Positions 1 through 64,000 of a DNA stretch of 64,000 nucleotides are shown here, in pieces. The position numbers and the translations under genes were made by a program. The stretch comes from an uncultured Pseudomonadota bacterium. GTDB lineage: Bacteria > Oederibacteriota > Muellerivitia > Muellerivitales > Muellerivitaceae. The notes below the pieces were generated by a model that saw only the letters and a program-made list of their open reading frames with translations, did not search any database and had not been told where the DNA came from. Location: positions 896,001 to 960,000 of the forward strand of contig CAWIIP010000002.1 of the NCBI GenBank assembly GCA_963836235.1. The letters run 5' to 3'. The number at the start of each line of letters is the position of its first letter. Positions within the stretch are counted from its first letter, which is position 1.

Positions 1-507
1 ATTGGGAAGCGCGCTCACGCCAAGATTCTGGAGTTTCTTGCGCACATAACCCTGCGTAAAGGGATGATGATGGTGGGCCACGTTGCTCCCGGTGGGTTGG
101 ACGGAAACAAAACGGGAGGGATTTAACCTTTGGACCGGACGGGAGGAAACGGGCCTATCACCGGTAGGGGCCGGATTGGTGGCCTGAAAGTCGGTAGGGG
201 AAGTGCGCAAGATCGGCTGGCTTTGGAAACCTGACGAGGGGGCGTTCCAACGGGTCGTCCGGTTGGGATCCGGGTTCCCAACGTTATTGTGAAAAGTCTG
301 GTGGCTCAAGTCGATTTGGGCCGGAGCGGGGACGCTTGCCGGATTGCTTCGAGGGGCGGGCTCAGGCCGGGCTTGGGGCGCCGGCGCGGAACGGACCGGT
401 TCCGGTCTTTCCACGGGCTTGGCCGCATCATCGTGGCGGTCTTGGGCAAAAGAAGTGAGTTGGGGGAGAAATGCCATCGCGAAAACTAAAATCCATATCG
501 GCTTCAT
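1..507 (-). CDS. Secreted Pro-rich hypothetical protein, 5' part only (runs off the left edge)
   Basis: Not in the ORF track. Manual translation from ATG 507 is open to base 1: MKPIWILVFAMAFLPQLTSFA|QDRHDD (signal peptide), Pro-rich stretch, HHHH motif. Confidence 0.75.
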   Translation of the reverse strand, partial: MKPIWILVFAMAFLPQLTSFAQDRHDDAAKPVERPEPVRSAPAPQARPEPAPRSNPASVPAPAQIDLSHQTFHNNVGNPDPNRTTRWNAPSSGFQSQPILRTSPTDFQATNPAPTGDRPVSSRPVQRLNPSRFVSVQPTGSNVAHHHHPFTQGYVRKKLQNLGVSALPN

Positions 508-599
508 GGGACGCCTTTCAAATGAGGTTTCCACCGTTTGAGGTCTCGTTACTTTAGACGATAAATCCGGTTTATTCGACTTGGTTTTTGACGGATAAA

Positions 600-616
600 T
601 TCACATTTAATTAACA
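600..616 (+). promoter_or_regulatory. Pho-box-like direct repeat TTCACA-N5-TTAACA
   Basis: 11-bp-spaced TT(A/C)ACA repeat matching the PhoP-type consensus, upstream of a phosphatase gene. Confidence 0.55.
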
Positions 617-687
617 TGGTTCCTATCGCTACCCTGGCTCATAAAAAAGAAAATACATTTTATTTTCTCCCTAAAAGGTGGTCCGAA

Positions 688-3369
688 ATGATTTCCTCTC
701 GCTTCTTTCTCGCTTTTTTACTGGTCTTCCTGGGGGCCTGCCTTCCCGCCCTGGCCCTGGATGACGACGACACCCCCGGCCTGGATGTCCCCGGCCAAGA
801 GCAAAGGCTGAATTCAGAAATCTGGCGTTTCGCCAAGAACACCTCTTTTGAGGTCGTCCAAAAAGACTTGGAGGCCAAACACAATGAATCCCGTAAAACT
901 GTCCCGACTGAAGTCACGCTCCCTAACGGTTGGCGGATGGCTCCCGCCGGGAAACAATTGGAATTAGGCCGCTACCCCATGGTCATCACCCCCTTCGCGG
1001 GGAACTTGGTAGTATTGAACAATGGCTATTACGTGGAAACCAACCCGGAAATCTCGGTGGTAAGCGGGGACGGCACCCATGTGTTGAAAACCTTCACCTC
1101 TCCCTCTCTCTTTCCCTGCGCCAGAGTCAGCCAGGACAGCTATCTTTACGTGAGCGGTGGCTACGACCAGACCATTCGGGGCTATAACGAAAATTTCGAG
1201 GAGAAAAAGGATTTCACCGTCAATGGTTTCACGGCGGGCCTCGTCCCCCTGGATAAGAAAACCCTCGCCGCGGCCTATCTGCTTCTGGATGACAGCAAGG
1301 GAGGCTACAAGACCCGTGGCCGCCTGGCTTTGATCGATACGGAAACAGGCGAGATAAAAGATGAACTGGACTGCGGCCGCATGCCCTATGCCTTGGAGTT
1401 TCAGGATGGGAAGCTATGGGTCAGCCTGCTTCAAGATAACCAGGTGGCGGCCTATGCGGTAAGGGGCAACCGGTTAAAACTCCTGACCACTCTCCAGGTG
1501 GGAACCAACCCCACTGCCTTCGCGGCCGACCCTGCCCAACACCGGCTTTACGTCATGAACCAGAATTCGGACGAAATCTCCGTCCTCAATACGCTCACCC
1601 TTAAAAAAACCGATTCCTGGAACCTTCGCCAAGGTGGGTTTAAGTTCGGGGCCGCTCCTACTTCCGGCTACGTGAAGGGTGATCGCCTTTACGTTACCCT
1701 CTCACGGTATAACGCGGTAGCCGTCATCGATACGAAGGACGGTCAAGTAGCGGGTTATATTCCCACCGGCTGGTATCCCACCTATGTTACCGGCAACGAG
1801 AATAATCTTTATACCCTTAGCGCTAAAGGCATCCACGAACGCCGCCCCAACCCCAACGGCCCCCAGCCCACGAAAAAGCGGGAGGAACCGGGTTATGTCC
1901 TTACGCTACTTAAGGGAACCTTGGGTACCATTCCATTCAGTGATTTGGACTCGAACCTGTCAGATTGGAATAAGCAAGTTACTGACGCCTCACCTTTTTA
2001 TGACCCGGCGCAAGGATTAAAACTGCCCATCAAATATGTCTTTTACATCGTCAAGGAAAACCGAACTTATGATCAGGTACTGGGGGATATGCCAAGCGGC
2101 AACACCGATAAGGACCTCTGCCTCTTCGGCAGGGACGTCACCCCCAACCATCATCGTTTGGCCGAGGATTTTGTGAACCTGGATAATTTTTACGTGGATG
2201 GAGAAATCAGCGTCCTGGGCCACAGTTACACCACCAGCGGTTACGCCAGCCCCTTCCTGGAATGGCTGGGCATGAATGATTATTCGGGAAGGCTGGGCAC
2301 CAAGGATGCCAAGAACCCCCGTAAGAACGAGGATTTCTGGCCCTTCGGCACGGTTCCCTTCACCTTTTCCCCCAGCTACCTTTGGGACGCCATGGATGCC
2401 AAGTCCCTGGACTACCGTATTTACGGCGAGGATTTTTACTTTTACTGCAAGCCCTACCGCCTCTTAACCGACAAATTCGGCGAGGACAGCCCCCTCGCCC
2501 GCAAGTGCTACGACCGTTTCATGGAATATTCCAAGGACAAGAAAAGGGACACGGTCTTCCAGGAAATGATGAAGGGATTCGAGGGAAGGAATCTCACGAA
2601 GAACGGATGCCAAAAACTTTTGGCGGACCCGGATTTCCTGAAGAAGTTCTCGGAGTTTTACAGCGGGGATGACAGCCTCAGCCAGGCCATCAAAGCGGAC
2701 CCGGCATTCAAATCCCAATGGGCGGATTTCCTCTACCACTGCTCCTTTAATTTCGCGGGCTGGGACCTGGCCTATTCGGATTTGAAACGGGTGGCCGTCT
2801 GGCAGGATGATTTCAATCAACAGGTCGAGAAGAACCAGGTTTTGCCTCTCCAATACATCTGGCTTCCCAACGACCATACGGCGGGGATGGACCCCAAATC
2901 CTTGAATCCCAACCAGCTAGTGGCCCAGAACGACGCGGCGGTGGGCTCGATTCTGGATACCTTGTCGAAGAGCCCTATCTGGAAGGAAAGCCTGGTAGTG
3001 GTCATCGAGGATGATTCGCAAAACGGGCCCGACCATGTGGACGCCATGCGCAGTTTCGCTCTTTGCGCGGGCCCTTATGTGAAGCGCCGGGTGGTGGTCA
3101 GCGACCTCTATGATCAGTTGGGTCTCTTGAGGACGATGGAGTTGATCTTGGGATTGGACCCCCTGAACATGAATGACGGCATGGCCGCGCCCCTGTTTTC
3201 TATTTTCACGGACAAGCCCGACGATCGCCCCTACCGGACCCCCGATCCCTCCCGCTACCTGACCGCGGAGGATAAGGATCTGTACCGCTATCTTTTAGAG
3301 TCCAAAAAAGACAAGCCTCTGTCGGAAATCCTGGGTCAAAAGGGAATCACCCCGGCGGACATTCGTTAA
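688..3369 (+). CDS. Bifunctional YncE-family beta-propeller / alkaline phosphatase-superfamily (phosphoesterase) protein
   Basis: Signal peptide from ATG 688 (AAGGTG upstream). YVTN-like repeats; motifs IKYVFYIVKENRTYDQVLGD, LPNDHT, IEDDSQNGPDHVD. Confidence 0.88.
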   Translation: MISSRFFLAFLLVFLGACLPALALDDDDTPGLDVPGQEQRLNSEIWRFAKNTSFEVVQKDLEAKHNESRKTVPTEVTLPNGWRMAPAGKQLELGRYPMVITPFAGNLVVLNNGYYVETNPEISVVSGDGTHVLKTFTSPSLFPCARVSQDSYLYVSGGYDQTIRGYNENFEEKKDFTVNGFTAGLVPLDKKTLAAAYLLLDDSKGGYKTRGRLALIDTETGEIKDELDCGRMPYALEFQDGKLWVSLLQDNQVAAYAVRGNRLKLLTTLQVGTNPTAFAADPAQHRLYVMNQNSDEISVLNTLTLKKTDSWNLRQGGFKFGAAPTSGYVKGDRLYVTLSRYNAVAVIDTKDGQVAGYIPTGWYPTYVTGNENNLYTLSAKGIHERRPNPNGPQPTKKREEPGYVLTLLKGTLGTIPFSDLDSNLSDWNKQVTDASPFYDPAQGLKLPIKYVFYIVKENRTYDQVLGDMPSGNTDKDLCLFGRDVTPNHHRLAEDFVNLDNFYVDGEISVLGHSYTTSGYASPFLEWLGMNDYSGRLGTKDAKNPRKNEDFWPFGTVPFTFSPSYLWDAMDAKSLDYRIYGEDFYFYCKPYRLLTDKFGEDSPLARKCYDRFMEYSKDKKRDTVFQEMMKGFEGRNLTKNGCQKLLADPDFLKKFSEFYSGDDSLSQAIKADPAFKSQWADFLYHCSFNFAGWDLAYSDLKRVAVWQDDFNQQVEKNQVLPLQYIWLPNDHTAGMDPKSLNPNQLVAQNDAAVGSILDTLSKSPIWKESLVVVIEDDSQNGPDHVDAMRSFALCAGPYVKRRVVVSDLYDQLGLLRTMELILGLDPLNMNDGMAAPLFSIFTDKPDDRPYRTPDPSRYLTAEDKDLYRYLLESKKDKPLSEILGQKGITPADIR

Positions 3370-3400
3370 TAAAGAACCCGGACCCATCTATTAAGTAGGC

Positions 3401-4915
3401 TTAGTGGATGACCGCCAATTGATGGGTGACCGATTGGGCGCCGACGGTCACGCGGTAAATATAGAGCCCGCTGGCTAATTTCTGGCCCTCTGGGTTGGCC
3501 AAGTTCCAATCCACGTTGTTGGTTCCCGCCTGGGTTTGGGAGGGCTGTAAGGTTTCACCCCAAACAGCGGCGCCGGTAATGTCAAAAACCTGGATTTCCA
3601 CCTGCGAAGCGGACGGCAGTTGAAAGGTGAATTTGACGTCCCCTCCACGGGCTGGGTTCGGGTAGCAATAGGTCGTGTCCGCTGAAAAGGTGCCCCCTTT
3701 GGATTGGGAACCGCCCGGTGTCGGGGTGGGCTGGGCCGCGACGTTCAAGGCCAGAACCTTGAGACTGTTGGAACTCATGTGGCTGGTGGCCAGCGCCATG
3801 TTTCCCTGTCCGGTCACGTCCAGGGCGGCCACTTCCACGGGCCCGAAAGTGACGGCGGCATCCGACGAGACTTTCAAGGTTTGGTCGAGCGCGAATTGGA
3901 GGCCCGACCACTGGAAGATATCCAAGGAATCCGAGTCCCGGTTGGCCACGATGATTTCCGGGTTCCCTGTTCCCCCGAGGTCGGCCACGGTCAATCCGTT
4001 GGGATGGCTCCCGCTGGTGGCCACGGGGGCCTGGGCCAGGAGGCCGCCACCCGCCTGTTGCAGGAAAACCATGATCGAGTTCGTGGAGAAATCCGAGACC
4101 ACCATGTCGGTTTTCCCGTCGTGGTTCAGGTCGGCCAATTTTAAATCCGACGGCGAACTTCCCTGCGGGAGGCTGATGGCCAGGAGCATGGCGTAAGTTG
4201 AAGGATCGTCGCTTTTCACGGCCAACAGGTCGACCTTATCCGCCGAAAGGCAGACCACCGCAATCTCGTTGAACCCCGAACCGCTCAAGTCGCCCACGGC
4301 TACTTGGGTGGGACCCCCATCCACGGGAATATCGGTTCTCGTTCCCAGCTTTCCGTTTTTCACCGGGTAGATGGAGATGCTGTTCGCCCCGTAATCGGCG
4401 ACCACGACGAAAGGCGTTCCTCCGGTGCGGGTCAGGCCGGCCGCGACACCCACGGGCATATTCAAGGTCGGCGCTTGGTCGATTGCGATGAACTTCCCGC
4501 CCTGCCATCCGAAGATTTGGAGCAGGTTGGCGTCGTAAGCGGTCGCCAGGATATTGTCCGGCCCACCAGGCGTTAATTTGAAAGAGGAAAGGCCCCGGGG
4601 GCTGGCGGCCGTCGGTAGGGTGGCGCTCAGAACCAGGCCGTTGGAAGAAGGCGCAAAAACCTGGAGGGATGAGTTTCCGAGGGACAAGACCGAAGCGGGG
4701 GTCGATTGCCCGATAAAAGTTGGCGATCCGAAGTTGGCCACGATCAGGTCCTTGGTTCCATTGCCGAAGACGTCGCCGGTGGCCACGCCCCGGGGGCTGA
4801 CGCCGGTATTAAGGGAAATGAAGGGTTGAAAGGGATGAGGCACGGCGAAGAGGGCGTTCGGAATGAAACCAGCTAAAAATAACAACCCCAATAGGAAATG
4901 GCTTTTTTTCATCAT
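3401..4915 (-). CDS. FG-GAP/VCBS repeat beta-propeller protein with C-terminal T9SS-type/FlgD Ig-like domain
   Basis: Repeats GDVFGNGTKDLIVAN, ADLNHDGKTDMVV; C-terminus YPNP...ASGLYIYRV. Start ATG 4915 with GGAGG-like RBS. Confidence 0.85.
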   Translation of the reverse strand: MMKKSHFLLGLLFLAGFIPNALFAVPHPFQPFISLNTGVSPRGVATGDVFGNGTKDLIVANFGSPTFIGQSTPASVLSLGNSSLQVFAPSSNGLVLSATLPTAASPRGLSSFKLTPGGPDNILATAYDANLLQIFGWQGGKFIAIDQAPTLNMPVGVAAGLTRTGGTPFVVVADYGANSISIYPVKNGKLGTRTDIPVDGGPTQVAVGDLSGSGFNEIAVVCLSADKVDLLAVKSDDPSTYAMLLAISLPQGSSPSDLKLADLNHDGKTDMVVSDFSTNSIMVFLQQAGGGLLAQAPVATSGSHPNGLTVADLGGTGNPEIIVANRDSDSLDIFQWSGLQFALDQTLKVSSDAAVTFGPVEVAALDVTGQGNMALATSHMSSNSLKVLALNVAAQPTPTPGGSQSKGGTFSADTTYCYPNPARGGDVKFTFQLPSASQVEIQVFDITGAAVWGETLQPSQTQAGTNNVDWNLANPEGQKLASGLYIYRVTVGAQSVTHQLAVIH

Positions 4916-5156
4916 ACCCTCCCCGTCAAAAGGTAAGGCTGTTAGCCTCCAAAAATAGATCAAATCTGATTGTACCAAAAAATCGAAAAATCGGCTGAAC
5001 GGGCACGTTAAATTGAACTTTTGGAGAAAGTTTGACGATAGAAAAACAGGAATATTTCGATCGTTTTCCAGGAATTCTTCGGCTTACCTGTCCAAATAGA
5101 AGGACGGCTTCTAAGATGGGATGACGGGAAGAAGTTTCATTCCAAGTTTATCCGCC

Positions 5157-6545
5157 TTATTGGTAGCACTGCTTGTAGGAGTCGGGGTCCAGGTTCAAAT
5201 GCGCGCAGCCGAAAAACCTCCAGTTCGTCATGGTGACAGGGGGGTCGTTCGTGCAGGAAACCGGCATGTATTGGATGAACTTGGCCCTTACCACCGGATC
5301 GTTTTCAATGGCATTGGCCAGGGAAATCAAGCTGTCCGCGTTGTAACCGGGCAGGGAATAGGCTTGCTTGAAATCATATTCCAGCTTCCATTGGGGGCTG
5401 GGCGCGTCGAGAGGCAGGTAGTAGGTGGCCATGTCTTCCAATTCCCCGCTTTGGGTGTCATAGAGCATGACTTGAAAACCGGGATTGTTGCGGCGAACCG
5501 GGCTCACCGCCAGGGCGATATGGGTGAAAAAGGCCGCCTTCCCCTGATGATCCACCAGCACCCGGAAATCGTCCATGTGGGTATGGCCCGTGAATTCGGC
5601 GTCGATCAAGTCCCGGTAGGGGGACAAGGCATTTAGGAAGGACCAAAGGTAGTTCAAGTCGTAAAAAGTTTTCTGTGGGTTGACGCGGTCCTCGTGCTGG
5701 GACGCGTTGCGGCTGTGGACGCCCGGGGGCATGTGGGTAATCAGGGTGATCCTTTCCTGTTTTCGCCGGGCTTCTTTAAGGACGCCTTCCATCCAATTCA
5801 TTTCATCCTGCCCGATCGTTTCGGATTCGTGGCAAGCGGGCTCGTACTTCTTCGACCAGGAAACGTCGTTGAAGACCAAGAAACGCCTTCCCTTGAGGGT
5901 GGGATGGGCCACGGTGTAATAGCCGCCCTGAAGGAAAGTTTTCACCGCCTCCGGATCGCCCGCGACGGTCGCCCATTCCTTCGCCAATGTCGGAAGGAAG
6001 GGTGAGTCCGGGGTGAGGCCCCCATAATCGTCGCAGTCCGAATCGTTGTTGCCCAGGCAGAAATAGACCGGGATATGGGGGAAAGCCTGCTGAATCTGGC
6101 GGCTGACGAAGACGACCGTCTTCAGGACGAAATCCTGGTAGGCCTTGTCGCCGGTGTGGAGGTTTTTGGTGAAATCCGCCCGGAACCCGTGGGAAATGTA
6201 ATCGCCGTTCACCAGGACGTAGTCACATTGGCCGTCCAGCTTGGCCGCCGCGTCCAAACTGGACCGCAAGAGCGGATAGTTGCTGTCCTTGCCATAGGCC
6301 GAAAATTGGCTGATCTTGGAGGTTTCAAAGATGGATTGCCATTGATCCACCGGCGAGGCCGCCAGCTGGGAAACCAGCGAGGGATCGGCGTAAGGGTCGA
6401 AATGAATATCCGACAGGATAAGGAAGGTGCCCTCATGGGGTGATGGTGTCCAGGGCAAACCTTCCGCCCAACCGGCTTGGACAGTTGAAATCAACAAGGC
6501 CCAAAAAACAAAAAAAACAAACAACCGGCTCCTTCTTGAACGCAT
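5157..6545 (-). CDS. Calcineurin-like metallophosphoesterase (acid sphingomyelinase-like), secreted
   Basis: Motifs SDIHFDP, NGD, GNND, THMPP, GHTHMD; AGGAGG RBS before ATG 6545. Confidence 0.88.
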   Translation of the reverse strand: MRSRRSRLFVFFVFWALLISTVQAGWAEGLPWTPSPHEGTFLILSDIHFDPYADPSLVSQLAASPVDQWQSIFETSKISQFSAYGKDSNYPLLRSSLDAAAKLDGQCDYVLVNGDYISHGFRADFTKNLHTGDKAYQDFVLKTVVFVSRQIQQAFPHIPVYFCLGNNDSDCDDYGGLTPDSPFLPTLAKEWATVAGDPEAVKTFLQGGYYTVAHPTLKGRRFLVFNDVSWSKKYEPACHESETIGQDEMNWMEGVLKEARRKQERITLITHMPPGVHSRNASQHEDRVNPQKTFYDLNYLWSFLNALSPYRDLIDAEFTGHTHMDDFRVLVDHQGKAAFFTHIALAVSPVRRNNPGFQVMLYDTQSGELEDMATYYLPLDAPSPQWKLEYDFKQAYSLPGYNADSLISLANAIENDPVVRAKFIQYMPVSCTNDPPVTMTNWRFFGCAHLNLDPDSYKQCYQ

Positions 6546-6570
6546 CACAACCTCCTGAAACTTTGGATAC

Positions 6571-6606
6571 AAAAAGAAAAGCCCGGGGTTATTTAATCCC
6601 CAGGCT
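6571..6606 (-). terminator. Intrinsic terminator
   Basis: AGCCCGGGG/CCCCAGGCT stem with a U-tract on the minus strand after the 6629 stop. Confidence 0.65.
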
Positions 6607-6628
6607 CTTCCTCGCGCATGTCTTTTAC

Positions 6629-8923
6629 TTAAGGAGTTGCTGTCGGAGTAGCGGTAGCCGTATCCGTCGGCGTATCCGTTGGCGTACTGGTGGGTGTTGA
6701 GGTGTAGTTATAGTTGGTCGGCGGAACGGTACCCGTCCAACCCGCGCTTCCATTCGCGCAAACCACCAGCGGACCGGAATCCAAGCCCAAACTGGCCGTG
6801 GGTTTTGAGGCGCTATAGGTCGGTATATTCCCATCCACCACCCAATCGGCTGGGTTCACGACCGCCGACAAGCTCGATTCGCAGGTGTTCAAGACCGCGT
6901 TATCGTTGCCTTGGGCCGCTAGGCTTTCAAGGCTGTTGCTGTTCCAGGCGCTGGAAAGGTCCGTCGTTGTCGTGGAGTCCAAACCCGTCGGAAGATTTGA
7001 ATCGTAGAAGGTAACCGGCACGGTTCCGTTAGGAAGCCAGCTATCGGGCCCGAAGATCAAGCCCGCCACATATTGGGTAACGCCGGCGCTGACCGTGAAG
7101 GCCAGGATCTTATGGCCTAACCCATTATGGTTAAGCGTCAGGTTGCCGGACGCGGTCCCACCCTGCAACAGGTTGGGGTCATTGGCGACTTTGGAGATGA
7201 CGACCGGGACGTAACTGCCCAGGCCCGTCGCCGAGGCCGTGTAGGAAACGACGCTCTCGACGATCGTGACCGAGTCGGCGCCGACGGTGACATTATTGCT
7301 GAACAAAGCCCCGCTGGTGGCGTTATAGCCCTCATTGGTGAAATAAACCACTTGGCTCGCGGGCAAGCCGTTGGGCGCGACGAAACTGAACTCACTGCTC
7401 CCATTCTGGACAAAGCCCGTGAAGGCGATGGAACCCGGGGTCAAATTGGGTAAGGGAGTACTGGTAACGGTCACCGTAGGACTGTTGGTAAGCGTGGCGG
7501 TGATGGTAGAAGTGGCTGTTTGGGTGGGCGTACCGGTCGGAGTGCTGGTGATGGCGGGAGTATTCGTGATGGTATCCGTGATGGTATCCGTCGCCGTGTC
7601 CGTTGGCGTGTTGGTGGGTGTGGCTGTGGAAGCCCCCCAGATATTGCTGGCGACGACCGTGACTCCGTGGGACAGCAAGGCGCCCGCTTTATTACTCGTC
7701 ACGTCGGCGGTTTGGGGAGCCGTCGGCCCGATGACCACATAAGGGTCACCCGCCTGGATGGCCTGGAACGGCTCGTTCGATAACCCCGTCGCCGGGTTGG
7801 GGTCCAGGTAGAGCAAAACATAAACCGATGAGCTTGAATTCAAGTCCTTCAGGCACGAAACGTTCATATTGCCCGTCGTGAAAGACCCCCAATCGTTCGC
7901 CGGGGTCTGGTTGGAGGGCCCGGTCCCATAAACCTGCGGGTCGTTCATGAAAACCTGCGCCCAGAAGTAATAAGATGTCCCACTGATGGTGACGGCGTCA
8001 CTCCCGGACAAAGTTAAAAGGGCTCCCCCTGATGTCAAGGAGGCTTGGGGTTTACCCGAGAACCCCACGTCGCTATAAGTGTCGCTTAAGGTGACCGCGA
8101 CACTGGCCCCGCCGGAGGGAACAATAACCGCCGTCGCGAGGTTGCCGCCGGCGTCCGTCCATGCGTAGTTGACCGCGCCGTTGTAGTTGTTGTTGACGAC
8201 GCCGTTGTACATGCCGGAGGGCGCCCCTACGACGGGGTTATTTTTCGGAATGGGGAAGGCTTGCCCGGCCCCGGTGATGTTCGCGTCCGCGCCGACGTAA
8301 TAAGTCCCGGTGGGCAGGGAGAGGGTGACCGAAGCGGGGGCGGGGGGAAGGGTCGACCAAGCGGTGCCCGGCTGGACAACCGTCAGCGGGGCGGATACGA
8401 AGGTTTGATCGGTGGAGACCTCAACGCCATAGACGCTGGTTCCGGTCACCCCCTGGGCGCCGGTGTAGCTCACCGTAATGACGAGGCCTGTATTGCCGGT
8501 CGGGGTAGGCGTCGCGGTGGAAGTGCTGGTCCTGGTATTGGTGGGTGAATAGGTCGGCGAGCTGGTGGGCGTTTGCGTCGGGGAACTCGTTGGGGTGTTC
8601 GTGGTGGCGGAAGTGGATGTTCCTGTCACCGTATTCGAAACGGTGAAAGTGGGGGAAAGAGAAGGCGTGGAACTAGGCGTTTGGGTTGGGGAAGAAGTAG
8701 AGGTGGCGATTCCCGTGCGGGTCGCGGTCGCGGAAGCGGTAGAGGTCGGCGTGGAAGTGGGGGTGCCCGTGGTACCGGAAGCGGGAGTAGGGGTATCCGT
8801 TGAGGATGGCGAGGTGGGGTTGTTCTTCCCCGGACAGCCAAAGCTCAAGAAGGCGAAAACCAAAAGAATACCTAAGAAAGAAACATAGCGGGTCATACTG
8901 AGCTGCTTTTGATTCAAATTCAT
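6629..8923 (-). CDS. Lipoprotein with Thr/Pro-rich stalks and C-terminal 'PGSIAFTG..VVYFTN' domain
   Basis: Lipobox SFG-C, TPT repeats, C-terminal domain paralogous to 9069..10142. Confidence 0.8.
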   Translation of the reverse strand: MNLNQKQLSMTRYVSFLGILLVFAFLSFGCPGKNNPTSPSSTDTPTPASGTTGTPTSTPTSTASATATRTGIATSTSSPTQTPSSTPSLSPTFTVSNTVTGTSTSATTNTPTSSPTQTPTSSPTYSPTNTRTSTSTATPTPTGNTGLVITVSYTGAQGVTGTSVYGVEVSTDQTFVSAPLTVVQPGTAWSTLPPAPASVTLSLPTGTYYVGADANITGAGQAFPIPKNNPVVGAPSGMYNGVVNNNYNGAVNYAWTDAGGNLATAVIVPSGGASVAVTLSDTYSDVGFSGKPQASLTSGGALLTLSGSDAVTISGTSYYFWAQVFMNDPQVYGTGPSNQTPANDWGSFTTGNMNVSCLKDLNSSSSVYVLLYLDPNPATGLSNEPFQAIQAGDPYVVIGPTAPQTADVTSNKAGALLSHGVTVVASNIWGASTATPTNTPTDTATDTITDTITNTPAITSTPTGTPTQTATSTITATLTNSPTVTVTSTPLPNLTPGSIAFTGFVQNGSSEFSFVAPNGLPASQVVYFTNEGYNATSGALFSNNVTVGADSVTIVESVVSYTASATGLGSYVPVVISKVANDPNLLQGGTASGNLTLNHNGLGHKILAFTVSAGVTQYVAGLIFGPDSWLPNGTVPVTFYDSNLPTGLDSTTTTDLSSAWNSNSLESLAAQGNDNAVLNTCESSLSAVVNPADWVVDGNIPTYSASKPTASLGLDSGPLVVCANGSAGWTGTVPPTNYNYTSTPTSTPTDTPTDTATATPTATP

Positions 8924-8955
8924 CTCGAACTCCTTCGTCTTGAACTTTTTAATTG

Positions 8956-8998
8956 CCGTATGGGAATCCCCGGCTAATGCCGGGGACCCCCACTACGG
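8956..8998. other. Strong intergenic hairpin
   Basis: TCCCCGGC-TAAT-GCCGGGGA with outer CCGTA/TACGG pairing; no clear U-tract. Confidence 0.45.
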
Positions 8999-9068
8999 TT
9001 CATACTCAACCAAGGTCATTCACATCCAATATGGGAACTCCAAACCCGCGACAAACCAAAGACGAATT

Positions 9069-10142
9069 TCAAGGTAAAGCACCCGTATAACCCCCGCTCC
9101 CCGAGGAGCAGGCGCCAGTGGGGGCCGGGCCCACCGGGTTCAAGTCAACGGCGGTCTTCGATTGGTCCCCATCCGCCACCCAATTCAATGGGTTTACGAT
9201 TCCTGCCAGGGTGTTTTGGCAACTGTCTAAAATGGCGTTGTCATTTTGCAGGCCAACGTCCTCATCCGCGTTCAAACTGTCGTTGGCCCAGAGGCCTGAG
9301 AGGTCGATGGAAGTCGTGGCGTCCAACCCGGGAGGCAGGTAGGAATCCCACCATTCCGTCACGGACCCGCTGCTGGTCCAGCTGTCGGGCCCGAAGATGA
9401 TTCCGGCCAGGAAGGTCGTGACGGGACCCGAAACCGCGAAGGCGATCACCTTATGGCCGTTTCCATTGTGGTTGAACACCAGGTAAGTGTTGCCCGAGGC
9501 GCCTGCCACGTTGGCGGCCGTTCCCTGGGCGACCGTACCGGTCTTTCCAAAGACAATTTGGCTATAGGCAGGGAGCCCTCCAGCGGGTGCCGTGTAGGAA
9601 ACGGTGCCTTCGATGATCGTCAATCCATTCCCGGTCTCAGTGGCGCAGCAACTGTAGCTTTCGTCCACCCAGGGCGCGATCGGGCTGCTGCTGTTGGTTG
9701 GGTCGTAGGAATAATTGGTGAAATAAACCACCTGGCTGCCAGGCAGGGCAACCGTATTGACGAAACTGACCTGGCTGTTTCCGTTATAAAGAAGCCCAGT
9801 AAAGGCGATGGAGCCGGGCCCCAAACCCGAGGGCGGCGTGGCCGTGACTGTCGCGGTGGGCGTGTTGGTGGGCGTGGAGGTCGCCGTCGACGTCGGGATC
9901 ATCGACTCGGTCGCGGCCACCGTCTGGGTCGCGTTCGGCGTGTTCGTGATCGTTGGGGTCGAGGTGGGGGTTTGCGTGATCGTGGATGTCTTAGTGACGG
10001 TCGGGGTATTGGTGGAAAGCGGCGGCGCGGTCGGGATTCTTTGCGGGCTGCAGGAAACCAACAGGACTCCCGTCGTCAGGGCGGCTGAAACCATCCCTAA
10101 TAGGCTCCATCCCATCGGCGTGAGTGATTTGATCAGTTTCAT
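9069..10142 (-). CDS. Lipoprotein with Thr/Pro stalk and 'PGSIAFTG..VVYFTN' domain
   Basis: Lipobox LVS-C; domain shared with 6629..8923 (GHKVIAF/GHKILAF, IFGPDSW, NDNA.L..C). Confidence 0.8.
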   Translation of the reverse strand: MKLIKSLTPMGWSLLGMVSAALTTGVLLVSCSPQRIPTAPPLSTNTPTVTKTSTITQTPTSTPTITNTPNATQTVAATESMIPTSTATSTPTNTPTATVTATPPSGLGPGSIAFTGLLYNGNSQVSFVNTVALPGSQVVYFTNYSYDPTNSSSPIAPWVDESYSCCATETGNGLTIIEGTVSYTAPAGGLPAYSQIVFGKTGTVAQGTAANVAGASGNTYLVFNHNGNGHKVIAFAVSGPVTTFLAGIIFGPDSWTSSGSVTEWWDSYLPPGLDATTSIDLSGLWANDSLNADEDVGLQNDNAILDSCQNTLAGIVNPLNWVADGDQSKTAVDLNPVGPAPTGACSSGSGGYTGALP

Positions 10143-10225
10143 TCCGGCCTCCTTAAATTCGGTTAACTTCTTCCCTGATTTTGTCCCTTTATCCCAGCCT
10201 TAGGCTTTCTCAACAGGACTGGTTT

Positions 10226-11851
10226 TTAAAGCGTAAGCGCCGCGCGGGCGACGACGATGTTTTCCGGAAGCACCGTTTCATTGCCGCCTGAAAAATTCGT
10301 TGTCTCGAAATCGCACATCCACTTGAAATTGCCGTCAAACCACCAGTTCACGCCCACCCCGAAGGCCGTCGCCACTTGGGCTCCCGTCCCCAGGGATACC
10401 TTGGGCGCGTAGGGGAACCCCACCGTGAAGGATTGGATGTCCATGAAATTCGTGTCCGTGCGGGCGACTAACTCCAGGGCGCCCCAGTGGCCCTTGGAAG
10501 GATCGAAGGGATTGTCCACCTCGGCGCCTTCAAACCCCGCCTTGCCTCCGATAACCCATTGGACTTCAGTCAGCCAGCCGGTATTAGCCAATTGGACCGG
10601 CACCCCCTTCGCCCCCTGGGCCACCGTCTGGATGGATTGGATCCACTCCCCTAAAAATCCCAAAGACCCGTTGTAGTAGTACCCTTGACCGTCCAAGTGG
10701 TAAAAAGACCCCTCGGGAACGACACCGTTGTAGGTCATAAAAGCATTTCCGCCGACCGAGGTTTCAAGTTTCGCCCAGATCGTTGTGTCCTCGCTGGTTT
10801 CGTTGTCCACTGCGCCTCCACCCCCGAAGCCCAGGCCCTCAAGCCCTTCGTCCCCCGACTTTTCCCAAGGCGTGAAGAAGACCCGTCCCGTGAGGGACTT
10901 CATGTCCCCCGTGGGTTTGCCGGGACCCGTGGCGGAAGATTCGTTATCCTGCTGGCCATTTGCGATTTCCAACACGTAATCGAAGAAGTGGTTCACTTCT
11001 CCATGGAACTCGGCCCCGATGTCTTTGTTGACGGCCAAGTTGGCGACCATGGAGGGTTCAACGAAGGGAAGGTCGGCGCTGGGCTGGAGCCCTTCCAGGC
11101 TTAAGGGGTTCGACATTTTTCCAGCTTGGAACACAAGGGCTTTGTCGAACTTGACGTAGGCATAGGCGTGGTAAACCCCGATACTGACCTCGGTGGATTT
11201 GTCGCTCTCGATGCCGATGGCCGCCCCAACCAATTTGCCGAAGGTTCCCCGGAAATCCAAATGGGCTTTGCGGGCGATAAAGCCGTTGGGAGTACTACCA
11301 TTGATATATTGGTACTGGGTCACTCCCTGGTTCACGGTAGCGTTTTGGAAATTCAGGTCCAGATCCGTCCAGTCATAGCCGCCGATCCGGAACTCCGTGT
11401 CCCCCCCGGGATTTGTGAAGGACAAGTAACGGCTTTCCGAGTACATGTATTCGTTGCCTTCCACGAAGGGAATGGACAAATCATGGACTCCCCGGGTGCC
11501 GGTAACGCCGGCGGCATTCGCATCGGTCTCCCCCATGGGCCCGAAAGCCGGACCCTGGGAAGTCGCCACCGGGGTAGCGGTTGTGGGTGTGGGAGAAGCC
11601 TGCGCTTTTATCTCCAAGGCGTTCAAGCGTTCTTCCAATTTCTGGTTCTCGGCTTCCAGGGAATCCAGTTTTTCCTTCACGCTTAATTTCTTCGGGGCCG
11701 CCGGCGCGGCCTGATCCTCCATGGTTTGCGGTCTGGCCGGTGACGGCGTGGGAACGGGCGTCGCGGCGTCTTGGGCGTAGGAAAGGTTCAATCCCGACAA
11801 AGCCAAAAGCAGTAGGGCCGGCAACAGTCCGAAAGTTTTTTGGAGTTTCAC
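10226..11851 (-). CDS. Phosphate-selective porin OprO/OprP family
   Basis: Signal peptide, coiled coil, PLSLEGLQ..DLPFVE, GRVFFTP, GHWGALELVAR, GVNWW motifs. GTG 11851 with RBS. Confidence 0.85.
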   Translation of the reverse strand: MKLQKTFGLLPALLLLALSGLNLSYAQDAATPVPTPSPARPQTMEDQAAPAAPKKLSVKEKLDSLEAENQKLEERLNALEIKAQASPTPTTATPVATSQGPAFGPMGETDANAAGVTGTRGVHDLSIPFVEGNEYMYSESRYLSFTNPGGDTEFRIGGYDWTDLDLNFQNATVNQGVTQYQYINGSTPNGFIARKAHLDFRGTFGKLVGAAIGIESDKSTEVSIGVYHAYAYVKFDKALVFQAGKMSNPLSLEGLQPSADLPFVEPSMVANLAVNKDIGAEFHGEVNHFFDYVLEIANGQQDNESSATGPGKPTGDMKSLTGRVFFTPWEKSGDEGLEGLGFGGGGAVDNETSEDTTIWAKLETSVGGNAFMTYNGVVPEGSFYHLDGQGYYYNGSLGFLGEWIQSIQTVAQGAKGVPVQLANTGWLTEVQWVIGGKAGFEGAEVDNPFDPSKGHWGALELVARTDTNFMDIQSFTVGFPYAPKVSLGTGAQVATAFGVGVNWWFDGNFKWMCDFETTNFSGGNETVLPENIVVARAALTL

Positions 11852-11967
11852 TTTTTCCCCTTTGGTCGAAAAGAATTTCACAGAAGGCGTTGTTAAGGAG
11901 GTCTGCGATTAACATCTTAAAAGTTGCGGGATTATTGTCGGAGTTGGTTTCGGCAAAAAAAATAATT

Positions 11968-11984
11968 TGTTAAATAACGGTAAA
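11968..11984 (-). promoter_or_regulatory. Pho-box-like direct repeat TTTACC-N5-TTAACA
   Basis: 11-bp-spaced repeat upstream of the porin-led gene run. Confidence 0.45.
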
Positions 11985-12192
11985 AGGAAAAAACGGAAAG
12001 TGGTTTCTACGGTTTTGAAAAATCATTCGAATTCGAAATGATGAAATGAAAATTTCAATTTAAGGATTTGTTTCGAAACGGTTAAAAGGAATGATTTTTA
12101 CTGCTGAAATAAAAATAAAAATTTTATCTTCGGGGAATCAAATTTCATCTCGATACACGGGAAAAGGCGGAAGAGCGGATCTTAACTAAAAA

Positions 12193-12232
12193 AATAAAAC
12201 CAGCTCCCTTTCGGCGGAGGCAGGGTTTTATT
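12193..12232 (-). terminator. Degenerate terminator hairpin, paralogous to 12442..12481
   Basis: AATAAAAC..AGC..CCC / GGAGGC.GGGTTTTATTGGC shared with the second copy. Confidence 0.5.
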
Positions 12233-12441
12233 GGCAACCCTCCACGAAGACATTTAGGACCTATTGTTTGAAAGAAGGGCAAGTCATTTTATCTATTGAA
12301 TTCTAAATAAGGAAAAATGGCTGGGGCGGTGAATGTCGAACCGCTTCGCTTACAGGGAAGAACCCCTGTATACCCTTTTGAACACCATGGGGACCAACTG
12401 TTCCCCATACCCCTCAGGTTCGAATCCCTTCCATCTCAAAT

Positions 12442-12481
12442 AATAAAACCCAGCCCCCCAAAAGGGAGGCTGGGTTTTATT
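12442..12481 (-). terminator. Intrinsic terminator directly after the displaced tRNA 3' end
   Basis: AATAAAACCCAGCCCCCC-AAAA-GGGAGGCTGGGTTTTATT. Confidence 0.75.
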
Positions 12482-12503
12482 GGCTGGGGCGGTAGGATTC
12501 GAA
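12481..12503 (-). repeat. att direct repeat: duplicated 3' 23 nt of tRNA-Gln
   Basis: TGGCTGGGGCGGTAGGATTCGAA identical to 34415..34437. Confidence 0.92.
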
Positions 12504-12676
12504 GAGACCAACTGTGTTACCCGCCTGCTACGTGAAAGGCTTGAATTCATGCGGTTATTAGAACGAATCCAACATCGAATCTTGTTAAGCAACCCAAAGA
12601 AATTATAACGGGATTCCACTCGTTGTCACTGGTTGAGATGCCGAGAAGGTAGTTAAAAGGTAGACAGGAGGAAATA

Positions 12677-13360
12677 GTGAAAGATCAAAATACCATCGAT
12701 AAATTTATCGCCTTAAGAGCCGATGGGTGGAGTTACGACAAGATCAGCCAGGAACTAAAGGTAAGCAAGCAAACGTTGATAAATTGGGGCCGAAAATATC
12801 GCCACGACATATTCAATCTTATTCAGATCAAGAAAGAGGCAATGAAAGATGAATACGGTGTACTCGAACACAGGCGAATCGAGATTCTGGGGAAACCCCT
12901 CAAAAAGATTCAAACCGAGATCGAGAAAAGGGACTTTAGTGAATTGCCACTCGATAAGGCAGTTGGCTTATTGATACAACTAACTGAAAAACTTAAGGAA
13001 GAGGAAGGCAAAGAGATCGCTTTTTATTACCCACCTGATCCTCCTGCCCCAAAACCAGAAGGCAGTCGAATAACCGAGAACTCAATTCCCGATTGGGCCC
13101 AGTCATTACCAATTTTGCAACCGGGTTTAATATTCCCTCAATGCTGTATGACCGACGAGGAATTGGTCGCTTTTCACCAAAAAGTCTTAGCAAAAAGGCC
13201 CTGGGAAATTGAACAAGAACAAGAGGAGCGCAAAGCCTGGAGTGAAGAAGTGCTTCGAGATCACCAAAATCAGACCGATTCCATACCAAATCTTGACCAA
13301 ACTCTTATTCCTGCCACATCAGAATCGAAACCGTTAAAACGACTTGAAGGGCCCCTGTGA
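12677..13360 (+). CDS. N-terminal helix-turn-helix hypothetical protein
   Basis: LRADGWSYDKISQELKVSKQTLINW HTH; AGGAGG RBS. Confidence 0.7.
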   Translation: MKDQNTIDKFIALRADGWSYDKISQELKVSKQTLINWGRKYRHDIFNLIQIKKEAMKDEYGVLEHRRIEILGKPLKKIQTEIEKRDFSELPLDKAVGLLIQLTEKLKEEEGKEIAFYYPPDPPAPKPEGSRITENSIPDWAQSLPILQPGLIFPQCCMTDEELVAFHQKVLAKRPWEIEQEQEERKAWSEEVLRDHQNQTDSIPNLDQTLIPATSESKPLKRLEGPL

Positions 13361-13530
13361 ATCCAAGGCATTCTTTCAATTACCCTAGCCCCTTCTCAGC
13401 TTCAGGCCCCAACACCGCCAATATTCGTGATTTGTAAGCGCCGTTCCAATAGTGTGACGGTGGGCGGTCCAAAAGTGTGACACCCCCCTCCTTCCATACG
13501 CCTTACGGTGTATGGTTTTGGTTCACCCTA

Positions 13531-14304
13531 TTAATCCTTCTTGTCTTTATGCTTTAGCCGTTTTTTTGCTTCCCCCAATCTGAAGCTTTGGCCGTTGGCC
13601 TCTAGAATATGCACCCGATGGGTCAAACGGTCAATAAGAGCCCCGGTCATCCTTTCCGATCCCATGATTTCCACCCAATTTTCAAAGGGAAGATTAGTCG
13701 TTACCATCAGGCTGGTACGTTCATAGGCTTTGCTGACCACTTCAAATAGCAGTTCGGCTCCCGCCTTGGTGAAGGGGACATAACCGAGTTCGTCTAGGAC
13801 GATCAGGTTGTACTTCGCCAATTGCCGGTTGAACCTTGCCAATTGTTTTTCCTCGCGGCGCTCCAAAAGTTCTGTCACAAGGCCGGTGACGGAGAAGAAT
13901 CGCACCGCCCGGCCTTGGGTACAGGCTTGGAAGGCCAAAGCCGTGGCTAAATGGGTTTTACCTGTCCCTGAATTGCCGATTAACAGGACGTTTTCTTTTT
14001 TGTCGATGTACTCGCCCCGCATGAGTTCCCGCGTCAATTCCTGATTGATCGAAGGCTGGGCCTTGAAATCGAACGTGTCCAAGGTTTTGAGCACGGGAAA
14101 CCCGGCATCACGAATGCGCCTTTCCTTGGCCCGGCGCTCACGGTCCAGAAGCTCCAACTCGACAAGCTTGAGAAGGTACTGCGGGTAGTCACTGCGCTCG
14201 GTGCGGCAGAGTTGGGCCATCTTGTCGTACTCGCGATACATCGTCGGCAGTTTGAGTTTCTTGAGGTGATGCTCTAGCAAGAGGGTCTTTTTGGATTCGC
14301 TCAT
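13531..14304 (-). CDS. istB: IS21 helper ATPase IstB
   Basis: GNSGTGKTH Walker A, LDELGY, TTNLPF, DRLTH. Confidence 0.95.
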   Translation of the reverse strand: MSESKKTLLLEHHLKKLKLPTMYREYDKMAQLCRTERSDYPQYLLKLVELELLDRERRAKERRIRDAGFPVLKTLDTFDFKAQPSINQELTRELMRGEYIDKKENVLLIGNSGTGKTHLATALAFQACTQGRAVRFFSVTGLVTELLERREEKQLARFNRQLAKYNLIVLDELGYVPFTKAGAELLFEVVSKAYERTSLMVTTNLPFENWVEIMGSERMTGALIDRLTHRVHILEANGQSFRLGEAKKRLKHKDKKD

Positions 14305-15812
14305 GCTTCACCTCCGACCGCTAACAGTTCGCGATAGGCCGAAATGTCCTGTCGGGCCACATGGACCCGCCTTAAGTGATCACGACCATCCAAGCTGAAA
14401 GTAGTCAGTCTGAAATCCTCCCTGGGGAAGAGGAGTTGAGCGACGGCGTCGCGGGTGTAAATTTCCATCCCTGCGGCTTTCTTCACCGCACGGGCGAGCC
14501 GCGAGAACGAATACTTCTCCAACAGCCGAAGTGTCTTGATGAATTCCCGCGTCCCCTCGCCGTGAAACTTTTCTTTGCCTTTCATGCGACGGTGCAGGAG
14601 GGTAAAACTCTCCGGCAGATTCCAGTCTTCCAGAGGTCGGGCATGATCGAATGCGCCAGGTTTTCCCTCCAAAATCGCCAAATAATGCACCGGATTGAAG
14701 GTCGCGCCTTCCTTGCCCCAAAGGCGGACGTGGGTCGCGATGAGTTTTTCTTTGTAGAAAATATCTACCCGATCAATGTATCCCTTGACCACCACCGGAT
14801 GATGTGCCCATTGTGATGGCACGGAATAATCGTTGGTGTCGAAGCGCACCAGAGACTGCGATGATGCCGTGGTGGACTGTTTAATACAGGCGTCAAAATC
14901 GGCGGCTGGTAACGGCCTGAAATGGGCCTTATCCTCGTCTAGGAGCTGCGCCTTGGTGAATCCTTTACCGCGCAATTTGCGTTCTAACTCCTCGCTACAG
15001 TTCACCTCCAACTTTTTGTTCAGTTCCTCCAAGATTCTCACCTGTGGAACCGGCACCATGAAATTCGATCGGGAGTATTTCACGATTCCTTCCACCACAC
15101 CCTTTTCATTACCCCTGCGTACGGTGCAGAAGTGGTAGTCAAAGAGATAGTGGCTTACCAACTGCTGGAAACCTCGTGTCAACTCTCGTCGGTGTACCCC
15201 AATAAACTTTTTCACGAGGGTTTTAGCGTTGTCGTAGCTGATCCGTGAAGGCACTCCACCAAAGTATTTAAAAGCTCTGATGTGGCCTTCCCACACGAAC
15301 TCGGTGCTCTCTCGCTCAAACATCTGCACGTAGAAAGCATCTGAATAGGGCAGGGCCATCACGAAATACGGGCGTTTCACCAACACGCCGTTGAGCTTGA
15401 CCAAGGCGTGTCCAAAGTCTACCTGTGCCTCACCAGGCCGATGTATCAGCGGAATGAATACCTCGCTGTTCCTCTGCTTGAGTCCCCGGACAGCTTTTTT
15501 TACCTGGGTATAGCCGCCGGTGTAGCCATCCTCGGCGCACAGGCGCTCGAAGATACGCTTGGCGGTATGGTGCTGTTTCTTGTGGATGTGCTTGTCGTCT
15601 TCTAGGATTTGCTTGATGCGGTCCAGAAACGGCCCAATCTTCGGCTGTTTCCGATCACCGTTTGTCCGGTAGCCCGGAGGCTCACTATGGGCGAGTATTT
15701 TCTTGAGGGTTTCCCAGTGAATACCCTCTTCTTCCATCACCTGGCGTTTGGAAACCCCTTCTACCAGGATTTTCTTGCGAATTTCGATCCATTGGTCCAT
15801 ATCGTTGTACAC
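14301..15812 (-). CDS. istA: IS21 transposase IstA
   Basis: PGEAQVDFG, YDN, EKGVVE DDE motifs; ATGA overlap with istB; start GTG 15812 or ATG 15800. Confidence 0.93.
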   Translation of the reverse strand: MYNDMDQWIEIRKKILVEGVSKRQVMEEEGIHWETLKKILAHSEPPGYRTNGDRKQPKIGPFLDRIKQILEDDKHIHKKQHHTAKRIFERLCAEDGYTGGYTQVKKAVRGLKQRNSEVFIPLIHRPGEAQVDFGHALVKLNGVLVKRPYFVMALPYSDAFYVQMFERESTEFVWEGHIRAFKYFGGVPSRISYDNAKTLVKKFIGVHRRELTRGFQQLVSHYLFDYHFCTVRRGNEKGVVEGIVKYSRSNFMVPVPQVRILEELNKKLEVNCSEELERKLRGKGFTKAQLLDEDKAHFRPLPAADFDACIKQSTTASSQSLVRFDTNDYSVPSQWAHHPVVVKGYIDRVDIFYKEKLIATHVRLWGKEGATFNPVHYLAILEGKPGAFDHARPLEDWNLPESFTLLHRRMKGKEKFHGEGTREFIKTLRLLEKYSFSRLARAVKKAAGMEIYTRDAVAQLLFPREDFRLTTFSLDGRDHLRRVHVARQDISAYRELLAVGGEA

Positions 15813-17860
15813 TCCTTTTCCTTCCGGTGCCTGTAGTTCCATTGCTGAAAACCACATCATCCGGTAAATTCGGGGAGTGTCACACTTTTCGACCGCCCTT
15901 TGAGGGCCTCAGACCGTCACAGTATTGGAGCGCCGTTTACACCGATCGGGGTTTTTGGTCCATAAGTTGTTAAAGTGCATAACAATGCTAGGTCTAATCA
16001 TTAAGGAAAGACCTGGATCAGCGACAAGTGTTTGAACTACTCGGTCCACATCTCCCCTTAAAATCAACCGCTCAACTGCATAATCGAATAAAACATGATG
16101 TGAATAAGTCAAAAAATCCGAATCTGGGGTCGCCGCAGGGGAAGACTGAAATTCAATAATTACCCCTGTGCTTAAAAGATCACCTAAAAATGTGCTCTCT
16201 GCCGGATTCGAAAAAAGTGACCTCTCAACTATAAGTTTCTTGTCCCCGATCATTCTTTCGCAGGCTTTTCGAAGGACTGCGGAACGAGCATCCCTTTGGT
16301 GGTCGTTTCTTTCGACCCGGTAATACCAGTATTTATCTAAAAGGTCGATTTGTGAGCTGACAGAAGAGATTTCTGAAATATCCGCCGAACCCTCTAACAG
16401 TTCGGCAACCAAATGCAAATTGAAAGGGTTTCTTAACAAGACTTTTAATTCACCAGTTGCATTCCTTACCACTTGATAAAGGTCGGTGGATTGGGCGTCT
16501 ATTTGAAGAAGTTCCGGATCGTCAAAACCAGAGATGGAAACATGACGATAACCGGAGAACTCTTGATCTTGAAATTCCGAGTTATTATCCGATTGCCTGC
16601 CGGTATCCCTAAAAAGTGCCTGTAGCGCCCGGCTGTGACGCAAATCATATTTCCGAATAGAAACGACAACACGCCAACGGGAATTTAAACCCATGAGAAG
16701 ACGAATTAAATCTCTGAAATTGCTAAAGGCGACATCATCTCGTATTGCATCGAGTGAGTCCAAAACGAAATAGGCTGGTTCTCCTCCAATCCAATTTTGG
16801 AACACGTCTAAAATTTCATGCTCTAGTTGCAGTTTTCCTTTTAATTCCGTTAAATCTTTTACGCTCAAAAAACCAGCGTTCAAAAAGACAACATCTTTTT
16901 GTCTTGCCAACAAATTACCGACAAAATCATGAAGAACACCACTTTTACCCGCCCCAGGCTCTCCAACCACAAGACAATCTCCGCCACCAGCAAAAGAATC
17001 CATAAAAGTTACAACAGACCTATTTATTTTGATTTGGGTTGATCCAACCTTCATCAATGAGTTAATGCCCAAACGTTGGATCGTCATTTGTGTTTGGTTC
17101 TTTAATTTTTGAATATCCGCATCAAAACTCGGAACCCATTTAAGATCGAACCCCAACTGTATTAAACGGGTTTGAATAAATCCTCGATTCCCCCCGGTTC
17201 GGGTAGAACCAAAGGTCAAACATAAATCGAGTAAAGCACTCCAAACCGCACCTGCCGCAGAAGAGGTTTTTAAAACAGCGGATGACAAAAGGTCTTTGGC
17301 AGAGGTTTCATCATTCCCCCCGCTCTCAACATTCAATGATTGGACATAAGCCAATTTTAAAATCCCTTTTAAATCCTCATTTGAGGGAGAAGAACCAATT
17401 AACTTTTGCCACGCCTCGTTTAAATGTTTTTTTAATTTTGTCAGCACTCCTTGTTCGTCAGCATTGACCGCCGTTGAATCTATTGTTTGTTCGGGAGTCA
17501 GCGTGCGAGCACGATTTAGAATATTGGATAACTCGTTTCTTATTTTCCCTGATGCTGTGGGCCCAACTGTCAAAATGAGTCTATCCTTTTCACCGAGCGG
17601 TCTCGGGTTTAAGACCTGGGCGCTGGCCTGTAATCGATGAGCATTAAATTGTTTAACAAATTGATGGATAACGGAGGCGAACTCGGATTCAGAACCTTCC
17701 TCCGCATCTAAAGACCTCTTAACTTGAATATAGATGCGGCCACCGGTAGCCTGGCCGACAAGAATATCATCGACAGATTGACCTGTTTCACACCCTAGGT
17801 AATTTAAAATTGTTGAATGGGGAAGATCGAAAAGAGGTGAGGCACTACTATCTGCCAGAA

Positions 17861-19218
17861 GGTCGCGTCAAGTTTCAGGGTGTAAAAGTTACGGGCGCCT
17901 AAATCAAGCAGCCTGACTTTTGACCTCCTTGCGACTGGTGTGGACTTTGATTCTGTTCCATCGTTCTTGTTGAGCCGTTGCCACTCCCCACAAAAGTTTC
18001 ACCAAAGTTCTTTCGTTCGTCATTCCGCCTACCGGTTTGAACCTCCGTCTCAATTCTCGGTTAAACCGCTCGATCAAGTTTGTACTCCTGAGTAGCATCC
18101 AATCTTTGTGGTCCTGTTGAAAGAAGACAGTGTACTTCTCAAAGTCTTTTTCAGTCATTGCCACCGCCTTAGGGTAGGCTTTTCCCCATTTGGCTTTGAG
18201 TTCACCCAAAGCTATTAGCGCCCGGTTCTTGCCGTCGGCCCAATAAACTTTCGTGAAGTCTTGTAGAAATTCTTTTTGGTCCTTGGCCGCTACCCTCACG
18301 CGGACGTTTCTCATCTTGTGAATGACACATAATTGGTGGGGAATCGACAGTTTTTCTTCCACCGCCGCCAGAATGCCTGCGTGGGCGTCCGATACCACCA
18401 GCTTCAAAACCTTTCGATCCAAGCCTCGTGAAAGCAGATCCTCCAACAAGGCACTCCAACTCTCTTTGCTCTCTGAGTCTCCCACCACAAAACCCAAGAA
18501 ATGGCGGTGCATTGTTCCATCCACCCCAATGGCCACCAAAAGGGCTTGGTTTTCATAGCTTCCCATGCATTTCAAGGAAACATACAAAGCGTCCAGGTAC
18601 AGGTATTGAATTCCTTCCGCCAAGGGCCGTTTTTCCCACGCAACCACCATTGGCTCCAGGTCTTGTGTCCATTGGCTGACCTGATTGGCCGTATGTTTGG
18701 TCCCGAACACCCCATTTAATTCCTCGGCCACCGATCGGGTTGAGGCACCTTTGATCCAAAACCTTCTTCCCAAATGAGCCATCAAATTCCCGGTCCCTTC
18801 CCGCAAAGCCTCAAGGGTACGGGGAATAAATCCACCCTCCCTCAAGACGGGCTTGTTCAACTTCAAGCGCCCAAAAGGCCCCGGCAAAACCATTTTCCGA
18901 AACCCATTGCGGTAAACCCCTTCGGATGGACAAGCCGCGGAAGACCTGCGGCCCAAAAACTCGTCCCGTTCTTCCTTCAAACGGGTATTTAAAGCATCTT
19001 CCAGCAAACCATTAATCTCTTGTTCAACCCAAACCCGAAGATCCCCAGCGTCCAATACAGCCTGAACTTGGGCTTTCACCTTTTCCTTTACCAGCACCTT
19101 CAACGACTGTTGTATATTCTTCATGGGCGTAACGACCTTTCACAAAAAGGGATATGGCGTCTTCAATCAACACCATGTTACGCCCGCTTCTGTTTACACC
19201 CTGGAATCATACGGAACC
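17861..19218 (-). mobile_element. IS256-family insertion sequence
   Basis: GGT...ACC imperfect IRs with shared CAGGGTGTAAA; 8-bp TSD TGCCAGAA at 17853..17860 and 19219..19226. Confidence 0.93.
17904..19124 (-). CDS. IS256-family transposase
   Basis: YRNG, YLYLDA, VVSDAH, QLCVIHK, STNLIERFNRE. Confidence 0.95.
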   Translation of the reverse strand: MKNIQQSLKVLVKEKVKAQVQAVLDAGDLRVWVEQEINGLLEDALNTRLKEERDEFLGRRSSAACPSEGVYRNGFRKMVLPGPFGRLKLNKPVLREGGFIPRTLEALREGTGNLMAHLGRRFWIKGASTRSVAEELNGVFGTKHTANQVSQWTQDLEPMVVAWEKRPLAEGIQYLYLDALYVSLKCMGSYENQALLVAIGVDGTMHRHFLGFVVGDSESKESWSALLEDLLSRGLDRKVLKLVVSDAHAGILAAVEEKLSIPHQLCVIHKMRNVRVRVAAKDQKEFLQDFTKVYWADGKNRALIALGELKAKWGKAYPKAVAMTEKDFEKYTVFFQQDHKDWMLLRSTNLIERFNRELRRRFKPVGGMTNERTLVKLLWGVATAQQERWNRIKVHTSRKEVKSQAA

Positions 19219-19334
19219 TGCCAGAATACGAGTTCCGTACCAAGCCGCTACACGAGCTTGGAAAGTAACTCCACCAGTAGCCGCTGATCCTCCACTTGAA
19301 GTCGCACTAGACAAGTCATTTCCTTTAACAATCC

Positions 19335-20738
19335 CTATTCAAAAGCCGCAAGAATACCTGACAGTTCAGAAGGATTGTTCTTGGCCGCAGATTGGTTAAT
19401 CATTGTTTTAATTTCTTCCGTCGTCGCCCGTTTATTGTTAGAGCCACGTCTTACAAAAAACATAAGTTTTTCTCTACTTTGATAAGGTTTGTCCTTCCCA
19501 ACCGAAATGTTTGCCATCACAATCCAATGCCCATCATATTGATGTAAAGTCACGGAGAATTCGGCCTGTTTGTCTGTGGCACTTCCAATAGCTTGTCTTA
19601 CAAAACCGCAATACTCTTCTAATTCCTTTTGTGCCGTCAATTTACCAGAAACAACACCTTTTTCGATTCCATCAACGGAACAGTTGTTGTTTACACCTAT
19701 TAAAATACGACCACCGCCCGTATTCAAAAAAGCCACCGTTGTTTCTACCAATTCCTCCAATTTGCTCTTGTCAGAATTTTTTATAAAAGGTTTGTATTCA
19801 ATTTGGAGCCCTTCACCAGACTCTAAAGCCTCCTTGATAATCTTTTTGTCTTCCAATTCAATATCTTTTTTTCCAAGAAACGGGAGGATATTTTTCTGTC
19901 CGACCTGCCAGTGAGAAATTTCTTGATGTAAATCATAAAGATTCTCTTCATCATCAACCAAATAGAAGTTAAATCCCGTAGCTTTTTCAGGAGCTTTAAT
20001 TTTTACTTTTTCCGAAGAGACTGTTTCCGAAAATTGAATTAAGTTCGTGTCTTGTTCCCAAACGCCTTTTAATCTCAATCCTTGGATTTCTTCTTTGAGA
20101 GATTGGATACCGATCGATATTCCATCCTCTAGATACTCCATTTCGTTAACCCAGGCTCTGCATTCCTGGAAAAAAAGGAGAACCGAACCAAACAAGCTGG
20201 AATTAGCATCAATATTTTGCAGGCCGGACCAATGACGTATTGCACTATGAACGCTGGGATAGACCGGAAGAGAAGAAGAAATAACTGGTTCATGCGATGC
20301 AAAATTCGGCCTGCTATTACAATCTCCCTGAAAATAATAAATGGGATTTTTTGAATGTCCATCCGTCTTGAACTCAAAATGCCCAATGCGATCACAACCA
20401 GTCGTTAGAATATCTTGATCCCCGATGCTGATTTTTCCGGTTTTCAATTGCTGTAAATAACTTTCAACTTGGTCAACTTCAATCCAATATTCTAAAAATT
20501 GAATTTTCTCATACTTTTGATTTTCTACCGGTTTCGGTTGTTTGGTTTTCAAAAATGTTTGGAACACACAAAGGCCGTTACGCCACAATTCCTCAGTTCC
20601 AACAGTGGTTTTTACTAAAACAACACGAACTCGAATTTTTGAATAAAATTTTTTATTGTCATCAATAACTTGATTTATTAGCGACCAAACTTCTTCGCCC
20701 GTCGAAAAGTGTTTGTAAGTGGAATCACTGGTTTTCAT
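19335..20738 (-). CDS. Protein with unrecognised N-terminal region and C-terminal Schlafen (AlbA_2) domain
   Basis: GEGLQIEYK...VAFLNTGGGRILIGV...FFVRRGS. Confidence 0.82.
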   Translation of the reverse strand: MKTSDSTYKHFSTGEEVWSLINQVIDDNKKFYSKIRVRVVLVKTTVGTEELWRNGLCVFQTFLKTKQPKPVENQKYEKIQFLEYWIEVDQVESYLQQLKTGKISIGDQDILTTGCDRIGHFEFKTDGHSKNPIYYFQGDCNSRPNFASHEPVISSSLPVYPSVHSAIRHWSGLQNIDANSSLFGSVLLFFQECRAWVNEMEYLEDGISIGIQSLKEEIQGLRLKGVWEQDTNLIQFSETVSSEKVKIKAPEKATGFNFYLVDDEENLYDLHQEISHWQVGQKNILPFLGKKDIELEDKKIIKEALESGEGLQIEYKPFIKNSDKSKLEELVETTVAFLNTGGGRILIGVNNNCSVDGIEKGVVSGKLTAQKELEEYCGFVRQAIGSATDKQAEFSVTLHQYDGHWIVMANISVGKDKPYQSREKLMFFVRRGSNNKRATTEEIKTMINQSAAKNNPSELSGILAAFE

Positions 20739-20953
20739 GGAAAATAAAATTCCTTCAAAGACATTTAAATAACCATTCGCACTTGGTTCTTTAACATAAC
20801 TTGAATTTTTAATTAGATTATTTTATCACTTAAAAACTTTTAAACAAACTGAAGGCGAGTTTTCACTGAAAGAGCGTCTATTTTTTGTCTAAATTCTAAA
20901 TAAGGCCTTTAGGAATGGGGTTACCGCTTTTATATGTTACTGCACCTTACATA

Positions 20954-21795
20954 TTATTCTGTATAAACCACGTAACTGGAACATATAGAACACGGGCATT
21001 GAATTGGGCAAGGCTGCATTGGCGGTTGCGGAACTGGTGTAGGTGGTGGTGGTGACGGAGGCGACCACGGAGGGATTAACAAACCCAACGGATCAGTAAA
21101 TTCAATGGGATTATTATTCGCATACCAGTATAAATTTGAATCGCTTGAAGTTGTTGCTCCAAAGCCATGATTTTTAAATTGGTCAATCGGGTCTCTACTC
21201 AACCACCTGCCCTTTTCCGTGTCATAGGCTCGATAGTGGGTCAAATCCAGGCCGGTGGTCTTGTTGACGTAATAACCGGCATAGCCAAAATCCGCCGTCA
21301 CCGCTTGGCTTAAAACCGCCTGCCTGCCCCACGAGTCGTAATCGTAGCTAGCCTGCACATTCCCGCTGGAATCCGTCATCTCCCTTACGCTTCCAAGATT
21401 GTCTTTTGCGAAGTAATAATTTGTCCCGCTAATCTGTTCCCCTTGGTCGAAGAACTGATTCACTACCGTATGCCCCGTCACGTCCCTTTGTTGGCATAAC
21501 TTTTCCCCACACCACACGAACGTCTTAGCAGTCAGTACGGTAGAGCCGTGGCTTTCGGTAATTCCTACGCAACGGCTTTTCCCGTCATAGGTGAAAGTGA
21601 TGGTGTCCGTCATGGTGGGAGGTTGTGGGTTAAGAACGTTTATCTGTACGAGCCGGTTGGCCGCGTCCCACTGATAGGTATACTTGTTGTCTGACAATAA
21701 CGATCCATTCGCGTCGTATTGAAAAGGCGTCGTGTTCAAGACATGATTCTTTTGAGAAGCCACCGTCCCGTCGGGGGCCACTGCCAGAATGGTCA
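20954..21795 (-). pseudogene. RHS repeat-associated core fragment with short degraded C-terminal tip
   Basis: YD repeats, DNLGSVRE, YDYDSWG, RAYD..GRWLSRDPI, DPLGL; 5' end cut by a 38-bp repeat. Confidence 0.85.
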
Positions 21796-21833
21796 AGTTG
21801 CACACTATCCTTTTTGCGACAGGCATGTGCAGG
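21796..21833. repeat. 38-bp repeat copy 1
   Basis: AGTTGCACACTATCCTTTTTGCGACAGGCATGTGCAGG. Confidence 0.95.
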
Positions 21834-21900
21834 AGAAGGCCTCGCTGGTCAATGGATCAAGCCTGTTACGGTTAGTGGCATTCCAACGGGTTTTCACTTT

Positions 21901-21938
21901 AGTTGCACACTATCCTTTTTGCGACAGGCATGTGCAGG
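21901..21938. repeat. 38-bp repeat copy 2
   Basis: Identical to copy 1, same orientation. Confidence 0.95.
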
Positions 21939-22306
21939 ACAAAAATAAAAATAAAATACAGAATCAGGAATGAGACTAAAACACAAAATATAAGCCCTAA
22001 AACGAATCCAATTATCCAAACGAGAACATCTCAACCACTATGAATGGGCCAATTTGAATGTCGGAAAGAATAAATCATCATAGGCAATGTCAAAGAACCG
22101 ACAGCTAAGGGAAAAAACAAATTCATAACCTTGTTGAACCTAATTGTTTTTCGAACCTCATTAGGGTCTTGAACTACTTGGTTTGGTTGAAAAAAATTTT
22201 CATATTTGATGAGACCGTCTTTAAACCAGCCCAACATTTTTTCAAGACGAGGTGCCCAGCCGGCGAAATCGACAATAGCTAGAAAAAGTCCCAAAACTTC
22301 AAGCAT
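21939..22306 (-). pseudogene. Membrane protein fragment with internal TGA, 3'-truncated by repeat copy 2
   Basis: MLEVLGLFLAIVDF... The frame continues past TGA 22031 as hydrophobic DVLVWIIGFVLGLIF up to the repeat. Confidence 0.55.
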
Positions 22307-22534
22307 GACCCGTCCCCATTCTTTGTACCACTTGTCCGCGCCAGCCGAAAAGGATTTGAGCCGTCCAGCATCCGAAATAAAGAACCCATGAACAAACGAA
22401 CCGACATCCCCCGGAATAGAACGGGTCCCCGGATCAGACAAAGCAAAGCAAATAATGGAGACCCCCGACTTTTGTCACAATGCAAAAGTCTTATTTTTTG
22501 CTAGGTTTTAAAAGTTCCTAACAACAAAAAAGTT

Positions 22535-23191
22535 TTACTTACCGGGAGTTATCGAATCCACTTCGATCCCAATAAATAAAAGTTGGTTTTCCGTTTGGTC
22601 AGCCACTGGAACTTGATAAATTTTTTGTTCTTCCAATGCTTTTCGAATATCTTGGAAGTTAATTACGGCCACGCCAATTGGAGTCGGCTTCGGATTCATT
22701 AGGTTTTTCGAGTAGAGTGTTATTTTGAATCGAGTTCCGCCATCAAAAGGAACGTTTTGATAAGAAGGCAAATGAAAAATCGGAGTGTAAGTACGTTCCA
22801 ATTCTTTTTTTGTACTAACTAGTCTAGCTTGCAATTTTGAATCGTACTGGCCATTGATAGCAACTTCAACCATGCCATATGGGGCTGGTTTCCCAGAACC
22901 CGAAATTAAAGAACCACTCAACAACCCTACAATCCCCGTGTATGGGTTTGCCCCTAAAAGTAATTGTGCTAATTGGTTTGTTACTGAAGGATTAACCTTT
23001 CCTGTGCCACTCCAGTGGGAACCATCAACCTTGGATGGGCCAATGGTCGCATTCACAATTTGAACTGTTACAAATTTTGGCGGAATCTCCGCGGTTTGTT
23101 GGGCTGGAGTAGATATAGTTGTTATTGTTTGTGCCCTCAATATTCCGGAAGAAATCAGCGCAAATAACATAATTAAACTTAATTTTTTCAT
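22535..23191 (-). CDS. Secreted hypothetical protein
   Basis: MKKLSLIMLFALI signal peptide, AAGGA RBS, 218 aa. Confidence 0.7.
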   Translation of the reverse strand: MKKLSLIMLFALISSGILRAQTITTISTPAQQTAEIPPKFVTVQIVNATIGPSKVDGSHWSGTGKVNPSVTNQLAQLLLGANPYTGIVGLLSGSLISGSGKPAPYGMVEVAINGQYDSKLQARLVSTKKELERTYTPIFHLPSYQNVPFDGGTRFKITLYSKNLMNPKPTPIGVAVINFQDIRKALEEQKIYQVPVADQTENQLLFIGIEVDSITPGK

Positions 23192-23264
23192 TTTCTCAAT
23201 CCTTTCAAAATTCGACTATTACTATTAAAAGAAGGCTCATTGTAATCCATAACTGACAGCCGTC

Positions 23265-23302
23265 AGTTGCACACTATCCTTTTTGCGACAGGCATGTGCA
23301 GG
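23265..23302. repeat. 38-bp repeat copy 3
   Basis: Identical to copies 1 and 2. Confidence 0.95.
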
Positions 23303-23840
23303 CAAATAATTGTCTCCAAACAAGTTCTCCAGTACCAGGAAGAAGATTATCCTGAGCACTAAAAGCTTTAGCCGCTACCCCCTCTGCGGAAATTGCCATC
23401 TGCGCTCCATCATCTTTCGATTTTAAAATTTGTATCGCTGCATCACCAACAATAGTTGTAGTCTCATTTATTCGTGAGGTTAAATCCCGAAAACGTTGGG
23501 CAGCTTGTTTTAATCCTCTTGCTTTAGATTTCGGGTCTATTTCCGATAAGATTAACTTTAATTGAGCATATTTCTTTTCCTCCATTTCAGAAATACGTCC
23601 AAGGGTTTCCACCGTCTTTGGGTCTGTATTAAATCCAAGAGTGCTAATTAAACTCCCAACTTGAGTATTTCCGATCAAATCACGATAAGGGGTGGCATCG
23701 GTATTAATACTATGAATTTCTTCGTCAAGTTTTTTAGTAAGGATTGGAATAACCTTTTGTCCTAAATCTTGAACTGTATCCAAACCATATGGTCTAAAAG
23801 TAGGTTCTCCTTCATCCAAATATGCTCGAGCACATCTACC
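23303..23840 (-). pseudogene. Internal fragment of an SMC-like AAA/ABC ATPase
   Basis: RCARAYLDEGEPTFRPYGLD and LPGTGELVWRQLF motifs around a coiled coil; no start and no Walker motifs. Confidence 0.6.
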
Positions 23841-23891
23841 TTTTTTTAATCAGTTCAAATTAGATTCATCACACTTACTTAAAAGGTGCCT

Positions 23892-24953
23892 CTAACTACT
23901 GCTGCCGCTAACAGAAAGATTACACTGATTTGGCTCAGTAACAGTCCCACTAAAAGATTGATTGTTGTTACCAAAAGTTAAATTAACAGTGGCTGTCTCG
24001 CCGGTTGAATAAACATAACCAGTTAGTACTGCTGTAGTTCCTGATATGGTTCCAGTTAAAGTAATTGGAGATTCACCTGCGACAGACAAGTCAAAAGTAA
24101 GATTCGATCCGTTTTGACTTAGCGTGCCATTCCAAGCATAAGAAAGTCCAACCCCACAAACACAGGAAACCCCGCAAGTACCACCCGTAACAGTTACGTT
24201 CCCCGACCAAGTGCATCCCGGAACAGTAAAATCAGCCCCAAACTCTGCCCCACCAACCCCGCCAAAAATATAGGTTCCGCATCCTGTCAGTGACGAACTT
24301 GTATATGAACCCGAATAAAGTGTGCCCAAATAATTAAAGCTCACTTGGAAGCCATCACCGGGGCTGACGACCGGCAAGGTTTGGTTAAAGACACAGCTGG
24401 TTGACCCGCCATCCGCTATAAAACTTCCCAAAATAGTGGATGGATTACCCAGGTGGTTGAACACGATCGTAATCGGAACACCGATTAGGCAAGAGTTTGT
24501 TTCCCCGACCCCATAACTGATGGCCGCGTAAACTTGAAAATTCCAGTTTTTAAGACTGACATTTTGAAATACCGTAGTTAAATCACAGGTGGCCGTAGGT
24601 GTTACTGAAGAGACAACAGTATTCGTAAAGGTAGGTGTGTTTGTCGGGGTGGAAGAAAACGTATAAGTCGTCGATAAGGTATTAGTTGGCGAATAGGTTG
24701 GGGTCGGGGAAAAAGTATTAGTCGGTGTGTTAGTGATCGTAAACGTGTTCGTGAAAGTAAAAGTGAAGGTCGGCGTACAGGTAGGGGAAGTTCCCACGAA
24801 ACAAGCCTGGGTGGGGGTAAAAGACGGGGTGGCCGACCAGTAAATAGTTACTGGAGCGGGGGCGGTAGGAGTGGTGGTTTTGCCAGGGCAACCGACGATG
24901 AAAACTGATCCCAAAACCAAGAAACCCGCAAGGCAAAATAAACGTAGTTTCAA
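23892..24953 (-). CDS. Lipoprotein with Thr/Pro stalk and Cys-containing beta domains
   Basis: Lipobox IVG-C-PGK; TPT repeats. Confidence 0.75.
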   Translation of the reverse strand: MKLRLFCLAGFLVLGSVFIVGCPGKTTTPTAPAPVTIYWSATPSFTPTQACFVGTSPTCTPTFTFTFTNTFTITNTPTNTFSPTPTYSPTNTLSTTYTFSSTPTNTPTFTNTVVSSVTPTATCDLTTVFQNVSLKNWNFQVYAAISYGVGETNSCLIGVPITIVFNHLGNPSTILGSFIADGGSTSCVFNQTLPVVSPGDGFQVSFNYLGTLYSGSYTSSSLTGCGTYIFGGVGGAEFGADFTVPGCTWSGNVTVTGGTCGVSCVCGVGLSYAWNGTLSQNGSNLTFDLSVAGESPITLTGTISGTTAVLTGYVYSTGETATVNLTFGNNNQSFSGTVTEPNQCNLSVSGSSS

Positions 24954-24991
24954 AAAGGCACTCCAATAAAAGATTCATTCAACATTTCGGA

Positions 24992-26674
24992 TCAATAAAG
25001 CTCCACGTTAGAAACATAAACATTGGCGGTATTGAAGGAAGCGGTCGCGCTGGCTCCCGTATAGAACGAGAGCCCGATTTGCTGGACGTTCGTGGCATCC
25101 GTTCCGGTAAAGGCCGGCGCGAAATTGACTTGGGTCCATGTACCGGCGCTCGATAAATTGACATAACCCCCATTGTAGTTGTCCGCATAACTGTTGGTAT
25201 TAACGAATAAACCCGCCCCTGGATAGCCGTTGGAAAAAACCGCGTCCGTTTTGATCCAGCCACGGAAACCCGTGACCCCCAAGGTCGTGAAATTGGCAGC
25301 GTTAGAACCCGTCCCCCAGGTGTACTGAATATTGTCCTGCTGGCCCGCGGCGGTGAATTGGATATTGTCGGTTACGCAATTGGCGCTGTTGTACCCCGGT
25401 GAGGATGAAGAGAGACCCGAAACCACCGGAGTCGGTCCGGTGGTAACCCCACTCAGGTAGTAATTGGAATAATCCGACCAGCCGGTCAAGGCCGTTGAGG
25501 AGCCAGAATCAAACCAGGTTCCGCCCGCAACAGGCGTCGGCGTCGCCGGTGTGTTACTGATCGTGACATCGTCGACATAAATGTGTCCGGTTGTAGCCGA
25601 GGTACCGGATTGCACCTGAACTCCAAGGCGTTCGACTTGCGCGGCATTTTCCCCCGAAGTGGCCCAATTAGGGGTGAAGGTTAATTGAGTCCAACTGCCC
25701 GCCGTCAAGTTGGTTCCGGCATTGTTCTCCCAGGTATATCCCGTTCCGCTCTCTGTAAAGAGTTGGGCGAAGCTTCCCGCACCCGCGATCACAGGGGCGT
25801 CCACATAGACCCAAAGGCTGATGGTTTGGCCGGAAAGATTCGCTGGGGAAGCGAAAAGAATATCGATATTGACCGTCCCGGTGCCAGAGAAGGGCGCGGT
25901 AGCTTCAAAAGCCCCTATTCCCGAGTGAACGGTGGTTGAGGAATAAGAATCCGTGACCCCTGAAAGGGAGCTATCGGCGGTTGACCAGCACTGCAAGCCA
26001 TAGTCAAAAGTGTAGCTCGACAGGAAAACCGCGCTTGAGCATGGCGCGGGTGTGTTAGTAGAGGTCAAAGTTGAGGTAACGGTGAAGGTGGGAGTGAATG
26101 TAGAAGTATTCCCGCTCCCATTGGTTGCGGTAGGAGTATTAGTGGCGGTTGACGTTAGTCCACCCGTATTGGTCGGCGTCGAAGTGGGGGTGGTCGTCGG
26201 GGTAAAACTGGGTGTCCCCGTGACCGAGTTTGTGGGCGTAAAGGTTTTTGAGACGGTATTGCTAGAGGTTGCGGAAGGGCTGTTGCTGGGAGTTAAAGTG
26301 GGTGTCGCCGTGGTCGTACTCGTGGCGTTATTGGTCGCGGTCGGGGTATTGCTGGCCGTGAACGTTGGACTGTTTGTGCTGGTGAAAGAAGGGGTGCTAG
26401 TCGTCGTTCTTGTATTGGTCGCGATTCCCGTTGAGGTCGGTGTGCTTGTGGCCGTAAGGGTAGGGCTGTTGGTAGGAGTAAAGGTAGCGGTAAATGTGAA
26501 GGTCGGAGTGAAGGGTGTTAGGGTTCCTGTCGGAGTCGAAGTCGCTGTGCTGGTCGTGACAATGATTACTGTTACGGGAGCAGGACTGGTGGGGTTATCT
26601 TTCCCAGGACATCCAATGTTTGAAAAAGCTATTCCAGCCAGAACCGAAAAAAGCCCAATAATGCGATATTTCAT
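24992..26674 (-). CDS. Lipoprotein with long Thr/Pro stalk and two CBM-like domains
   Basis: NIG-C-PGK; YTFD...QVERLGVQ...YVDDVT and NVQQIGL domains resemble those in 48461..56233. Confidence 0.78.
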   Translation of the reverse strand: MKYRIIGLFSVLAGIAFSNIGCPGKDNPTSPAPVTVIIVTTSTATSTPTGTLTPFTPTFTFTATFTPTNSPTLTATSTPTSTGIATNTRTTTSTPSFTSTNSPTFTASNTPTATNNATSTTTATPTLTPSNSPSATSSNTVSKTFTPTNSVTGTPSFTPTTTPTSTPTNTGGLTSTATNTPTATNGSGNTSTFTPTFTVTSTLTSTNTPAPCSSAVFLSSYTFDYGLQCWSTADSSLSGVTDSYSSTTVHSGIGAFEATAPFSGTGTVNIDILFASPANLSGQTISLWVYVDAPVIAGAGSFAQLFTESGTGYTWENNAGTNLTAGSWTQLTFTPNWATSGENAAQVERLGVQVQSGTSATTGHIYVDDVTISNTPATPTPVAGGTWFDSGSSTALTGWSDYSNYYLSGVTTGPTPVVSGLSSSSPGYNSANCVTDNIQFTAAGQQDNIQYTWGTGSNAANFTTLGVTGFRGWIKTDAVFSNGYPGAGLFVNTNSYADNYNGGYVNLSSAGTWTQVNFAPAFTGTDATNVQQIGLSFYTGASATASFNTANVYVSNVELY

Positions 26675-27672
26675 AGAGTTCCCAAGTTAACGCCGAATTC
26701 CTCGATGATAACAGCGTGGGCCGGGCTGGTGGCCGTGGCATCCGTGATATAGGTGTCCCATTGGGATCCGCCCGCCGGGTATCCCTTGCTGGAATAAACA
26801 TGGGAGGAATAGAGGACGCCATTGCCCGAACCCGTATCGGTCAGGTCATTGGCGGGTAGCCCCGTCAAGTCGAAAGCCCAGTTAAGTCCGCCCGCCACCA
26901 CGATGTTATTGGCGCCCGCGTTGCGGACAGCGGTCAAGAGGGCCTGGAGGCCCGGAGTTGTGAAACCATTGGCCGCGCCACCGTCCCGCCAGATGGACCA
27001 GCTGACGTCGTGGGGCTCGTTATAGATGTCGAACATGACGGCGGGATTGTTGGCATAAGTGGAGGCCACCGAGGACCAGAAAGTGACGGCGTTCATGTCC
27101 GGCATATCTTGTTGGGCGGTAGCGCCACCCCATCCCGTTCCGCAAGGTGCTGTCGCGGTGCTTGAGGTTCCCGACCAATGGAGGTCCAAATCCAAATAGA
27201 CATTGTTCGCGGAGCAATAGTTGATGACCGCCTGGATTTCCGCCCGATAGGCGGTTTGATTGGGCGTCCCTCCTGAATTGGTACAGCCGAACCAAAAATC
27301 CTGGTTGATGGGGAACCGGACGCAGTTGGCGTGCCAAACGCTGACCGCCTCAGTGATGATCGAAACGTAATCCGTCATGGTGACGCCGCTAATAGTGGTC
27401 GTGGGACGGCCTGTGCCACCGTCACCCGTGGGGCTATATTCCATTCCGGAAACGTCCACACCCTTTAAGCGGACAGTACAACCGCCGCTGGCTGTAACAA
27501 TCTGGTTACCCGAGATTTTAAGTTGAGCGGAAGTCGCGTGAACTTCGGAAGGAACCACCACAAAAAAGAGGAAAACCGCAAGGGACAAAAAGGACACAAA
27601 AACAAATCGAGCGAAAAACGTTTTTAAGTTTTCGCATAAAGTGAATTTCTGGATTTTAAAGGACCCGTTCAT
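26671..27672 (-). CDS. Glycoside hydrolase family 5 (cellulase-like), probably C-terminally truncated
   Basis: LDLHW, FDIYNEP (acid/base), SHVY, IEEFG (nucleophile), then stops 6 aa later. Confidence 0.82.
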   Translation of the reverse strand: MNGSFKIQKFTLCENLKTFFARFVFVSFLSLAVFLFFVVVPSEVHATSAQLKISGNQIVTASGGCTVRLKGVDVSGMEYSPTGDGGTGRPTTTISGVTMTDYVSIITEAVSVWHANCVRFPINQDFWFGCTNSGGTPNQTAYRAEIQAVINYCSANNVYLDLDLHWSGTSSTATAPCGTGWGGATAQQDMPDMNAVTFWSSVASTYANNPAVMFDIYNEPHDVSWSIWRDGGAANGFTTPGLQALLTAVRNAGANNIVVAGGLNWAFDLTGLPANDLTDTGSGNGVLYSSHVYSSKGYPAGGSQWDTYITDATATSPAHAVIIEEFGVNLGTL

Positions 27673-27725
27673 GGTGTCCCCTTTTTGAGATGACTACTTT
27701 TCCAACCGGGTAAATTATTTGTAAA

Positions 27726-29429
27726 CCGGAATTTCCCAGATGACCTTCTCTGAAAACATTGCCGGGTAATTTGTTTCTCATTATATCGCCCCCCCCCCGC
27801 TTCTTCCATCCGAATCCGGAATTTTCCGTCCTGGGCCACTGAAATAAGCCCCAGGAAAAGGTTTCTGTGCCCAAAAAAGCTGAAATTGACCTTCTGGAAA
27901 GCCAATTCTCGTTGTGAGCGCACACCTATCCTGCGGTAGTCGCTCGGGTTGAAGCCTTGATGCCTTCCTGCGGTTATCGCAGTACTGGCGCTCGCGGCCT
28001 TACCATTGCCAGTAGCCGTATCCGATTGAGGATTTCAGCAAACAGGCGTCGGGAAACCATCACCTCCGCCATCTGGAAAATAACGTACCGCGAATGACGG
28101 ATGACATTAGCCCCGATCTTGATGAGTTTTTCCCTCAAGGTCGTTAGCGACCAATGTTTCACCAGTTCTGGCAGTGCCAGTCGGCGCAGGAAGTTGCCCA
28201 GATTGTAGGCCAGGGCGAATAGTTGTAAGCGCACTTGGTTGTCCGCGAAGTCGTGGCAGCTTAGTCTTGTCCACTTCATCGCATACTTTCCCTCTTTGAT
28301 CCACTGCTCAGCCGTGCCTCTTCCGTTGTAGAATTTCACCACCTGGGGTGCCGGTCGTCGCATGTTCGTTACGATGAAACCCACCTTTGGGAACAATTCC
28401 CCGTTGTGATGTTCGATCTTCGCCACCACGCGGCGGGGTTTGTCCCAGCTGACGGCTTGGTATTGGAAGCTGTGAAACCGGACAACCGGCTTGTGGGAGG
28501 GGCGGCCCACGGGACGGGTTAAAAATGGCTCGATTTCCCGTTGGAGTATGGCATTGGCAGGTTGGCGGATCGCGTAAAGATATCCTTCGTCTTCTAGGTA
28601 TTCGTATAGTTCCTGACGGGCGAAAGCCGCGTCACCCCGGAAAAACCGGCTGATGGAAAGACCCCGGTAGCGGGCAACTACCGGTTCAAGAACCGAACGC
28701 CATTCGTGGGCACTGGCCACATTGCCGTTGCGCAACATAGCCCGTTCCAAATCGCCGAACTGGTTGAAGCAAAACAGGGGATGGTAACAGGTACAGCCAA
28801 AGTAACCGTTGTACAAGGAACCTTCCTGATCCCCGTAGGTCTCGCTCACTGAGCTATCCATGTCGAGGATGATCTGTTGTATGGGCTTTTTCTCATGGAC
28901 TCCATCGATCCATTGGCCCGATAAGTCAATTAAGCCGGTCAAATTCTTCGACTGGGTGAGGACCTCCGTCTCGAAACGACCCATCTGGCTGGTGGAGGCG
29001 GCCTGTTTTTCCCTGGCCCGTCCTCCGATCACATGCCGCATCGCAGGATCGACACTCAGGCGTTCTGCGTCGTTGGTATCCTCATAACCGGCCAAGCGGC
29101 TGAATACCGACTGGCGAAGAAGCGCCGTCATCGTGTGTTGCGTATTCTTACCGGTCCGCCGATCCCAAAGGATGTTTTCTGTTCTGTCAGTCAAACCAAA
29201 AGCTTCGTCGAGTTCGCGATAGGGAATCAACCCGCCATCGGAAGTGACCTTCGCACCATGGAACTCCAACTTGAGGCCAGGATCAAAAACCACCCGAAGA
29301 GCGTCTTTTCCGCCTTCACCCATTGCATTTCCCCCTCTCATGTTCCCCAACACGAAGAAAAACCTTTGTTTATATGGCCAAACGTTGTCTTATTATACTC
29401 GAAAGGAAATTCCATCTGGGAAATCCGGG
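27726..29429 (-). mobile_element. IS1380-family insertion sequence
   Basis: 15/17 IRs CCGGAATTTCCCAGATG / CATCTGGGAAATCCGGG; no TSD seen. Confidence 0.88.
27974..29323 (-). CDS. IS1380-family transposase
   Basis: TSDGGL, GYEDTNDA, LDMDSS, RGDAAF, YNGRGTAEQWIKEGK. Confidence 0.95.
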   Translation of the reverse strand: MGEGGKDALRVVFDPGLKLEFHGAKVTSDGGLIPYRELDEAFGLTDRTENILWDRRTGKNTQHTMTALLRQSVFSRLAGYEDTNDAERLSVDPAMRHVIGGRAREKQAASTSQMGRFETEVLTQSKNLTGLIDLSGQWIDGVHEKKPIQQIILDMDSSVSETYGDQEGSLYNGYFGCTCYHPLFCFNQFGDLERAMLRNGNVASAHEWRSVLEPVVARYRGLSISRFFRGDAAFARQELYEYLEDEGYLYAIRQPANAILQREIEPFLTRPVGRPSHKPVVRFHSFQYQAVSWDKPRRVVAKIEHHNGELFPKVGFIVTNMRRPAPQVVKFYNGRGTAEQWIKEGKYAMKWTRLSCHDFADNQVRLQLFALAYNLGNFLRRLALPELVKHWSLTTLREKLIKIGANVIRHSRYVIFQMAEVMVSRRLFAEILNRIRLLAMVRPRAPVLR

Positions 29430-29513
29430 ATTATGTCTTTGATCCAACGACTCTGATTTTCTCACTGTTGGATTGCTGGCCGGTTTCGGGCGGATCAAAA
29501 AATGCACTAGGCA

Positions 29514-30353
29514 TCATTCAACTTTATTCAAATCAGAATCTATCTCTTTTTTTCTTTCCCGTGACCGACCTTTATTTCTTTCCATTTTTAATTCTTTAAC
29601 TTCGTTGGTAAATATTTTTTTAAAATTGGAGGAGACATAAAGCAAATCATCCCCAAAAGGCGTTTCCTCCGAGCCCGTTGAATAACTTCTCAACAAGTAA
29701 ACTTCCGTTTTGCTCTTGAAAAATTTATAGGCTTTTTCGACATCCGTTCTATTGATCCCATTCTCCCAACTCAATTCTTTACAAAGCACAGGAGAACCGT
29801 ATTTTCGGGAAAGTGTTTGTTTGATGTTAAGAAAATCTGTAGATTCAATTTGGCTTTCAGCCATAACTAGTTTCGATTCATAGAAGATATAGTGAACTTC
29901 CTTATCAGAAATACTCTGAAATTTATTGGGGCAAAGCTCGCTATCAGGACTATGGGCCACTACGTTCGGATCAGTATCTTCCGGCACGCCCAATATTAAA
30001 TAAGTTAATCTGGAATCCCAATCACTACCAAGAATGTCCGGACTCTTAATTTCTATTTCTCCTGCGTTTGGATATTCCCCTTTTTCATCCCAGACCTTAA
30101 TTTTTCTCAACTCGACAAAATCATTAATTGATGTTCCCCAAGGAACTCCTTTGTAACCTTCGCCGGTTAATGCTTTACGTCCCATAGCTTGTTTACTAGG
30201 CGTATCCATTGGAATTGATGAAGCAATTGTGGGTGTATGAGTTTGAACAAAATCCGGGGATAAAACCTTTGTTGACGAGTCTTGGCCCATAACAACACCT
30301 TCAACCAAGAAGCCTACAAATACCAAGCTGATAAAAGCCTGAAGTCTATTCAT
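29514..30353 (-). CDS. Secreted hypothetical protein
   Basis: Signal peptide, GAGG RBS, YKGVPWGTS motif. Confidence 0.65.
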   Translation of the reverse strand: MNRLQAFISLVFVGFLVEGVVMGQDSSTKVLSPDFVQTHTPTIASSIPMDTPSKQAMGRKALTGEGYKGVPWGTSINDFVELRKIKVWDEKGEYPNAGEIEIKSPDILGSDWDSRLTYLILGVPEDTDPNVVAHSPDSELCPNKFQSISDKEVHYIFYESKLVMAESQIESTDFLNIKQTLSRKYGSPVLCKELSWENGINRTDVEKAYKFFKSKTEVYLLRSYSTGSEETPFGDDLLYVSSNFKKIFTNEVKELKMERNKGRSRERKKEIDSDLNKVE

Positions 30354-30452
30354 TTGGCACCTCTTTTAAGGCTTATAAAAGGGAAAAGCCTATTTCTATA
30401 TTCACACTATGGTGTGTGGTTAATAGCCTACCATCGGAATTTAATCGGGGGT

Positions 30453-30671
30453 ATGAAAAATGACATCGCTAAGAAATTTGGCTAAAATCTAAGGCGGTTG
30501 CGGAAGAAAAAGGGGCTCTCTCAAGAAGAGCTTGCTTTTAAATCTAATTCTCACCACAACTACATCAGTTTTTTAGAACGTGGTGAGCGAAATGCCACCG
30601 TTCCCAAGATCGTTCAGATCGCCAATGCCCTCGGTTGCAAGGCTTCCGATCTTTTTAAAGGGCTTCAATAG
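30453..30671 (+). pseudogene. XRE/C-protein-like HTH regulator with nonsense codon 11
   Basis: MKNDIAKKFG*NLRRLRKKKGLSQEELAF...YISFLERGERN; not in the ORF track. Confidence 0.8.
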
Positions 30672-30719
30672 TTCGATAGAATTAGACCTCTAACTTTCAT
30701 CTCGAAATCTGGGTATCTA

Positions 30720-31319
30720 ATGGAATCTGAAATTCGAAAGTATTCACCCGAAGCGTTTCAGGAGGAGCGAAAACTCTGGAGGGATTTTTTTAATAGCCCA
30801 AGAAAGCCAAAACAAGGAGTATGGCCAGAAACAGGCCCCAAAAAAGTAACCTTCCTTATTGAACCCGACCAAATCGAGCCAGATTCATCTTCATGGCCCC
30901 CACATGTCGATTTTAAAAAAGTCGATTTCAATCAACCTTTGACTGTTCAAAAAATATATCGGCCAATAAGCTCTGATGAAACAACCGATACAACCAAAAA
31001 GAAATTAGCACCATCAGATGATTTTCGCCGTTTCAAATATAAGGACGTTGAATTCCAATTCACTTACCAGCAATCCTTGATCGTCAAAGAATTGTGGGAG
31101 AATTTTGAAAAGGGAAATGAAGTAGGACTTTACTTTCGAACTGTCATCAAAACAGCCAATAAAAAGATTGCTGAACGGAATAAACTTCTGCCTTCCAACG
31201 AGCAACAGGAATCATCGATACCAGTCAAAAAGAAAATGCTCCAAATATTTGAAAATCACCCAAACTGGAAAAAACTGATTGAACAAGTAGGTCGTGGTTA
31301 TTACAAGTGGATCAAATAA
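30720..31319 (+). CDS. Hypothetical protein, possible C-terminal winged helix
   Basis: 199-aa ORF in the element core; FTYQQSLIVKELW...GRGYYK. Confidence 0.55.
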   Translation: MESEIRKYSPEAFQEERKLWRDFFNSPRKPKQGVWPETGPKKVTFLIEPDQIEPDSSSWPPHVDFKKVDFNQPLTVQKIYRPISSDETTDTTKKKLAPSDDFRRFKYKDVEFQFTYQQSLIVKELWENFEKGNEVGLYFRTVIKTANKKIAERNKLLPSNEQQESSIPVKKKMLQIFENHPNWKKLIEQVGRGYYKWIK

Positions 31320-31470
31320 TGACTTTTTGATGTTCCTTCTACTTCTGGTCCCGACCCAAAATCGACCCTCTTTGACCTGATACATACCCCAACAGCTTCT
31401 AATATCGCCCTCAAACACTACCAACAAGGACTACATCCCTTTTAAGGGACGATCCTGTTGTTTAAGAGGT

Positions 31471-32634
31471 TTGAGAATGGACACAAATCCCAGTATTCGA
31501 CGAAATTCTTTACCACGAGAAAACAATAATATTATGTCAGTTGGTAGAGAGCTGTATCAGCTCCCTGAGGATGGGGAGCGAAAAAATGGACTTATCCAGT
31601 GTGACCGACTGAGGATTGAACTACCGCTTGGAGCTGGAGTGGAGCTAAGGACGGAACTGGCAGAGGAACAATTTGGAATGCGGGGAGACGAGCAGGTTTG
31701 GCAACAAGGCATACTTGCTATTCCGCCCCATCTACATAAACAGGGTCTTATAACTGCAAAGACAAAGAAACAGACGATTGTTTTAGATATAAGCCCGAAA
31801 CTACTTCCTTCTTACCCCGATCTTTTTAACCGAACCAATATCCTCAGCATTCTTCAACCACTTTCAGAAGTTGTCGCTATTGAAGCTGAGGCTTTTCAAA
31901 ATACCGCTAGGCTACATTATCTGGAGCTTACGGAAGACATTGGACCCCTAAACAGGCCAAAGAAACACTACCTGGCCTCGTTTCAGACCCTTTGTAATCC
32001 ACGGTTCCGTTGTCGTGTATTCAGTTCAGGGAAGGTCCTTTTCTTCAACTTCCTTGATCCCGAAACCGTTCAATACCTTGGTATTGAAAACGATCCTCTT
32101 TTTAAACTCATCGCCTATGACAAGGGTTCACAAATCCGTCGCTCCGCATCCTTTCAGCGCTTTTTAACCGAACATCCTCGCCGCCAACTCATCGAGGATT
32201 TCTTCAATGCTACTCTTCGGTTCGAACTTAAGCTCGATTCCTGGCAATCAATCCGTTTCTTTTTCAGGCTTCCAATAGCCCCTGGCCCACCCCTTCTCTT
32301 TGAAGTTTTAAATTCGGATAAGTATCCTCTGGCCGAGGCGTTCAACATCATCCGAGGTAACCAATCGGATGTTGTGCTCGATTCCTTTCCAGCTACGACC
32401 CTATCAAAATCCCGTGGAGTTATTACTCAACAATGGCTCGATGCTCTAATTATCCGCCTCAACTATGACATCCAACTCGTTTTCGCCCACATAAGAGCCA
32501 TCTTCAAAGGGCGTCCCACACGGCTTGAACGACTCGCCCGTGAACGAATCCGTGTTTTAAAGACAACCGCCTCCCAAGTCCAAGCACCACTGATCTTAAA
32601 CGAAATTGATTCAATGCTCGCTGGAGGATTTTGA
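31471..32634 (+). CDS. Putative replication initiator/relaxase (Rep_trans / phage gene II-like)
   Basis: CDRLRI, LELTEDI, AYDKG, LRFEL motifs; next to excisionase; start uncertain. Confidence 0.55.
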   Translation: MRMDTNPSIRRNSLPRENNNIMSVGRELYQLPEDGERKNGLIQCDRLRIELPLGAGVELRTELAEEQFGMRGDEQVWQQGILAIPPHLHKQGLITAKTKKQTIVLDISPKLLPSYPDLFNRTNILSILQPLSEVVAIEAEAFQNTARLHYLELTEDIGPLNRPKKHYLASFQTLCNPRFRCRVFSSGKVLFFNFLDPETVQYLGIENDPLFKLIAYDKGSQIRRSASFQRFLTEHPRRQLIEDFFNATLRFELKLDSWQSIRFFFRLPIAPGPPLLFEVLNSDKYPLAEAFNIIRGNQSDVVLDSFPATTLSKSRGVITQQWLDALIIRLNYDIQLVFAHIRAIFKGRPTRLERLARERIRVLKTTASQVQAPLILNEIDSMLAGGF

Positions 32635-32876
32635 TGAACGACAAGGAAAAAAGCCCCATACCATCCACGAGCCACAATACGAAACATTTAACAGTCAATG
32701 AGGCGGCAACATTTCTGGGCATCGCCCCTGGAACTCTTCGGAATTGGGTTTCCCGTTCAAAATTCGTTGCCGACCCTTTGCCTTTTTCGAAATTCTCAGC
32801 GAGATGTTTGCGATTCCCAGCGGACCAATTGAAGGACTGGGCCGAACGACGGAGCAACAGAGGCGGAAAATGTTAG
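32631..32876 (+). CDS. Excisionase-like HTH protein
   Basis: LTVNEAATFLGIAPGTLRNW...LRFPADQLKDW. Confidence 0.82.
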   Translation: MMNDKEKSPIPSTSHNTKHLTVNEAATFLGIAPGTLRNWVSRSKFVADPLPFSKFSARCLRFPADQLKDWAERRSNRGGKC

Positions 32877-33100
32877 AGGTCTTTGAAGAGGTCCTGAAGA
32901 TTAACTTTAAGAACCTTTGCAATTGCGGCCAGAACGTCTACCGAGGCAACCCTATGTCCCTGCTCAAGAAAACCCATATAGTTGGGAGTCAAGCCTACCT
33001 TGTCGGCCAACTCTGCTTGACTGAGACCCCGTTTGCGCCGCTCCTCCGCTATAGAAGCTCCAATTTTGCAATACAGAGTGTTTTTCTTGGGTGTTTTCAT
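32873..33100 (-). CDS. XRE-family repressor
   Basis: RRKRGLSQAELADKVGLTPNYMGFLEQG. Confidence 0.9.
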   Translation of the reverse strand: MKTPKKNTLYCKIGASIAEERRKRGLSQAELADKVGLTPNYMGFLEQGHRVASVDVLAAIAKVLKVNLQDLFKDL

Positions 33101-33130
33101 TGGGGAAAGTATATTTCCTATCTGAAATCC

Positions 33131-33159
33131 TTAACACTGACTATATGTCAGTGTATAAT
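33131..33159 (+). promoter_or_regulatory. Integrase sigma70 promoter with embedded palindromic operator
   Basis: TTAACA-N17-TATAAT with ACACTGAC-TATAT-GTCAGTGT at 33134..33154, between the divergent XRE and int genes. Confidence 0.65.
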
Positions 33160-33189
33160 AAATTTTAAGTTTCGGAAAGGCAGTGTCTA

Positions 33190-34467
33190 ATGGCAACATT
33201 TCAAACGAAGCCGGATAAACGAACAGGCGGAATTAGAGCTTTCGCCGTCACTTCTATTATGGAAAAAGGAAAACGCTCCCGTCAGTGGCTTCCCCTTGGG
33301 ACGTTCCCTACAACCAGAGAAGCAAAGTCAGAATTTAATCGTGTTTCGGAACGTCTGAATCGGTATAAAGTTCTGGAAATTCATCAAGAAAGACTCGACG
33401 CCAAACTTATTCCCATCCTCACCGAAGCAATTCCCCAATACTTTACAGCCGTGGAAGGGATCAAACTTAATTCTTCGAAAGGTTTGAAGCCCTATCGTAT
33501 TGCTTTAAGCCACACTTGTCGCCTTATGGGCGATCTAAAACTAAATGAATTAACTCCGATCAGAATCGAGGGTTACATAGCCACCCGGCGTAAGGAAATA
33601 ACCTATAAACACATTCCAGTTGGGATAAAAACTGTCATGAACGAAATCGCTCAGCTTTCCAGCCTTTGCGGTTGGGCAGTGAAAAACAAGATATTGAAAA
33701 ACCATCCCTTTACCTCCCCTCAACAACTCCTTAAAGACTATTTTCCAAAGGTCGAGAAAAAGCCTAAGAACTACCTTAACCAAGAAGAACAAATAGCCAT
33801 ATTGAAGGCCTCAGAGGAAAGTCCATACGCCCGCACCATAACCAGCCTGCTTTTATTCCTCGGAATTCGACAGGGTGAATTGGCCGGATTGCGCTCTGAC
33901 GACGTTGATCTTACCCGTCGTGAAATCACCGTTCGTGCAGAAAAAACCAATGACTACAGGATTATTCCCATAGCAGGGCCATTGGTCCCAGTATTGGAAA
34001 AGCTCAAAACTCATCGTCCCGCATTTCGCAATTGGTACCCCAGGCTGACAAAACATAAGGTTTATCTAATTTGTGACGAGGAAGGAAACCCTGTTGCCGA
34101 GCCCGGAAAGCAATTGTTCAAAGACCTAGCGGTTAAGGCTGGCATCACCAAGAAGGTACACCCGCACCTTTTCCGCCACACTTTCGTATCCAACATGAGG
34201 GCGGCAGGCCTCTCGCCCTATGAGATTCAGAGCCTCACAGGCCATAAGAACGTAAGTACCCTGGAAGGGTACGGGGTCAACGCCCCTATCGACCTATTGA
34301 AGAAAATAGAGCGGGCTTATCCTGCTGTGGTCGCAGTTGAAGCCAAGAAGGTAGAAGAAAAGGTAGAAAGCCGCATCGTTCGAATAGGAACCCCAATGAA
34401 TTGGGGTACAAAAATGGCTGGGGCGGTAGGATTCGAACCTACGAATGCCAGATCCAAAATCTGGTGA
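33190..34467 (+). CDS. Tyrosine recombinase/integrase
   Basis: GIRQGE (R), K, HLFRH, GHK, Y catalytic residues; 3' end runs through att into the tRNA antisense strand. Confidence 0.93.
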   Translation: MATFQTKPDKRTGGIRAFAVTSIMEKGKRSRQWLPLGTFPTTREAKSEFNRVSERLNRYKVLEIHQERLDAKLIPILTEAIPQYFTAVEGIKLNSSKGLKPYRIALSHTCRLMGDLKLNELTPIRIEGYIATRRKEITYKHIPVGIKTVMNEIAQLSSLCGWAVKNKILKNHPFTSPQQLLKDYFPKVEKKPKNYLNQEEQIAILKASEESPYARTITSLLLFLGIRQGELAGLRSDDVDLTRREITVRAEKTNDYRIIPIAGPLVPVLEKLKTHRPAFRNWYPRLTKHKVYLICDEEGNPVAEPGKQLFKDLAVKAGITKKVHPHLFRHTFVSNMRAAGLSPYEIQSLTGHKNVSTLEGYGVNAPIDLLKKIERAYPAVVAVEAKKVEEKVESRIVRIGTPMNWGTKMAGAVGFEPTNARSKIW

Positions 34468-34489
34468 CTTACCGCTTGTCGACGCCCCA
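34415..34489 (-). tRNA. tRNA-Gln(UUG)
   Basis: 75-nt cloverleaf, anticodon arm CCAGA-TT TTG GA-TCTGG, GGTTCGAATCC, encoded CCA. Confidence 0.97.
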
Positions 34490-34604
34490 ATCTGAAACAA
34501 AAGCGCTGTTCTGGGAGGGGTGTTAATTTAATTCGGTCCGAAGGCTTAATCAAGCGTCAAATGAGGCCATTGAGGCTCCGGAAAAGCCGTGCTAACCTGT
34601 TTTT

Positions 34605-34811
34605 ATGAATGAAGACCTAACCAACGGCGCCCCCATCATCAAAAAACTTCCTTCTCTCCTTGAATTCGGGCAAAAGATGAAACAAAACGCCTATACGAAC
34701 GAATCGGAGGAACTTTTTTACACCTGTCCCCAATGCGGCCATGGCATGGTGACGAAAAAATGCAAGATCGTCTGCTATCACTGCCATTATTTCATCGGAT
34801 GTGTCGAGTAA
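34605..34811 (+). CDS. Small zinc-ribbon protein
   Basis: CPQC...C...CYHC...C; start uncertain. Confidence 0.55.
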   Translation: MNEDLTNGAPIIKKLPSLLEFGQKMKQNAYTNESEELFYTCPQCGHGMVTKKCKIVCYHCHYFIGCVE

Positions 34812-34825
34812 CTCGAAGCGGACGC

Positions 34826-35881
34826 TTAATTCTGATCAGACAAAGGATCTTTAGGATGTTTTGAATGGTGCTTTGCTTTCGAACCCTTCTTTTTCCCAGC
34901 CCCGCTTGGCAACCCCATCCCATCATCCGGTTTCGGGAATCCATTTCTTAAATCCGTCAAAAATTCAGTGACCACCTTTTCGTAAATGACGGGGTATTTT
35001 TTGTAGGTTTCCTCATGCCCCGCCTCGGGGATATAAACCAGCCGCCGGTGATGGGAGGAGGTATTTTCAAAGAGTTTCCGGACTTCTTCCGGCTTCGCCA
35101 AATCGTCGTTTTCTCCCGTGATATAAAGAACCGGCGTTTCATGGAGTTGTCCGACGACCGGCATCAGGTCCAGATCCCCCGGGGTCAGGGTAAGGCCCGT
35201 GATCAAGTCATAGGCCGCCAGGCACCGGTCCAGGAAGCCGGGCATCGAGGAAAAAGTACCGCCCATGGTCCGCCGGGACACGTAGGATTTGATATTGGCC
35301 AGCGGGCTGTCGGCGATCACCGCCTCGACCTCAGGGGCTTTGACGGCGGCCCGAAGGGCGCTGATGGCCCCCAGGGAAAAGCCGAAAAAAACCACCGGCT
35401 TCCGCAAGGCGTGTCGACTGTCCAGGTAAGCCTCCGCCGCCAGGTAATCGCCGGCCTCCAAAAGCCCTCCCGAAACCGGGCTATTGCCGCTTAAACCCTC
35501 GCCCCTTTGGTCGAAAAGAAGCGTTTGATAGCCCAAACGGAAGAGAAAGGCGGCCCGGCTTAAAACTTGTTCCCGGTTTTTGAAGACCCCGTGCGAGAGA
35601 AGAACCGTTCCCAGGGGCTTTTGGGAAGCTGGAACGGGGATCCACCATCCGGAAAGGGTGATCCCGTCCGAAGTCGTAAAGGAAACGTCCTCGTAATGAT
35701 CCAACCCATAATCCTTGGGAGTTTCCGTGAGAGCTTTACGAACCAGGGATTTGGCGGCGATGGACCGGGCCACCTTTCCCGGCAAGATTTCATAGATAAA
35801 CCCCAACCCTCCGGCCAAAAGGGCCAACATCAGCAGGATCACCCATTTCAAAGTGGACAAAGGAGAATGGTTTTTTTTCAT
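34826..35881 (-). CDS. Alpha/beta hydrolase with N-terminal membrane anchor
   Basis: DGITLSGW, HG, GFSLG nucleophile, G.ND, GH. Confidence 0.9.
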   Translation of the reverse strand: MKKNHSPLSTLKWVILLMLALLAGGLGFIYEILPGKVARSIAAKSLVRKALTETPKDYGLDHYEDVSFTTSDGITLSGWWIPVPASQKPLGTVLLSHGVFKNREQVLSRAAFLFRLGYQTLLFDQRGEGLSGNSPVSGGLLEAGDYLAAEAYLDSRHALRKPVVFFGFSLGAISALRAAVKAPEVEAVIADSPLANIKSYVSRRTMGGTFSSMPGFLDRCLAAYDLITGLTLTPGDLDLMPVVGQLHETPVLYITGENDDLAKPEEVRKLFENTSSHHRRLVYIPEAGHEETYKKYPVIYEKVVTEFLTDLRNGFPKPDDGMGLPSGAGKKKGSKAKHHSKHPKDPLSDQN

Positions 35882-35897
35882 TAATGAACCGCCATCT

Positions 35898-36773
35898 TTA
35901 ATGGGCTCCTGTCAAAACGGTTTGAGTAGTGAACACTGAATAACCCTTCCCTTCCATGTCCTTACCTATCTTCCGCGCTTGGGACGGGTTTTCGGCCAGC
36001 CCGAAAACGGTCGGCCCGCTTCCCGAAACAAGGGCGCCTAAGGCCCCGGCCTGAAGCAGTTGTTTCTTAATCGCTTCCACTTCGGGCATCAGGAAAAAGG
36101 TGGCGGGTTCCAATCCATTGAACAAAGACCGGCCTATTTCCCCCAAGCTTCCTTCCCGCAAAATCGCCTGAAAATCACAAGCCTTCTCTCCTCCCGTTAT
36201 CTCCGCCTTACCGGATTGATAGACGGAGAGGGTGGAAAGGCCTTCGTTGGGTTTGACGAGGATCAAGGAAATTTCAGGCCCCGGCGGCCAAGGCGTGATT
36301 TTCTCGCCCCGCCCCGTGCCGAGGGCCGTTCCGCCGGTCAAAAAAAAAGGGACGTCCGAACCTAATTGGGCGGCTAGCCCGCCGAGTCTCGTTTCCCCCG
36401 CTTGCGTTTTAAAAAGCCTGTCCAAACCCAAAAGGGTGGCCGCCGCATCGCTGGATCCCCCGCCCAAACCCGCCGCCAAGGGTATTTTTTTTCTCAGCCG
36501 AATTTGAACTCCCCGTTCTTCTTTTAAAATTTCACTAAAGAATAGCTTCGCAGCCTTGAGGATTAAATTGGAATCGTCCGCGACCAAAGGGGCGGGCGAT
36601 TCCGCTATTTCCAGGCCGAGGCCTTGCCCCTCTTCGGAGAAATCCAATTCGTCGTAAAGTCCAACCGCCTGAAAAACCAAGGCAAGTTCATGGTATCCAT
36701 CGGTTCTTTTCCCGAGAACTTCCAAAACCGGGTTGATCTTCGCGGGGGTTCGAAGGGTGATCGAAGGGGTCAC
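35898..36773 (-). CDS. ispE: 4-diphosphocytidyl-2-C-methyl-D-erythritol kinase
   Basis: PAKIN, DGYHEL, IPLAAGLGGGSSDAA, LGSDVPF, SGSGPT; GTG 36773 overlaps the upstream stop. Confidence 0.95.
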   Translation of the reverse strand: MTPSITLRTPAKINPVLEVLGKRTDGYHELALVFQAVGLYDELDFSEEGQGLGLEIAESPAPLVADDSNLILKAAKLFFSEILKEERGVQIRLRKKIPLAAGLGGGSSDAAATLLGLDRLFKTQAGETRLGGLAAQLGSDVPFFLTGGTALGTGRGEKITPWPPGPEISLILVKPNEGLSTLSVYQSGKAEITGGEKACDFQAILREGSLGEIGRSLFNGLEPATFFLMPEVEAIKKQLLQAGALGALVSGSGPTVFGLAENPSQARKIGKDMEGKGYSVFTTQTVLTGAH

Positions 36774-38518
36774 AAATTGGGGGAAGCGTTCTTTTGGATT
36801 TTGGCGGAATAATCCTTGTTGTCGGGATCCAGTTGAAGCGCCTTTTTCCACTGGGCCACGGCGTCATCTTTTTGGCCCAGTTTGATGAGAACCTGGGCTA
36901 AGTGGTCGTAAATGACACCATCGTCCTTTTGCGCGCTTTTAAGAAATTTGATGGCTTTCTCGAATTGGTCTTGGGCATCCTTATAAAGCCCTTTTTGGTA
37001 ATAAACCCATCCCAAACTGTCGAGGTAATAGGAATTGTTCGGGTCCAGTTTCAAAGCGCCTTCGCAATAATTTTTCGCGTCATCCAGTTGGATGCCCTTA
37101 TCCGCGTAAGAGTACCCGATATAGTTATAAGCGTCGGCGTTGTCGGGCTGAACCGCGATGACCTTTTTCATGGCGTTAATCGCGTCGTTGAACCGCCCCG
37201 CCTTGTCCAGGAGGGCGCCCAAATTGAAATAGGCTTGGCTGAGCGTTCCGAGGTTATATTCCGGGGCCTGTTTGTTTTTATAGGCCAACTCGAGATCGAT
37301 GACTTTTTGATAGGCGGGCTCGGCGTCTTTGCTGTCGTCTTTTTCGTGGTAAATCATGGCCTGAACCAGGAGAAGGTCCGGGTGGTTCGGAACGGCTTTG
37401 AGACCGTCCGCAACCGTTTTTTCAACGTTGGCATCGTCTTTTTGTTTGTCATACAGCATCGCCAAGCGGACCCAGGCATCCACGGATTTTTCGTCGTTGG
37501 CCAGAATGGCTTTAAGCTGTTCCTCGGCGCTGGCGTATTCCTTCAATTCCTCATAGGCCGCCGCCAAACGGTAGCGCAGGAGCGCGTTGGTGGGCTGCTT
37601 GTCCAAAAGTTTTTGAAAAGTCGCGATGGCGTCGGAAAACTGCTGGAGTCTGAAATAGCAGAGACCGATGTAATCGTCCACGCTCACGTCCGAGGGCTTC
37701 AGTTTGGCGTAATGCAGGAAAGCTTCCAAGGCCTTGGGGTCGTCCTTGCTGTTGTAATAAAGCTCCCCCATGGCCAAATAAACCTGGGCGTTTTCCGGAT
37801 TGACTTTCAAAAGGTCCTGGTAAGCCGCGATCGCTTCCTGGGGTTTTTGGTCAAGCTCGTAGATCAGTCCGAGGGAGGTATAGGCCGATTCCATTTCGGG
37901 GTCCATCTCGATGGCTTTTTTGAAGGAGGCTTCCGCCTTGGCGGCCTGGTTGGACCGGGTGTAAATCAGCCCCATGTTGTAATAAACCGCGGCGGCCTTG
38001 GGATTCAACGCGAGAATTTGCTGATATTGCTCCAGGGCGTCATCGATGCGGTTTTGGCTGGCAAGAACCCCCGCCAAGTAATACCGGGCTTCGATATTTT
38101 CGGAGTCGCGCTTGATGATTTCCGAATATTCCTTTTGCGCCTTGCCATATTCCCCTTGGCTGGAAAAAAGATTGGCCAGCATCAGTCGGGTACTGACATT
38201 ATTGGGCTGAAGCTCAATGGACTTTTGCAGTTCCTCGACGCTCTTATAATCCAACCCTTCCACGTAATAATGGTAGGCCAGGCGGTCATGGATGGCGGAG
38301 GACTTGGGATCGTAACGGGCGGCCTGCTCAAACTCAATGAGGGACCGGTCCACGTCGTTCGTATGCTGAGCGTAGAGGGCGTTGACGTAATGCCAATAGG
38401 CTCGAGGATCCATCGAGAGGTCTTCCCCATCCACGTCCGCCAAAAGGAAATGGGGATGGACGAGCCCTAATCCAGCGCCTAGAAATAAAGCGCCGAGAAG
38501 ATAAATTATTTTTTTCAT
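36770..38518 (-). CDS. Tetratricopeptide repeat protein, exported
   Basis: Many TPRs; NYIGYSYAD, DSLGWVYY motifs typical of the TPR gene upstream of ispE. Confidence 0.9.
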   Translation of the reverse strand: MKKIIYLLGALFLGAGLGLVHPHFLLADVDGEDLSMDPRAYWHYVNALYAQHTNDVDRSLIEFEQAARYDPKSSAIHDRLAYHYYVEGLDYKSVEELQKSIELQPNNVSTRLMLANLFSSQGEYGKAQKEYSEIIKRDSENIEARYYLAGVLASQNRIDDALEQYQQILALNPKAAAVYYNMGLIYTRSNQAAKAEASFKKAIEMDPEMESAYTSLGLIYELDQKPQEAIAAYQDLLKVNPENAQVYLAMGELYYNSKDDPKALEAFLHYAKLKPSDVSVDDYIGLCYFRLQQFSDAIATFQKLLDKQPTNALLRYRLAAAYEELKEYASAEEQLKAILANDEKSVDAWVRLAMLYDKQKDDANVEKTVADGLKAVPNHPDLLLVQAMIYHEKDDSKDAEPAYQKVIDLELAYKNKQAPEYNLGTLSQAYFNLGALLDKAGRFNDAINAMKKVIAVQPDNADAYNYIGYSYADKGIQLDDAKNYCEGALKLDPNNSYYLDSLGWVYYQKGLYKDAQDQFEKAIKFLKSAQKDDGVIYDHLAQVLIKLGQKDDAVAQWKKALQLDPDNKDYSAKIQKNASPNL

Positions 38519-38534
38519 GGGATTTGGTTCCGGT

Positions 38535-38987
38535 CTAGATTTGTTTGATGGATTCGTTGGCTTTGCGCACGCGTTCGTTGGCTATTTTCAGGAAGAAGAG
38601 CAGTATTTTCAAGGCGGTCGAGGGCTGTTTCTCCAGCAGGGTATTAAAGGCTTTCTTGGTCATCACGAGGAGGCTGGATTCTTCCGCCACCCGGGCCGTG
38701 GCGGTGCGGGGCCGATTGTCGATCAAGGACATTTCCCCCAAGAACTCCCCTTCTTTCAGGGTGGCCAGGACGATTTCCTGAGAGCCGGTTCCCTTCTTCG
38801 TGATGTTGACGGAACCTTTGCGGATGATATAAAGAATTTCCCCCGTCATCCCCTCGACAAATAAGGTGGAGTTCTTAGTGTAGGCTTTCTCGAAAAAAAG
38901 CGGGGCTATATTGGCCAACTCGATGGAAGTCAGGTCGGCAAAAAGTGGCAAGGGTTTTAAGGATTCAACTTCTAATGGGGCGGCCAT
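38535..38987 (-). CDS. Cyclic nucleotide-binding domain protein
   Basis: GEFLGEMSLID..PRTATA. Confidence 0.9.
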   Translation of the reverse strand: MAAPLEVESLKPLPLFADLTSIELANIAPLFFEKAYTKNSTLFVEGMTGEILYIIRKGSVNITKKGTGSQEIVLATLKEGEFLGEMSLIDNRPRTATARVAEESSLLVMTKKAFNTLLEKQPSTALKILLFFLKIANERVRKANESIKQI

Positions 38988-39073
38988 ATTGCCTCTTCAC
39001 AGGTATTGATGGATGGGATTATAGCACCCATTTCGGCCTAAACAGGCCTCTTCCAAGGGACTTGGGTCTCTTT

Positions 39074-40387
39074 TCAATTCTTCGACAGTATCTCCTGGGC
39101 CGCTCCAATTCCCTGTTCCATAGCGGATTCCATACTTCCATATTCCCAACGGCCATAACGACCGACCGAGAGGACCCGATTTTTCCGGTAAAAGGAAAGA
39201 AGGTCCGATACGGTTTGATCCCGGTAATCGTCGTAGATGACGTAAGCGCCCGGCAAATCCAAATCCACTCTCGTCACGATTTCTTTCCGGTTTTTGATCC
39301 ATCCCAGTTCCATCAATTTTTGAATGGCGTGGTTCCCCAGCTTTCGCGGGTCCGGCCTGGCCCCTCGGTAGGAGAATTCCACGTAAATCGAGGCATGCCC
39401 TTTGGGCGCCACGGTCGGGACGCAGGCGCTAACCGAACCCGCCCGGTGAAACCCGAATTCCTTTTCCGGGAAGTAAACCCAGCTATAAGGAACCGGCTGC
39501 TTGCCCCGAATACCCAAATTGATGTTGTAGATCGAAGTAGCCTGGAGGCGCTTGGCGGAACGGGATAAGGCAGGTGGAAGGCCGGAAGTCATCGCCGCCA
39601 GCCGGTTAAGGGGAAGGCTGGAAACCAAGGTTTTGTATTCCACTTCAAGCCCGCTGGTCAGGGTAGCTGTCCATTTGGACAAGTCCAGTTTTTGGATTCC
39701 CGCGCCCGTCCAAAGTTGGGGGAGGTTCCGGGCAATAGCCCTGGGCAGAATGGAAATGCCGCCTTTGTCCGGGTAAAGGAAAGTGGCGTTGTATCCCGAT
39801 TGGGATGCCTGCCGGTCAAAAGCGCCTTGAAGGACTTCCATAATACGGGCCGAGGGAACGAACCGTCCCATCCAATGGGTGGTCAGTTTTTGAAGCGGAA
39901 CTTTCCAAAGCTTCCCGTTGTAAGGAAACATGAAATGCTTGGACAAGCCCGGCCCGAAGGCTTGGAGGCACCAGCTTTTGAAATCCCGGGCTTCCCCTGG
40001 CCGAACTCCGGAAAACCTCTGGTGCAAGACGGCTTCCAAATATCCCAATACATTTTCCCGAATGGTGCCCGAAGAAAGACCGGCGTTGTTTTCCTGGTAG
40101 GGATATTCGCTGTAAGTCCCCTGGCTGTAAATGACCGCATGGCGGGTCCGGGTCTTCAATTCTTTTCCAACGAGATTGAGCACCCATTTTTTTATCTCAG
40201 GCTCATGAAAATGAAGAAAATGGCCGGTGTAATCGAAGGTAAAACCCTTGTCCAAAATCGTCCGGCAAAGCCCGCCCGGATTTTCTTCCTTCTCCACCAA
40301 TAAATAGGGGCTAGAAGCTTGGTTGAGTTCACGAGCGCAAGAAAGGCCGGCCAGTCCCCCACCGGCGATCAGGGTTTGGACTTTCAC
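39074..40387 (-). CDS. FAD-dependent oxidoreductase (protoporphyrinogen oxidase/UDP-galactopyranose mutase-like)
   Basis: AGGGLAG, GGLCRT, FDYTGH, GRYGRWEY. Confidence 0.85.
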   Translation of the reverse strand: MKVQTLIAGGGLAGLSCARELNQASSPYLLVEKEENPGGLCRTILDKGFTFDYTGHFLHFHEPEIKKWVLNLVGKELKTRTRHAVIYSQGTYSEYPYQENNAGLSSGTIRENVLGYLEAVLHQRFSGVRPGEARDFKSWCLQAFGPGLSKHFMFPYNGKLWKVPLQKLTTHWMGRFVPSARIMEVLQGAFDRQASQSGYNATFLYPDKGGISILPRAIARNLPQLWTGAGIQKLDLSKWTATLTSGLEVEYKTLVSSLPLNRLAAMTSGLPPALSRSAKRLQATSIYNINLGIRGKQPVPYSWVYFPEKEFGFHRAGSVSACVPTVAPKGHASIYVEFSYRGARPDPRKLGNHAIQKLMELGWIKNRKEIVTRVDLDLPGAYVIYDDYRDQTVSDLLSFYRKNRVLSVGRYGRWEYGSMESAMEQGIGAAQEILSKN

Positions 40388-41475
40388 TTTCTTTTCGCTT
40401 TTCGTGTTTGTTTTTTAGGAGGGCCCAGGAATATCTGGAAAGGATTTTCCCTCAACTTGGTTTGTCCCTCATCGACCCGAATGGTGGAAACCGCCACGGT
40501 AAAAAGAAGGGCGGCGAAGAAAAACAAGACCATGAAAAACAAGGCACGCTTTTCCGAAAGCCGCACCAGCACACCGGCGCAGGCCACGAGCAGGAATGAA
40601 AGGCTCCAAAGCGACCAAACGATAGGCTTCACCGACATGCCCAGGGCCCTCAGCCTCAAGGCCAGGTGGTCGTTGGACCCCCGGAACATGGAACGCCCTT
40701 TCAGGAATCTCAAAAACATCACCAGCGCCGTGTCGTAAAGGGGAATCCCCAAAATGAAAAGCGGTGCGCAAAGGGCGACAACGTTCACTTGGGTATAACC
40801 GTGGCCCATAGCAATGCCCGCCAGGATGAAGCCCAGGAAGAGCGCCCCCGAATCCCCCATATAGATTCGGGCCGGTTGGTAGTTGTAGGGCAGAAACCCC
40901 AGGACACTACCACCCAAGGCCGCCGCCGTCATTGGGACATAGCTTTGGGAGCCCAGGAAGGGGACAAAGACGAACCCCAGGCAGGCGATCACCGCCACCC
41001 CGCCCGCCAGTCCGTCCATGATGTCGATCAAGTTGACCGCATTCGTCACCGCCACCACCCAAAAGACCGTCAGAACCTTGGCCAGCCAGGGGTGACTCGG
41101 AAGAAACTCCAATTGGACTCCGAAAAAGATGAGCAGTGAAGCGGCCAGAATTTGGAATAGGAACTTGAGCGCCGGAGAGAGCGAAAAGAGATCGTCCGTC
41201 AGCCCCAAAATGGCGACCACCGTGCCCCCGGCCAAAAGGGCCAAAACCCGAGGTGAATCGGAAGGCGGAGACAGGATGATGGCCGAGAGAACCCCCAAAA
41301 GAAAGGAAAAGTAGATGGCCAGCCCCCCCATATAAGGAACCGGGGCGGTGTGCTTTTTCAGTTGGCCTTGGGGGCTATCTAAGAAGTGAGACCTTAAGGC
41401 TATTTTCCGGAAGAGGGGGGTCAACCCCAAGGAGAGGACTAAAGTGACGATGAAGATGATCCAGTTGGCGTCCAG
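40384..41475 (-). CDS. MraY/WecA-family polyprenyl-phosphate HexNAc-1-P transferase
   Basis: GLTDD, NLIDIMDGL, YMGDSG, DHL; frame extends to CTG 41475 with GGAGG RBS. Confidence 0.9.
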   Translation of the reverse strand: MDANWIIFIVTLVLSLGLTPLFRKIALRSHFLDSPQGQLKKHTAPVPYMGGLAIYFSFLLGVLSAIILSPPSDSPRVLALLAGGTVVAILGLTDDLFSLSPALKFLFQILAASLLIFFGVQLEFLPSHPWLAKVLTVFWVVAVTNAVNLIDIMDGLAGGVAVIACLGFVFVPFLGSQSYVPMTAAALGGSVLGFLPYNYQPARIYMGDSGALFLGFILAGIAMGHGYTQVNVVALCAPLFILGIPLYDTALVMFLRFLKGRSMFRGSNDHLALRLRALGMSVKPIVWSLWSLSFLLVACAGVLVRLSEKRALFFMVLFFFAALLFTVAVSTIRVDEGQTKLRENPFQIFLGPPKKQTRKAKRK

Positions 41476-41580
41476 GGGCGTCCTCCAGGCAGCGGATGGC
41501 TAATGTTTGGCTGTCTTGAGGCACTATAACACAAAGGCAAAGGGTGCCCAATTGGCTTAAAAAACATGGAAAAGGGCAAT

Positions 41581-41666
41581 AAAAAAGCCCCGGTGGGTCG
41601 GACCGAGGCTGGGAGGTGAGTGTTGATTTGTTTGAAAGCAAACCAGTTGTCGCTGGCCTACTTGCT
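41581..41666 (-). ncRNA. Candidate sigma54-dependent small RNA (~86 nt)
   Basis: -24/-12 promoter, 5' hairpin starting at predicted +1, CUCACCUCCC single-stranded linker, intrinsic terminator. Confidence 0.65.
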
Positions 41667-41677
41667 AACTATATAAG

Positions 41678-41692
41678 GCAATGTCCATGCCA
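41678..41692 (-). promoter_or_regulatory. Sigma54 -24/-12 promoter
   Basis: TGGCATG-GACA-TTGC versus consensus TGGCACG-N4-TTGC. Confidence 0.75.
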
Positions 41693-41763
41693 GTCCTTGT
41701 GCGGTTTTTCATGGCCAAAAAGCCTTATAATTTGAGGTTTTTCAAAAAAACCTAAAAAGTTAA

Positions 41764-41811
41764 GTGTAATTTATATTTACACTCAAAATATATTGTACAT
41801 ATTATTTACAC
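41764..41811. promoter_or_regulatory. Tandem enhancer-like palindromes (UAS)
   Basis: GTGTAA-N7-TTACAC (41764..41782) and TTGTAC-N7-TTACAC (41793..41811), about 100-145 bp upstream of predicted +1. Confidence 0.65.
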
Positions 41812-41944
41812 TTTTTCAAGTTTAATTTTAAACCAAATTCTTTATCTATTTGGCATGCATAAAGCAAAAAGTGTATAGCTTATGGATATTTACTTGTCTC
41901 TAGATTGCACGCCTTACTTCGGACCAAAAGGATAGAATTTCCGC

Positions 41945-42781
41945 ATGGATTATATTTCTTCAATCAATTTTATGCTCATTGTTATTGGTTTGGGTCTTTC
42001 TGCGGTTGGGGGTGGTATGACCTTTCTACCGCAAAATCATTTTGATAAAGGATTTGGAAGAACAATAAGAATAGGTATGGGATGGTTACTTATACTTTGG
42101 GGGTTAAGCCTTTCTGGGTATACGACTTATATTTTAATTCAAGGAAAAAGTACAGAACAAGCAACCATGTGGTTTGGGGGGGCCGCTCATCTAGTCCCAA
42201 AGATTGTTCCAACTCCACGCCCAAAAGCCAGAAAAGAAACGGAAATTAAAAAGCAAAACGAAACCCAAGCTTCTTGTGAAGCTGTTTCAATTTGGTTTAA
42301 TGACTCTCAACCTCAACCAGAATTCAACATTTATCCAGATAGCAAGGATGGTGATACATTACAACCGAAATTAGAACTGAAGTTTTATGTTGATTGCTTC
42401 AATAAAACAAATGAAGAAAGAGATTTAACTTTTTTGCCATACCTTCAAGGAGGTAATCTCCCAGCAAATTGGAAAGTGATTGGTGTTGGGATATATCAAA
42501 TAAGCGGGGCGGAAAAAGATATTCCAGGCCCCAAAATTGTCGTGGCTCCGAAAACACACTTCTTATTCAATGCTCTTGTGGAGATTGGTACGGAAGATAT
42601 GAATACGCCCGCATTTTATGAATCTTTCAAAACGTTAAGTGAAAAAGTAACTTTTACTTTAACCGTTAAAACCGAGGAAGACGAAACTTGTACAACAGCT
42701 CAAACCATTTCTATAAGGGACGGGTTTCGAATAAATTTCGAACATAATCATCAAGACATTACGAAAAATTGGAGTAATTAG
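41945..42781 (+). CDS. AT-rich hypothetical membrane protein
   Basis: Two N-terminal TM segments, 278 aa. Confidence 0.6.
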   Translation: MDYISSINFMLIVIGLGLSAVGGGMTFLPQNHFDKGFGRTIRIGMGWLLILWGLSLSGYTTYILIQGKSTEQATMWFGGAAHLVPKIVPTPRPKARKETEIKKQNETQASCEAVSIWFNDSQPQPEFNIYPDSKDGDTLQPKLELKFYVDCFNKTNEERDLTFLPYLQGGNLPANWKVIGVGIYQISGAEKDIPGPKIVVAPKTHFLFNALVEIGTEDMNTPAFYESFKTLSEKVTFTLTVKTEEDETCTTAQTISIRDGFRINFEHNHQDITKNWSN

Positions 42782-42863
42782 AATATTCATGCGTAAGGTG
42801 ATTATGCCTGCCTAAAGCTTTCGAAGGGCTCTTCGCAATGACTACCAAAGATATCGTTGGCTT

Positions 42864-44741
42864 CTACTCCACCCCAATCCCATACTTCCTTATCTTCTGA
42901 TAAAGCGTCGGGCGGCTGATACCCAACCGAGTAGCGGCTTGCTTTTTGTTGAAGTGGGATTCCTGCAGAACCCGAAAGATCAAATCCTTTTCCCCTGATT
43001 CAAGAACGCTGTTCGCCGGAAGCTTTTCCATCGTCTTAGAAGCGGGGTTCTTTGCGCCAGTCAGCTCCTCCGGGAGGTAGGCGGGCTTGATCAGCACGTC
43101 GTCGTTCAAGGTCACGATACGCTCGATGACGTTCTCCAGTTCCCGCACGTTCCCGGGCCAGCGGTGTTGCCGCATGATCGCCAGGGCTTCCTCGGAAATA
43201 CCCTCGAACCTCGTGGGCCGCTTGGCCTTCAAGCGGTCGAGAAAGTATTTCACCAATAGCGGAAGGTCGCCTTCCCTATCCCTGAGCGGCGGCATCTCGA
43301 TGACGATGACGTTCAGCCGGTAAAACAAGTCTTCCCGGAAATGGCCTTCCTTGATGGCCTGCTTCAAATCCCGATTCGTGGCGGCTATGACGCGGATATC
43401 GATCTTGACCGTCCCCGTCCCGCCCACCCGCTCGAATTCCCTTTCCTGGAGCACCCGCAGGAGCTTGACCTGGGTGGAAAGGGAGATTTCGCCGATCTCG
43501 TCCAAGAAAACGCTCCCCTGGTCGGCGGCCTCGAACTTCCCGATCTTTTGCCCAATGGCCCCGGTGAAGGACCCCTTCTCATGCCCAAAAAGCTCGCTTT
43601 CCAGGAGGGATTCACTAAGAGCCGAGCAAGCGATGGGCACGAAGGGCCTATCATGCCGCGCCGATTGCTGGTGGATGGAGCGGGCCACCAGCTCTTTCCC
43701 CGTGCCGTTTTCCCCCAAAATAAGCACGGTCGCGTCGCTGGCGGCCGCCCGTTTGATGAGGTCCTGAATGCGCTGCATGGGCGGGCTGTTGCCGATGAGG
43801 AGGCTTTCTTCCGCCGGGCGGCTTTTTTGCGCAGCGGCCACCGACACCATGGACTTGGAGAGGGCGAAGAGGATGGAGGCGGCGTTTTTGGAGGATTTCA
43901 CGAACTCCTCATAGTCTTCCTTCATGCGCCCGGTCAGCCCTTCGTTAAAATAAACTTGTCCCAGGTTATAGATGGCGTTCACATGGTCGGGATTTACCTT
44001 CAGCACATCTTTGAATTCGGTAATGGCTTTTTCCAGTTCCCCCTTTTTAAAATAACAAATCCCGAGGTCATTCTGGATGTTCAGCCTTTCCTCCCCCGCG
44101 GGTAATATCTTGAGGGCCTTGCGGTAAATCTTGATGGCTTCGTCGTACCGCTCCAAGGCCATCAGGCATTCCCCCAGGCTTCCCAACGCCGGGACGTTGC
44201 GGGGGTTGGAGTCGATGACCGATTGGTATTGCTCCAGGGCCTTTTCCAACTCGCCCCTTTCCTTGAACAGCGCCCCCATGTTCATTCGGCATTGGAAGGA
44301 CAGGCTTTCGGCCGTGTGGAAAAGCCCCAGGTAAAAACTGCCGGGCGTCAGGGGATGGACCAGGTGAAGGGTCTCCATGAAGGAAAACATGGCGTCATTG
44401 ACATGCCCCCTTTTCATGTGGATCAGCCCCATGTTGAAATGGACGTCCAGGAGCGAGGGATGGATTTTCAGGGCCTTTTCGTAATAGTCCAGGGCGGCGA
44501 CAAAATCCTGCAAATGAAAAGCCGCGTGGCCCGCGTCCCGAAGGGCGAAGGCGCTGAAGGGGTTTTTCTTGACCACCGATTTGAACAGCTTGAGGGCCTT
44601 TTCGTACTCGCCCTCCTCGAAGGCGGCCACCCCTTCTTCCGTGGCCTTCTCAATGGGCTCATGGGCGGCCCCACAAACCGGGCAAAAGCGGTGTTCTTCG
44701 TCCAGGGGATTCCCGCATTCGCGGCAGATGATGTCGGCCAT
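42864..44741 (-). CDS. Sigma54 enhancer-binding protein: zinc ribbon + TPR + AAA+ + Fis HTH
   Basis: CREC..CPVC, TPRs, [53 protein letters not shown]. Confidence 0.93.
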
Positions 44742-44744
44742 GCC

Positions 44745-45161
44745 TTAGCTCCCCCGTTTCTTCGTCTTGGGTGACGATTTTTGGGGAGTGCCTGGCTTTT
44801 TAACCGGCTTTCCGGCGGGCGCCGTAAGCTTTTCGATCTGGAGGGTGATCAAATGGTTCGCCTGCGGATGCTCGGCGTAACGCTTTTTCAGCTTGAGGTA
44901 CCAAGCCAGGGCTTCTTTGAGCTTCCCGGCCTTTTCCAGCTTATAGCCCTTGCGGAATTCCTTCTCGAACTCGATGAAACGCAGTTGGTCCGCCTCGGAT
45001 AAATGGGTGGTCCAGAGGAACCCCGAAGCGGTCAGAGCCGCCAGGGTCATCAAATAGATGAAGTAGGGAGGGAAAGCCAGGACGCCCAGGAGGTTGACAA
45101 TCGTCAGGCCGCCCCAGTCGACGTTTTTCAGCATGGTCTTTTGCAAGCGCGCTACCCCCAC
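44745..45161 (-). CDS. Small membrane protein with TPR-like helix pair
   Basis: Two TM segments; 3 bp upstream of the activator start; own start uncertain. Confidence 0.6.
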   Translation of the reverse strand: MGVARLQKTMLKNVDWGGLTIVNLLGVLAFPPYFIYLMTLAALTASGFLWTTHLSEADQLRFIEFEKEFRKGYKLEKAGKLKEALAWYLKLKKRYAEHPQANHLITLQIEKLTAPAGKPVKKPGTPQKSSPKTKKRGS

Positions 45162-45186
45162 AGACGGTCATGGTATGGTTCCAAAA

Positions 45187-45205
45187 GTGTAATTTTATTT
45201 TACAC
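45187..45205. promoter_or_regulatory. Third copy of the GTGTAA-N7-TTACAC palindrome
   Basis: Same half-sites and spacing as 41764..41782, upstream of the activator operon. Confidence 0.65.
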
Positions 45206-45215
45206 CCAAGGGCAT

Positions 45216-45249
45216 AAAAAAAGCCCTGGTTCTTTCGAACCAGGGCTTT
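45216..45249 (-). terminator. pnp intrinsic terminator
   Basis: AAAGCCCTGGTTC-TTTC-GAACCAGGGCTTT plus U-tract. Confidence 0.85.
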
Positions 45250-45262
45250 GGGACGCTAAAAG

Positions 45263-47374
45263 TTAAAGTTTTTTGTAATCGGCGATGTTCAAACCAAGGG
45301 CTTCCTTGCGGGAAAGCTTGATCTTCTTGGTCTTCGGGTCGATCCCGATGCACTTGACCAAGAGTTCGTCGCCTTCCTTCAGGACGTCCTCGACCCGCTC
45401 CACGCGGCCCTTGTCCAATTGGGAAATATGAACCAGGCCGTCGGTGCCCGGCAGGATCTCGACGAAAGCGCCGAAGTCCATGATCTTCTTAACCGTGCCG
45501 AAATAAATTTTTCCCTCTTCGGCCTCGGCCATCAGCCCGTCGATAAAGGCCTTGGCCTTTTCAATAGAGGCTCCGTTGGGAGAGGCGATATTCACCGTAC
45601 CATCGTCTTCCACATTGATTTCAACTTGGAAATCTTCCGTGATTTTTTTGATCATCGCGCCGCCTTTGCCGATGATGTCCCGAATCTTATCCACCGGAAT
45701 CTTGATGCTGACGATCCGTGGGGCATAGGGCGAAAGGGTCGTGCTGGGGGAGGTCATGGTCTTATCCATGATGTCCAAGATGGTCAAACGGCCCTGCTTG
45801 GCCTGCGCCAAGCCCTTCTCGATGACCTCGAAAGGCAGGCCTGTGATCTTGATGTCCATCTGGATGGCAGTGATGCCCTTGCGGGTACCGGCCACCTTGA
45901 AGTCCATGTCGCCAAAATGGTCTTCCAACCCTTGGATGTCGGTCAGGATGGCGTATTTGGTCATGTCCGCGTTGGAAACCAACCCTAAGGCCACGCCCGC
46001 GCAGGGGCTCTTCAAGGGCACGCCCGCGTCCATCATGGACAGCGAACCGCCGCAGACCGAAGCCATAGAGGAGGAACCATTGGATTCCAGAATGTCGGAG
46101 GAGACCAGGATGGTATAGGGGAAAGCGTCCAGCGACGGGAGCAATGGCTCCAGCGCCCTTTCCGCCAGGTTGCCATGGCCGATCTCGCGGCGGCCGGGGC
46201 CCGAGAGGCGCTTGATCTCACCCACCGAGTAGGGCGGGAAATTGTAATGAAGCATGAAACGCTTTTTCTGCTCGCCTTCCAGCTCTTCCAAAATCTGCTG
46301 GTCTTCTTTGGTGCCGAGGGTGGTGACCACCAGGGCCTGGGTTTGGCCGCGGGTAAAGAGGGCCGAACCATGCGTGCGGGGCAGAACCTTCACTTCGCCC
46401 GTGATGGGGCGGAACTCGTCCAGCTTGCGTCCGTCCTGGCGCTCGTGGCGGTCCAGGATGGCTTCACGGACCAGGTCGGACTCGATGCCGTGGATCAGTC
46501 CCGAAATATCCTTGTCCTTCTCGGGGAATTTTTCTTTCAAGGCTTCGACTGTTTCTTTTCCAACGTGATGGATGCCTTCTTGGCGCTTGAGCTTGTCTTT
46601 TTCGGCCATAGCAGCCTTCATCTTAGGCAAGGCGAAGGCCTTAACGGCGGCAGCCAAATCCTCCGGCGGCCTGACCAGGGTCAAGGCACGCTTGGGTTTG
46701 CCGGCTTTCTTGACCAGTTCTTCCTGCAGGTCGATGATCTTTTGGCATTCTTTATGGGCCAGTTTGATGGCTTCGTACAGGACCGATTCGGATTCCTCGT
46801 CGGCTCCGCCCTCGACCATCACGACCGCCTTGCGACTGGCGGCGACAACGAGGTCCAGGGTGCTTTCTTCCATTTGCTTGAAGGTCGGGTTGACGACCAG
46901 GTCGCCCTTGATGCGGCCCACGCGGACGCAGCCGAACATGTCGGCCACCGGGATATCGGAAACGGCCAAGGCCGCTGAAGCCGCGGAAACGGCCAGCACG
47001 TCCGAGTCGTTTTCTTGGTCGGACGAGATGACGGTGCAATGCATTTGGACTTCGTTGAAGAACCCATCCGGGAATAAGGGACGGATAGGCCTGTCGATCA
47101 GGCGGGAGGTGAGGATTTCCTTGGTGCGGGGACGGCCCTCGCGCTTGAACCAGCCTCCGGGAATGCGGCCCGCGGAAGAGGACTTCTCGCGGTACTCGAC
47201 GGTGAGGGGGAAAAAGTCTTTGCCCGGCATGGGATCCTTGGCGCCGACCACGGCCACCAGGACCACAGTTTCGCCATATTGGGCCAGGATCGACCCATCG
47301 GCCTGCTTGGCCATACGGCCCGTTTCGAAAGATAAAGTCGCTTGAGACAATTTACAGCTGACGCGTTCCATCAT
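45263..47374 (-). CDS. pnp: Polyribonucleotide nucleotidyltransferase
   Basis: DFFPLTVEY, GSALFTRGQTQ, ESNGSSSMAS, GDMDFKVAG, KH and S1 domains. Confidence 0.98.
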   Translation of the reverse strand: MMERVSCKLSQATLSFETGRMAKQADGSILAQYGETVVLVAVVGAKDPMPGKDFFPLTVEYREKSSSAGRIPGGWFKREGRPRTKEILTSRLIDRPIRPLFPDGFFNEVQMHCTVISSDQENDSDVLAVSAASAALAVSDIPVADMFGCVRVGRIKGDLVVNPTFKQMEESTLDLVVAASRKAVVMVEGGADEESESVLYEAIKLAHKECQKIIDLQEELVKKAGKPKRALTLVRPPEDLAAAVKAFALPKMKAAMAEKDKLKRQEGIHHVGKETVEALKEKFPEKDKDISGLIHGIESDLVREAILDRHERQDGRKLDEFRPITGEVKVLPRTHGSALFTRGQTQALVVTTLGTKEDQQILEELEGEQKKRFMLHYNFPPYSVGEIKRLSGPGRREIGHGNLAERALEPLLPSLDAFPYTILVSSDILESNGSSSMASVCGGSLSMMDAGVPLKSPCAGVALGLVSNADMTKYAILTDIQGLEDHFGDMDFKVAGTRKGITAIQMDIKITGLPFEVIEKGLAQAKQGRLTILDIMDKTMTSPSTTLSPYAPRIVSIKIPVDKIRDIIGKGGAMIKKITEDFQVEINVEDDGTVNIASPNGASIEKAKAFIDGLMAEAEEGKIYFGTVKKIMDFGAFVEILPGTDGLVHISQLDKGRVERVEDVLKEGDELLVKCIGIDPKTKKIKLSRKEALGLNIADYKKL

Positions 47375-47504
47375 TTTTGACTCCTCCAGAAAGTTTTAGG
47401 TTGGTGACGAGGTTGGGATGTTGAATGAACCGCTTTTGGCCTTGGGCTTTCCAAAAAAGTCTTTCTTGGTGCCCTTGGTGCCTTGGTGGTGAATTCTTCT
47501 TCCC

Positions 47505-47771
47505 TTATTTGCGGAGACCCAAACGATCGAGGAGCGAAGCGTATCTCTTCACATCGTGCTTTTTCAGGTAATCCAAAAGACGGCGCCGGTGCCCGACCAG
47601 CTTGAGCAATCCACGACGGGACGCATGGTCCTTGGGATGGGTTCTAAAATGCTCGGTCAGGTATTTGATCCGCTCGGTAACGAGGGCAACTTGAACTTCT
47701 GGGGAACCGGTATCCGTATCCTTTTGTTTAAAATCCTGAACTAACTGGGTCTTCTTTTCCTTCGTCATCAT
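47505..47771 (-). CDS. rpsO: 30S ribosomal protein S15
   Basis: [21 protein letters not shown]; GAGGAG RBS. Confidence 0.98.
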
Positions 47772-48111
47772 GGTGCGACTCCTCAAATTGAAATTTTGTT
47801 GCCGGACTCCCCTGAAACCAAGCGATCGTCAGAGTGGACGAGGGCCGAGTAAAGGATCATTGCCTTGCAAACCTACGCTCCCAAAAATCGGGCGCAGGGG
47901 CAGTATTCTATGGACTTTGCCGGGGGGTGTAAAGGAGATAACCGGCCACAAACGCTTAAAAAGAATGAATTTCAAACGGTTTTCTGGAAAGGTCTTCCTG
48001 CTAAAGGGAGATTTCCAGAACATCAAATTCCACACAAAACCATTGGGTCAAGTAATGGAAAACCGGGAAACGATCACCCCCGGCGCTCATTTGGGTGGAT
48101 AGAATTTGTTT

Positions 48112-48150
48112 AAAAAAATAAAAGCGGTCCGGAATTTAACCGGACCGCTT
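48112..48150 (-). terminator. Intrinsic terminator
   Basis: AAGCGGTCCGG/CCGGACCGCTT stem plus U-tract. Confidence 0.8.
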
Positions 48151-48173
48151 GAATCCGACTTAAAAGGCTAGCA

Positions 48174-48359
48174 TTACTTGGTGGGAGCTCCCGACTTGGA
48201 AGAAGAACCGGGATTACCATTTTTCTTGCTGTGGTGTTTCTTTTTTCCATGCTTGGTGGATTTAGACGTCGGGGTGGCTGGAGAGTTTGCGGCCCAAACC
48301 AAGCCCGAAGTCGCCGTGACAAAGAACAACACCAAAACCATTGCCATTACTTTTTTCAT
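48174..48359 (-). CDS. Small secreted Lys/His-rich protein
   Basis: AGGAG RBS, signal peptide, KHGKKKHHSKK, own terminator. Confidence 0.7.
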   Translation of the reverse strand: MKKVMAMVLVLFFVTATSGLVWAANSPATPTSKSTKHGKKKHHSKKNGNPGSSSKSGAPTK

Positions 48360-48460
48360 TTTATCTCTCCTTTAAGGATTAAAACCAACTGGCTTCTACT
48401 TCTTAGACGACAGAATCGGAAAAAAAGTTAACCTTCAGCCTCCGAATCTTCCCATTTACC

Positions 48461-51400
48461 TCAGTGAATGACCACAACCTTGCCCGTTTTCCGAAGAGAC
48501 TGGGGCCCGTTGCCGGCTTGGATGACGTAAATATACAAGCCGCTGGCCACCGAGTTATCCGATTGGTTCTCAAGATTCCAGATGATCTTGTTCAAACCGC
48601 TTTGACCTAAGATATCGGCTTGATAAACCAGCTCACCCGTGACGGTGAACAATTCCAATTGAACTTGTGAAGCTGAAGGTAAAGTAACCTCAAAATCAAT
48701 GGGAGTTCCATTCTTTGAGATGTTTGGAACAGCTTTGGCAAATGAAGCGCTCGATTGACATGCTGGAGTCGAGGTTGAACCTGCACTCAATCCGCTTCCT
48801 TCCTGTACCGCGGCCGCTACCAGCCGGGGTGTCGGGCTGGATGTTGGCGTACGAGTTGGCGTAGAGGTCCTAGTATTGGTGGGCGTTTTCGTGTCCGTAG
48901 CGGTGTGGGTGTTGGTAGGTGTCTTCGTCGCCGTCTTAGTATCGGTCGGCGTAGGAGTATTCGTCGGCGTACGAGTGGGCGTAGAGGTCCTAGTATTGGT
49001 CGGTGTCTTCGTGTCCGTGGCGGTATGGGTACTGGTAGGTGACTTCGTCGCCGTCTTAGTATCGGTCGGCGTAGGAGTATTCGTCGGCGTACGAGTGGGC
49101 GTAAAGGTACTAGTATTGGTCGGCGTATGGGTAGGCCTATGAGTATGGGTGCTGGTTGGCGTAATAGTAGCCGTCTCGGTAGCGGTGCTACTGGCCGTCC
49201 GGGTCGTGGTAAGCGTCGGCGTGGAGGTTGCGGTAGCCGTAGCCGAGTTTGTGGGTGTATTGGTCGCCGTATTGATAGCCGTGCTGGTGGCGCTATTCGT
49301 GACCGTGAAAGTTGGCGTCACGGTGGGCGAATTGGTGGCCGAAGAAGTAGGCGTAAGGGTTGCCGTTTTCGTCGCCGTGAAGGTAATGGTTGGCGTCGGG
49401 GTCAAGGTCGGCGAACCGATCGCGGAGCCGCCGGATGTGCAAGGGGCGAATTGATCCACTTGGTTCGCTCCCTGTTCCGCCACATAGAGGGTTCCGTTGT
49501 TGGTAGCCAAACCTTCCGGATTCATGAAGCCGCTTCCAGCGCCGGAGGTCACCCCTTCCAGGGTTCCCTGTTCGTTGTAGACCGCGACCAAGCTGACGCC
49601 ATCGGACACGTAAACCAAGCCCGTCACGTTATCCACCGTGATAAAGCCTGGGCCCTGGAGGCCTGAGGAAGTGGTGTTCCATTGGCTCAGAAGATTTCCC
49701 TGGTAATCAAACACGGAGACCGTTTCGGCGTCGTAATCCGTCACGTAAACGTTGCCGTTGCCATCCACCGACACGCCCGTGGGAGCTTGGAAGGCCGTGG
49801 GTGTCCCCGCGATTCCAGTGCTGCCCCATTGGTTCAAATAACCGTTGGTTGGGTTGAAAGACTCTATCCGGCCGTTGCCGAAGTCCGCCACATAGAACGT
49901 GGTTCCGGCGTTGTTTGCCCCGATACCCCAAGGTTCGTTGAACTGTCCGTTTCCGAAACCCGTGCCGCCAAATTGCGCGACTGGTGTGCCGTAAAGGGTG
50001 AACTCGTCGATTTGGTTGTCATAGAAGTCCACGACGAAGATGTCGTTCCCGGCGATGGCCAGGCCGTTGGGTTCGCCAAAGGCATAGCTGCCGGTCCCGC
50101 TCCAGGGCGTCAAAGCCGCCCCGGTGGCCGAGTAAACATCGATCTGGTTGTTGGTGTTGTCGGCAATATAGACATTACCGCTGGCGTCCAAAGCCAAGCC
50201 ATAGGGGCTTCCAGCCGCCAAGGTCTGGTTCTGGCCGCAAGCCAATGGGGCGTTGTTAGGCGTGGCGGTAGGCGTGGGGATGCTCGAGCAAGGAGCAATC
50301 AACCGGATATTATCCAGGTAAAAGTTCCCTTTCCCATTGGTGGAATTATTGTTGTAGATGAACCTGATTCCAGTCGTGGAACTTCCCACACCCGTTATAA
50401 GGAATGTCACGCTCTGCTGTCCTGCGACAATACCCACCGTATTTGAAATAGTCGAATAATTTTGGTCCACTATTTCCAGTTGGGAATAGGTCGACCCAGC
50501 CACCAAACTCGGATCCACATAGAGATCCATAACCAACTGGCCCACATTTGTCCAATTCGTGATCGGAATCCCGGACAGGATCATCGCCTGGTCGTTCCAA
50601 CCCGCGGCGGTGTTGATGTTTACATCCAGGGAAGTCAATCCTTGGGTCACGTGCGATTTGGACAGGCTGAAGGTCGCGTTCGATCCGCTCCAAGTCCCAC
50701 CCTGGGTCAAGCTCTCGCAACCGTTGAGCAGCTCGGGGCATGTCGCCACGAACACGGGGATGTTGATAGTCACGTCATTCATCCAAATAGTAACCGGCGC
50801 GGTGGCGTTCAGCACCTGTATACCCAATTGTTCAACATCGGACGGGGTCCCCGGGCTCATGGTGAAGCTGACTTGAGTCCAAGAAGAGGACAAACTGTTC
50901 TGGTAAGATCCGCCGTCCCATGAGTAACCCGACCCGCTTTGGTCGAATACCTGGAGGTTTCCTGAACCCGAGGCCTTGTACCAGAAGCTAATGGTACTTC
51001 CGGCGGGGATGGATACGGCCGATGGGAATTGCAAGCCGATGTCCTCACCGCCAGCACCCACCACGGGAAGAATCACTTCCAATGATCCCGTTCCACCAGT
51101 CAAAGGATAGGGATTGGCCGGGTCCACCTGAACAATCGCCCCGGCAGGTCCATTAAACGCTGTCCAACCCTGGGTACAGCCACCGAAGGTATAAGTGGGT
51201 TGTAAGGAAGCCACGCAAGCCGTCGGTGTGGCCGTAGGCGGCATGGTCGGCGAGCCGATCGGCGAGCCCCCGGAGGTGCAAGGCGCGAATTGATCCACTT
51301 GATTCGCTCCCTGTTCCCCCACGTACCAGGTTCCGTTGTTGGCAGCCAAACCTTCCGGATCCTGGAAGCCGCTTCCGGCGCCGGAGGTTACCCCTTCAAA

Positions 51401-54400
51401 TGTTCCCTGCGTGTTATAGACCGCGACCAGGCTGTTGCCATCGGACACGTAAACCAGGCCCGTGGTGTTATCCACCGCGATGAAGCCGGGTCCTTGAAGG
51501 ACTCCTTGGGCGCTCCATTGCCGAAGGAGATTACCCTGATAGTCAAACACCGACACGGTTTGGGCGTCGTAATCCGTCACGTAAACATTGCCGCTGGCGT
51601 CCACCGCGATACCCGTGGGCGCTTGGAAGGGAGTGGTTCCCGTAATTCCACTGGCTCCCCATTGGCTTAAATAGGTACCCGCGGGGCTGAAAGCCTCCAC
51701 CCGGCCGTTGCCGAAGTCCGCCACATAAACCGTGGTTCCGGCGCTGTTGGCCCCGATTCCCCAAGGTTCGCTGAATTGTCCGTTACCGCTGCCCTGGGTT
51801 CCCCATTGGGCGACGGGCGTACCGTTGAGGGTAAACTCGTCGATCTCGTCGTCATAATAATCCACCACGAAAAGGTTGTTCACGGCGACGGCTAGGCCGT
51901 TGGGTTGCCCAAAGGAATAGCTGCCGTTCCCGTACCATTGGCCCATGGAAGCTCCCGTGGCCGAGTAAATATCGATCTGGTTGTTCGTGTTGTCGGCGAT
52001 ATAGACATTGCCGCTGGCGTCTAAGGCCAAGCCATAGGGGCTTCCCGCCGCCAAAGTTTGGGTCTGGTTGCAGGCCAAGGGCGCGAAGGTAGGTGTAATA
52101 GTGGCCGTCGGCAAGATGGGGTTGGAGATGAGCCAGCCCTGCACATCGGCAGTGATCGTGCTCCAGCCATTGCCTGAACCGCCCGTGCCAATTTGGAACC
52201 CGATCTGAACCACTTGGGTCGGGTCAAAACCGCCTGACAAAGTACTGGGGACTGTCATCGTGAAGGTGACGCATCCCGAATCATTCCCCGTGGCCGATCC
52301 AAAGTAGGTGCCGGTTTGCTGATAAACACCGGCGTAGCCTTGAGCTGAACCGTCTTGTAAATAGATCTGGCCGTAATACTGGGGAGCGTTGGAATCGAAC
52401 CCGTTGCTGATATCGGCGACCATCGTGATCACCTTGCCCGCGAAGTTCGTGGGAACGCCGAAACCTTTTTCCACGTTGTAAGTTTGGTTGATCCCGGTGA
52501 AGGGAGGCTGTATTTCCAAGGCGCCGGTGGAGCCGCCATAGCAACTATCGGCGGGCGCGGGATTAAAGGCGACCGACCCGCTGATGATTCCTCCCGAATA
52601 TTGGTTGACGCTCCAGCTGCTGACATCCGCGGTGGAATTAAAGGTATAAGAGGAAAGTGGAACCGGGGTGCCGGTGGGGGTGGGGGTGTTTAAAACTTTC
52701 GGCGTGGCGTTGGAGAAAAGCCAGCCCTGAACATCGGCCGTGATCGTGCTCCAACCTGTGCCACCACCGCCCGTGCCGATTTGGAACCCGATCTGAACCA
52801 CTTGGGTCGGGTCAAAGGAACCGCTGATGCCGCTGGGGACCGTAAATGTGAAGGTGACGCATCCCGAATTGTTCCCGGAGGCGGACCCAAAGCTGGGTTG
52901 GGTGGAATAGGCGCCTGCGTAACCCTGGGCGGCACCGTCCTGTACGTAGATTTGGCCCCAATACTGGGCCGCGTTGGAGTTAAAGTTGTTGCTGATGTCG
53001 GCGATCATCGTGATGGACTTGCCCGCGAAATTCGTGGGACCCGCCAAACCCTTTTCCACATTGTAATTTTGGTTGGCCCCGGTGAAGGGAGGCATCACTT
53101 CCAATGCTCCGGTAGAACCGCCGTAACAACTGTCGGTTGGCGAAGCGTTATAGGCGACCGACCCGCTGATGAGCCCTCCCGAATATTGGTTGATGCTCCA
53201 ACTGCTGGCATCCGCGCTGGAATTGAAGGTATATCCGCCGTTCAGAGACAGGCGGGTGCTGGTGGGCGTGGGTGTGGAGGTGGGGCCCCCGCTGTTTTCG
53301 GTCAGGCACATCTGGCCGACCCAGAAGGTCATCGGTGAGGAATTGGCCGCGTCGGTCTGGAACTTGATGCCGTTGCAATTCGCCAAAGCCTGTGCCTCGG
53401 TGGGAATGGCATCAGGAGATCCCGTGGGCCAACTGCTGTACTGCCGGACAAAAGAAGAGTAAGGAATCGTCACCAATTGCCATGTGTTAGGCGTCGACAC
53501 TTGGATGGCGTAACTATAATCGGCGTAATCCCCGGTGGTAGCGTTGTCAATGATGGGATTGGCGAATTCAACTAAAACCGTGGTTTGGACGCTTGCCATA
53601 AAATAGAACTGAAGGTTGTTCAAGCCGCTGAAGTTCTGGACGCTGCCGAAAGTGGCCTCTTCCCCAAAGCCGCCCGACGAAGGGTTCGTTCCCGACAATT
53701 GCAAAGCGTAGGCGGGTCCATTCGCGACCGGGCTCACCACTCCCGTTGAAGCGGTGTTTGCGCCGCCGCCATAGTTGTAAGAATAGAAGGACGTTCCTAA
53801 ACTATCCGTCACAACTCCGTTCCCGAAATTAGAGGAATACACGCAGGAACCCGCCGGAATCGGTGTGGGAGTGATGAAGACGGTAGGCGTAAAGGTGGGC
53901 ACGGAGCCAGGGATAAGCCAATTCTTGACTGCGACTCCCCAAGCCGACGGGGCGAAATTCCAATTGGCCAAAAGGTCCGGCGGCGTATCGGTGTTCATGG
54001 ACCAAGCGGTGGCTCCTACCACACCCGTGGTGGTGACGGCCCAGCCCGAGGGACCGATCATGTTGTTGTCAAAGGTGCCGTTGTCGCTGTCGTTGCTGGC
54101 ATCTGGACCCATTTCACCAATGAAAACAGGAACGGTGGTAAGGACCGAAGACGGAACGCTGGCGTTCCAGCTGGAGGCTGCGATGCCGTCGTTGCTGCCG
54201 TAAAGATGCGCTGAATAAACCACGCCGTTGCCGGGGTTGGCCACGGGATAGTTCACGACGCCAGTCAAGTCCGAGCACCAGGCCAAGCCGCCCATCAAGC
54301 AAACATTGTTTGCGCCCGTTCCACGGACCGCGTTTAAGAGGGCCTGCATGCCTGGTGTCGTAAAGGAACCATTATTCGAGCCGCCATTGAACCAAGTATT

Positions 54401-56233
54401 CCAAGCATTGGTGTCATCCGTGCCGCTGGGGCTGGTGCTGTAAGGCTCGTTGTAAAGGTCGAAGAGAACTGCCGGATTGTTGGCGTAGGTGGAAGCCAAT
54501 GAGCTCCAGAAGGTGATGGCGTTGGCGTCCGCCATGAACTGTTGCTTGGTGTTGAGGTCGTTACCCCATCCGGTTCCGCAAGGCGCGGTGGCGGTCGAGG
54601 AAGTCCCGGACCAATGCAGGTCCAGGATCACGTAGACCCCGTGGTTGAAGGCGTAATCAACGATTTGATGGACCTTGCTCTGGTAAGCCGCGGAACCCGC
54701 GCCCGAACAGCCGAACCATTCATCCTGGTTCAGGGGGAAGCGCATGATAGTGGCGCCCCAGGCCGTGACCGCTTCCTGCTCGGTTTTCAAGATCGAGCCG
54801 CCAATCCCGCTCGGCGGGCCCTCGCCGATGTAAGCCGAACCGTCATACCATTCTAAGCTGTCGATGTCGACGCCCTTTAGGACGGCGGGAGAGCCGTTCG
54901 CCAAAAGGGAATTTCCGGAGACCGAAAGGGATGGCGGACCGCTGGTGGGAGTGCGCGTAATGGTGGGCGTGATGGTCGCCGACTGCCTTTTTGATAAATA
55001 GGCGGATTGGTAAACCCAACCCTGCACATCAACCGTGACCGTATTCCACGCCGTTCCGGAACCGCCCGTGCCGATTTGGAATCCGATTTGAACCACTTGG
55101 GTCGGGTCAAAGGATCCGCTCAAAGAACTCGGAACCGTAAAGGTAAAAGTGACGCATCCGGAATCATTGCCCGACGCGGAGCCAAAGCTGGTACCCGTAT
55201 TTTGATATACCGAAGCGTAACCTTGGGCAGGTCCATTTTGTAAATAAATCTGACCATAATATTGGCCCGCGTTCGAGTTGAATCCGTTGCTGATATCAGC
55301 CACCATCGTGATGGCCATACCGCTAAAGTTGGTCGCCCCAGCCAAGGCATATTCGACATTATAAATTTGGTTGGCGGCCGTAAAGGGAGGTTGGATTTCC
55401 AGGGCTCCGGCAGAGCCGCTGTAACAGCTATCGGCGGGAGAAGAATTAAAACCGACCGATCCGGTGATGAGTCCACCCGAATATTGGTTAATGCTCCATC
55501 CGCTGATATCCGCGCTCGAATTGAAGGTATAACCGGTGGAACCGGGTGAAAGTGGACCAATAGTCGCTGTCGGGGTAACGGTAGGAGTGGGCGTCAAGGT
55601 AGGCGTCGGTGTGTTGGTCGGATAGACCCAGCCTTGAACATCCACCGTGATGGTATTCCACGCCGTACCGCCGCTGCCGGTGCCGATTTGGAATCCTATT
55701 TGAACCACTTGGGTCGGGTCGAAGGATCCACTCAAAGAACTTGGGACCGTAAAGGTAAAAGTAACGCAGCCGGAATCATTTCCCGTGGCGCTCCCGAAGC
55801 TGGTTCCGGTGGACTGATAGACCGAAGCGTAACCTTGAGCGCTCCCATCCTGCAAATATATCTGGCCGTAATACTGGCCCGCGTTCGTGGCAAATCCGTT
55901 GCTAATATCAGCCACCATCGTGATTGACTCGCCCGCAAAATTAGTGGGACTCGCCAACCCATAATCCACGTTATAAATTTGGTTGGCCGCGGTAAAGGGC
56001 GGCTGCACCTCCAAGGCACCCGTGGAACCGCCAAAACAACCATCGGCGGGGGCGGGATTATAGGTTACCGATCCGGTAATCAAGCCACCCGAATAGATGT
56101 TAATCCCCCAATTACTGATATCCGCGCTTGAATTAAAAGTATAGCCGGAAAGACTTTGCGCCCATGTCCATCCCGGGCCTAATGCGATTAGGAGAAAGAG
56201 TAAGCTAGAATATTTTTTGAGATAAGAAGTCAT
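48461..56233 (-). CDS. Giant secreted multidomain GH5 protein (four repeated CBM-like domains, GH5, further CBM-like domains, two NHL propellers, Thr/Pro stalk, T9SS-type/FlgD Ig C-terminus)
   Basis: LDLHW, FDLYNEP, IGEMG; NHL repeats P.GIAVD..GNVYV.D; ASGLYIY C-terminus; start ATG 56233. Confidence 0.88.
48846..49125. repeat. 120-bp tandem repeat (about 2.3 copies) in the Thr/Pro stalk
   Basis: Lines 48901 and 49021 are nearly identical; 40-aa unit. Confidence 0.8.
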
Positions 56234-56850
56234 TAGTTTTCCTTTGGGCAAAAGGTTGCAAAAATAATTCTTGGCGACAATAAAAAAAAATAAAAAAATT
56301 GTCAAAGAGATTTTATTGAATTAATTTTGGCGGGTTTAGAATGGTACTTTTTTTGACAGAATAATCAATAAAACTTTTTGTAAATCTTTCACCCGTTTTA
56401 AAAAACGTTTTTTGGTTTTCCGTTAAAGATATTTGTAGTTTTTTTGTCATTAACAAAAAACATTTTAGGGCGATTCCTTATTTTTACGAAGAACCAACGC
56501 CTTTCTTCGTTAAATCGAAGAGTCTAAAATTTAGACTTGTAAAAACAAAAAATGAAACCGGTTCAAGCTTTATTTTTAAAAAAATGGATTAAAGCCCACT
56601 GAGTCGAGAAAGGATAAACACAGAACAACAAATAATAAAAAAATTATCAAAACAGAAAATAAATATTTCCAATTTCGGGCGAGAACTTTCGAGAGGAAAC
56701 CGACATTAATATTTATTCAAGAGGGGAAGTTAAAAGGAACGAATCAAAAAAGTCGTCTTATTTTCTTCCCAAGCACTGAAATAAAAAAACGCAATAAAAA
56801 TACCTTCGGGAGTATCTTGAAAAGGCAGAAGAAAGAAAAAATACTAAAAC

Positions 56851-57747
56851 TTAGGCCCGCCACAAAGAAGTCTTACGTATCGCTGACAAGTCTTTGTGGA
56901 TTTGTTTCACCAACTTGGCGGAAGAGGAGAATTTCTTCTCCGTCCTTAAGTACTTCAATAAGTACACCTTCATCCTTCGTCCGTAAAGTCTTCCGTAATA
57001 GTGAAGCAGATGCACTTCGGCCTGGCGGTGGTGGTCGTCTTCTTTGAACGTCGGGCGCTTGCCCAAGTTCATTCCCGCCCGGTAATATTTCGAGCCCAGC
57101 TTCACCGAGCAGGCGTAAACCCCGTCCTTGGGAAGAAACTCATCGATATGCGCCAAGTTGGCGGTGGGAAACCCGATCTGGTGCCCCACATGTTTCCCGT
57201 GAACCACTTCCCCCTCGATGAAATACGGCTTTCCCAATAGCTGGTTGGCCAACTGGGTTTGGCCCCGGGATAAAAGCTCCCGGATCCGGCTGGAGGACAC
57301 CACCCTCCCTTTCACCCGGATGGGTTCCACCGCCCGGACCTCGAAAGCCGATTCTTTTCCCAAACGCCTCAAGAGCGCCACGTCGCCCCTTGCGCCACGC
57401 CCGAACCGGAAGTTCGCTCCCACCACGACCCCTTTTAAGGTTCCCAATCCTTGCAGCCAATGGACAAACTGTTCCGGGGTCTTTTGGGAGAAGGCTCGGG
57501 TGAACCGGAGCACATGAACCCGACCGATACCTTCCGCCCTCAAAAGCCGGAAAGTTTCCTGCCGCGGCAAAAGGAAAGGGATACGCGGTCCGCCCTTTAA
57601 CACATGCATGGGATGATCCTGGAAAGTAACGGCGACGGGAAGGGCTCTTAAGCTTTTTGCCATTTGGACGGTTTGACGAACGAGGGCCTGATGGCCCAAA
57701 TGGACACCGTCAAAGACACCGATGGTAAGAACGATTGGCTTTTTCAA
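56851..57747 (-). CDS. ribF: Riboflavin kinase/FAD synthetase
   Basis: GVFDGVHLGH, VSSSRIR, GFPTAN. Confidence 0.96.
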   Translation of the reverse strand: MKKPIVLTIGVFDGVHLGHQALVRQTVQMAKSLRALPVAVTFQDHPMHVLKGGPRIPFLLPRQETFRLLRAEGIGRVHVLRFTRAFSQKTPEQFVHWLQGLGTLKGVVVGANFRFGRGARGDVALLRRLGKESAFEVRAVEPIRVKGRVVSSSRIRELLSRGQTQLANQLLGKPYFIEGEVVHGKHVGHQIGFPTANLAHIDEFLPKDGVYACSVKLGSKYYRAGMNLGKRPTFKEDDHHRQAEVHLLHYYGRLYGRRMKVYLLKYLRTEKKFSSSAKLVKQIHKDLSAIRKTSLWRA

Positions 57748-58640
57748 AGCAGTCCTTCTATTCCAAATACTTTTTCGGGCGCCACTTCCCCATCGGGTGA
57801 GACTCTGGCAATGGCGCTGACCCTTCCCTGGCTGTTCACGACGCGGTAAAGGCCGGGAGCAAAACCGGGGATTCCCAATTTCAGGCCCTGGCAGAAACGC
57901 TGGAGCAAATGATTCTCCAACTTTAACTCCGGCAGATGCTCCACCAGCCGGCTGGGCGCAATCAAGATACCCGAAAGATTCCCCTCCTCCATATTTTTTT
58001 TAACCTCTTCCAAGGTCAGAGCGTCTTTTAATAAAAACGGGCCAACTTGGGTCCGTTCCAGTTTCTCCATGCATCCGCCCGTCCCCAGGGATTCCCCGAG
58101 GGTCTGGCAAAGGGAACGCACGTAAGTGCCGGGTGAGCAGACAACCCGGAAGGACACCCGTGGAAGGTCCACTTGGAGGACTTCGACGCTTTGGATTCGG
58201 ATGGGACGGGCCTTGCGCTCCACCTCGATACCCCGGCGAGCCAACTCATAAAGCTTTTTTCCTCCCTTTTTGACTGCCGAAACCATCGGTGGCACCTGCT
58301 CGGTTAAAGTTTTAAGTTGAAGAACCGCCTCCTTCACCCTTTCCGGCGATATGTTTTCCACGGGTTTCTCATCCAATACTTTTCCGGAAATGTCATAACT
58401 ATCGGTGGAGGTCCCTAGAAGGCAGGTTGCCGCGTATTCTTTAGGATAGGAAGCGAACTCGATAAGCCGCGTGGCGGTTCCCACGGCTAAGGGCAAAACG
58501 CCGGTAGCCAGGGGATCCAAAGTGCCTAAATGGCCGATGCGCCTTTCTTTCAGGATTCCCCGCGTTTTAGCCGCCACATCGTGGGAGGTCCAGGTGGAAG
58601 GTTTGTTTAAATTAAGAACCCCATCCATAGGTGGTTTCAC
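57744..58640 (-). CDS. truB: tRNA pseudouridine(55) synthase
   Basis: GHLGTLDPLATG, PPMVSAVK, GTYVRSL. Confidence 0.97.
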   Translation of the reverse strand: MKPPMDGVLNLNKPSTWTSHDVAAKTRGILKERRIGHLGTLDPLATGVLPLAVGTATRLIEFASYPKEYAATCLLGTSTDSYDISGKVLDEKPVENISPERVKEAVLQLKTLTEQVPPMVSAVKKGGKKLYELARRGIEVERKARPIRIQSVEVLQVDLPRVSFRVVCSPGTYVRSLCQTLGESLGTGGCMEKLERTQVGPFLLKDALTLEEVKKNMEEGNLSGILIAPSRLVEHLPELKLENHLLQRFCQGLKLGIPGFAPGLYRVVNSQGRVSAIARVSPDGEVAPEKVFGIEGLL

Positions 58641-58669
58641 TTTAGGATTTTTTAAGAAAAATGACTGGA

Positions 58670-59674
58670 TTATTTAAGAACCGATTGGCAGGCGGTTAGA
58701 ACGGACTTTAAAGCCTTGTCTAATGGCCCGTCAAGGACGGCTCCGGAGGCATAGGAATGCCCGCCGCCGCCGAACTGCTTAGCCACATTGGCCACATTGA
58801 TCCCGTTTTTGGACCGGAGAGAAAGTTTAATCCGTCCATCGGGCCTTTCCTTGAGGAAGGCGGCGATTTGAACCGTATCCAGGTTGCGCACCAAGTTGAT
58901 GAGGTTTTCGGTGTCGTCGTCGGAAGCCTTGGATTTGAGAAAATCACCTTGGGTCAGCGTCATTGATCCGATGGCGCCGCTGTTGGTGGTATGGATGCTT
59001 GCCAGGGCCAGTCGGGTCAACTCGAGGGCTTCTTTGCTGATGTCCCCGAAAATGCTCTCACTGATCTGGGAGACATCCGCACCCGCTTCCTCCAAGTCGG
59101 CCGCCAGCCGAAAGATCCGGGGGGTGGTGCTGGGATAACGGAACCGGCCGGTATCGGTGACGATCGAGGTATAAATCCCCTCGGCGATATCCTTATCCAC
59201 TTTGACCTTGAGGGCTTTGATCAGCTCATAAACGACTTCACCGGTAGCCGCGGCCTCCGGAACCACCAGGTTGTAGTCGCCGTAGCGGTCATTGGAATAA
59301 TGGTGGTCGATATTAACCAGCGTGGCGAACTCCTCGCGCTGGACCCCTTCGCGGATGCGGGTGAAATCCCCCGCGTCGAGGACAAAGCAAACCTCATGGT
59401 CCGGGATATCGTCGCTGGTTTGGTAGAAGGGGGTAAAGGCCAGGAAGTCGAACTTGTAAGGAAGGGGGTCATGGTTCACCACTTGTACTTTTTTCCCCAA
59501 CTTACGCAGGGCCATGAAGAGAGCGGATTCGGCCCCTAAACCATCCCCGTCCGGGTTGACATGGGTGGTGATGAGGAAGGACTTGTGCGATTTGATGAGT
59601 TTGGCGACTTCGGCGTAGGAATCTTTTTTTCGTTGGGAGGATGTTTTGGTGGCTAACTTCGTTTTAAGCTTCAT
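58670..59674 (-). CDS. nrnA: DHH-family oligoribonuclease/PAP phosphatase (NrnA-like)
   Basis: HVNPDGD, IDHH, TDTG, GGGH. Confidence 0.88.
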   Translation of the reverse strand: MKLKTKLATKTSSQRKKDSYAEVAKLIKSHKSFLITTHVNPDGDGLGAESALFMALRKLGKKVQVVNHDPLPYKFDFLAFTPFYQTSDDIPDHEVCFVLDAGDFTRIREGVQREEFATLVNIDHHYSNDRYGDYNLVVPEAAATGEVVYELIKALKVKVDKDIAEGIYTSIVTDTGRFRYPSTTPRIFRLAADLEEAGADVSQISESIFGDISKEALELTRLALASIHTTNSGAIGSMTLTQGDFLKSKASDDDTENLINLVRNLDTVQIAAFLKERPDGRIKLSLRSKNGINVANVAKQFGGGGHSYASGAVLDGPLDKALKSVLTACQSVLK

Positions 59675-60032
59675 CGCTTGGTTTTTCCTCGGAGGATTTA
59701 ATCTGGTTCAAGATGCCTTTGATCTTCATCGCATGGTCCAGCGACTCGTCCAGCCGGAATTGGATTTCGGGGGTATATCGTAGCTGAAGACGGCGTCCTA
59801 ATTCACCTCTTAAAAAACCCTTGGCTCGCTCGAGACCTGCCATGGATTCTTGCCGGGTCTTTTTGTCTCCTAAAATCGATACGAATATCTTCACGTGGCG
59901 CAAATCATCGGCAGTTTCCACTCCCGTAACGGTCACAAAATGGATTCCGGGATCTTTAACTTCCTGAATCAGCATCGCGCCGATTTCCCGTTTAATCGCC
60001 GCCGAAACCTTATCAGCCCTTTTAAAACCCAT
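59664..60032 (-). CDS. rbfA: Ribosome-binding factor A
   Basis: KDP, DLRHVKIFVS, LRYTPEIQF.LD. Confidence 0.95.
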   Translation of the reverse strand: MGFKRADKVSAAIKREIGAMLIQEVKDPGIHFVTVTGVETADDLRHVKIFVSILGDKKTRQESMAGLERAKGFLRGELGRRLQLRYTPEIQFRLDESLDHAMKIKGILNQIKSSEEKPSDEA

Positions 60033-60048
60033 AAAGTATTCCCAACCT

Positions 60049-60329
60049 TTATAAAAACTCCGTTTGAACGCCGGTCACTTGTAAATCCGCCTCATCGTCC
60101 AAAAGTTCCAACACTTTGGACAATGTGGAATTGGCGTGAGAACGGTCAGTGTTAACCGTAGCCAGGGCCAAAACCGACCTTTGCCAGAGATTTTGGAATT
60201 CGACTTCGGCCACCGAGACGTTGAATTGCTTCGCAAACGGTCCGTAACGCTTTTCAAGCTGGAACGTTTCGTTTTGAGTGATCCGCTTTCGGGATAATGG
60301 ATTTCGACCCGCAAAAGACCTATCACCAT
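60049..60329 (-). pseudogene. DUF503 (YlxP) protein with 1-bp frameshift
   Basis: SLKTKRS in frame 1; FNVSVAEV..QNLWQRS..TEFL* in another frame; 281 bp, one short of 94 codons. Confidence 0.8.
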
Positions 60330-60368
60330 TTGATCTTGAAGTCCTCAGTCGAAAACCACGAACTGGAG

Positions 60369-62666
60369 TTATTCGAGTTTTTGGGCAACCGCTTCCATAA
60401 TATAAATTTCAAGCTGGTCCCCAACCTGGATATCATCGAAACCGTCGATGCCGATACCACACTCATAGCCGTTGGTCACTTCCTTCACGTCGTCCTTAAA
60501 ACGCCGCAACGATGAAAGGGCTCCCTCGTAAACGACTTCTTCCGCGCGCAGAACTTTCACTTTGGCTTTGCTTGTAATTTTTCCGGAAGTCACCATGGAA
60601 CCGGCAATTGCCCCCTTGGGAGTGCTGAATATCTGACGGACTTCCACCTTGCCGATGGTCAAAGGCCGATAGGTCGGCTCCAGCAGGCCTTCCATCGCCT
60701 TGCGCACATCCTCAACCGCGTCGTAAATGATCTTATAAACCCTTACGTCTACGTCTTCCCTTTCAGCCGTGGACTTGGCGTTGGAATCAGCCTTCACGTT
60801 GAACCCGACCACGATGGCGTTGGAAGCGGAGGCAAGAAGAATGTCGGAATTGACGATATTTCCCGTACCGCTGCGGATGACCCTTAAAACAACCTTGCCG
60901 GTTGAAAGTTTTTCCAGAGATTGGGTGAGGGCTTCCACCGATCCTTGCACGTCCGCCTTGACGACGACCTTCAGCTCTTTGATCTGCCCTTCCTTGATCT
61001 GCTCGAAAAGATTGTCGAGGGTAATGTGTTTCATGGCCCCGACGAGACGGTTGTCCTTCCGGGCTTCAGTGCGTCGGGCGGCGATTTCCCGGGCGACTTT
61101 GGCGTCTTCCACCCCGTAAAATACGTCCCCGGCCTGGGGCACGTCGTTTAAGCCCAAAATTTCGACGGGAGTCGCGGGAGTCGCGGCCTTCACCGGTTTA
61201 CCTAAGTCGTCATGCATGGCCTTGACGCGACCATAGGTGCTTCCCGCGATGATATCATCGCCGATTTTAAGGGTTCCCTTTTCTACCAGGAAGGTGGCCA
61301 CTGACCCCCGGCCCTTATCCAACCGGGCTTCCAAGACTACTCCCTTGGGAACTCGATTAGGATTAGCCTTAAGTTCCAGAACTTCCGCCTGCAGGAGAAT
61401 CATTTCCAGGAGCTTATCCAGATTTAGGCGTTTTTTAGCCGAAACATTAACAAAAATAGTCGTCCCGCCCCACTCCTCAGGAACCAACCCCCGCTCGGCC
61501 ACTTGGGTCTTCACCCGGTCCGGATTGGCTTCCGGTTTGTCGATCTTGTTGATGGCCACAATGATGGGTACCTTGGCTTCTTTGGCGTGGTCAATAGCCT
61601 CTAGGGTTTGAGGCATGACACCGTCATCCGCCGCGACTACGAGAACCACAATATCCGTTGCCTTGGCGCCGCGGGCGCGCATGAGCGTGAAAGCCTCATG
61701 GCCTGGAGTATCCAGAAAGGTGATGGATCCTTTTTCCTGTTTTACCTGGTAAGCGCCGATATGCTGAGTAATGCCTCCCGCTTCTCCCTCGGCCACCTTG
61801 GTTTTGCGGATGGCGTCTAATAGAAGGGTCTTTCCGTGGTCGACATGCCCCATGATGGTCACGACGGGCGGTCGGGGCTGCAGATCCTTGGGATCATCCG
61901 GTGTGTCCTGAAACATTTCGGCCCCAAAAAGGGGCACCACTTCCACTTCGGCGTCATGGGCGGAAGCCAGCGTTTCGGCGACGGGCATATCCACTCTCTG
62001 ATTGATGGTGGCCAGAATCTTGAGGTCTAGCAATTCTTTAATAAGAACACCAGCCTTGACATTGAGCTTTTGCGCTAATTCGGAAACCGTAATGCCTTCG
62101 GAAACTTTAATTTTCGTCAGGATCTTGGGAACGACCGGAGTCCCATCCGCGTTGAGTTCTTCAACCTTAGGTTTATCCTCAACAGTTTCTTTCACGACAG
62201 TCGTCACGCTTTTGGGACGGCCAGCGGCCAAACCGTGGCCGCCTGATTTGACCGGCATATGTTTCGATCCCGATCCGCTTTTACGCGGCACCATGGCCGG
62301 TCGGGGAGCGGTTTTAGTACCCGTGGGCTTAAGGGCCGGATAGGTTGCCGTAGGCGCGGACAAACCGGCTGTGGGTTTTACCATGGTACGGGTGGCCGTC
62401 ACGGGCAGAGGTGAGGCGGAAGTTGTCGCGGGTGTTTTGGGGGCTACCATGCGGGTGGCGGTAGTGGTGGAAATCGGCGCCGTAGCGCTGACGGATGCGG
62501 AATTTAGGTCCGCCATCCCCAAATCGCGGCGTATATCGGATTGGATTTTATCGTCAACAACCGTCAACTGGCTGGGAATGTTGTGGCCCAGCTTTTTACA
62601 ACGGTCCAGCACATCCTTGCTCGTTAGTCCCAGTTCTTTGGCGAATTCAAAAAGGCGTTTGCCCAT
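60369..62666 (-). CDS. infB: Translation initiation factor IF-2
   Basis: [31 protein letters not shown]. Confidence 0.98.
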
Positions 62667-62672
62667 GGTGAG

Positions 62673-63998
62673 TTAACCCTCCTGGCCTTCCGGCCCCGGA
62701 GCGACCGTGCCCAAGACCTCCGGTGAAGGGGGAATAGTTGGGATTCCCTCTTGATCTTTGGTCAGCTCGGGGGCCTCGGGGGCTGCTTCGCCCTTCACCG
62801 CGCCTTCGTCAATCTCATCGGGTGGAGCGTCTTTTCTTGTCTCGTCGGTCAGCGACGCCGCGGCACCCGCGGAAGGAGCCGCAATATTAGCTTCGGCTAG
62901 TTCCTGGGGAATTTCCTGTTGGATTTCCTGGAAGTGGGCGTCCATACGGGCGCGCTCTTCCTGTGTGTGTTGTTCCTCGTTCTTGATGTCGATCTTGATA
63001 CCAGTCAAGCGGGCGGCCAAACGGGCATTTTGCCCTTTCTTGCCGATAGCTAACGACAGCTGGTCGTTGGGCACGATCACCTCTGCTGAGGGAATCTCGG
63101 GATGGAACAGGATTCGAGCGATTTTAGCGGGTGAGAGGGCGTTGGAAAGATAGTTATGAGGCTCCTCATCCCATCGGACGATATCCACTTTTTCTCCGCG
63201 GATTTCATCCACGATATTTTGGACACGGATTCCTTTTACTCCCACGCAGGCCCCAACCGCGTCAATCCGGTCGTCACCCATGGAGCGGACGGATATTTTC
63301 GTGCGGGCCCCAGGTTCGCGGGCCACACTTTCGATTTTCACGGCGCCCTCGTAAATCTCGGGAACCTCCAGTTCAAAAAGCTTGCGGACCAGGTTGGGAT
63401 GCGCTCGGCTGACGATGATGGCCGGTCCCTTCAAGGTCTTTCGAACCTCGAGAACTAAAAACTTCATGCGCTCTCCCGTGGAATAACGTTCACGAGGAAC
63501 CTGTTCCTTGGCGGGCATCAAGGCTTCGGCGTCGCCAAGGGAAATGATGACGTTGCGGCTTTCATAACGAAGCACGCTTCCGGTGATAAGATCGCCTTCT
63601 TTTTCCTTGAACTGGTCATAAACACTCTGCCGCTCGGCGTCCTGGACACGCTGAACGATGACCTGCTTGGCCGTTTGGGCCGCGATGCGGCCAAACTGTT
63701 CGGCGGGAATGCGAACCTTGATAACACCGCCCACTTCAGCTTCTTTGTCGAGTTTGCGGGCTTCCGAAAGGGTCAATTGGGTATTGGGATCGGTGATTTC
63801 ATCCGCCACTTCCTTCAGGTAAAAAGCGCGGAACTCGTAATTGATCTCGTCGAATTCCACGTCCACTTCTTGGGCCGCGCCATACATCTTTTTGGCGGCC
63901 GAAGACAAAGCAGCTTGAATCGCCTCGACCAGTTTTTTCTTGTCGATACGCTTGGTATGTTCTAATTGGCTCATCACCAAGGCTAATTCGTTACCCAT
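62673..63998 (-). CDS. nusA: Transcription termination factor NusA
   Basis: FGRIAAQTAKQ, VPEI, AREPG, LAIGKKGQNARLA. Confidence 0.97.
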   Translation of the reverse strand: MGNELALVMSQLEHTKRIDKKKLVEAIQAALSSAAKKMYGAAQEVDVEFDEINYEFRAFYLKEVADEITDPNTQLTLSEARKLDKEAEVGGVIKVRIPAEQFGRIAAQTAKQVIVQRVQDAERQSVYDQFKEKEGDLITGSVLRYESRNVIISLGDAEALMPAKEQVPRERYSTGERMKFLVLEVRKTLKGPAIIVSRAHPNLVRKLFELEVPEIYEGAVKIESVAREPGARTKISVRSMGDDRIDAVGACVGVKGIRVQNIVDEIRGEKVDIVRWDEEPHNYLSNALSPAKIARILFHPEIPSAEVIVPNDQLSLAIGKKGQNARLAARLTGIKIDIKNEEQHTQEERARMDAHFQEIQQEIPQELAEANIAAPSAGAAASLTDETRKDAPPDEIDEGAVKGEAAPEAPELTKDQEGIPTIPPSPEVLGTVAPGPEGQEG

Positions 63999-64000
63999 GG

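Follow-up and report, generated by a model that had tools for sequence, protein, structure and literature searches.

A conserved small RNA gene with a sigma-54-type promoter and covarying complementarity to the pilA translation start in an uncultured bacterial family

In Pseudomonas, the gene for the small RNA CrcZ lies just downstream of cbrB; in Vibrio, qrr1 adjoins luxO, whose product is autorepressing; and in Myxococcus xanthus, the sigma-54-type small RNA gene pxr is found directly downstream of the enhancer-binding-protein gene nla19. Pxr is not known to have an mRNA target. In the PilS-PilR system of Pseudomonas, Myxococcus and Geobacter, the receiver-domain response regulator PilR activates the pilA promoter directly. 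CbrB has been reported to activate the sigma-N-dependent crcZ promoter directly via upstream sites, helped by a bending protein, and is described in the same source as ‘barely dependent on phosphorylation’ (PMC6296734). The enhancer-binding protein LuxO and sigma-54 are described as transcribing the short base-pairing Qrr sRNAs of Vibrio (PMC10162802). For the Arp sRNA of Acinetobacter baumannii, a C-rich motif in the terminator loop is reported to contribute to its action, and BfmR, rather than sigma-54, is named as its presumed activator (PMC12338739).

Here we compare with these systems a locus in a 64,000-nucleotide window (the whole stretch of DNA analyzed) from a 3.97-Mb genome that is 99.4% complete (G000). 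The host is an uncultured bacterium of soil and peat. The original prediction had placed on the minus strand a -24/-12 promoter that serves no credible open reading frame, and both parts hold. The element, TGGCATGGACATTGC (41692..41678; TGGCAT-N5-TTGC), carries GG at -24 and GC at -12, with a predicted +1 at 41666. Genome-wide there are 21 matches to the strict pattern TGGCA[CT]-N5-TTGC[ATC], versus an estimated ~11 by chance, so a lone match is weak evidence. Each of the 31 orthologous loci examined has the promoter in the same position (G025 reads ATGC), and rpoN is present in the genome (Sigma54_DBD match of 214 bits in a 510-aa frame, C5:123290-123766). An 88-aa ORF (41375..41641, minus strand) overlaps the region, and the plus strand has an SD-like GGGAGG with GTG/TTG codons after it; both features might point to a small protein. 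Between AAUCAA and CUCACC the alignment has indels of 1-8 nt, not multiples of three, that break any reading frame, and the 88-aa ORF has no match in a Pfam search; we therefore find no credible ORF here. An RNA that sequesters a protein, as CrcZ or RsmY does, would be the related noncoding option, but the RNA has no repeated protein-binding motif, and that the region works in either of these ways is hardly conceivable.

What the promoter points at is a putative small RNA gene of ~86 nt (41666..41581, minus strand) in which a single-stranded seed separates a 5' hairpin from an intrinsic terminator. The predicted fold was reproduced, with the 5' hairpin followed by an unpaired stretch containing CUCACCUCC and then the terminator; the minimum free energy of the 86-nt unit is -28.1 kcal/mol (z = -3.56), and 1 of 200 shuffles is as stable. 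The terminator hairpin and T-run (41586..41610, minus strand), also recovered by the consensus scan, comprise 9 pairs and 5-9 consecutive T in 31/31 loci, with the loop GACCC kept in every one of the 31 orthologues. When these orthologues are aligned, 96% of cells in the RNA structure are paired and 9 of the 14 pairs show compensatory changes (0/500 shuffles as good). Covariance model R1 matches the gene at 41578..41666 (97.6 bits, E 3.8e-18). Of the 30 family genomes, 29 contain one copy each, the single exception being 63% complete, and so does the one sister-family genome (1/1); among 67 genomes from the rest of the phylum the model's one match is just a lone terminator after a gene. At the DNA level, a 301-nt query had matches in 18 of 24 family genomes. 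The RNA family is thus conserved across the family and its sister family with both hairpins kept, and is single copy in G000. An Rfam 15 covariance scan of the whole window returned one tRNA only and nothing for the RNA, and a scan of 41480-41900 at E up to 10 gave seven weak matches, none on the RNA with a meaningful score. The gene is predicted to be transcribed.

The terminator also bears on whether the RNA could act in cis, as leader or attenuator, on the operon for a family 4 glycosyltransferase and an amine-oxidase-like protein. That operon lies downstream on the same strand in most relatives, with a Glycos_transf_4 gene 90-220 nt after the RNA in 13 of 16 contexts (counted from the ORF list). 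However, the whole rpsO-to-operon block is syntenic, so this adjacency carries little information, and in G002 and G009 the ORF adjoining the RNA is not a GT4-sized same-strand gene. An alternative anti-terminator fold was looked for in the RNA folding and none was seen. Between the terminator and the operon lies an extended -10 element, TGTGTTATAGT (41523..41533, minus strand), which is the operon's own sigma-70-type promoter; the extended -10 sequence TGTTATAGTGC recurs in relatives. Because a strong terminator and a conserved promoter precede the next gene, the RNA is best treated as an independent unit, and a leader function seems decidedly unlikely.

Upstream of the RNA promoter, the two palindromes claimed at enhancer distance are present and conserved. 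Site 2, GTGTAATTTATATTTACAC (41764..41782), is centred at -107, and site 1, an imperfect and weaker TGT-N11-ACA copy (41793..41811), has its centre at -136, 29 bp away; both follow the pattern TGTAA-N7-TTACA and fall in the range of roughly 80-150 bp typical of upstream activator sites. Every one of the 17 contexts (G000 included) retains one enhancer site or more, and 11 of them retain two when up to 2 mismatches are allowed. The palindrome recurs upstream of the activator operon, as had also been noted, in a third site, GTGTAATTTTATTTTACAC (45187..45205), whose centre is 62 nt upstream of the small-protein ATG, just past the pnp terminator; it is retained in 16 of 17 scanned contexts, a set that includes G000. 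Genome-wide, exact GTGTAA-N7-TTACAC occurs at 41764 and 45187 only, versus 0.23 expected. No conserved -24/-12 element was found beside the third site, and no conserved promoter was assigned to the operon there. This conserved single site is presumed to be an autoregulatory operator of the activator operon, and it is what argues for calling the module autoregulated. In an alignment of 20 loci, an AAGGSTTTTT box (41716..41726, minus strand; centred near -55) is also conserved, possibly as a site for a DNA-bending protein.

The enhancer-binding protein gene itself (42864..44741, minus strand) has the predicted domain composition. Pfam matches cover Zn_Ribbon_1 and TPR repeats in residues 1-300, Sigma54_activat (PF00158, E 1.7e-71), AAA_lid_14 and a C-terminal Fis-type HTH (HTH_8, E 8.5e-13, residues 581-620); the Walker A and B motifs GENGTGKE and VFLDEIGE are present, and the GAFTGA loop has one residue changed, to GSFTGA. 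No receiver domain (Response_reg) appears among the best 25 of 39 Pfam matches. Judged by these 25 matches, the activator is not an NtrC-type two-component response regulator of the kind represented by LuxO, CbrB, PilR and NtrC, and the missing receiver suggests the phosphorylation-independent activity that the original prediction proposed. The database name ‘NtrC family response regulator’ given to such activators is an automatic label. The N-terminal part has 51-93% identity in nearly every RNA-bearing genome. Coupling to a small membrane protein was likewise borne out: a 129-aa protein with a hydrophobic N-terminus is encoded at 44745..45134 (minus strand, stop included), and its gene ends 3 nt before the activator ATG in a translationally coupled arrangement; the 129 codons themselves occupy 44748..45134. 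This protein is present in 14 of 16 relatives' contexts with 37 invariant columns, and a Pfam search of it gave no match.

In most relatives the sites follow immediately on the end of the activator gene. The 1-kb gap seen here is a strain-specific insertion outside the conserved module, carrying a 278-aa gene (41945..42781, plus strand; GC 0.37) with two hydrophobic N-terminal stretches, no match in a Pfam search and a sigma-54-like TGGCATGCATAAAGC by it at 41851-41865 (+). The gene is missing at this place in 16 relatives' contexts, and homologues turned up in just 2 of the 30 family genomes, where they occupy other loci. Adjacency and conservation suggest that the palindromes are bound by the neighbouring activator, which probably switches on the RNA gene. 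As a unit, the module from the end of the activator gene through both sites and the promoter to the two-hairpin RNA is conserved in the family and the sister family, and the original reading of a sigma-54 promoter with shared enhancer sites and a neighbouring TPR-input activator withstood all comparative tests applied. Distant activator homologues with another HTH tail adjoin different repeated sites (GTTAAC type), which fits a pattern where each activator binds its own neighbouring sites.

The target search pointed to the initiation region of pilA, the gene for the type IV major pilin, located 180 kb outside the window (G000:C2:716967, minus strand). The seed region UUUGCUUUCAAACAAAUCAACACUCACCUCCC (41611..41642, minus strand) is complementary to a stretch of the pilA mRNA that extends from its Shine-Dalgarno sequence into codon 7 and takes in the start codon and the first six codons (in G000, pilA GGGAGGuuuuuAUGAUUCGUUUGAAAGCAAA versus RNA UUUGCUUUCAAACAAAUCAAcacucaCCUCCC). 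The duplex has 25 bp and an energy of -34.7 kcal/mol, against a mean of -12.1 (sd 2.7, minimum -21.4) for 1000 shuffles; the seed bases UUUGCU are tied up in the 5' hairpin, forming part of its 3' arm, and have to be freed for pairing. The pilA product has an N_methyl match (E 2.9e-9), a short leader, a G-F-T-L-I-E prepilin motif and a hydrophobic N-terminal helix, and its gene lies in a cluster ordered pilB-pilT-pilC-pilA-pilM-pilN-pilO, with pilC identified as T2SSF. Within G000, pilA is not a unique match: 6 genome sites reach 18/20 against the 20-mer with G-U allowed, and in a raw ranking of duplexes over 12,022 crude start sites pilA comes only about 12th, behind G/U-rich spurious ORFs.

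Intermolecular covariation was assessed in 28 genomes at 20 positions. Pairing is found at 14 or more of the 20 positions in 25 genomes, and eight positions have two or three Watson-Crick pair types, as at -3 (AT 22, GC 3, TA 1), +5 (GC 16, AT 10) and +8 (AT 19, GC 5). The score of the cognate RNA-pilA pairs was reached by 0 of 10,000 permutations, and by 3 of 10,000 when one genome per genus was used (n = 14). Individual re-matched pairs are AUGUUUCGU with ACGAAACAU in G012, AUGGUUCGU with ACGAACCA in G003 and G019, AUGGUUCGGAUG with CAUCCGAACCA in G011, and GAAGACUAA with UUAGUCAUC in genus g10; in G017 and G025 re-matching occurs at the SD-spacer instead. In an unbiased check, the G012 17-mer was found without mismatch only at one pilin start and opposite the RNA gene, and two further pilin starts appeared at one mismatch. 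An uncompensated C-A mismatch is present in G000, G001, G016 and G075, where the RNA has A and pilA keeps C. Codons 2-7 of pilA are also constrained by the protein, so part of the conservation is not RNA-driven. Long perfect complementarity, such as the 17 nt in G012, is what an inverted duplication would give, and the RNA gene could in principle be a relic of an inverted copy of the pilA 5' end with another function or none. Such a relic would decay independently, whereas here eight positions show compensatory double changes across genera, cognate pairs beat permuted ones and the match has shifted to the SD-spacer in two genomes, which makes this origin very improbable.

The same data qualify the description of the RNA as an anti-Shine-Dalgarno regulator. 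CUCACCUCC is indeed unpaired, as predicted, but a generic anti-SD label does not fit, since the motif is the 3' third of a longer seed specific to the pilA start. The 3' end of 16S rRNA is CACCUCCU, and an RNA mimicking it could act broadly, through strong GGAGG sites, on many mRNAs with GGAGGUGAG-bearing leaders, pilA being one target. CUCACCUCC equals the anti-SD and is nearly invariant, and the genome has 13 GGAGGTGAG sites. The strongest conservation and covariation, however, are in the AAACGAAUCA stretch, which matches pilA codons and not the anti-SD; the anti-SD itself has changed in G017, G025 and G015; and the activator and small-protein initiation regions pair poorly with the RNA (-10.8 and -14.0 kcal/mol). 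We regard broad anti-SD regulation as unlikely, though still deserving some weight.

Because the RNA matches and co-evolves with the pilA mRNA start, its most likely effect is to silence pilin synthesis. In the 99.4%-complete genome no match to Hfq (PF17209) was found, with the control search positive in 5 reference genomes, and no ProQ family match was found. Upstream of pilA is a sigma-70-like TTGACA-17-TAAAAT; neither pilS nor pilR was found in the pil cluster, and no TGTAA-N7-TTACA was found near pilA, so that control of pilA would go through the RNA. We think it likely that the module and its RNA form an Hfq-independent translational repressor of pilin driven by the adjacent sigma-54 activator. 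The receiver-less protein with zinc-ribbon and TPR input, its gene coupled to that of the small membrane protein, would bind the sites at -107 and -136 and then fire the -24/-12 promoter to produce the terminated RNA, while the single site upstream of its operon would serve self-regulation, probably through repression of a sigma-70 promoter. Acting in trans, the unpaired stretch would pair with the pilA start and block ribosome entry without Hfq, and pilin synthesis would fall when the activator fires. The sequence elements and their conservation, the structural covariation and the covarying RNA-pilA complementarity are observed directly; transcription itself, the site-binding protein, the sign of regulation and the signal are what we infer.

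The repressor could also be part of a feedback loop. The small protein would read unassembled pilin in the membrane, the TPR activator would be freed, and the RNA would turn off pilin translation; this inventory sensing, if true, would parallel PilS-PilR feedback at the post-transcriptional level and without a receiver. Among other families of the phylum, at least 8 genomes have a homologous activator that drives a ~62-aa protein at the same position, an output that the RNA may have replaced. In addition, a GGGUC motif occurs 35-55 nt upstream of many pilin start codons and may form a second contact with the invariant terminator loop GACCC. We consider this extended reading unlikely.

What is new here is the seed complementarity to the pilA initiation region, with covariation. 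The target prediction comes from intermolecular covariation and not from single-genome energy, which is rare for sRNAs of uncultured bacteria, and a limited literature search for sRNAs repressing pilA translation found one only, in a 2025 preprint. A candidate phylum without a cultured member gains a concrete circuit in which input protein, DNA sites, promoter, RNA and mRNA target are all named and which can be tested in E. coli. Less usual are the zinc-ribbon/TPR input with a dedicated small membrane partner, the predicted rerouting of sigma-54 control of type IV pili via an RNA, and the apparent swap within one phylum from a tiny protein output to an RNA output at the same promoter position.

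In comparison with known systems, the locus resembles cbrB-crcZ in combining an enhancer-binding protein, a sigma-54 sRNA promoter and upstream sites. CbrB is, in contrast, a two-component response regulator with a receiver domain, and CrcZ is a ~400-nt protein sponge that does not act by base pairing and has no sequence relation to this RNA in the all-Rfam scan. With nla19-pxr it shares a sigma-54-type sRNA promoter beside an enhancer-binding-protein gene, yet Pxr is a multi-stem-loop RNA and shows no sequence relation in the Rfam scan, where it may have no model. The predicted action is like that of Arp, from which the RNA is set apart by description and not by sequence: the lineages are unrelated and the main seed here is linear, with a length of 25 bp. 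LuxO-Qrr likewise joins an enhancer-binding protein and sigma-54 to a short base-pairing sRNA, but the LuxO receiver is phosphorylated and the Qrr RNAs need Hfq and control master regulators, whereas in the present case the best 25 of 39 Pfam matches include no receiver, no Hfq match was found, the RNA is single copy and the predicted target is a structural gene. As in PilS-PilR, a sigma-54 enhancer-binding protein is predicted to govern the level of the major type IV pilin; unlike PilS-PilR, pilA has a sigma-70-like promoter with no activator site nearby and no pilS or pilR in its cluster, and the predicted sign is negative, via RNA.

The sigma-54 promoter TGGCATGGACATTGC (41692..41678, minus strand) has its GG at -24 and its GC at -12, counted from position 41666, where the candidate small RNA (sRNA) begins, and each of the elements named in the original prediction was found in its place. 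In a pattern scan of the complete 3.97-Mb genome (G000), the strict -24/-12 pattern occurs 21 times, with about 11 occurrences estimated by chance, so that the promoter match is weak on its own. The sRNA (41666..41581, minus strand) opens with a 5' hairpin, continues with some 25 unpaired bases up to and including CUCACCUCC, and closes with a terminator of 9 bp and a T-run, which a consensus scan detected as well; its seed includes AAACAAAUCA and CCUCC. The fold has a minimum free energy of -28.1 kcal/mol (z = -3.56), and one of 200 shuffled sequences was equally stable. We found no paralogues in the genome with blastn-short, and the Rfam search proposed earlier returned no family on the RNA at either gathering or permissive thresholds. 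The claim that no credible ORF lies behind the promoter is supported by the aligned loci of relatives, in which the stretch from AAUCAA to CUCACC has indels that would shift any reading frame, their lengths not being divisible by three; coding potential was therefore rejected and the region is considered untranslated.

Upstream of the promoter, the palindrome GTGTAATTTATATTTACAC (41764-41782) is centered at -107, with an imperfect copy at 41793-41811 centered at -136, while a third palindrome, GTGTAATTTTATTTTACAC, is located at 45187-45205 before the activator operon. When the genome was scanned for further sites, the exact GTGTAA-N7-TTACAC pattern was found solely at 41764 and 45187, with 0.23 occurrences expected. 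The looser TGTA-N9-TACA pattern is present nine times in the whole genome versus about 58 expected from base composition, a shortage that may reflect TA depletion.

The candidate sRNA locus is genuine, and it is conserved. A search with 301 nt that span the sites, the promoter and the RNA detected 18 of 24 same-family genomes and the one sister-family genome, and had no match in 15 genomes from elsewhere in the phylum. An alignment of 20 loci holds the activator gene end (...LYQKIRKYG), both palindromes, an AAGGSTTTTT box, the -24/-12 promoter and the RNA all in register. R1, the covariance model derived from this alignment, identifies the RNA once in each of 29 of the 30 family genomes and once in the sister-family genome; the family genome that it misses is 63% complete. 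Among 67 genomes from the rest of the phylum, just one had a match (E 2.5e-4), at a bare terminator after a gene, and the second-best match in G000 itself (E 0.01) is the pnp terminator (45214-45307). Weak matches in the genomes G004 (two) and G089 were rejected as lone terminators after genes, without promoter or seed. A consensus-pattern scan of genome contigs found 20 loci, with taxon labels of candidate division FCPU426 (9), Firestonebacteria (1), proteobacterium or Proteobacteria (3), ‘bacterium’ (6) and Actinoallomurus (1). The last of these, in Actinoallomurus soli, was rejected as a chance lone terminator after a gene with neither promoter nor seed. Covariation in relatives agrees with the proposed structure: in the alignment of 31 RNAs, pairing holds in 96% of cells and compensatory changes occur at 9 of the 14 pairs, with none of 500 shuffles as good. 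The reading of this locus as a sigma-54 activator paired with an sRNA thus gains support from a module conserved in both the family and its sister family.

The activator is a 625-aa protein (42864..44741) with Zn_Ribbon_1, TPR repeats, Sigma54_activat, AAA_lid_14 and HTH_8 domains; it contains VFLDEIGE, and its automatic database names are generic. As originally described, it has zinc-ribbon and TPR input and no receiver domain, as seen in the best 25 of 39 Pfam matches. Its coupling to a small membrane protein was also confirmed, with a 129-aa protein, hydrophobic in its N-terminal third, ending 3 nt before the activator's ATG. This small protein occurs in the contexts of 14 of 16 relatives and has 37 invariant columns. 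A complex prediction for its residues 40-106 with the TPR part of the activator (residues 1-300) scored 0.01, which we count neither for nor against their binding. The genome does have rpoN, which the original prediction presupposes.

Based on crude ORF lists as gene calls, 16 relatives share a one-strand synteny of rpsO, pnp, the small protein, the activator, the RNA, a family-4 glycosyltransferase and an amine-oxidase-like gene. In most relatives, the sites directly follow the activator gene. Positioned 3' of the RNA is an extended -10 element that is conserved, TGTTATAGTGC (41523-41533), indicating that the downstream operon has its own promoter. The third palindrome lies directly after the pnp terminator, with its center 62 nt 5' of the small protein's conserved MLKK-DWGG start; of the 17 contexts scanned, G000 among them, 16 retain it. 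Because no conserved -24/-12 element accompanies it in these 17 contexts, we read it as a putative operator on a sigma-70 promoter. We rejected the idea that the activator operon has a sigma-54 promoter, as the strict pattern is found in one genome alone (G001) and is not conserved; the poor GGGTAG-N5-TTGC in G000 has an implied start that would coincide with the ATG. Feedback of the sRNA on the activator or small-protein mRNAs was likewise rejected, due to weak duplexes.

This genome alone has a 1-kb insert (GC 0.36) between the activator gene and the sites, harboring a 278-aa ORF (41945..42781, plus strand; gene GC 0.37) with two hydrophobic N-terminal stretches. Homologues were found in 2 of 30 family genomes, at other locations. 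The sigma-54-like TGGCATGCATAAAGC precedes this gene, the two together spanning 41851-42781 (plus strand), and points away from the shared sites, so the gene may have been captured under the activator that uses them. In another genome, G020, a same-strand 268-aa ORF (L034 3252-4058) separates the activator gene from the enhancer sites, and the sequence just 5' of the sites still resembles the final part of an HTH_8 domain, as if from a second copy of the activator that has been truncated. The small protein, the inserted 278-aa protein and a ~62-aa protein from distant loci have no Pfam family, with DUF4288 at E 0.11 for one of the three. A few kb beyond pnp is a 2614-aa ORF (48461-56305, minus strand).

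Nearly every RNA-bearing genome has a full-length match to the N-terminal 300 residues of the activator, at 51-93% identity. In G010 and G072, by contrast, the gene is split or matched in part, and G014, a 63%-complete genome, has a weak match alone. Full-length matches at 27-33% identity were identified in many other families. In 8 of 10 such distant loci (L123-L132), a conserved ORF of ~62 aa (MTYxCxVKxGHxGAG...GVKKG), not the RNA, comes after the activator gene. Seven of the 10 have a -24/-12-type promoter by the pattern that we applied, and most of the eight with the ~62-aa ORF combine such a promoter with repeated GTTAAC-type sites. No tblastn match to the ~62-aa protein was found in G000 at E < 0.1. 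With distant activator matches and this ORF in the RNA's place, the module appears to be phylum-wide with an exchanged output, the ~62-aa protein seemingly having been swapped for the RNA in the order that includes G000.

We newly assign the major pilin gene, pilA, as the predicted target of the sRNA, with good comparative support. This type IV pilin gene (N_methyl; G000:C2:716967, minus strand) is located between pilC and pilM/N/O, after pilB and pilT. A 120-aa ORF without Pfam family lies between pilA and pilM (G000:C2:716450-716512 region; L061 4105-4467, minus strand). The crude start-region scan of G000 returned pilA as its one sensible match; raw duplex ranking of the crude ORF starts was discarded because spurious G/U-rich ORFs predominate. 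The pilA mRNA (GGGAGG-uuuuu-AUGAUUCGUUUGAAAGCAAA) is predicted to pair with UUUGCUUUCAAACAAAUCAA-cacuca-CCUCCC of the sRNA in a 25-bp duplex of -34.7 kcal/mol, compared with a mean of -12.1 (sd 2.7, best -21.4) for 1000 shuffles. The 20-mer match is not unique, as six sites in G000 reach 18 of 20 positions with G-U allowed, and among these pilA alone is shown at an ATG that follows a GGGAGG. Decisive for the target is the comparative co-change of RNA and pilA.

Across the family, the RNA consensus GCUUUCAAACGAAUCA and the pilA start of most genomes, UGAUUCGUUUGAAAGC, are exact reverse complements. Cognate changes were found in G012 (pilA AUGUUUCGU, RNA ACGAAACAU), G003 and G019 (AUGGUUCGU, ACGAACCA), G011 (AUGGUUCGGAUG, CAUCCGAACCA), genus g10 (GAAGACUAA, UUAGUCAUC), and G002 with genus g5 (pilA UUUAAAA, RNA UUUUAAA or UUAAA), while in G017 and G025 the RNA matches the SD-spacer contiguously instead. 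At least 14 of 20 positions pair in 25 of 28 genomes, and eight positions have two or three Watson-Crick pair types. The cognate sum for the 28 genomes is 446 versus a permuted mean of 417.1 (sd 4.6), with none of 10,000 permutations as high; when each genus is represented by a single genome (n = 14), the sum is 220 versus 206.2, and three of 10,000 permutations equal it. A scan of G012 for the 17-mer located it with zero mismatches at one pilin start and opposite the RNA gene, and nowhere else, then with one mismatch at two further pilin starts; the reversed pattern, used as a control, had one match at two or fewer mismatches. Several genomes have two to four pilin paralogues with a common start, so the RNA probably targets all of them. 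Synonymous-site fixation in pilA codons 2-7 is mildly above that in later codons. The genome-wide pattern scan located no TGTAA-N7-TTACA palindrome near pilA, and a TTGACA-17-TAAAAT element lies upstream, so that any control of pilA by the activator would be via the RNA.

The terminator loop (41590-41598, minus strand) keeps GACCC in all 31 RNAs. Its complement, GGGUC (GGGTC), is present in 19 of 35 pilin leaders within -90..-20 (about 0.07 expected per such interval), positioned 35-56 nt 5' of the ATG (L062-L122), and is missing from g2 and g12 and from some members of g5, all genera with the invariant loop. A second contact is thus a partly supported speculation, or GGGUC may be an unrelated leader motif.

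In the circuit that we propose, the adjacent activator would bind the palindromes, switch on the RNA and control its own operon, and the RNA would block 30S binding at pilA. The signal would be received by the TPR and zinc-ribbon part, perhaps jointly with the small membrane protein. Binding to the adjacent palindromes is supported by the distant homologues, which have a different HTH tail (...VALWKKMKKLGI) beside different GTTAAC-type repeats. The proposal builds on the observed anatomy and conservation of the module, its RNA structure, the complementarity and covariation with pilA, the rpoN gene, and a 99.4%-complete genome with no Hfq or ProQ family match.

The papers listed on FCPU426 are ecological or taxonomic, with no RNA work in their titles or abstracts, and none of those listed on sigma54, small RNA, EBP and TPR describes a TPR-activator-sRNA pairing. 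Classical PilR logic is the reverse of the one proposed here. The nla19-pxr locus has a layout like that of this module. So do cbrB-crcZ (PMC6296734) and LuxO-Qrr (PMC10162802). This module differs in having no receiver domain among the best 25 of 39 Pfam matches, no Hfq match in its genome and no Rfam relative of its RNA, and in that its zinc-ribbon/TPR input comes with a small membrane protein coupled to the activator.
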